From: Octopus sinensis | Lineage: Eukaryota | Direction: 5' to 3' | Assembly (NCBI RefSeq): GCF_006345805.1 | Contig: NW_021832226.1 | Location: forward strand, 186,001-250,000 | DNA length: 64,000 nt | Shown: one piece after another, positions 1 to 64,000 of the stretch | How positions within the stretch are numbered: the first letter of the stretch is position 1 | Layout: each line of letters starts with the position of its first letter | The notes under the pieces: generated by a model | What the model was told of the DNA's origin: nothing | Seen by the model: only the letters and a program-made list of their open reading frames with translations | The model's database searches: none | Program-made: the position numbers and the translations under genes

Positions 1-119
1 ATATATTAATTTATAATATATCTAAAAGAGATATTATTAATTATGATTTAATTCTATTATATATTAATTTAAAATTATTATCATTAAATAGAAACATTTA
101 AATAAAGTTTCAGAAAAAT

Positions 120-187
120 CTCGCGGACCCCCTGGAATCTTTCGCGGACCCCTAAGGGGTCCGCGGACCCCAGGTTGAGAACCACTG
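120..187 (+). mobile_element. 3' terminus of a Charlie/Buster-type hAT element or MITE
   Basis: GC-rich subterminal CGCGGACCCC repeats ending in GGTTGAGAACCACTG, followed by the hAT-type target GTCTAGAC (188-195). The left end is outside the window or lost. Confidence 0.7.
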
Positions 188-699
188 GTCTAGACAAATC
201 ACTAGCTTGTGATCTGAATTCGCACATTTAAGATACAATCTATACATTACAATTTGTATGATACCTTTCATTAATTACAGTAAAATTTTCAATTTTCTTA
301 ACTAGTCTATATTTTTTTGCTTTGTAAGATGTTCAGGAAATTTATCCTGTAAAGCATCTTTTAAAATTTGATATTCCAAACTATTCTTTACATAACCTTT
401 CTACGAGGACATTGCTGCAAAATATACTTGCACGCTAGAAATAACTCAAGAAATTTAGGTTTTCCACCAAAAAAATTAATTTCTGATAATTAAATTCCTA
501 CAAATATAATTTTTTGTCAAAATGAGAGAGTCTTTAGCTAATTTAGTAAATTATTAAATGATAAGAATGAGTCGCGGTCTAATTAAAAGATTTATAATTT
601 AATCCCATCAATGTCATAATTGCACATTTCAAGGTCACGTCAGGTATCGCGCGGCCCATAGGTATCGCGCAAACCATGTCACATATTATTTTAACCCAA

Positions 700-1290
700 G
701 AATCACCAACAGTTAATTAGGGTAATTAATTAGGTGATTCCAACATCCTCAAAATCTTGCTCAGCTTTTCCCGATGTTGGACTCTGGACCCAACACAAGT
801 GCGGGACGGGCGGGGAGCAGTTTTTTTGAGGAATTGAATTGGGGTGATGTGCTTCAGATTGTTGTAGTCTTTTGGCAGGTGGTCTTGTTGAAGGGCTAAG
901 AAACCCTTTCCATCTTTCTTAATAAGTTGGTCAAGCGGAGTTAGGGTGATGTTGTTCAGTTTGGAAATTTTCGTTATGCTAGCCGCGGCTCGGCACAGTG
1001 TAGTCACAATTTTAAGGCGGTTAGACCATGAGAGATTAGAACCCCAAGCGGCGCAGGCGTAGCCAATTGTTGGTTCGATGAATTGTTTGTAGAGAGTGCC
1101 GAGAGCCGGGAACGGTGTCTTTAGTCCACCAAAAATCGATTTGATTAATCCAATCTTTCTCTGACTGGATCCGATGGCCTTCTCTAAATGGGCAGTAAAA
1201 CACATGTGGGTGTCAAAAGTGACCCCCAGAATTTTAGGGTTCTTCGTGAATGGGATCTTCTCGTTGTCCAGGAAAAGATCAACAGTAAGG
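700..1290 (-). mobile_element. 5'-truncated LINE remnant (RT C-terminal/thumb region)
   Basis: ORF 726..1346 contains KILGVTFDTHMCF and LYKQFIEPTIGYACAAW, typical of the C-terminus of APE-type LINE ORF2. GC content is higher than the flanks. Confidence 0.75.
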
Positions 1291-1695
1291 CTTCCAAGTC
1301 TCTGATTTTTCTCTGTATCGTAGTATTTCACAAAGTGTAGATACAAATATCGTTTTTATTTAAATAACTACTAATTTTAACTTTTCCCAATGGTATCGAA
1401 TATTCACTAATATTGATTAATTAATTTTCTAATTAAATTTTGATTAAAAAGAGGTGAAAACATATTTACAGTGGGTCAAATTAGTCTTGGGACACTTGTA
1501 TATTTTTAATAAAATTTTCTTTTCTTAAACATACCTGTTTTTATCTCATTTTTTCCAAAGGCTAAAAAATTAAGCAAAGTTTTTTACATAATAAAACATT
1601 TAAAAATAATCCAAGGAAAATTTTATTTGAAAAAATTTTGACATTTTAAACAAACAGTCACAAAATCAATGCTAATTAGTCTTGGGACAAATTAC

Positions 1696-3448
1696 TTAAT
1701 ACTTTGTAAAGTATCCGTTATTCTCCAAAACTGCATTTAAGCGATTTTTATAATTGTTAACAAGCTTTTTACAAGTTTCAACAGGAATTTTATTCCATTC
1801 TTCAAAACAAAATGATTTTAATTCCGCAATACAGTATAACCTCCATTTGGGGCAGACCTCTGGCTTGGGGAACCTCTATTTTTGGGGAAACCTCTATTTT
1901 TGGGGTAGTTTGAAAAGGATATAATTTTTATGCGGTAATTTCCAAATTTAGAAATTACCGAACCTCTAAGTGGGGCACAGGATTTTTAATTTATATACAT
2001 ATTTGCTATTAAAATTAAAATTAATTATATAAAATTTCATTTGGAAGCCTCGTGTAATTTTTGTATTCTTGTTGTTATGGCTCGTAAGCTTAGTCTTGAG
2101 TTAAAGATCAAAATTGCCAAGGAATTAAGTGAAAATAAACATCTTACTGAACGAGATATTGTAGATAAGTACAAAATTAGTAAAGGTTTTTTATTAATGT
2201 AAGTTTTTAGGCGCTGTGTCACGTATTAAAAAAATTATCTCAATTTTTTTAATACTGGGGCTGTTCAAACAGATTTTCCCAGAAATATTCAACGCTCTCC
2301 TCATACTTTATCCCAAAAATTGGATAAAATTGTTTTTGAGGCTTTCACCAAGACAAGGGAAGAATTTATTCCTGTGTCCGGTCCTCTTTTAAAACATGTT
2401 TAAATGTTCTTAAAAATACTTTATTTATTTATAAATTAATGAAAAATATGCTAAACTATTAAAATTTTTATAAAAATAAAGAAAATTTCAGACCTCCATT
2501 TTTGGGGAAACCTCTATTTTTGGGGCAATTTTTCAAAATTGATGCCCCAAATGGAGGTTATACTTATTTTTTTGGATTATGCGCCGCATACTTTGGCTTT
2601 TAATTCCTTCCAAAGGTTTTCAATCGGATTAAGATCTGGGGACTGACTTGGCCATTCAAGGGTATCAATCAAATGTTCTTCTAGCCATTTTTGAGTTTTT
2701 TTTGCGCTGTGCTTTGGATCATTGTCTTGTTGAATGTCCAATTTTCTGCAATACCACATTTCTCATTGACGAAAATAGATTTTTTTCCAAAATATCACAG
2801 TATTTAGAAGCATTCAATATTCCGTCAATTACATGAAGTTCTCCACGCCCCCAAGAAGAAAAAACCCCCCATAGCATAATACTGCCACCTCCATGTTTAA
2901 CTGTTGGTATGGTATTTTTTGGACGATATTCATCCTTCGATTTACGCCACACGTAGCTTGTATAATTGTGTCCAAAAATTTCTATCTTTGTTTCATCCGA
3001 CCAAATAATATTATTTAGAAAGTCGTCGTCTTTAAGTAAAATTTTTTTGGCATATTTTAGCCGTGCATGGACGTGTTTCTTAGTAAGCAGCGGAACTTTA
3101 CGTGGACGACATTTATGGAACCCTTCTTTTCTTAGGGCATTTGTAACAGTCTGTGAGCATACTGGTGTTCCTATCTCACCAAGTAAGTAGAGAGTTGTTT
3201 ACGAGATAATCTCGGATTATCAAGCACTTTTCGTCTAATTATGGAAATTGATCGAGATGATATTTTTTGGTTGTCCTGATCTTGGCTTATTTTTGGTAGT
3301 TTTAAATAATTTTCATTTATTGATAATGTTCCATACTGTACTCTTCGGAATATGAACACTTTCGGAAATTTTTCGGATTGAGTTTCCTGCATTATATTCA
3401 AGAAGTATAATTTTTTATTTCTTCTGAATGTTCCTTTCGCTTAAGCAT
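1696..3448 (-). pseudogene. Tc1 transposase, frameshifted and interrupted by a Tigger-derived element
   Basis: ATG at 3448 gives MLKRKEHSEEI...GNSIRKISESVHIPKSTVW (HTH). Also [21 protein letters not shown]...[11 protein letters not shown] (D-34-E spacing) and C-terminal GYFTKY*. Confidence 0.9.
1832..2564 (+). mobile_element. Internally deleted Tigger/pogo element nested in the Tc1 transposase
   Basis: TIR CAGTATAACCTCCATTTGGGGCA and TGCCCCAAATGGAGGTTATACT, TA-flanked. Subterminal ACCTCTATTTTTGGGG repeats. HTH-like remnant MARKLSLELKIKIAKEL... from about 2078. Confidence 0.85.
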
Positions 3449-3496
3449 GTACAAAATATTAATCGCAAATAATGCTAATAATCATCTTAATAAAAT

Positions 3497-3580
3497 ATGG
3501 CTAGAACAAAACAAACGGCTCGAAAATCTACTGGTGCAAAAGTACCAAGGAAACAGTTGTCTGCAAAATCTGCTCGCAAG
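3497..3580 (+). other. Histone H3 N-terminal tail coding segment (residues 1-27), without the histone fold
   Basis: [28 protein letters not shown] versus canonical [28 protein letters not shown]: 22 of 27 identical. The frame continues into LINE sequence until 3868. Confidence 0.93.
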
Positions 3581-5310
3581 CTGTCTGCACTAAGAAGACT
3601 ATGCAGAAGTGGAGGCGTTCCCGCTTCGCACTCCCCGGAGGACAAGACGGTTCAGTGTGCCACTACGATGAACTGCCGGAGCCGTGGTTCACCGCCACGT
3701 GCTTCCGGCTATTCTAGTGGTGTTTTTAATTCTTTAGGTCAAAGCAGGAGGTCGAAGCCTGGACCCTCCCAGATGGGTTCAGCACTCACTGAAGACTCTT
3801 CTCCCCTGCTCCCCCTTTGGCTGGTGTCGGGGGAGCAGCAGCTGCAACAGGTACTAATTGTTTGGTAGCCACGACAACCGCACAGCATGCTGGTTCGCCA
3901 CGTGTTTGCGGTTTGTCTAGTGGTGCCAAACCCAGCCTAGGTAAGTCAATTAATGCCAACAGGGTGTCGTCTCCTGAGGCCGTCCCGGTGGGTACGGCAG
4001 GAAATAAGGTTGCCCTTGAGGACGGTTGGTACACGGTGGGGAAACCCAAACGTGCGGCTGGCCGTCCAACCCCCCCTAATGTTTTAGGTACTGGTGTGTG
4101 TGTATCAGGTGGATGCACACCCAAAGAAGACCACTGGCGCCGGGGGCAGAATTACCTTCGGTGCTGTGGCACGACTTGAGGTCCTCCCTACAAGTGGGAA
4201 GGCCTCGGTCATAAAGATCTTAGGTACGTTAGACTCTATCCAGCCTTCAAAGCTGTATAGAGTCCTGAAGAGGGAGCCCACCCAATTCCTGCTTGGGTGG
4301 GAGAAGGAGGAGGACTTCTTCAGCTTTAAAGAGAGCTGGAGAAGTCCAGCCCGTTCGGTCCTGGCATGCATCGGCTTGTCAGGATTGAACAAAAGGTAAG
4401 GCAGGTAAGAGTCCTGCTCCTCGGGGTCCCCCGGGACTTCGAGGATAATGACCTTTTAGGACACATACAGCGGGAGTACCCCAGTGCCCTGCCTTGCACG
4501 CTTCAAGCAGGGTAACCGCCCTCTTGAAGTGGTGGAGGTCATCCTGGGATCTCCTGCGGAAGCCGAGCGCCTAGTACTTCTGGGTACTAGGATCGGCTAC
4601 ATTAGGATGAGAGCTGCCTGGCCCGCCCGAAAGCCACCCAATGCTTTCGGTGTCAGGGGTTCGGGCACATCTCCACAAAGTGCCCGGATAAGGCGAAGTG
4701 CCTTATTTGCGGTGGGGAGCATGGTCGCAAGACGTGCCCCTCACCATCCAAGGAGAGGCAGTGTGTCAACTGTGGTAAGTTGGGACACACTGCCAATTTC
4801 AGAGGTTGCCCCAAGTTCAAGGAGGCAACCCGAAAGGTAGGTGGGGATGTAATCCCAACAGTAAGTCGCCCGCGTCGCGTCGCGCGCCCTGCGCCAAAAC
4901 CTGGCAAGCAGGCGATACTGGCCAAACCTTCCAAATCCGTTTGGGTGGCGAAGACAGTGGAACCTGTGAGCCATGCTACGTGTGGGTCGGTGCAGCCTTC
5001 GCCGACAAAGTTGGCAAAGCAGGTGAAAGCTTCCGAGTCCGCTTGGTTGCCTAAGCCGGCAATGCCTTCTGAGGCGGCTAACGGCGGCGCCGTCCGGCAC
5101 AACCTGGGGCTGAAAAGGCGTCCTCCATACGTGGAGATGCCATTGCACTCAGCCCCTGGCGAGCGTGTACCGCAGGACAGTATTAGTCCTGCGGTGCAAT
5201 TATGCGTTTCCCTATTAAAATTTTGTAGGGAGATGAATTGCAGTGTAGAGGAAATGCTACACTGCAACGTTGCCGAGGCCAAGAAGATCCTTGGCGAAGA
5301 ACCGATATGA
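3497..5310 (+). pseudogene. LINE ORF1 (gag-like), frameshifted in this copy
   Basis: Pieces in alternating frames: H3 tail, DGWYTVGKPKR, LLGVPRDF, then QCFRCQGFGHISTKC / CLICGGEHGRKTC / CVNCGKLGHTANFRGC (about 4639-4810). Ends GEEPI* at 5310. Confidence 0.85.
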
Positions 5311-7908
5311 TGCTCAACATCATATCGGTGAACGCGCGTTCCTTGGAAGGAAAAGGGACGCCGTTCAGAGGATGTTGGCCACCACGAGTGCGGACATTCT
5401 GGTGGTCAACGAAACGAAGGTAAAGGGGGGTCCGTACGTAGTTGATGGCTACAACTGTCGTCACATACCCTGGAAACAGGGGTCAATATGTGGCACAGGA
5501 ACTAGCCTCTTCTACAAGCCCTACCTTGCCTTGCAGAGTCCAGGTTATGTTCATGTAGCTTGTGTGAATTCCTCCAAGTGAGAATTCGCATAGGCGAGTT
5601 AACATTTTACCTAGGTGGGATGTACTCGAAGAACTTTACGGCGTGCTCCTGGCACGTACGGGAGTTCTTTGAAAAGCATCCGAAGGCCATGGTTGTTGGG
5701 GACCTGAATGCCAAGCATCAAGATCTTGGTTTCAGGGTAACCAACTCGCATGGTTTGGCTCTGAAGACGCTGGTTGAAGACCTCGGGCTGGAAATCCGGA
5801 CTTCGAGCGAGCCAAACCACGTCGACGCGAGGGGAGGACGTGACTGGCTAGGGCTTGCTCTGGTCAGTCCCGGTCTTCTAAATTGGGTTAGTAAAACTAT
5901 TTTATTGTCCGATATTGGGAGCGACCATCTGCCTCTATTGCACGAACTCCGTGAGCCAGTTCCTCAAAGGGTCCCAGGATACTTTGACCTCCGGGTGGGT
6001 TCCTGGGCTAACCTGGAGAGTTTCATGGCCAGCAGGTTGCCCTCACTTCTGGTGGGGAATACCTGCGCCAACATACGTGAGTTGGAGGCGCTTGATAATG
6101 GAATCAATGCTGCCCTGACTGATTACATGCGAGATAATTTCAAACAAAACTCAGTGCAGGGTCAGGCACATTCCACGCTCCCTCACCGGATCTTAAATAA
6201 AATTAGGTTCAAGCGCCGGCTATCCAGACTACGGGACAAATGCGTTTACGAGGAGAACCGTGTTTGGTTTCGTGGCTGGATTAGCCGGCTTCAGAGGGAG
6301 ATCCGAAGAGAAATCCGCGAACTCGAAAGTTCGCGGTGGGAGAGGGCCTGCCGAAGGGTGGACCCTCGCTTTCCGGACTTCTGGAAGCAGTTGAAGAGCC
6401 TGTCGGGGAGAAGGGGGGCTAAGTCAGTGCGCCTTAAACGCTCTGATGGAACCCTCGCTTCGGACCCGGTTGAGGTGGTTGAAATACTTTCAGCCCATCT
6501 CAATGGCATCTCGGGAACTGACGGAAGTCAGTTCGTAGAGACATCGTCCTTTGATACTGTCCAGCAGATATTGTCGTGGGACAAGCGCTGCCAGCTGGGC
6601 ATATCAAGGAACGATGCAGGCGAAATTACTGAAGCGGAGATTCTGGCAGCAATCTCCCGAAGTAAGAACACCGCGGCGGGTTTGGATCGGATCCCGATGG
6701 CCATCTTTAAGAAGGCCCCGCCGCGGTTAATCACTGCACTAAAGGTTTTATTTAACGGGAGCTTGCGACTTGGGATGATTCCCTCCAGGTGGAAAGTGGC
6801 TGAGGTAATCCTTATCGGAAAGCCCGGGAAGCCACATGATGTCCCCGGGGGATATAGGCCCATTTCCTTGCTCCCCGCAATATCTAAAATCCTAGAAAGA
6901 ATTATGCACCAAAGGCTCCTGGAGGAGCTGATGGTTGCAGACGCCCTCCCTGAGTTCCAATGGGGCTTCAGGGAGGGCCGCTCATGCGGGGACTGCCTTC
7001 ACAAGGTGTCGTCTGGTATGAAGAACGCCCTCCAGAAAAGGGAATGCGGTATTTTAGTTAGTCTCGACATTGAAAAGGCCTTTGACTCGGTGTGGCACGA
7101 CGGCCTCCGGAGTTCCCTTGCCACGTGTGGGGTTTCTCCGTGTCTAAGGCGCTGGCTGTCGGGGTTTCTTGAATCTCGCAGGCAGGTCGTGCGGCATCAG
7201 GGGGTCTTTTCTAAAGTCGCAACAGTCCTTCGCGGGGTCCCTCAGGGCTCTGTGCTCAGTCCGACACTATTCAATGTGTTTATGGCCACTGCGCCTATGC
7301 CAGTCAATGCTCGTACTGAAATGGTAATCTATGCAGACGACATTATCCTCTGGGATCACTCAATGAAACCGGAGTGTGCGTGTCGTAGGCTTCAGGTTGC
7401 TGTGGATGGACTTGCAAACTGGTGTGGGAGTAGGGGTCTGAGAATGTGCGCGGACAAGTGCAGTGTCCTTAAAGTCTGTAAAAGGACGAGGGGTTACACT
7501 AATTTTGTTCCTAGGTTATTGCTGAGCGGGTCAGCAATCGCTGCAGTTGATCGGATGACTTATTTGGGCGTGCTCTTTAAGCCGTCCGGTAAGTTTGATG
7601 ATCACATTGCACGTACGAAAATGCGTGCAATGCAGCGATTAGGTGCGTTGCGTGCTTTCCGCTTGAGCAGAGGTGCCTGGTTCCGCGTGTTTAACGCCAT
7701 GGTGTTACCCGTCTTGACCTATGGCGTCCACGCTTGGTACCTCTATGAGGACAGGGATAAGCATGTTGACGTGCTTAAAAAAGTAAGAAGACGAGCCATA
7801 AGGCTAGCCTATGGCTTAGGATTCCGGACTGAGCTCTCCGACGCCCAGGAATCATCTCTCAAAGGCCTCTCTGAGGTCCTAGAGAAGATTATTTCTGGAT
7901 GGCAGTAA
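5307..7908 (+). pseudogene. LINE ORF2: APE endonuclease plus reverse transcriptase, with about two frameshifts near the N-terminus
   Basis: MMLNIISVNARSL, DILVVNETK, GDLNAKH and GSDHLPL (APE). YRPISLL, QWGFREGRS, LDIEKAFDSVWH, GVPQGSVLSP and YADD (RT). Open for 782 aa from 5560 to 7908. Confidence 0.93.
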
Positions 7909-8399
7909 GGCGGTAAGTCTTAACCTGTGGTTGTGTGTAGGGAGGCGTGTGTGAGATGGAGACTGAAAAGGCAGCGATGCCGAAGGTCTACTTAGTTAGT
8001 TTTTAACTCCCTTAACTAATAATGTTTTTTCCCGGAATTAGTATAATTTCGTTGATCGATATGTAGATCAATTCAATTATTTTTCAAAAAGTAAATAAAT
8101 AACAACTGTCCAAGACTAATTGGAACATGATATTCTATCTGTTGGAATAAATGTGAAATTTTCTATAAATAAAACGAATTTTGTAATTTTTTTATGATCT
8201 AGGATTAAGAAAACTAGAGCACTATTATACTATTGGAAAAAATTAAATAAAAACAGCTATGTTAACGAAAATAAAATTTTATTAAAAATAAACAAGTGTC
8301 CCAAGACTAATTTGACCCACTGTAGTAACCTAAAATACAATAGTAAGATTGATTTTCTTAGTTTTTAAAAAGAATTATGTAGGAGGTATCATTTAATGA

Positions 8400-9309
8400 T
8401 TAAATAGTCTGTCAAAAAAAAAACTATCTGTCAAAAAAAACTGTTGTGAAATACTACGATACAGAGAAAAATTAGAAAACTTGGATGATTATAACCCAAA
8501 ATCTAAGCGCACTAAATCTGCGAAGCATTTGGATTTGGAGGAAGCTCTTTGGATTTGGTTTGTGAACAGATTACAGATTTAATACTAATACTAAATCATG
8601 GATGACATCAATGATATTTCAAGATTGGATAAAGGGATTGGATAATCAGATGAAATTCTGTGGGAGGAAAATACTTCTAATTATGGACAACTGTCCATGC
8701 CACATTATTCCAACGTCATCGAATATTGAAATGCACTTTTTGCTTCCAACAACAAAAAGTCACTTACAACATAGTTTTAAGGCACATTACCGAAAACTAA
8801 AGGCAAAACATATTATTAACCAACTTGAAACAAGTAACAATTGGCATATTAGGTTGGATGATGCAATACGTTTTGTTGGAAAAACATGGGACAGCGTTAA
8901 AGAAGAAACAATTAAAAACTGCTGGTAGCAAATTTGTCATGTCGAAACTTATAACACTGAAAATTCGAGAAAAGAAATTGTTGATCAAAATCTATTGAAT
9001 CAACTGATTTCAACATTGAATATTAATGATGAGATAGATGTCAACGAATATGTTTCGGTAAACAATAATGCGAAAACAGACGGTCATATTGAAAACCAAA
9101 TATTGTCAACACTTCGAAGAATCAATGAAAGTGATGAAGAAGACATAAAAGAAGACTTTACTAAAAAAAGACCTTCTAAAAATGAAATGGCAAATGCGTT
9201 CGAATTTATGCTACGCGGGATCGAGTTTACTCAAGGGATGTCGAAAAAAAGCATACTCAACCTTTTTTGTCGCTCCCTTGTTGTATATAACTCAAAAATC
9301 AAAATATAG
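8400..9309 (+). mobile_element. Degenerate Tigger/pogo transposase remnant
   Basis: LEEALWIWF (CENP-B HTH), SWMTSMIFQDW, ILLIMDNCPCH and ETIKNCW motifs of DDE_1 transposases. Confidence 0.75.
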
Positions 9310-9316
9310 AACAATA

Positions 9317-10086
9317 CAGGGTATTTCATTAATATATCCTCTAATTTCATAAATATATCCTCTAATTTCATAAATAAATCCTCTTATTCCATAAATATAT
9401 CCTCTTATTTCATAAATATATCGTATAATTTCATCAATATATCCTCTTATTTCATAAATATATCGAATATTATAAATAATTATATAATGTAGTAATTCTT
9501 GTAGTAATGTTCGTATGTCGTATACGTATATTTCAAGTTACATTAACAAAGACCAACTTTTAATTTAAAAAACAAATTTTAATTAATTCTGTTAATAATC
9601 GCATTCACTCTATTCCAAAATGACCGGTAGTACTCGGTAAACATTGAATTAGAAGAAAGCGATTGTATAACATCTTTTAATTTTCTTTTAAAGCCTTCTG
9701 ATTCATAGCTCTTGACGTATTGAATTCAGATTCGCATTTATTGTCCCAAATACATTTTCGATAGGATTTAAGTCAGGTGAATAAGGAGGTAAAAACAAAT
9801 ACTCAACACTATGTGTTTCGAAAAAATTAACAACATTTGAAGAATGATGAAATTTAACATTATCTAAAATTATCACAGAATCATCAGTGACATCACACAG
9901 AATCATCACAATAAAACGATATATTTATGAAATAAGAGGATATTTATAGGAAATTATACGATATATTTATGAAATAAGAGGATATATTTATGAAATTAGG
10001 AGATATATTTATGGAATAAGAGAATTTATTTATGAAATCAGAGGATATATTTATGAAATTAGAGGATATATTAATGAAATACCCTG
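9317..10086 (-). mobile_element. IS630/Tc1-type non-autonomous element with long TIRs built of about 22-bp tandem units
   Basis: TA-CAGGGTATTTCATTAATATATCCTC...GAAATACCCTG-TA. Tandem ATAAATATATCCTCTTATTTC-like units at both ends in inverted orientation. Internal LDNVKFHH...[12 protein letters not shown] remnant. Confidence 0.85.
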
Positions 10087-10649
10087 TAAATCAAATGTAA
10101 AAATTGAATTGTTAATAAAAATTATTAGTGTGCACTTGAAACTACACATAAATAAATGTTAAATAACCATTATGTACTGGCTTTGTGAATAGCGATTTGA
10201 TCGTTTTCTTATTTTCAAAATTGTATTTTAAAGTTATAAAATATTTAATCGGCTTTAAAATTTTATCCGGGTGCTTGCGTTTTAAAATTTAAATGATCCT
10301 GTAATCTTGATGTCTTCATCGCCTCATTTGAGAATGAACGTTGACAAATAAGACAATAAAGCTGTTTTGTATCTTCATATTTTGCATAAACCCATATTTT
10401 AAATATTCGTTTTGATAATGACGACTTTTCTTATTTGAGCGAGAAGACATCTTAGATATCAAACAAGAATGTAAAAAGAGCGTGCTAATTTGAATATAAA
10501 ATTAAAGGATAAACACTATAGAAGAAATATTAATAAATCTGAAACATTATTAAAATTAGCATGTATAAATAGTTGTATTATATTTAAATTCGAATATTTT
10601 ATTAAATATATTATCCCCCCCTTTAACTTAATTATCTCCCCTTGTACAA

Positions 10650-10697
10650 AATTTTCGCCCCTAGGAGGGCCATTCGCCTCCGGTTGAGAACACTTGT
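10650..10697 (+). mobile_element. Degenerate hAT 3' terminus
   Basis: TTCGCCCC...TTCGCCTCCGGTTGAGAACACTTG resembles the other hAT termini in the window. Confidence 0.45.
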
Positions 10698-11214
10698 ATT
10701 AAACATATTAAAAGGGAATATCTGGATTGTCTAAAAAATAGTTATAGACAGTCGACGATTATGGAGTTTTTTAATAAATATTAAATATTTTGTGTTTAAT
10801 TAATTTTAACGGGGTCGCGTTATAATGCCACTCCGCTTATTGCCATGAAATATTTGGGTTTTTTTTCGTGGCAATATAGAGAGGTTTAAGTGTATTTTCA
10901 TTATCAAGATTTATACGAAAGTTTTTGCATTCTTCAGTAACAATCAAACATATATTTTTTTTAATTCGATTTTCTTGATTTATATCGTTAGATGGCAAAA
11001 TTATGACCAAGGCCGATGTAACACAATATTTTCTGTATCGTATTATTTTTGATAATAATCTCAATTTATATGAATTTTAATATTAAATATATTTAAAGTA
11101 ATTATTATTTATTTAAAAATATTAAGAAAATTGTATACATTAAAATTTCATTATTCAAATGAGTTTGTTTTTATAATTAGTTTGATTTTGCCTTTTCCCT
11201 ATATTTCTAGTCGC

Positions 11215-13508
11215 ATGTCTTTAGAAAAGAAAGTAAAATTTAACCCGGAAGTTTTGTTTTATGCCACTTCTAAGGAATCGGATTTAAACGAATTAGAGAA
11301 ATTCATTAAAGCTGGAATTGACATAAATTACAAAAATTCTGATGGTCTGACTGCACTGCACAGTGTAATATCTTATTTTTTTTAAACAAAACAACATTAG
11401 CTTATAAGTGTAATTTGATTTATCTTTTGATTAATGTAAATAGACATGACTTACGTCAGCAGCACGCAATTCTCTAATTTTAACATATAACTTTCAATTA
11501 CTGTTCTCTATTGTAAGGATTTTTGAGGTTTACTGACATTAATCACATATTTTAAATATTTTTTCATTAATTTTAGGCCTGCATTAATGGAGAATACCAA
11601 ATGTGCAGATTTCTCATTGATAATGGGGCAGATATTGACTGCAAAGACAGTGAAGGATGGACACCTTTACATATCGCTGCCTCAACTAACAATCTCAAGT
11701 TAACAACGTTTTTTTATTTCAAAATTCTTTATTTTTAGCTTATTGGTGAATCTTGGAGCATCATTATCGATTATTAATTATGATATGTTATTTCCAGTAG
11801 AATTGGCTTCAGATTCGGAGTTGACCGAATTTTTAAATGACCAAATGAATGCAATCGGTAAGATTTCATTGTCTAATTCTAGCATTGGACAGAGAAAAAA
11901 TTAAAAATAACGAACATTCTCTAATGCTAAGAGATTTCCAGGATTCGCTTCGAAAAGGAAAATTTGAATACCTTATCGATCCAAACTCCGGAGTTACCGC
12001 TTTACATGTAGCTGCTGCCAAAAACTATATCGATGTCATTGAGTTGATTTTTTTATTTTTAGTTTTTAGAATTCTTATAAAACTTCCAATTGATCTGAAT
12101 CAAGTTGATTTTGACGGATGGACACCATTACACACTGCTGCCTATTTTGACAATTTGACAGCTTTTAAATTACTTATCGAAGCGGGAGCAGATTTAAACG
12201 TAATTTCTATATCTGTAAAAACGACTTTGTATTTTAATTAGGGACAAACACCAAGTGATATGGCAAGTGACGAGCTGCTCTCCTTTATTACTGTAACAAT
12301 CTACATTTTTAGATAATTTAACGTTAGGAATTTGAAAACCAGAAGATAACTGAAAAGTATTTTTTGAGTTTTTCAAATATAAATTATTCTAATTTGACTA
12401 TATTTTTATAGACAAGTAATTCCCGAACAACCGGAAGATGATTACAAAACACCTCGTCAAAAAATTTCTAAAAACGAGAATTGTCATTTTTATATTTAAA
12501 ACTTAGATTATACTTTCCAAGAATGTATCCCCAACAAAACTGGAGATGTACCGAATAATATATTTATTGAAGAGAATTCCACGAAATGTAAAAAAATACG
12601 AAATTAGATTCATTTGTAGCAAACCTCGAACTAGAATCATTAGTTTTAAATGAACCAGAATTAGATGACTCATCAACCGGTTCGAAAGCCTGTTTAAAGA
12701 AAAAAAAGTAATAGTTTTAAAATGTATTATCAGAAATAAGAAAAAATCAGAAGCAATTTCTTTGCGTCGTGCTACTACAGGAATAAACTTGAAAGAAATT
12801 TCAGCATCTTTGGATTTAGTTAATCAACGCGCAGATAATGTCTCCGATGAAAAGTTATTTTTACTTTGTGGTTAACCCATTAATTTCTAGTCAACTAACC
12901 GATCACTCAGATAATATTGTATACTGACTTGAAATTTATTTCAAGAGCATTTTGCCGCCAGGGAAAACGACGAAAAATATTCCTTATTCAGAAATAACTA
13001 AAAAAGATTCATTTTTTCAGGTTCCTCTTGAAATCACCTAGATTTTTATAGGGCGACGACGCTTCAGCTAAGAATAAAAAAGAATTGGAATTCAACATTG
13101 AATCAAATTTCGGTTGATAATTTATTTTATCATTATCTAGTTTCGAATTCTATTTCACTCCCTACTCGGAAGTATATCCCCAGATTTCTAGAAAGTTCTG
13201 ATAAAGTTAATTAAACAATGCAATATTTCTAAAGGATTTGGAATCCTGTCAAAATTGCTTGAAACTTGAGAGTGATCTCATGTTGGCGCAAATTGAAAAT
13301 TCCGAGCTTCATAAAAAGATTAACCTTTATAATTTTGAAAACTTTATAACTTCCAATTACACTTTATTGGATGAAGTATTTTTAATTTTATATGAACTTA
13401 ATGTAGGAAACCCTTCAGAATATTGCCAACTCTCTTAAAAAAACATCCCAGTTGGAAAATGACAACCACAAACATCTAATGAAATGTTTAGAATTTCGGA
13501 AAAAATAA
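11215..13508 (+). CDS. PPP1R12A: Myosin phosphatase targeting subunit (MYPT/PPP1R12-like), multi-exon
   Basis: KVKF PP1-docking motif, ankyrin repeats (DGLTALH, EGWTPLH, SGVTALHVAAAKNY, DGWTPLH), RRATTG resembling the MYPT RRSTQG inhibitory site (about 12765), and a C-terminal coiled coil. Confidence 0.8.
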
Positions 13509-14069
13509 GAAAAATGACATTACTCATTATTTTTAAGTTTTGAAATGAATTTATTATTTATAATAAAAATTACAACCTATAAGTGTTATTTTTATAGAGA
13601 TTAATAATATCCATTTTTATATTTTTTGGAGCTTTATCAAAAAATTTCTTTAAAATGACTTTTCTTTATTTATCTCACAGGTCAAAAAATTTGAGCCTTT
13701 TTTGTTTAGTACAATCCTATGCTAAATTTTTTTAATAAAATTGTGGCGACCCTCTATTGTACCTATGTCGAATACAAATTACAAATATATTTGAATAAGA
13801 TTAACAATTTTACTCGTTTCAATAGCTTTACTCGGTTTGTAGCATAATAGGATGTCGAATTTTTTTAAATATAGGACTTTTATATTCCAACAAGAAAGTA
13901 GATGCATGGATGGTACAATGCAAAATACAAGAAAGTCTTTGAATTAAATTGCAACAACAGTATTTTGACGTAATTTGTTTTATAAATTTGTTAAATATTA
14001 TTATTTTTATTTTCATTTATTACAAAAAAATTTTTTTTACAAAAAATTATTACTTAGACACAATTATAT

Positions 14070-14878
14070 ATGAATTCACTTAGTAATATATTGAACCCAA
14101 TCGATTGGACTCTTAGTGCTTCTGTAAATAACCGTCGTTTATCTTATTCAAACAACAGCAGACCAAAAATTCCCCAATCTGCTTTGCCGAACTCTAGCAC
14201 AACAAAACGTGAAGGAAAATATGCAGATTTCGAACTAAGAAATACCTCAACTCAAAATTCAAACAAATATTCCAGCACAGGACCTCAGCTCTGGCACAGC
14301 CGAAGACTTTCTGACAAAGAAATTTTTGCGAGATTGAAAAGTACATGAATTTGATGACTAATTCTTAGCAAATAGAAAGATGTCTTGTGACCAAGATCGT
14401 CATGCATATCCTTATATATCTACAATGAGTTTACATGAAAGACATGCAATGTATGACAGAGGATATATTGGTCCGCGCAAATGGCCTTATTTGACGACAT
14501 ATGAAAGTGATTCAAATCCCATCAAATGTAAATCTGCAAAAATATTTGGAAATGACGGAAATATGCAAAACATTAATCGGATACAAGTAGATAGTAGACA
14601 AATTAGAAACAACTATACAGATCGACCATCTGACTTGTAAGAATTTCATAAATAATTAAAAGTTCATCACGATCGCATAATTCTCAGCAAATTCCAGGAT
14701 ATAGTGGAATCACCGGATCAGTAAACCACGATGAGATTGATAATAAAAAAGTCGAATTTATTCCATTTAATGTCGTTCGTACACAGCCTAAAGTGTCTCA
14801 ATACATTTAGTAAAAATATTTTTATTTCTTTATACAAGTTCTCCGTATGCAATTGGATATACAGGCCACAGAAGATAA
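14070..14878 (+). CDS. Probable SPATA48-like ciliary/axonemal protein
   Basis: WHSRRLSDKEIFARL, then QIPGYSG...IDNKKVEFIPFNVVRTQPK and a terminal GYTGH motif across short introns. The family assignment is from recalled motif similarity only. Confidence 0.45.
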
Positions 14879-15799
14879 AAAAAATAACAAAAAGTTAAAA
14901 TTTATGAATTTTCTTAATATTTTTAATTTTCAATTTGTATTTACTTTAAACTTTAAAAAATATCTAATTTCGTGTTCTTTTGGAAATTTTTATAAACAAA
15001 TTTTATCTCCTTACTACAAAAATAATAAAAAATAAAACCTAAGATTTATTTAACTAAAAAAAGAAATAGAGACATGATAGTGCACAAGCAATGGTACGAC
15101 GACGAATTTAGTATTGTGGATAACATCACTTTGATTGCCAGGAGATCATATTTATGTAATTTTTCAATTTTGACATGCTTTAAAGATTTTTAATCCCAAC
15201 TTGATTAGCGTAATGATATTTTTAGCATGTCGAAGACAAAGATGTCCAGTTTATTATTATTGACTTTAGTATCCGTCTTAATCGTAATGTCCAGACGTAC
15301 TTTAATCACCTCAATAGAAACAGCTTGAGGGAATTTATCAGCCTCGGCCATCATCTTCATTACAGTATCTTCTTTTCAAGCAAAAAATGTATGTCGTCCA
15401 TAAATAACAAGTGGTTTTTTAAGTATGCCTGAGCACTCTAGCCTGATTTGTCCACTAGCATTTTTAGAAATTTTGGAAATTTTACGTTTAATATCTAGTC
15501 AGAAGGTCCCGGAAAACCAAAAAGATTTTCGTCGACAGAGAATCGTCTTGCAAGGTCCCTCTCTTCATTCTCACTTCACAAATCTCTTTTAGGTTGAATC
15601 TACACTGCGCTACCAGTTATTTAGATAGTTAATGCACGTTCGTGTTACCAATAAACAGTGTTTATGGTTTCGCTTGTGCCATGTTTTTAACTATTCTTGT
15701 CGTTAGTCTTTTCCTCGTTTCGTTGCCTTGCTCGTTCTTTGATTTCGGGACCAGTCTCTCTATAAAATTTATTATACAGCGGAGAAGGCAGGAATTATC

Positions 15800-16150
15800 G
15801 GGAATATGGTAAAAGAACTCATAATCGAAAGATTCAAAAGCCTTTTTATATCAACCCACATAGAGGGCAAGTTATTCCCACTTTGTTGATGAATACATTA
15901 GTTGAGCATTGTCTGTTCTCGGGGTTCTTGGCACATTTTCTAGTTCCCAATTGGTTATCGCTGATGAAACTTTACGGTTCAAAGTAAGAATTTCGGTCGC
16001 TTATAAAGAAATGCACGCCGATTGAGTTCCTCTGCAGAAGGAAGAGAAGGCTTTCCGGGATACGGTTGGGTCATCAGAAGACCATGTAAGGAGAGTCCGG
16101 CTGTTGTTGGAGGCAGGGATCACCTAATTAGTTAGTTAGTTTTGACCTGG
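15800..16150 (+). mobile_element. Degenerate LINE 3' remnant related to the element at 700-1290
   Basis: CTPIEFL...SPN* parallels ITPIQFL...SPN* of the 726 ORF, followed by TTAG repeats. Confidence 0.4.
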
Positions 16151-16987
16151 AGTTAATAAATAGCCTTTACTGTGCCTGTGTTAAAAATGTCGTCCAAACT
16201 TTATTTTACATAAACATTTATTTTAATGCAAATTCTGATTTCGTCAATAATTCCAATATTTTTTTATAGGAATCGACTATAATTTGCCCAAAGATTCAAC
16301 AATCAGAAATATCATTCGTAAGGTTCATTTTTTTATTTCAGATTCACCCAACCCATTTTTAGTCAATCTAGTTTTTAGTTTGTGATTAAAATAAAAGAAA
16401 TAGGCTTTAATCACATAAAATAATAGTTGCGGGGATACTCCCTGTTTCTTCCTCACAATAAACTGCAAAAAATTTCACAAAAAAGTTTTTGCAAGCAAAT
16501 TTGAACAAATGAACAAGTTTAGTTAAGAATGCTTATCTAAAACAATTGAAATGAGTATTAATTTAGTATTTGTGCTGTTTTTGGTTATTCTAAAACGATA
16601 AAAACTGCAGAATGGAAAGTGAGACTTTGAATGTTGTAATTGACATGATATTTATATTTTATTCAAAAAAATGATAGATCTGATTAACCGAAAGGAAAGT
16701 ACTATCGACAGCAGAGTTGGACAGGCTGAAAAAGGATTAGTGGCCAACAAAGAGGTGAATCCATTTTCACTATACTCTTCTCTTCAAGTTTAATAATGAC
16801 TTTACAGTGTGGAATTTTTCATTAAACGACCGTGTTATAAGAAACCATCCGCTGCGAGGTATTCATTTTAAAAATTAATAAAATAAACCTTATTGAAATA
16901 TTAGAAATAATTTATTATTACAAAAATTTTCAATAAAATAAATTGTAACTACGTTTGGTGGTGCTACGTATTTATATTTCTTTATAA

Positions 16988-20045
<3,058 letters not shown>

Positions 20046-20619
20046 TTTTATAGTGTTTTTTTATATTTAACTGTCAGTTATGGATTTTTTGTTTTTCACA
20101 AGATATTAGGTAACCCAGAATACTGCAAATAATTTCTAATTTCGTTTGTGATTATATACTGTCCAGAAAACTTAATTGGAATGTTTAATGATTGTTTTAT
20201 ACAGTCAAATTTACTGCCAAAATTTACTGCCAAATACACTTTTTATTTTAAAAATAAGTGCTATATGGGTCAGCAAAAAAGAGGTAAAGAAATGCATTTA
20301 TTGCTTAAAAGTTTCTTAATTAAACATTGAAAGTTAATCCATTAATTTCAAAATTTTTATCGTATTTCTTTTTTTCAAAAATATTACATTTAACAAAATT
20401 TCTTAAAGTCACATCTTTTCTGATTGTTTCTTAAAATATAATAATTTAGCAATATTTTGTGCTTGCAATAGAATACCAAGAAACATCTTGTTGAGACTAA
20501 TCATCTCGTTGAGACTTTCGTGGTTATTTAAATTTTAAACAAGGATTCTGAAATTTCCGAATTATATGTAACTTTGTTACCAGTAATTTGTAAAACTAGT
20601 ATAAATTTTATTCGTTTTA

Positions 20620-20760
20620 TATCATGACTGTTACCACAATTGAAGTAGGAATTACATGGCATGAGAGACTCAAGCAAACCAAGGTAGAAAAATTACATAA
20701 ATACAATCTTCTATTTGGAAAACTAAAAATTCTTTATGGGGCACCTGTAAAGATTATTCC
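20620..20760 (+). mobile_element. Restriction-like-endonuclease (R2/NeSL-type) non-LTR remnant
   Basis: TIEVGITWHERLKQTKVEKLHKY matches the RLE motif seen at 57590-57835. Confidence 0.45.
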
Positions 20761-21334
20761 AATTGTGCTGACATGGGAAGGGGAGGTTTCAACGTGTTAA
20801 AAGGCCTATGTGGAAAAATTATCTGTTCAAGGCCGGACAAGAACATACATTTAGGCACTTGCGATGAAGAAGACACTAGAAAGCATTATGGTGGAGCATA
20901 GGCATGGAATTTTCACGCCCCAAGAATTCATTACGGCAACCAGCCAGTTGGTTGAAATGACAAACCAATTTTGCTAAGACCCCTCAGATGAAACAAATAG
21001 AAAAATTATAAATAACTTGGAAAATAAAACTGATAACGCGTTGGTGTATAATTCTTCCAAAAAGAAAAAATTTCCGGGAACTAGGATCAATGAATTAGTT
21101 AATTTCTCTTTTTGGGTTTAGTTGTTAAATAATAATGGTATCGTTTTGACTAAATTTCATTAGTGTAGATTCAGTCGTGGTCCGGATTTGGAAAATTGAT
21201 TCAAATTTTTTATGAAAAAAATAGTGAGCTTAAACAAAAATTTTAAATATTATATAAATATTTTGTTATATAACCAAATCAAAAATTCAATAAACAAATA
21301 AATTATTTTATATCATCATTCTTTTGATTGCTCC

Positions 21335-23373
<2,039 letters not shown>

Positions 23374-23661
23374 TTTTTCTTTTTTATTCTTTAAATAAAT
23401 GGTTTCATTTTTGTTATTTAAAAAAAATATAATTGGAAAGTTTACCGGAGATATGCGTGCGATCATCTCGAGTGAATTTAATAGATGGAAATAATATTGT
23501 AAAGTTTATTTTTTGACTACAACGATCAAATGATTAAATTTTCGACATTGCGCTGACAAATGAATAATTAATACTATATTAAGAAGGAAAAACGATTACC
23601 TAAAAACTTACTTTAGATTTTCTTTCCCTGGACATCTTTAAAATAATAAAATCCTCAATAA

Positions 23662-25422
23662 GAAGAAGAAGAATATGGTTTATTTAATACAATAGGTCCA
23701 AAAGAAAAGTGGCCAAGGAATTAGAGCTTAGGGGGGCATGATAACGAGAGCCACGAAGGTCTCAACTTCGGTTTTGCCCCAGGAGACTGTCTTATTTCCC
23801 TCAGCGAATTCGAGTTTTTGCCAGGATCGCGTCAATCGTGTCAACACTCCGCTCATGCAGGTCTTCCAGCGGACTGCTGAGCTCCAGGCCGAATGCCAGT
23901 TTGATGGCAAATCGTCTGGTTTTTCGAGTTTGGCGATTAGAAGGTCCCTTTCATCAGTTTGGTACCAGCCTTCCGAACCATAGATTATTAGTGGCTGAAC
24001 ACAAGTCTGGTAGATGTGTAGAAACGTTTCTGCGCTCAGACAAAAACGCCTCAGGCCTTTTAGGATTTTCGCTCCTTGTTTCCGCTTTGCATGCACATGG
24101 GGTTTGTATGACCCGGTGGGGTCTATAGTTACTCCCAGGTAACGTAGGTTCTTCGATATAATCAGGTTCCCATAATCCTCGAAAGTCGGTTTTTTGTCAC
24201 GACCCATTGAAATCCAACAAATGGTACTTTTGTCCAGAGCGAGATTCAAGCCTTTACCATTGCACCAGATTTCAAGTTCCTCCAAGTACGGTTCTGGTCT
24301 GCTCCAGAGTCTGCTCCAGAGTCGGATCGGACAACCTTCTTCTGTGTCGGGGTCCCCACATCGAGACATCCGTAACCAAGATATCGTCCGCGTAGATAAT
24401 TAGTCTGCTCGTAGGAAAATGTGGTTTCGGGACGTCGGCCAGAAATATATTAAAGAGCAAGGGGCTGAGAACCGATCCCTGAGGAACACCTCTCCTCAGA
24501 TTAACGGCCTTCGATAGCAAATTTCCACAACGAATGAACGATTTTCTCTCGCACAAGAAGTCCTTAAGCCATCTGATAGTTTTTCGCCTAGCACCCAACT
24601 CCGCTACTTTATCTAACAACCCCAAGTGCCAGACACTGTCAAAGGCCTTGCAGACGTCCAGGCAGACCGCCGTTAGGCAGGCTTTATGGAGTTTGGCCCG
24701 AGTCAGTTCTTCCTCAAGAAGCGAGAAACAGTGACCGGTTGATCGACCAGGTCTAAAACCCCACTGTTCCTCCGCGAGTATATTATTTTGTTCCACGTAA
24801 GCCGATAAACGATTGAAAATAATTCTTTCCATTATCCTCGACGTTGTGCAGATAAGGCTAATTGGCCTATAACTTCCTGCCTGCGTATTTGGTTTTCCAG
24901 GTTTTGGGATCATTCGGACGATTGTTCGTTTCCAGCTAGGTGGGACGTGACCATTGTCCCAACTGGCATTGAATAGTTTTACCAGAATACGAAGCAAGCA
25001 TCCGGGTGCCTTCTTGAACACCTCCATAGGGATGAAGTCAAATCCAGGAGCGTTGTTCTTGCAACCTCTGATTGCTTCGAACGTCTCTTCCGTGGTTATT
25101 TCCCTGCACAAGGGTCCATCCAAAACAAGTTTTGAGCGGGAATTTCGGGTCGACTCCTCGAATATTTTCAGAGGCAGGATAGACGAAGGGTCCACCTCCT
25201 GAATCCCTGCTAGCTGCTGGCGGAAGACCTCCGGGACTTCCTCAGTAGGAACAAAGCCTCCATCCACCGATTTAAGAATGATTTCTTCTCCTTTTGCTTC
25301 CGTCCCGTTCATTATTTTGTATAGTTTCCAGAATTTAGGATTTTTCTTGTTGAGTTTTAAGCATTCTCTCTTCCATGTCTCATCTGTGTTAGCTTTAGTC
25401 AGCTCGTCGATCCGTCGATCCG
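23662..25422 (-). mobile_element. 5'-truncated LINE (RT) related to the 3483-8015 element
   Basis: 14-bp TSD AAAATCCTCAATAA at 23648-23661 and 25423-25436. (TTC)4 3' tail on the minus strand. YRPISL, QWGFRPGRS, GVPQGSVLSP and YADD. Confidence 0.9.
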
Positions 25423-25659
25423 AAAATCCTCAATAACCATTTAATAGTAACCTTAATTTTTTCTCTTTTGTATTTCAGTAAAGTATAATTATAGCAAAAA
25501 ATCATTCAAAAGATGTCATTACTTTTGCACAAATAATCGTATGCTTGTGATTCATCAGTATTTCTTTAAAAACTATTGTTTCGATATGCAATTTTTTGTT
25601 CATTTAAAAATATAAATATTATCTGTTTCATTTGTAAACCGAGACTGGCATTTTTCCGG

Positions 25660-25830
25660 TAGATCATTCCAAACTTATGTTCTTCACGCATACTCTCCAA
25701 TGTTTTCCGGATAACCACCGACTGAATGTAAGCTCGTGTGGGTGCTTCGAAACCGATTGAGTCGCAGTGATATTTTACAACACGTCCTATTTTAGTACCA
25801 ATGGTATTATAGTTACATTGACGTTGTGGA
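25660..25830 (-). mobile_element. RLE-type non-LTR C-terminal remnant
   Basis: Minus-strand RAYIQSVVIRKTLES parallels AYMQSTVLKRTLES at about 33300. Confidence 0.45.
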
Positions 25831-26659
25831 TTACTCTCAGTTCACTAACAAGCAAATCGTACTTATAGAGCTTTTTTACCTCAACTTGTCTCAGGCCTTT
25901 TTAGGAGATGATCCCGATCTCGATTTTGTCTATAAAAGTGATTCTGATTTTCATTTTTTCAAGTACGAAGATGTTCGCCTTGTTATTCCTGATTTTCGTA
26001 TTTGTATTTATTGTTGTGTCAACACAAATCTCCACATAGTTATTTGCATCACTGATTGAACAGAGTGAGTTTTTAGCTTTTTGGATTTCTTAATTCCATA
26101 TTTTCTGCATAAATGCAGATGTATACACTTCAATATCTTGTTGTGTCTCCTTAAGTAGTCACTATTTAGCATTCGACTACACCTCGTTGCTTAGTGATCA
26201 ACTGTTTTCCAAGGTGAGTTACAGTGAGTGCACAATAAATTACGGTCATGTATGAGATATAAAACACCTTTCAGTTCTAAGTGAGTTATTTCCATCCAAA
26301 CCAATTCGTTTTACTTTATGATAATTTTCAAGTTGTTAACATGAAGTCCAATCTTTTTGAATCCAAGAAAAAAAACTAAATGTATTTGATTAAATTAACA
26401 CAAATTTTACACTTCTTTGGATGGATATACTGTTAATTCACTTCTTTATTAATCGAAATTTTTTAATGCTGTCAAATTATTTAAAGTCAATTGAACCACC
26501 AAATTAGCGTCGAGAATTTGTCAGTTCTGTAAAGAAAAATGTCAATTGTATACATAATTACAATCTCATGCATTAATTTTTTCATTAATATTGATATTAA
26601 TAGTATTAAAAAATCGAAGTATTTATTTTCCATCGCACATTCCTTGCATCGACAACGGA

Positions 26660-27960
26660 GTGATCAGTCCTCTATGAGACGAAAAGATCAGCGGTCATTC
26701 TATTAAAAAATCTTGGTATCGAAGGAATCACGTTTCTAACGGCTATCTTAAACTATTCGATCAACAATAATGTGATTCTTTCACTATGGAAACAGGCTTT
26801 AATAAGGCCGATACCGAAACCTGAAAGACCAAGAGACGACCCGGCATCTTTCAGACCGGTTTCCCTGTTATGCTCCTTGTCAAAAATCCTGGAAAGGATT
26901 GTTCTTGGAAGAATAGAAGAGTTTTTACCCAAAAGGCCTTTTCAACTAAGTTCAGGAAAGCAAAGTCCACGTCTTCATATTTACAGTCATTGACGGAATT
27001 CATTTGTACCGGTTTTACAGGCAAACCGAAGCACCAAAAGACCGTGCTTTGCTTTGTAGACATACACAAATCCTTCGACTCTGTCTCGAAAAAGCTCTTA
27101 TCAAGGAAGATATTCCAAACTGAATTTTCCCGAAACCTAAACTATAGATCACCAATTTCCTAAGTGGACGAAGGGGAAGGGTGTGCCTCAGAGGCCTGAA
27201 GTCCACTTCTCGACTCGTGCCCAACGGAGTACCCCTGAGATCCCTCTTATCCCAGGCTCTTTCAAACTTTTCCTGGAAGATCTCCCGCCCTCCCTTGACA
27301 ATAATTATGTTGTCCTTTCATATGCGGATAACATCGTATTGGCCTCACAGGATCGGGACGTCCAGAAGGACTCTGAAAGGCTCCAGGCTAACGTAGATCG
27401 ACTCAACCTATGGCTAACTGATAACCGACTCGTGGTAAACGTGGCAAAGTCCTTTCACATCTTTTTATATTTGATAAAAGTTTGGGAAGTGTTTCAGCCA
27501 ACTTGAAGTTGAACAATGTGTTCGTACCCTTTTACAGAAGTCAGACGGTTCTAGGAATAAACTTCGAAATGCACCTCTGCTTCACCACGCACGCAGACAA
27601 CCTTCTTCGTAAATGTGAGAAAAAAATGAACGTGCTCAGAAGCCTATCCGGTTTATGGAAAAACGGTTCCCACCCGATATTGGCGAATAATTACCGTTTA
27701 AACCGTCCATTTCATACGCCTGCGGATCATGGGGTCCGCGGTTATCGTGGTCCAACAGGAGGCGAATCAAAGAAGTTCAACAAAGGGCCCACAGATTAAT
27801 CGAACATTGGTTGCACGATAACAAACGTTCCGATCCATCTCCTCTGGAAGACCTAATCAAGCAGAACTTCAGTTTGTTTGCAAATGCCGCGACAAATACG
27901 GCAAGCCACCCGGCTCGTGGGAAGATCACCGAGCGAGGATGTTTTTACTGTGGTCTTGGT
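26660..27960 (+). mobile_element. Degenerate LINE RT remnant
   Basis: WKQALIRPIPKP, FRPVSLLCSLSKILE, VDIHKSFDSV, GVP, YADN and LGINFEMHLCF across frameshifts. Confidence 0.85.
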
Positions 27961-28173
27961 GTTTTAATAATAATTAAATCTTAACTTACACATTTTAAAT
28001 ATGAGAAACTAAGTTAAGACACTACTAAGATCCTCTCTTGGCTCCTTGAGTAACATTTCTTTTCAAGCTAAATCAAAGCTCACTCCAAGCACTCTTAGTT
28101 AAATAAGGTGACAAAAAACTGATTTCAAAAAAACAAATTCCATTAGTTATTAGAAAACGTAATAATCAGAGAA

Positions 28174-28389
28174 TTAGCACAATTTTTTACTTTGTACCAT
28201 ATTTAGAGTCACAGTATACGCTAATTTCATTCCTTTTTCAACTGTATTCACGAAATCAGTACACCCAGGAATACAAACTGCACATGGACTGAAGAAAACG
28301 TAGATTACTGCACAAAGCATGGCAAAAGGAAATACAAGGAGAAGAATCAGAAACCAAGCTATACTTGTAAGTGCACGTAAATCAGCCAT
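28174..28389 (-). CDS. Small Cys-containing membrane protein of unknown function (71 aa)
   Basis: Clean ATG-to-stop ORF with a long hydrophobic stretch (IAWFLILLLVFPFAMLCAVIYVFFSPC) and a splice-acceptor-like AG just upstream. Confidence 0.65.
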   Translation of the reverse strand: MADLRALTSIAWFLILLLVFPFAMLCAVIYVFFSPCAVCIPGCTDFVNTVEKGMKLAYTVTLNMVQSKKLC

Positions 28390-29544
28390 TTTCTATAATA
28401 TTAATAGAAAGAAAGCCCAACCAGGTAACTCAACCGGAATTAATTGCTTTTAATCGTTTAAATATTTTTTATAGAATAATCAATAATCCCGTGCCGACGC
28501 AGCATCATTAATGACGTTGTGCCGATGTCTGAATATCTGTTCAAGCCATAAAATACAGTCCTCAAAAAAGTAGGTTTTGACCCTGAAGATAATAAAAGAC
28601 CGTTTAGGAATACAGTATTACTTTCCAGAACATGAAGTCACTAGTGAAGCACGTCAGGAAGTTTTGATTCACTTCGGAAGCAAATTTTTCATAAATATTC
28701 TTGCAAAAATAGTTCGGAAGAAGTGAATATCTGTTAAAGAAGTGAATATTAAAACAGAAACCGCAACGAAACTAAGAAATGAAAATTCAATGATTCAAAA
28801 CAAAACAAATTTAAATTCTCCATTCAAAAATTTCAAAAATTCAGGTTGATTAGAAATTGGGAAAATATAATTCTCTTGGGTTAAATCAATTCATATGAGT
28901 AATAGACTAATCCTAGGCAAAAAATTAAAAAAGTGTTTTTTCGATATAAGACATTTGAAAATTACAATTTTTGATAAAATGAGCGTGACAGCACTAAAAG
29001 TACAAAATTAATCTTTCAGTTGAATAATGATTCACTAAACAAATTAAAAAATTATTCAGTGTTTTTAATAATTATTGATCGACTTGACGGAACTATTAAT
29101 ACGTCGATAATCAGATTAATGTTAACAGAAAATTATTAAAAATTAATTTTCATAACTCAGTCTATTTTTCAAACTTTATTAAGCTTGTGGTATTCTCTCC
29201 TGGATACACTGTTAATTGCTTCCAGTTACCTCAGTTCCTCGATACTTCCTTATTTTTTCCTAGAAATATTTTTTTTTTGGTACCATTTTAAATTTTAAAA
29301 TATTGACAAATAGTTATTAACTAACTAAATTCCCGGCCTCGTAAATGAAAACACAGTTTCCACGTACTATAGCCAAGGAAATCCTTTCGAGAAGCCACAG
29401 AAATATTAAAATTAATTTAAAAAAGAAGAGAATCTAAAAAATTTTTTAATTATAAAAAAATAATTATTTAAATATGTAAACTTTATATACTTTGGACAAC
29501 CCACAAAATCAATTAATTAAAAATATATTTTATTTATTGTTAGG

Positions 29545-30554
29545 ATGTCTAGTGGAGTTTGTGCTGATCCTTTTAATTTTAACTACGCTATTGTACGCCG
29601 TCTTCCAAGGTGTGTTATCGACTGTTTGGGGTCAACAAATTCTGATTTTGACTTTGATGCTGCCGAAGCTGAACTAGAAAACTTTGTTGACATGCTTCGT
29701 CTCTTAGGAGTGACGATAATGGAAATCCCTGCAGACGAGATTCACCCATTCAGTTCCTTCATAGAAGACCACTTAGTCGTAATCAATAACACTGCTCTTA
29801 TTTGTAACGGGACTGACAACTCAAGAATTGGTGAAGTATATCTTTCTAGTGCTAATAATGATTAGATATCAGTTTTGCGGTCGATTCTCAGCAGAGAATT
29901 TAATTGCGTTGTTGTTGATATTGATTCGAGAGATGCCCGCGTTTATGGTGGAGATGTCCTTTTTACGGGTTTATTTACTTTATGACGAATTTTAAGGTAA
30001 GGAGATTATCGTAGGTTTAACTCAAAAAACGAATATGAAAGGAGCTAATGAAGTAGCTAAGGCTTTTCCTGACTTTCCTACTACTTGCTTTTATATTCCC
30101 GACACCAATAAATGCCTTAAAGATTACGTTATGTTGGCCAAGAGGGACGCACTGCTTGTTTGTGATTCTGAAGAATCGAAATTGATTTTGAATGTCGGTT
30201 TTTTGTGTCATTTGTTTAGAAAATTAAGACTCATACGAGTTTTACTTATTCTGTTCTATTGGTTCCCGAGGAAGGAGCTGTTGATACCGTGTTCTTGAAC
30301 AACTATCTTATCCATCTTCCGGAAGATAAATACCCACAGAGTTCTAGAGTATGGGGATTGGTGGATGGGATTTGTAGGTGTTTAGCAGCCGTTTGAACAG
30401 ACACTATGAAGTTAGTTTTAGGCAGCTGGGTAAGATCAATGCGCGACTTTCAAGAATGTGTACATTGATTTACAAGACGAGGATTCCAAGGTGTTTCACC
30501 ACGACATTAACTAATTATGACATTGATAACTTCATGTTTGTCTTAAACAAATAA
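29545..30554 (+). CDS. DDAH: Dimethylarginine dimethylaminohydrolase-like protein (amidinotransferase fold), probably catalytically inactive
   Basis: AIVRR, PADE.HP..FIED, SRIGE, GGDVLFTGKEIIVGL..TN..GA..VA.AFPDF motifs over five exons. Confidence 0.85.
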
Positions 30555-31146
30555 AGATAATTTAACTTGTTTTTCTTTACTTTTGAGATACATCTGGTTA
30601 AATCAAATGACTGGGGATTTTTAGGGAATTTCCTAACATGTTTATCAGAAAAATTTCTTTTATAAGAACTTTAAGTAATTCTAGGTTTAGAAGCAATATT
30701 CATTTCATTTAGCTCATTTTGTTTGTACAAATTTGAATCAAATGAAAATACAAAATTCTTAAAATGATTAAAAGTATTTGAATTTATTTATATTCAGCCG
30801 TATAAACAAAACTTACTGTTCAGGAAGTAAGTTTGTAATATTTTACGAGAAATTCGATTATTATTGAATCACAGTATGAAATCATTACTAACGTGCATTT
30901 ATTTGCTACTTTAAAAATAAATAATAAAACACGTAAATATGACCATTTTCCTCAGCTAAAATAACTGATTAGAATATAATCCACGTTACTTGGTGGATCA
31001 CAAAGCACCATCCGATTTAAGTCTGTCTTTATTTTCAAAGCAACAACTGCAAATAACGAGTAAATCGATTAAAACTGTCAAAGTCATATAATTAATTACT
31101 GCAATTAACGTGAAATAACGATATCTACAAGTAAAAAGATAGCAAG

Positions 31147-31597
31147 CTAATTAAAGGCCTCACGAGACACCCGGCCAGCCTCGCGAATGGCGAAGCCGTT
31201 CCCTCGGATCACAGCAATCGACAGACGTTCCAGGATCCAGAAATACTCTCTTGGATCGTGGCTAGTCCTTGAAATCCGTCGACCGGCGAGCGAAGAAGCG
31301 GAGTGTCTTGGGGCCGAAGATCCCGGAGGACTCCACGGCAATTGGAGTAAAGAACAGCGAGTTGGAGAGATGGCCGTACTTGAGAATCTTTCGCTTCTCG
31401 GCCTGCCTCGAAGCGTGCCCAGGATTGGCGGCGGACAGAGCGAGATTCGCACAGCGGAACATGTCCGAACAGGTAGAATCCCAAATAAGGGATTTCCCCT
31501 GCTCGTATGGGAAGGTGGACATGCCGTCTGGGCGTTTGCCATCCCTCTATCCAATCCAACAGGTTCAAGGATTGACGGGATGCCAGCTGAAGCGAGG
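31147..31597 (-). mobile_element. CRE-like non-LTR retrotransposon endonuclease remnant
   Basis: RPDGMSTFPYEQGKSLIWDSTC, AEKRKILKY, PIAVESSGIFG and RLSIAVIRGN. Confidence 0.75.
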
Positions 31598-31600
31598 CAG

Positions 31601-32200
31601 TTAACTAAAAGTAGACTGGCGCATCAGCCTAACTCGAAGGTCATACTTTCTCCTGTTCTTCACTTCCACTGCCTGCAAACAATCTAGGCATGTGATGTTT
31701 AACTCCAAGATAATCTTTCCGGTTACTTTATCGTAAACCACAATGTCGGTTTTATTGTGCTGCACAAAAATTGACGTGCTTATCGCGTTATTTACCTCAA
31801 TAAACACGCTTGAGTTCTCACACACCGATTGAACTCAATTTTTTTGAAACTTTTGCGACCGCCTCAAACCATACTTGTTGCGGTTCAAAAAATAGAGAAA
31901 CTTCACTACTTCGTTATGCTTTTTTGTAATCATGGTAAAGCATACTTCCGCACTTTGCGGCAACGGTTATCGCCTTAATTTTATGGAAGCTACACTGTTT
32001 CCGTTCACCACTAAAAACGTTTTTGTTTCGGAAATAGGCTAATAAATCTTAGAATCCCGGAGAGTTATTCGCATAACTCACTCAAGTTGATAAAGACGAT
32101 ACGCCAATATGCAGATTATCCAGGCTGCTAACGTGAGTCTTCTGAACGACGGGATTCTCTCTAAAATTGGATCAACTCCTTTAGATTATTTTGGATAGTA
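31601..32200 (-). mobile_element. R2/NeSL-type RLE non-LTR remnant
   Basis: HNKTDIVVYDK...ILELNITCLD...KNRRKYDL, with remnant Cys/His knuckle-like sequence upstream. Confidence 0.65.
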
Positions 32201-33139
32201 ACTAGAGTTCAGTTACTAGGCCATACTTAGTCAACACTGAGGTCCTTTGGGAGCAACCCAGGAAGGCGCTATTGTTTCTGCTAGCTCTTGGTATCATTCT
32301 TTTATGTATGATCGGGGTTATGCAACAAAAACAACTTAGTCGACACATAGCCTTTTGTGATCCTGGGTGTGTACCACTGGTTATTTTAATTGCAAGAATG
32401 GCAGTCTTCTTTGGGATACATTTGACCCACTTCACAAAGTGTTGTGTATATTAGAAAGAATTTGTTCTCTTAAGTGGCCTACGTTACTCAGTCTACGCCC
32501 CCACTGCCAGCGAAATAAGTATCATCTCTCTATTTTTTCTGAGTGCGCTTCAGAACATCACGTCAATTTCATCCCACTTAATTGGCTCGAATTCGATCGG
32601 GCAGCCTAGTAGTTGAGAAATAAGATTACATACTTGTTCAAAGCACAATGCGAGTTTTTATAACGGAAACTAATATTATAATTGGATACGACAGTTAAGA
32701 TTCATCTTTTGATTTTTATCATTTTTAATGGATTGAATTGGTTTTTTGTTGATTATATCGTTATTTCTGTCAATATTGAATTCATGACATTTCTTTTTTT
32801 GCGTTTTATGTGCTTTATAAAAATGACAAAAGTTGGAATGTTGAAAATTAAATTTAGTTTTATCTAACTAGACTGATTGGAGGCTATAAAATTCCTTTAA
32901 ATAAAGATTTTTTTAATTTTCTATCTTTGTGGACTGTAAAAATGGAGACCTTTAATTCTTTTTAATGACAAATAAATCATAATGCTGAAATTAATAAAGA
33001 TCATTAACTTACTAAATATTAATTGTATAGCAAATCAGGCAACGACTTAAAGATGCAAATCAGTAGGTTTTGATAAACTAAGATCAGGAAAATGAATCTC
33101 CATTGACGGACCTTTATTTAAAAAGGAACTAATTAATTG

Positions 33140-33850
33140 CCTAAGTCCAGAACCTTCGAAGTGAACAGAGGATGGCACTCCACGCACCTCCTTCTCTTCT
33201 TCCTCGAGATCTCTTCCACTCTAGACCTCCGAGAAGGTGCAGCCCAGCGTCTCTCGCTGCCTAAATGCCAGGAAAGGATCAGCAAGCATCAAAGGATATA
33301 CTTTCCAGAGTTCTCTTAAGAACAGTTGACTGCATATAAGCCTGTAGAGACTTATCTACACCAAAGTGTCTGAAGTACCCCTTGTGGTAAACCGGCAGTA
33401 TTGAGTGCTCTCGAGATGAGGTCGTTGAGGGCACCGTGACGAGGCGAACCAGGCGGTGTTGATCAAGTAGGGGCTGTAGCATGGAAACGAGTGTGCTGCC
33501 CAGATCTCGTCCCAGTCCCTTTGTCTGCATATCTCAGAGAGGGTTTGTAGTTTGGCGGCAGTCAAAAATTTTTGCAGGTCATCAGCCGGTAAGTCCAGAA
33601 AGAGTTCGTTGAAGGAGATTAGAACCTCTCGGACAAGCTGACAGCTTCAGAGAACTAAGAAGTGGGCATGCGGCGCCAGGTCTTTTGGTGACTGAGGCCC
33701 TCCGAACCTGAAGCTTTCCTTGGGTCCAACCGATTTCGTCAAAGGCGATGTTTAGAACTGGTTTTGTAGACGATTTCAGGGAGGTTTCCATGGAAGATAG
33801 CAAGATGGGAGTAGCATGGCAGGCAGCTGAACGTATATAGCAGTTTCGGC
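33140..33850 (-). mobile_element. Composite non-LTR remnants (RLE C-terminus plus CRE-like RT-downstream region)
   Basis: AYMQSTVLKRTLESISFD, with a nucleotide-similar copy at about 52200-52380, and LNIAFDEIGWTQGKL.VR motifs. GC-rich block. Confidence 0.55.
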
Positions 33851-34096
33851 ATGTGCTTTGTTTTAAATGTCATTCCAAGAAACGAAGAATTATCTCTAAT
33901 GGTCAATTAAAAAAATAATTTAGATGAATTTATAAATATCAAAAATAAGAAAAATCTACAAACATCAATTATTTACAATTTCTTAACAAAAAGAGTTGAA
34001 TTTTTCGAAGTTTTTTAAAAACTTAAGAAAACTCCTTTAAATATCTATCTATTTCTATGATTTTTGTTGATATATATTTTCATTTTAAAATAAATA

Positions 34097-34104
34097 TTCC
34101 CGCC
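34097..34104 (+). promoter_or_regulatory. E2F-like site TTCCCGCC upstream of ATM
   Basis: Isolated GC motif in an AT-rich region, about 30 nt before the putative ATM ATG. Confidence 0.35.
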
Positions 34105-34132
34105 AACCTCAATCCTGTGATTCTATCCTTGT

Positions 34133-46138
<12,006 letters not shown>

Positions 46139-47110
46139 GTTGAATTATTTTTTAATACAAAGTGTTATTTTTCAATATTAATTTTTTTAACATTTTTGGA
46201 ATATTTTACTTATCTTTGATGAAACGTCAAAAATTATGTAAGCTTTAAGATATAAGCTCTAATGTTTATCTTCAATTTAACCACGAACGGTGTTCTTTAT
46301 TTTTTCTTTACTTTCAAATTAAAAAAATTATCATCGGTTTTTAAAACGGTGCAAATTTAATTAAGATAATTGGTGCTTTTTTGAATATCATAGGCAATCT
46401 AAGTTTCTCTAAAAGAATTCTTAGATCAAAATAAAAAGAACCAGCTTTAACGACTGTAGAAAGTTTAAAACTAAATTTAATTTTAGGCACCAGTTTTCTT
46501 TGGAAAGGTAAATGGAATACTTGGAAACCTACTATCAGAAATAGATTAACAGATTGTGTCTGATTTATGATTAGCATAGTTCACGAACATAATCTTGTTA
46601 TTGCTAGGATCTTTAGTTTCTTTTTAACAAGATCCGTACCATATTGTTATTGGTTATAGTCAACAACTTCAAAACTTTTTCTTTATGAAAAAACTTTCCC
46701 TTTCTGGTCTCGAAATTAATATTCACTTTTTAAAAGTTCTCGGGTTTATCGGGTAAATCGGTAATCTCAACATCTGAAACTAATGTAGATGCACTAATGG
46801 ACAAAAAATGACATCTACGGTTTTTGAAAACTCAAGCTCTTCATGTATTCTTTAAAACGCAACTTACCAAATGAATACCAAATGTTCAGAAGGAACATTG
46901 CCATTGATATACTCCGTATAAAGATAAACTATTTAATGAGACTTAATGAGACTAACTTGCATCACAAAAGAGAAAGTTCAAACTACATGCTTCTCAGGTT
47001 TTTTGCTGGATTATGTAAAAATCTTAAAAATTGTAACATTGGACAAATCTTAAAATAAGTTTGTAAAATTATTTTGAAACACATTCTAAAGAAAAGAGAA
47101 ACGCTATGGC

Positions 47111-48472
47111 TTAATAATCAGGCGATCTCACAATCTCATTGCTATATTCGATACTTGGAAATCCGGTTAATAAATAATTTAAGGCCCTTTTCGTCGCCTT
47201 GGATACCTCGTCATTTTTTGAAATAATCAAGACACAGTCATTAAACCACTTTATTGAATAAATAAACTTATTAAGTATCGATCTTTGGAGTACATAGGGC
47301 GACACTTAAAATATTTCGTTTTCTTCACTTGGCTTTCTAAAAGTCAATATGAAACGAGATACTCTCTAGTGTCTACTAAAATAAATTTTATTTATTTACA
47401 CCCAACTACTCGAAATACCCTTTGCCGTATTTAGTGACAAATTTGATCTATATTTCCGTAATAAAGCATTTTTAAAGTACTAAAGAAAAATACGCAATTA
47501 ATTTCTTAACATCCCGGAAGGTTTTCTTGGGAAAGGACGAACTCAATCAAGTCCTTTCATGTCGTGCACTTCGTCTCTTGAAAAAATTTTTGTACCATTA
47601 AAAAGCTTCCTCTCTGAAAAATTGTCCAACCTGCACCACTATTGTTGTAGGTTGAGGGGAGTACAAATCAACAAATCAGCAAGTGGTTTTATTTTTAAAC
47701 AACAATAAAACAAAAAAGCAATGTTAAAAGATAGATCATATACATGTTACTACTAAGTACATTTTGATTCAAAGCAGTGGCAAATAAATGTATATCTTGA
47801 CTGATATTATTAAATACAACACATGAATAAATCCCCTCCAAGTTAGTTCTTAATATAGTTTCACGTGATCTCACAATAAAGCTCTCAACCGGTTGGTCAT
47901 TCCGTAACCATTTTACACGTGTTAAATCACCTTCGAACTTACAGTTAAACTGGACTGTTCGTGGTTTATTCAAAATTGTTTTTGTCCCATAGGATGTTAT
48001 CTTTGATGGCTCTGAAACTTTAAATAAACGTAGAAACTGAGAGATATAACTGTCGATGTCAGAAATGGCCTGTTTATTGAGTAGTCCGATGTGCCAATGC
48101 AGTAAAACGTCTTGTTTTCATCCACAAAATTTTTTATTTTAAGCGTTGAGGAGTTTTTTGTAAGTTTAACGGAGAATTTCTCATTCAAAGTTTCTCCGAA
48201 CGAAATATTTTGCACAAAATGGACAGTTGCCCGCGTATCATCCCCGTAGTAGTCCTTCCATATTATCTAATATTATAATGTGAGTATACAAATCACTTTT
48301 CTAGCATTGTTACTGCTGCAAATAATATCAACTGATCCGTATTTCTTGACGTATTGCAAGACTGGAGATATTGTTAAATCAATTCCGTTTTCAATTATAG
48401 ACTTTGTTTGAATCAGGGACATTAGACAATCTTTTATATAATTTAGTCTTCTTACTTACATATTGAGATCAT
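47111..48472 (-). CDS. Immunoglobulin-domain type I membrane protein (two Ig domains, TM; 3' end unresolved)
   Basis: DIICSS...W...STLKIKN...FYCIG and FNCKF...VKWLRND...GIYSCVVFN Ig patterns, followed by hydrophobic YMIYLLTLLFCFIV. Confidence 0.6.
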
Positions 48473-48699
48473 TTCATAAAGTGAATGACTGCTTATTTAT
48501 ATATAATCGACAGCTGTCGTTGAATAATTAAGAAACGGAAAAATTAATTAAATAGCCAACTGGTCTCTTGACTCTCATTGACCTCGTCTGGGAATTATTA
48601 TTATGACTTGATGACTATTTTAAATCCCATTTATTTATATTAATTTATTGAAAAATAAATTTTTTAAATATCAATTAAATAAGTTATTCGTGATTTTAT

Positions 48700-50039
48700 A
48701 TGGAGGACATCCCAGATCTCGAACCAATAACCAATAGTAGCCGAGTACCAATAACAGTAATCACAGGATGTCTAGGTATCCTTAATCATACCCATTTTAC
48801 TCTCAAGGATCAGGAAAAACGACTCTAATGAAACACATCCTCACAGAAAACCACCAAAAACGAATTGCTGTTATCCTTAATGAATTTGGGGAAGGTTTCT
48901 TTTGGATCAAAATTTCTTAAGGAAGTGCCCTGGAAAAGTCAATTATGGTTAAAAAAGACCAAAATATGTACGAAGAATGGCTGGAACTCAACAACGGATG
49001 TCTCTGCTGCTCGATCAAGTCCATCTTTTCAAAAAATATTTTAGGAAGAGCGGTGTCAGTGCCATAGAAAGTCTAATGAAGAGACAAGGGACATTTGACT
49101 ATATCCTACTCGAGACTACTGGTCTGGCCGACCCAGGTAGTCCCCGTTTTTTTAAAACAGGGCCAATTGCGGAAATGTTTTGGTTAGACGAACAGGTATG
49201 TGCAGATGTGTATTTGGACGGAATCGTCACTTTGGTAGACAGTAAAAACTATGAGAGGGTGGTGACCTCATAAGTAACGTCATTTAGACAATTTCTGAAG
49301 GAAACGCTGGAGATGAGGCTCTGAGGTTGTGTTTAGGCTGGTCATTTTGTAGACAAATTGCAGTGGCTGACGTGATTATTTTAAATAAAACCGATTTGGT
49401 GGACAAAGTGGGTTTGGAAAATGTCAAAACTATTCTGAGGTTTTTTTGTACATTTTAGACCCAGTTCTATCAACGGAAACGCAGAAATTGTGGAAGCATC
49501 ATATTCTGAGTATTATGGCTGTCTCAAAATATAGGATAGACGTGTCCCTCATTCTAGACTTGAACATGTATAGTTCAGTCAATCTGGACAAAGATGTTCT
49601 GTTTTGTGGCGATTCAGCCAAATTTTCATGCTATTCGGGGAAAAAGCAACATTTGAACTCTGTAGACCGCCTGTTGCTTTATTCCAGGCGATTGGGACAG
49701 TGACTGTGCAAGTGAAGGGGAGGATTAATACAGAGCGGTTGGAAGGGTTTTTGGAGCAGTTGATTTGGGACAAGGATGTGTGGGGGGAAGACGGAAACAT
49801 GGAAATAATCCGATTCAAGGTATAGTAGTCTAAATAGGGAAGGGAGTGGTGTCAAGGAGAGAGGGGAGTGAGATGTATCAAGGAGTGTATGAGTTGTATG
49901 ATAAAAAATATTTGGACAACGTGAGGGTGGAGGGGAGTAGATTTATATTTATTGGTTTACAGTCGATATATTGGTAGGGAAGAATCTAAGTGAGCCTGTC
50001 CTTCGAACACGGTTGCAGATGGTCATGGAGGAGGAGTAA
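48700..50039 (+). CDS. ZNG1: COG0523 zinc metallochaperone GTPase ZNG1/CBWD
   Basis: IPDLEPI N-terminal motif, [42 protein letters not shown] and a CobW_C region (QGVYELYD). Confidence 0.92.
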
Positions 50040-51113
50040 TTCTTTTTTGCGTTTTTTTATTTTAACCTTTTGTTTGACTTTAGTATTCCTAGACAAGTAG
50101 AGTTAGTATTTCAAGGTCATTCACTTATTTGATTGTCTTTTTATTAGACGGAGAATTTTATCGCGTTCCTTTTTCAGCATTTCAATATTTAGAATTCCAG
50201 CTTTAGGAAAATTTCTTTCAGGTTTTCGGATAGTTTTTTGATTGTGGAGCCGTGGAACTGGCCTCTTTTCTGACAAGTGTCTCTAAACTATGTCATGATA
50301 CCACTTTTTTCCCAAGTTATCATTCTCTGTCAGAATTTCAGTAGCCAGCCGAGAACCGCAACTGCATCTATATGTTTTTTCCCACTATCCCAAAAAACCG
50401 TTTTAGGTATGTAATGACAAGTTTTTGATCACTAATCTGATTAAATGTTGTCATAGACTTTCCATTGGTTTTATTTCAACAGTCTATCCACTTCTTCTTG
50501 TACTTTGTGAGATGTTCAACAAAATTGTTACATAGATATCAGACAACAGCGCTTCAAAAATCGGCAAAAAGTCGATTTCTGAGTCCTCTTATTTTATGCT
50601 CATCATTACTTTGTTTCTATTATTCGGATTTTAGTTTCCACAAATAAATATTAGAGTAGATTGGTGCAGATCCAAATAAGATGATATTTTTATTTAAAAA
50701 TCGTTCAATTCCAATATATTTGTTAATATCCTACTAGCATAGAGACATACATATTGTCATCAAACAATTATTCCTGAACGGGAATTGACAGAATTTGGTT
50801 ATAAAAATGCGGTCACTGATGGTCCATAACTCATGTAAGTGACCAATTTGCCTGATCGCAAAGCCAAGACAATAGTGAAGTTTTTCCAACAGTGGTTTCT
50901 GTGGTTTGTGAAATCTCCGTTTCCTGAAGGCAGAAGATTTCAATTTTGTATCTTTTTAAGTCCACTCCAAGCGGATCTCTTTTCAACTGGCTTGAAACTC
51001 TGAAGATAAAAGATGCAAGAGTAAAACAAGTTTAATTCTGTTGTTAGCATTTGTTTACTGTTCAGAGTTTATATTGAATCTTATCTGTTGATAGATTTAG
51101 AATATGTCATTAA

Positions 51114-52161
<1,048 letters not shown>

Positions 52162-52689
52162 CTGATATGCTTTAAATTTAAAAAATAAGTTAATTAATTA
52201 TTCAACTAAGTACTGAGCCTTCAGGGTGAACATTCTTTTTTCTAATTTCTGGTTCTGTAGACCCCATAAGGTGCAGTTCAACGCCTACCTTTGACAAATG
52301 TCAAGAAAGGGCTGAATCTTGGATTATCAAACGAGATACTTTACAGAGTTCTCTTATGAACAGTTGACTGAATATAAGCATATTGCTTAAACTTAACAAT
52401 TTAAAGATACATTTCAGTTCAGAATCAGGTGGGGATTGGAAAAAACATCAATTAAACTCAATATCTCTAGAACAAAGGCATATCGTTGGATAAGGGAAAG
52501 GTGGAAATTATAGAAAAAAGTTTAACAAAAACATGTTGACTTTTTTATATCAAGACGATAACAAAATTACCCTTCATGGAATCAAGAGAATAGAATTTGT
52601 TGAAAAATATTTAAAATTTCAATCGGAAAACAGACTAATTTGCTTTATGAATTAATTAAACTTTAATCTTCATATCAGCAGGAAAGAAA

Positions 52690-53160
52690 GAAGATCAAAA
52701 ATGTGTGATCAAAAGTAAAAGCTCACGTGAAAAGAGACATTCCTTCTCTAAAAAAACAAATTTTATTCCATCAAGGAGAATGTTCGTCAACTAAAGAGTA
52801 TTGAACACGGATACTTGAAAAAATACTTGTAAATAAAATATAAGCAATTAAATCTAAAGATTGTGTAAGCTTTATTTCTGGAATTCAGGGAAATATTCCT
52901 GACATACTAATTGGTGTTAATTATATTTAGTTTGCTATTAATTTCATTTTGTTTAGTATTCATTCAACTTAGCGTAATCATTTTATAGTAATTCTTAATC
53001 CTTAAATCTGCTTCTTTCGTTTGATCGTCACGAGTAGTACATTTGGCATGTTCATTTGTTGAGTAACATTTTCCCGAAATACGTAAACAGAAAACCGTCT
53101 TTTAAATTCAACTTTTTGGAAGAATCAACAGGATCAGTGTCATTGTCAGTTTTGGGGAAA
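52690..53160. repeat. Diverged copy of 56680-57280 (IS630-like element end plus adjacent sequence)
   Basis: Shared strings such as CAAAAGTAAAAGCTC.CGTG.AAAGAGACAT, GCTTTATTTCTGGAAT, CGTAATCATTTTAT and TTTGTTGAGTAACATTTT. Confidence 0.7.
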
Positions 53161-53498
53161 ACCGCCTTAAATTTAAATTTGTTAAAGTTTGTTTGAATCA
53201 GCGGAATATTCCCTGATGATTTTAAAATTGTTTACGTTTTTGCGCAAAGGTATAGAATTTCGATTGATATTAAATTCAAAAAAATTTTATGTGAATTGCA
53301 TTGATCCACAACAGAATGTTTGTTTTTTTTTCTTTCGAAGATCAAGATTCCGTGAAAGAAGCTATTCGTTAAAAATGAGAAAATCCAAATTATCCAAAAA
53401 ATAATTATAAGTCCAAAAAAGTTTTTAAAACACTTTAAATTATGCATTATTCATTTTCTGTTTTAACTGAGAGAGAAGCGTGAAGTATTTGGGGTCTC

Positions 53499-55376
53499 TT
53501 AATAAGGAAGATCTTGAATCTCGATATCTAGTAAACCTAAAAATATTAGTAAATATAACCATACGCTCTGAATTCAGGAGAGACTACAAATTTATTAACA
53601 AAGTCAAACCTTTGCTTCTTCTGAAATAAACGAATAATCCAGTTAATAAAAACAAAATCAAAATAATTATCGGAATGGCGATCAATAGAATATTGGTAAG
53701 AGAGAAAAAATGAGTATTCTTTGTTTCAATTTCATTTTTCACTAACTTTAAAGCCATTAAAGAGCTTTACCAAATTTTAATGAAACTTCGATTGTACGAC
53801 TTATCTCTACAAATCCATCTGATAATTTGCATGTGAGTTGTGCATTTGGTAAATCCTTTTTCAAAATATTGAGGAAAGTTGAATTAAAATGAAAACTGCT
53901 TGTCGTTTTGTTGGATTTAATGAAGTATATGGAATCGGTTTTATTATGTTTTAATAGCTGTCCATCATAGAACCAGGTTATTCTCATTGTCCTGAGTGAG
54001 TCAACAGTTCCTCCACACATAATTTCATGCAAGTTTAACTGTGTAAAATTCACATGATCAGGGTATGGCATAAATATTGTAGGTGGTTCTATAAGCATAA
54101 GGTAAACTGTTTTCGCAGCTTGTGAATATTGGTTCTCTCCATAACACCGAATACTCATAGATTGTGTTGCATTGATTATATTAAGCTTCTTGCCGTTCAT
54201 CGACAAAAATAAATTAAGCTCACGTTCGGTTTTGTCTTAATATAATTAACAGGTTTAAATACCATATTCAATTGAATCCAAATACCATTTCATTTGGGGT
54301 TCTGGAAATCCTTTTTTCAAAGAACAAGTGAATGTGGCACTATCACCTTTTGTTACATTTAGTGAGACCAATGAGTCGGAAATGGAAACTGGTTCTACCA
54401 ATCTTTAAAAAAAATAACCGTAAATTGTCAGGTTGAAATATCTTGTGGCCTCCCAGATTTTATAGTTATTGGTAACAAGAGCACATTCAATCTCACGGGT
54501 TGGTTTTGTCGCATCCGCATTTACAAAAAGATTGTTAATTCCTAGCAAAATGTTTTTTTCATAATAATGGACTGTTGTGTCCTCACTGAGAATAAAAATC
54601 AAAAAGAAACCGTGTAAAATATAAACAAGGACGAATATATTGCGACTCTCCACGTTTAATTACAACGTTCTGAGTATATGGGAAGATAGGAAAACTAGAA
54701 TAATAATAATCTTTTATGTTTAGAGCAAAATATACGTGTTTTGATATCTTTAAAACGAAAAGTTTTTTGCCTTCCATATTTCCCTTCGCAAATGTAGGAA
54801 CATTTATTGTCATCGGGTAAAAAATATTTAATAAACAAAGCGTTATTCTCAATCATCATTCTATCGGTATGTGTCGAATGGTCGATAATTGGTTTTTTCC
54901 CGTCTTTACAGATTTTGTACCAGGTGCATCTGGAACTAAACCCATAAACCCATAATACTGCAAAGGGATCAAAAAAATGATCAAAATCTAAAATTATTTA
55001 TGGTTTCGAAAATACAAGTATCTTTAATAAAACTTTCCACATTAAACGGGATAGATGTTTCTCGACCGCACTTGTTTTCAACAGTGCACGTAAATGTCTT
55101 TGTTTCATTATAGTCTTCGTCGAAAACGAGATTTCTACCATCTCTATAGTAAGGCAATTCTTGTGTAAAATCAATGGGGATTCCTTCTTTAGTCCACCTT
55201 TATATATTATATAAGTATTATATACTGATATTCATCATTTGAATTTGCCTCTACAGGACATTCGATTGTGTAGTTAGAATCAGTAAGATATTTTGATTTA
55301 CTTGTGGGCATGTTCATAGTCGGAGGGAGACAGCTAGTAACTGTCAGAGCATATAAAAGAAGTGTACAAAGCAGCA
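53499..55376 (-). CDS. Multi-Ig-domain type I membrane protein (signal peptide, several Ig domains, TM, short Tyr-containing tail)
   Basis: MLLCTLLLYALTVTS signal peptide, repeated C...W...C Ig patterns (e.g. IMCGG...ITWFYDG...LTCKLSDG), and TM ILLIAIPIIILILFLLTGLFVYF followed by RRSK. Confidence 0.75.
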
Positions 55377-55614
55377 TTTTCTATATTTACGGATTTTCCC
55401 ATATAAATATATTTCTAGGCTAAAAGTTAAATCTGGAAATAATAAAAATTGTTTCCAATTTTGTCTAAAACCGATTTAGAAATAAAAACACTAAAAAAAG
55501 ACTCAAACAAGGTTAAGAAAAAAAACTTTATTGTTATTTTCAATTTTTATACATCAAAAAATAAGAATATCTTTAGTTGGCTTAGAATCATTTAAAATAT
55601 ACCATTTCCTATAC

Positions 55615-56160
55615 CAGCGGTTCTCAAATGCGGCCCCCGGGGCCGCATGTGGCCCCCAGGATTTTTTTTGCGGCCCCTCTAGAGTAACTAACTTTTTTAA
55701 TTTTTTAATAATGTTTAAATTTAATTATTCATTCTTAAGGTTAAACATATCCATAATTGGTGATTTCATTAATCAATTTGAAGCACGTTTTGGAGTACAT
55801 TATAAATTTAATTTTTAGAATTTTAAAGAATTCCTTCCTTTAATGAAAATATTCGTAACTCTATTCACCGTGGAAATTAAGGATGCGCCTGCAAAGTTTC
55901 AACTAGAACTCATTAGTTTGCAACATGATATAGAACTGGCGGCATTATTAAAAAATGCGTCCATTATTAATTTTTACGAATTAATTCCTCAAGACAAATT
56001 CAAAAATATAGCACACAATGCATATATGAATCTACATATTTATGCGAATATATTTAGTAAAATGGAAAATATAAAAATATATAAAATATTTTTTGTGCGG
56101 CCCGCGAAGCTAATCTTAATTATCGATTTGGCCCTTGAGCTAAAAGGTTGAGAACCCCTG
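55615..56160 (+). mobile_element. Internally deleted hAT (SPIN/GTF2IRD2-like) element
   Basis: CAGCGGTTCTCAA...TTGAGAACCCCTG with 8-bp TSD TCCTATAC. Contains the transposase C-terminal fragment APAKFQLELISLQ. Confidence 0.88.
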
Positions 56161-56168
56161 TCCTATAC

Positions 56169-57090
56169 TAATACCAAACTAAGTGGAATTAGCAGAAAAC
56201 TAAGTGAGGTCAATAGAAACCTAAGTGGGACTAACAGCAAATTGATTGGGATTAATAAAAAAACTAAATGGGATCGGTTATAAATATCAAATTTTGATCG
56301 AACAGATAAAAATGTTTTGTAAATTAATGCCACTCGATATCGGAAGGACAAGCGGAAGATCACTAAAAGTAACATGATCCACTACTTTAGCTTCTGCCTT
56401 AAAAAAGTTAAATATACATAATAATTGAATGTATCTCAAATCTATTAATCATTTACTATGAAATCCAAAAGGGAGCCTTTAAAAAAGAGCAGGCTTGTCA
56501 TTGGATGAAAACTTGTTTGAAGTAAGCAAAGATTAAACAAAGAGGTCTACCTATTATGGTGTTGAAGAATGGACCAGCTCACAGTGGTGTCGAGGAAGTT
56601 CTTCAATTGGAATAATTTCAATGATTTTCATATTCTTCGTATCGGCCCGTACAGTCTAATACTTACCCCATCAAAAATGTATGGTCAAAAGTAAAAGCTC
56701 GCGTGGAAAGAGACATCTCTTCTCTTAAAGACCAAATTTTATTCCAACAATTTGATCATTTAAAAAGCACTGAACACGAATATGTGAAAAAATAATTGTA
56801 GATAAAATAAAAAACAGCTATTAAAACATAATAAAACCGATTGGATTTAAAGATTGTGTGAGCTTTATTTCTGGAATACATTGAAATATTCTTGGAATAC
56901 TAAATATGGTTAACATAAATTTTAAACAAAATTTTTTTTGGTGTTAATCCCATTTAGTTTGCTATTAATTCCATATTGTTTAGTATTCATCCCGCTTTGT
57001 TTGTTATTGATTTCATTTAAATTTCTATTAATTCCATTTAGTTTGGAGTTAATCCCATTTGTATTTAGAAATTAATACCGTTTGTTCTAT
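56169..57090 (+). mobile_element. Degenerate IS630-like element with inverted arrays of about 21-bp subrepeats
   Basis: AAACTAAGTGG(A/G)ATTA-like units at 56169-56277 and complementary TAATCCCATTTAGTTT units at 56940-57080. Internal PYS...NVWSKVKARV remnant. Confidence 0.55.
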
Positions 57091-57479
57091 CGGATCCATA
57101 ATTTTAAGCGTCGTAATCATTTTATGATAATTCTCAATCCTTAAATTTGTTTCTTTGGTTTGATCTTCACAAGTAATCAATTTTTACATGTTTAAAAAAA
57201 TTTACAATTATTTGTTGAGTAACATTTTTTCAAATTCCTTAAACAGAAGACCATCTATTAAATTCAGCTTTTGGGGTTTTTTGCTTGAGAAAATGGATCA
57301 CTATCAAATATTTTTTGTTTATCAAGCCTGAGACCAGGTTGAAAAAAACATGTTCCATTTCATATGTTTGTTATCATCGAAGTAGATTATTATGCGTCTT
57401 TTTTCATCAAACATCCGTCTATATAGAATTGCGCATGTTGGATAAAGCGTGGTTAAAATTATCTTATATTAAAAGTTAA

Positions 57480-57800
57480 TTTAAGCAAAACTCTTTGATC
57501 CCTTCATCTTTAGCCCTGCAATAAGTATGGCTTAAGGCGGTCCAGAAAGTTGGTGATCCATTGAGTTCAATCGGTGTGAGAACTCGAAGGTGTGCATTAA
57601 AGTGTATACCCCAATACACACCTCGATTGTTTTCCAGAACAAAAAACCCGATATTTTGGTTCACGATAAGGTCATCAGAGATAGTATTATCGTGGAGGTT
57701 GGCATCACGTGCCTAGATCGTTTGCAGACAATGGAAGTAGGGAAAAGTAGGAAGTATTACTTCATTGCAAACGAACTAGGGCTGATGGATCAGTTAAATA
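57480..57800 (+). mobile_element. R2/NeSL-type RLE non-LTR remnant
   Basis: NKKPDILVHDK...IVEVGITCLDRLQTMEVGKSRKY (PD-(D/E)xK-type). Confidence 0.7.
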
Positions 57801-58125
57801 GTCAGCGAGAGGGGCTGGACTGCACCTTCTCGTAGTTAGAATATTAATTAGTTATTTTATTAAATGCACTCAATTTTAAAACTTTATGCGAATTTCGATC
57901 TTAAAAAGGGAAAGACGCAGACACCACGACATTGTTTTTATGTTTGAGAACGGAAACGTGTGTAAGCACCTCGAGGCAGAAAAAAAGTCGAGAACTTCAT
58001 CTCTAACTATAAAAATTATGGCAGAATTAAAATTAGTATTGTGTTATCTGTATTTTGAAAACTTAAGTAAATTTTCATTTTTTAAGGGATAAGGTCTGTA
58101 TTAATCGATTAGAAATAAACATCAG

Positions 58126-60608
58126 TTAGAGATCGGTAGGATTATAAAGTTGATTAACGGTTTTTTCCAAATTATATTCAGCTTGTGAACTAAGATTTCT
58201 AGAGTGGATCTGACATTAAAAATATAAACAATAACCTCGTTAAACATTATGGTAGGCACAAAACGTATTGGATTAAAATAAGTCAACTGATATTCTTGAT
58301 ACATCCCAATCAATCTCCACGATAGAGGTCCTTGATAACAACGAAGGATAAAATTTCTATCAGTTCTGGAAACGCACTATACAAGTAATATATTAAAATC
58401 AACTCGCTCAACAGTCATTATTGGTAGTTCGTTAAATTCAGACATGACGCATTGTGTAAAGTTAATTAATTCAAATTGAGAATTACAGTCCGACCTCTAA
58501 ATGGGGCACTAAGTGCCTCAAATCAGAGGTTTCCCCAAAAAAGAGGTTTTTCAAAAAGCTCAATAAATAAAGAAAAATAACATTATTTTTTAAAATAATC
58601 AGTTAATTTTTCTCCATATTTATATTTATTTTTAATTCCTAACGACACTTTCTTTCTGAATTCATAAAAATCATGAAGAGAATCTTGAATCAAATCAAAG
58701 ATGTTTGTCTCTAAGTTTTCCATCAAACTTAAAATTTGTGATATTGATGGTTCGCAGCTTATATTCTCATAGATATTTGGATCATTATCTTCTATTTCAT
58801 CAGAACATTCATCAATAACATTATTAAATATTTCTTCAGATGATTCATTTATGCAACTCGAGTCTGATGGAGATTGTCGAAAAACTTTTTGCCAGCAGTT
58901 ATAAATAATATCCGCAGATACATTATTCCAAGCATCTGAGATTATTGTTACCACTTGCCGCAAATTTAATTTGGATAAGACTCTATAAACAAATCCTGGT
59001 CGTCTTGAAAACATAAAAATCAATTAGACAATTCAAATAATTATCCTTGAAATTTTTAATGATTCCAGCATCCAATGGTTGAAGTATTGGTGTCGTATTT
59101 TTTGGTAAAAATAAAAAATCAACGTTGCTAAATGTCGATATTTTGTGGCAAGCAGCGTTATCTAATAACATTAAGATTTTTCTTTTTTAATAATCATTTT
59201 TTCATTAATTTTTTTGAGCCAGGATATAAAAATGTCTCTTGTCATCCACGCATTTTTGGACGAAGAGTATAAAATTCCATAAATTTCGGGAGAAAATTTT
59301 TTGAAACATCTAGGATTTCTATATTTTCCGATTATTAATGGTTCAAATTTTTCTCTAGTGTAACTACAGCATAGATGAAGAGTAACTTTATCTTTACTCT
59401 TTTAAAGCCCCGTGCCGAATCACCAGTTTTCACGAATGATTTACGTGGGGTAAGTTTGATAAAAAAGAAGTTTCGTCACAATTAAAAATGTTCTCCTTTC
59501 CATATTGTTCAACTTTGATATTTAATTCTGATAAAAAATTCAAAATTATCGCATGATCAGCAGATGCGGATTCGCCTGACAATGTTCGGAATTTTAATTC
59601 ATGCCTCTGCTTGAATTTTTCTAACCATCCATTTGAAGCTTTAAACTTGTTTAAGCCCATTCTCGAAGAAACAGTTAGGGAAATTTTTTTAAAAGAGTTC
59701 CAGAAACTGGAACATTCTGATCCCTTAGACGCTGAAAAATATCAAGGACTTTTCTATCAAATCCGTTTTTATTTTCACTTAATGATGAGGAAAGAAATCC
59801 TTTTTGATAAATGGAAGAATATTTTTTTTTATACGAAAAATAGTTCCCTTGCTAGTATTGTACATTATGGATAATCTCCTCTCAGAATGTTCTTTCTTTA
59901 AAAGATGATCAGCAATCTTCAACTTGGTCTCATAATTCAAAGGCATTACACAAGAAATTTGAAATGAAACGTGTCTTAAAATATTTATTTTTTAAATTGG
60001 TATAATTAATTTTATTTAATAAAAAATCAATGCCCCAAATAGAGATGTTAAAATTAATTGATTTTTTATAATTTGGTTAAAAAAATTTATAATGCCCCAA
60101 AACAGAGTTTTCCCCAAAAAAGAGGTGCCCCACTCCTGGAGGTGCGCCCCAATTAGAGGTCGGACTGTAGTCAGTAATTTATAACCACAAGCCTTTTTAG
60201 AGTCAAAATGACCCAAATACCAATAATCTATTTCGATTACACTCTTTTTGACGATGTTGACATGAGAAATTGTATGCCCCGTTCTCAAATGATATCTAAA
60301 TTTGTTTATGAGTACTACTTTAGCTATTCCAAATGGTACAATTGTAGCATATACTTTGTCAGAAATTTTTGGCCAAGATTTATAAAGTTGATTTATGATA
60401 AATCGTGAAGAATATGGACAGTTCGCTTCAATAAATATCGCCATTTTTAATTTAGGGCGACTCAAACTCTACATAAATGTATTTCATATGTCTGTACCGT
60501 GTGTTCATTTTTAAGAAAATCATTTTTTAATAAGATTACCGATACCAAATATAACAAAACACATAAGAAAGCCCTAAATAAATGAAAACAATAAATTAAC
60601 CTGAACAT
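58126..60608 (-). pseudogene. IFI30: GILT (gamma-interferon-inducible lysosomal thiol reductase)-like gene disrupted in an exon by Tigger
   Basis: Signal peptide MFRAFLCVLLYLVS, EANCPYSSRFI (CXXS), VPFG, signature CQHRQKECNRNRLLAC, and downstream exons FTQCVM...FVPTIMFN after the insertion. Confidence 0.8.
58486..60167 (-). mobile_element. Full-length Tigger/pogo transposon with a frameshifted transposase (58583-59946)
   Basis: TIR CAGTCCGACCTCTAA(A/T)TGGGGC with TA TSDs. FKASNGWLEKFKQRH, FNCDET, AWMT, LLDNAACH and LQPLDAGII. Confidence 0.92.
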
Positions 60609-60819
60609 TACAAATTATGTTAATTTATTTTTATTAATTTCCCATACTTAAGCCTGCCTTTCTAAAATATATTCAAAATAATTAAATTATAATAAGTTTT
60701 ATAATATTTCAATTTTTCTTTAAATGGGAAAACTGTTAAAAAATGTTTGGTCAAACTCAAATGAACTTCCAATAAAAATTATGATATTCCGAACAAAAAT
60801 GTCAAATTTGAATAATTTA

Positions 60820-61560
60820 ACTAATAGACTCAAGAAACGCTCGGCCCGCCTCGCGAATAGCAAAGTTATTCCCACGAATCACGGCGATCGACAGACGTTT
60901 CAAGAGCACGGATGACTCTCTGGAATCGTGTCTTACTCTAGATATCCGTCGGCCGAGAGAGTGAAGGAAGCGAGCGTCCTGGGACCAAAGATTCTTAAGA
61001 CTCCAAAGCGATTGGGATGAAAAGGAGAGAATTCGAGAGGTGACCGTACTTGAGAATCTTGCGATCCTCGGTTAGCCAGGTTTGACAGCGGAGAGGGCGA
61101 GGTTTCCGAAGGTGGAGTCCCAAATAAGTTATTTAACCTGCTTTTAAAGAAAGGTGGTCATGCCGTCTGGGCGTTTTCCGTCTCCTCGGTCCAGCCCAAC
61201 CAGCTTGAGGATTGACGGGACACCCGCGGAAGCGAGGGCTCGCTGAATGATTGCGTTAGTTCACTGTGACAAGGGGCACGACTAGCACTCAGACGGAAAG
61301 CGAGAGGGTGCAAACCGTACTCGTCAACAGTTCCCCCACAGCGGCATTTATGCGCATAACAGATCTTCAGTCCGACACGAAGGGAGACTGCCATTATTAG
61401 TCAATCGTTTTCCATTAGATTCCCGATGGAAGGGAGAGGGAGAGCCTTTAACCAAGCACCGCTGCTTTCGCAGCGACCTGTACGTAGACATGCGAGTCGG
61501 TGTTGGTTAGAGACAAAGGCCAGAGCTTCGAAAGTCGCCTGACACTTTTCAAGGACAAGA
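60820..61560 (-). mobile_element. CRE-like non-LTR remnant
   Basis: SGAWL, VSLRVG, HKCRCG...GLHPL, RPDGMT, KILKY and RLSIAVIRGN. Similar to 31147-31597. Confidence 0.78.
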
Positions 61561-61565
61561 TTTTC

Positions 61566-61772
61566 TAATTTATCTGGTAGACATTTACATTCAGGAACTA
61601 TTTTAGCGGAACTAGTTAGTTAACTCCTGAATTTTCCAATTTAATATGGTAGACATTTACATTCAGGAACTATTTTAGCGGAACTAGTTAGTTAACTCCT
61701 GAATTTTCCAATTTATCTGGTAGACATTAACATTCAGGAACTATTTTAGTGTAACTAGTTAGTTAACTCCTG
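61566..61772. repeat. Three tandem copies of a unit of about 71 bp
   Basis: Unit AATTTATCTGGTAGACATTTACATTCAGGAACTATTTTAGCGGAACTAGTTAGTTAACTCCTGAATTTTCC repeated about three times. Confidence 0.9.
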
Positions 61773-61799
61773 GATCAAGTCTTATTCTTGTCAGGACAT

Positions 61800-61997
61800 A
61801 GTCCATGACTTTTAAATTATATGACTTGCCTCCGTTCGAGTCCAAATGAGGGCGGCTCATGGCTGTCGTTGCGGAAAAGTTGTCGACTCTAAGGGACTTC
61901 CTTCTCTCCCTTGCAAACTGAGTGCGATTAGTTTTTCTAGACATTCCGCTTTAAAAGACATTTTGGAGGGCTTTGAACTCAGTTGGCTCTCGTGTTA
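61800..61997 (+). mobile_element. CRE-like non-LTR remnant, opposite orientation
   Basis: AHGCRCGKVVDSKGL..L.CKLSA..FSRHSALKDIL zinc-knuckle region. Confidence 0.6.
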
Positions 61998-62005
61998 TTC
62001 TAGAC

Positions 62006-62926
62006 CAGTGGTTCTCAAGAATTTTGAGCCAGGGGCCGCAAAAATCAAATTTTTTATTTATAGGGGGCGCACATTTTTTTGTCAACTTAATGAAGATAAG
62101 ATATTTGTTATTTTAGGTTGAACTGAAGAAAATACATATGATTTTTGTTTTACTGTGTACATGCAATTTAGAGTTGCGTCCTATTGCCGCACATTTGTTA
62201 TATCAATAAATGAAAGAATTTATAAACTACTTTGTCATATTTTCAAAATCTGGTACGATATTAGATGTTAAAATCCGCAACATCTGATCTAGATGGATAT
62301 CCGTTAGTTCATTGCGGTATTATTTCCTAATTTTAGTATTTTAGTATCGTTACTTAGAGGTAACTTGTGTGCAATATCGAAAACAGCGGGCGAACAACAT
62401 TCCGATGCAAATATTTCGATTGCCGTTTTATATAATTCGCCATCAGAATAAGGCTTCATATTTTTAGCCAATAGGTAACTAATTTTGTATGATGCCAGGT
62501 TAATATTAGACGAATATGTCCCACTTTTGAAAGTGGATGATCGCTTTAAATAATCTTCTTTCATTTGTTTTAGTTTTTTCGTCCTAGGAACACCAGTGAA
62601 TTTGTCATAAAGAATAGAGTGGGAACAATAGTGCCGTTCGATTGTATACATTTTTAAAGTTACAATAATAGAATTGCATATTAGGCAAAAAGCCTTTCCA
62701 TTGATCTCAATAATGAAATATTTTTCTTCCCAGATGAGTTTAAAAATCCTATTTTCCTTGGAAATTTTTTGAAAACGTTTAGAATTCGACATCACAACAA
62801 CAAATAAAAAACGTGACAAAAATAAAATATTTATAGAAACACAAGCCCCTCAATTAAATCCTAGGGGCCGCAAATTAAATCCTAGAGGCCACATGCGGCC
62901 CCAGGGGCAGCACTTGAGAATCACTG
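62006..62926 (-). mobile_element. Internally deleted hAT (SPIN/GTF2IRD2-like) element
   Basis: CAGTGGTTCTCAAG...CTTGAGAATCACTG with 8-bp TSD TTCTAGAC. ORF has WEEKYF...CLICN...ERHY...H zinc finger and KPYSDGE. Confidence 0.9.
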
Positions 62927-62939
62927 TTCTAGACTCTAG

Positions 62940-63433
62940 AATATATACCAGAAATTATGAAGTAGATCTTGAGCTTTTTGTCAATCCTTTTTCCGTAAAA
63001 GTTTATGATTTACCTTCAAATATTCAAGAAGAATTTATTGAGTTAATAAATTTTTACGAGTAAAAAATCTTATTTGAATCTGCACCATTAATTAAATTTT
63101 GGTGTAAAATGATATCAAAATATCACAACATTGGATTTTATATAATCGATTTTTTGCTTCTGTTTCCGGCTACATATCTCTGCGAACAAGTATTTTCATC
63201 GTTTTTTAGTTTAAAATCAGTTCATGATGCGAGGCTGAATGTTGTTGATAATATTCAGTTGTGTCTTTCGTCAAAGGATCCAGAAATCGATAGATTAGTA
63301 GTTGAAAAACACCACCATCCATCTCATTAATTGAATAATTTTGTTCTTAATTTTTTAAAAATCGATAAGGGTTACGCGAAAAATTATTTAGATGGCAAAA
63401 GGTACGCAAGGAAAAAAAGTTCAAGAACCACTT
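62940..63433 (+). mobile_element. 3' part of a Buster/ZBED8-type hAT element
   Basis: Dimerisation-domain motif FPATYLCEQVFS...PEIDRLV...HPSH*, then terminus AAGTTCAAGAACCACT followed by TTCTAGAG. Confidence 0.78.
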
Positions 63434-64000
63434 TTCTAGAGCATGTGGTACTTGATCGCAGAGATAACGATTTTTTCGGGAGGGTAAATGTTTCGTTTGG
63501 GATGCCACCTGTGCTATTTTTTTGAAAACTTAATCTGGTTGACTTTTCCTGCATTCCCTGGACCATTCCTGAGTTTGTCGAGAATTCGGAAATCGTACAA
63601 TTTTTTTCCATTAATGAAAATTTCTGAATGACACATAATACGGGAGAGACCAGCAATGTTTTCGGTGTGAAGGTATGCAAATTCTTCTCTTTTTTGGGTT
63701 CTCTCATCTCAAAAAAAGTGTGTGACCCTAGAGAGTCCAGCTGGCTGTCCCTGTATGTTTGTTAGGCAACTGTACTCCGGAATTACATTGCAATTTAACT
63801 GATTGCAAAATGTTAAAAAATTACATTATCTGTCACAGGTAAGAGACGGAACCACGCCGGAGGCGAAACCTGGAGGCGGAATTTTTCAAATTGTTTTTAA
63901 AATTAAAATTATACACTAAAATATTTATTAAAACACTCAAATATACATTTTTTGCTCAAATTTATTTCACTTTTTCCCCAAGTGAAAAACTAACCCTAAC

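Follow-up and report, generated by a model that had tools for sequence, protein, structure and literature searches.

APE-type LINEs of the I group typically end in an A-rich or simple-repeat tail and are flanked by a short target-site duplication (TSD), and R9, an rDNA-specific non-LTR element of rotifers, makes an exceptionally long TSD of fixed length, 126 bp. Tx1 families have reportedly been noted in histone genes, but a search of the literature did not bear this out. That search, confined to published articles, listed no histone-targeting or histone-headed LINE, and the excerpted text of PMC10328876 and PMC6136364 contains nothing on either. The targets named for R2, Utopia, Keno and similar elements are rRNA, snRNA, tRNA and spliced-leader genes, transposons, microsatellites and telomeres; histone genes go unnamed in the excerpts, where R2 is described as relying on a host promoter (PMC4640811, PMC4494074). 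For the melanogaster-type R1 element, which is APE-type and resides in 28S rDNA, the excerpted source infers transcripts whose target-derived 5′ sequence, 7-28 bp of it at off-target copies, makes precise 5′ joining possible, and it also describes variable second-strand cleavage, tandem arrays and duplications of at most 17 bp (PMC2718515). The Dictyostelium elements TRE5 and TRE3 live in a compact genome and insert at a set distance from the starts of multicopy genes, a habit that several families evolved in parallel, according to excerpts of PMC5006619 and PMC3159450.

The LINE described here resembles each of these systems, as the excerpts portray them, in part. Like R1, it carries target sequence at its 5′ end. 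Unlike R1, which occupies one rDNA site and carries a short non-coding piece, it hits four protein-coding genes, its piece measures ~95-170 nt and provides an ATG and an N-terminus, and its duplications reach 1.2 kb. Like R2, Utopia and Keno, it finds its niche in a multicopy gene family; however, whereas R1, R2, Tx1 and Utopia each have a single base-precise target, its junctions are spread from −9 to −56 ahead of four unrelated genes. Like TRE5 and TRE3, it keeps a set distance and orientation, but its targets are histone genes in place of tRNA genes with their Pol III factors, and capture of host coding sequence is unreported in the excerpts on the Dictyostelium elements. Since it has neither a single target base nor a tRNA gene as its target, it is a member of neither the R1/R2 type nor the TRE5 type. 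We consider it probable, from comparisons at the level of sequence, that this APE-type LINE prefers sites upstream of histone ATGs and that its ORF1 bears an in-frame histone N-terminus, a head that likely arose from long TSDs and likely lends the element a promoter and a start codon.

Results

The window, by which we mean the whole 64,000-nucleotide stretch of DNA that was analysed, contains a copy of the LINE inserted in a Tc1-like element. Its parts are as follows.

2568..3485 (more at 1464-1831), strand unassigned: Tc1-like element, left part, recipient of the insertion; 96-98% identity to uninterrupted copies
3488..3496, + strand: H3 5′ UTR remnant, putative head start of the mobilised unit; 9-nt match to the UTR of H3 paralog A
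3497..3580, + strand: H3 codons M0-K27, in the frame of LINE ORF1; 84/84 to H3 paralog A, junction common to 29 copies
3581..3589, + strand: LSA codons, probably left over from H3 Q19-A22 by a previous capture; RQLSA in H2B-headed copies
3587..3619, + strand: apparent relic of H4 codons 33-43; 27/33 nt, the H4 peptide compared being AIRRLCRRGGV
3497..5310, + strand: ORF1, with three CCHC knuckles at ~4642-4810; broken in the window copy by single-base indels
5307..7908, + strand: ORF2, APE endonuclease and reverse transcriptase (Pfam PF03372, PF14529, PF00078), RNase H hit absent
7909..8033, + strand: 3′ UTR and terminal T-run/C-run tail, the tail resembling the H2B promoter stretch from TATA to start
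8032..8324, strand unassigned: Tc1-like element, right part, from empty-site comparison

The H3 piece in the window copy is real and is part of a recurrent family. GC content jumps from ~0.33 over 3401-3600 to 0.55-0.6 in the LINE body, in keeping with the host-like, A-rich start and GC-rich body described in a first-pass annotation of this DNA, and H3 identity ends at 3580, as abruptly after K27 as that annotation had it. Ahead of the ATG, a match to the H3 5′ UTR is found only for 3488-3496; 3475-3485 are no leader and belong to the Tc1-like transposon. The indels of the window copy lie mostly at short runs. In comparison with empty Tc1-like sites, the insertion deleted 11-18 nt of target and duplicated none, and AATAATG, a candidate short TSD, was rejected in view of these empty sites and of the 3′ end that the copies share. 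Elsewhere in the window, further APE-RT LINE fragments lie on the minus strand at 23728-25312 and 726-1205, and two 21-bp tandem arrays, at 9323-9464 and 9910-10081, are reverse complements of one another and resemble the subterminal repeats of DNA transposons.

By its architecture the element is a putative member of the APE-type, Jockey-like LINEs of the I group. The three ORF1 knuckles are recognised by sequence and give PF00098 hits, and the Atlas clusters nearest to ORF1 include PRE_C2HC Gag-like proteins. ORF2 of the intact copy L124 comprises APE and RT, again with the RNase H hit absent, and its 19 RT homologues, nearly all of them unnamed, are 24-32% identical.

Which gene donated the head? 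Positions 3497-3580 show no mismatch in 84 bases to paralog A of the H3 genes on small contigs and five to paralog B, and canonical H3 of the large contigs is ~82% identical across these 28 aa. By this comparison the head was donated by the divergent small-contig H3 and not by the canonical H3 of the large contigs, and the earlier proposal of a host H3 gene as the source, one that has both the variant tail and the UTR, is borne out.

The headed copies form a family. Positions 3475-3700 have 42 matches in the assembly, of which 29 span head and LINE, 8 contain LINE only and 5 contain H3 only. When the first 200 LINE bases were used as the query, 37 of 38 matches began at base 1 or 2; inspection of 30 of those loci revealed that the eight copies without H3 carry H2B codons 1-25 and two more, fused in frame to the very LINE base at which the H3 heads are joined. 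Across the retrieved loci there are 28 H3 heads, 8 H2B heads and 6 H4 heads, the last with two junctions: H4 codons 1-53 are joined in frame deeper into ORF1, and a sister subfamily has H4 codons 1-49. A second LINE family, with an ORF2 ~32% identical to that of the first, has a head of H2B codons 1-53. All five distinct histone-ORF1 fusions observed, H3(28), H2B(25+2), H4(53), H4(49) and H2B(53), are in frame. There were no H2A heads among the ORF1 matches in the retrieved loci, although H2A starts are insertion targets. In other organisms, none of 169 ORF1 and ORF2 homologues showed a histone head at E<0.1, and a word-based search with the ORF1 query gave no match.

Several relatives and rearranged copies were seen alongside this family. 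A sister LINE with the same ORF1, a different and shorter 3′ part and an A/T tail end (G000:C13428, C4396, C9068) is likewise located ahead of an H2B or H4 start, with one copy lying within H2B. At L113 (G000:C10743:23038, + strand), H4 codons 1-70 read in frame into a 5′-truncated ORF2 fragment. Head-to-head inverted pairs with common flanks, at G000:C11576:26311 and 30453 and at C12441:74562 and 74696, are perhaps fold-back rearrangements or assembly artefacts.

The 5′ ends of the heads resemble mRNA starts. Away from promoters, the UTR that is kept measures 12-13 nt in 14 of the 28 H3 heads, 14 nt in three H2B heads and 11-12 nt in three H4 heads, as would be expected if the dispersed unit begins where the mRNA does; the suggestion of the first-pass annotation that the mobilised unit opens at a histone start site fits these copies well. 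Some headed copies also sit behind histone promoters: at C2287, C10250, C8744 and C2131 a native promoter stands ahead of the head, so that transcription from it, as suggested in the same annotation, would be possible. Both LINE subfamilies are found with the heads of both H3 paralogs at one and the same junction, a pattern that fits the homology-assisted 5′ joining proposed, in the excerpted text, for melanogaster-type R1 (PMC2718515).

Is the histone ATG used? One intact H2B-headed copy (G000:C10696) has a 579-aa ORF1 that starts from it, followed by an 878-aa ORF2 frame. In the H3-headed copies a full ORF1 is absent across the assembly, the longest being 362 aa; since breaks of this kind also interrupt 12 of 22 whole H3 genes, they likely reflect assembly error. 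The first internal Met of ORF1 is LINE codon 30, and some relatives lack a head and have a Met of their own, so the lineage as a whole does not need the head. In LINE codons 1-29, ahead of that Met, the subfamilies differ by five synonymous and three non-synonymous changes. These changes, together with the fact that every fusion is in frame, would lend weak support to translation from the histone ATG, both counts being small.

Beyond the head, the start of ORF1 contains what appear to be older layers of histone sequence. LINE bases 7-39 agree with H4 codons 33-43 at 27 of 33 nt, where H3 reaches 16 of 33 at best and none of 200 codon shuffles exceeds 21, and the differences from H4 comprise four synonymous and two non-synonymous changes. 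The GGV tripeptide, which had been equated with H3 G33-G34-V35, is therefore best read as an older relic of H4. The repeat reported on both sides of the junction is present, as TGTCTGCA at 3558-3565 and again at 3582-3589, and is accounted for if LSA, whose position is occupied by RQLSA in the H2B-headed copies, is a relic of H3 Q19-A22. The second LINE family contains the same H3/H4 join, with exact H3 matches of 26 and 15 nt, and its head is a mosaic of exact 11-26 nt pieces from H2B, H3 and H4. To judge by these layers, histone capture occurred many times.

Where does the LINE insert? Of 47 LINE 3′ ends, 26 fall in the 5′ regions of histone genes, in sense orientation, against a background of 7% for 3000 random window positions, and after one chance hit was dropped 25 of 47 remain, 9-56 nt before a histone ATG and in sense. 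Removal of duplicates by hand (7 on-target, 5 off-target) leaves 18 of 35; 15 of these 18 independent 3′ ends fall between −9 and −23 relative to the start codon of H2A, H2B, H3 or H4, and all are in sense. Two rows that the script had assigned to H2A in fact have H4 downstream. The remaining 17 of 35, or about half, are off target, and orphan H2B-type promoter fragments account for 3 of the 17. The idea of an H3-targeting LINE therefore holds as regards a preference for histone loci but not as regards H3 itself, because the starts of H2A, H2B, H3 and H4 are all targets and H2B and H4 heads exist as well. The LINE 3′ tail looks like the part of the native H2B promoter that runs from TATA to the start, and on the strength of this likeness pairing between the RNA and its target may contribute part of the histone bias. 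As for the coupling to S phase that the first-pass annotation suggested for the element, an Rfam scan of six histone-locus stretches (55,849 bases) found no family at threshold, histone stem-loop included, and downstream of the stop codons of H3 and H4 there is an AATAAA.

Other repeats share these surroundings. A second I-group family with tails of (TTCCA)n, (TTCA)n or (TTCG)n (G000:C10743, C10250, C8744, C12441; L061-L078, L111-L116) also has 3′ ends directly ahead of H3, H2B and H4 starts, as do RTE-like elements, which suggests that the niche is common to several families. About two dozen orphan H2B-type promoter fragments (L197-L221) are followed by unrelated sequence and preceded by a shared repeat, and some host LINE insertions. 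Repeated truncated H3-like starts (MARTQQ...), with the promoter present and the histone fold absent, occur in several copies at G000:C12441, C10250 and C8884.

Long direct repeats abut some of the insertions, with lengths of 277, 341 and 487 bp at 100% identity and of 325, 571 and 1225 bp at 98% identity. Of 48 3′ ends, seven have a long duplication outside the head, representing six insertions at five sites (one insertion was doubled by tandem duplication), and at three more the duplication passes through the head. An abutting duplication is absent at the other 38, the window copy included, of which eight have a left flank shorter than 900 bp. In the 277-bp case the target repeat was compared in 11 empty copies, and in all 11 the segment occurs a single time between its two neighbours, from which it follows that the insertion made the duplication; for the 1225-bp case, the search for empty sites found no full one. 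A 64-bp match at C11576 was rejected because it does not abut the element. With a T-run/C-run tail, no short abutting duplication in 15 pairs and long ones at six insertions, the LINE departs from the typical I-group pattern. It shares long TSDs with rotifer R9, but its own vary from 277 to 1225 bp. Within H2B coding sequence there are left joins at codon 6 and codon ~92, and these look like intermediates of a promoter-grafting insertion. A clean case in which promoter, head and LINE are followed by the whole of the same gene was not found, and most cluster copies have mismatched flanks.

Discussion

How might a histone N-terminus come to head ORF1? Six observations were made directly: the target bias, the three head types, the reading frame, the six insertions with long duplications, the promoter-linked copies and the 11-14 nt starts. 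We propose that the first nick would cut a histone promoter downstream of its TATA element but ahead of the start site, and that the 5′ end of the LINE would be joined tens to hundreds of bases downstream, within the coding sequence. The left side would then retain promoter, UTR and N-terminal codons, and a promoterless whole gene would stand after the LINE 3′ end. An in-frame join would give a chimeric mRNA and hence a histone-headed ORF1, establishing a new master whose copies would take the head elsewhere, for example to the Tc1-like element of the window. Upon re-insertion at a histone gene, the head would pair with the local paralog, so that paralog alleles would be swapped while the junction is kept, and repeated rounds would produce the stacked H4, H3 and H2B relics. 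A bolder extension can be imagined, though we think it less likely than not: a promoterless LINE lineage would live on Pol II histone start sites, where it would dock and make kilobase-scale duplications that at once rebuild the coding sequence of the histone and supply ORF1 with promoter, ATG and tail; the end of its RNA would be a copy of the H2B promoter that aids priming; heads would be swapped among histones and LINE families; and the tail may mimic a histone and guide the return.

The heads could instead have been acquired by reverse transcriptase switching template from LINE RNA to abundant histone mRNAs, as in U6-L1 chimeras, with chimeras that later came to lie behind a promoter being amplified. 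The mRNA-like 5′ ends of the heads and the short homologies at some joins speak for such a switch, and a route of this kind is proposed for snRNA-headed SINEs in the excerpts of PMC4494074. Nevertheless, we regard it as unlikely: the headed copies bear only histone heads, from the very genes that are targeted, and the long duplications provide a simpler route. U6-L1 chimeras are independent copies with a junction each, whereas the 28 H3-headed and 8 H2B-headed copies have one junction per head. The one-off form of the switch, which the first-pass annotation had thought the simpler alternative, is excluded because 29 copies share the same H3-LINE junction. That annotation also considered a LINE lodged at H3 codon 27/28 and followed by the remainder of the gene, which would suit the single fixed junction after K27 and the copies behind H3 promoters, but this is scarcely credible when 0 of 47 3′ ends resume at codon 28 and H3, never a LINE tail, stands ahead of all 25 exact H3 codon-28 sequences of the assembly.

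The remaining alternatives do without targeted capture or place its benefit in the protein. Insertion may have been untargeted, with copies persisting in the redundant histone arrays of a compact genome and array recombination building the chimeras; the arrays are indeed rich in duplications, inversions and nested LINEs from three families, and 17 of 35 independent 3′ ends lie outside histone starts. Untargeted insertion is very unlikely, however, to have bunched the junctions in sense within ~15 nt before the ATG in place of a spread over coding and spacer DNA, or to have left the heads of dispersed copies cut at one position. Alternatively, the tail may be retained for what it does as a protein, with ORF1 as a mimic of H3 (K4, K9 and K27 intact) that binds readers of histones, chaperones or importins and so steers the particle towards histone loci or blunts silencing. 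Every fusion is in frame and basic tails return over several rounds of capture, as such mimicry would have it, yet the need for an ATG explains the frame equally well, the H3, H2B and H4 heads are each copied without sharing a common sequence, and they are unaltered copies of genes, all of which makes mimicry highly improbable as the reason for the heads.

If the preferred reading of promoter and ATG capture through long TSDs is true, target-specific non-LTR retrotransposition reaches a protein-coding Pol II gene family, beyond RNA genes, and a mobile element draws on its target for a fresh promoter and start codon. The variable duplications of 0.3-1.2 kb are relevant to the mechanism of second-strand cleavage and priming, and they would offer a direct path for host coding sequence into ORF1.

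Finally, whose DNA is this? Public sources file the small-contig H3, H2A and H4 proteins under Octopus sinensis. We consider it likely that the owner of these contigs is a dicyemid parasite sequenced together with its octopus host, given that exact LINE 3′ ends are restricted to small contigs (44 of 44), that the histones there are very divergent and that the introns are tiny, and we flag that genes of a parasite are likely stored in public databases under the name of its host. Median intron length is 27 bp in dicyemids, and the mean in D. japonicum is 38 bp, as given in excerpts of PMC6543705 and PMC6736024, respectively. In the DEAH helicase gene at window positions 17790-20045, the path with the fewest introns has eight, of 23-34 nt, with approximate boundaries.
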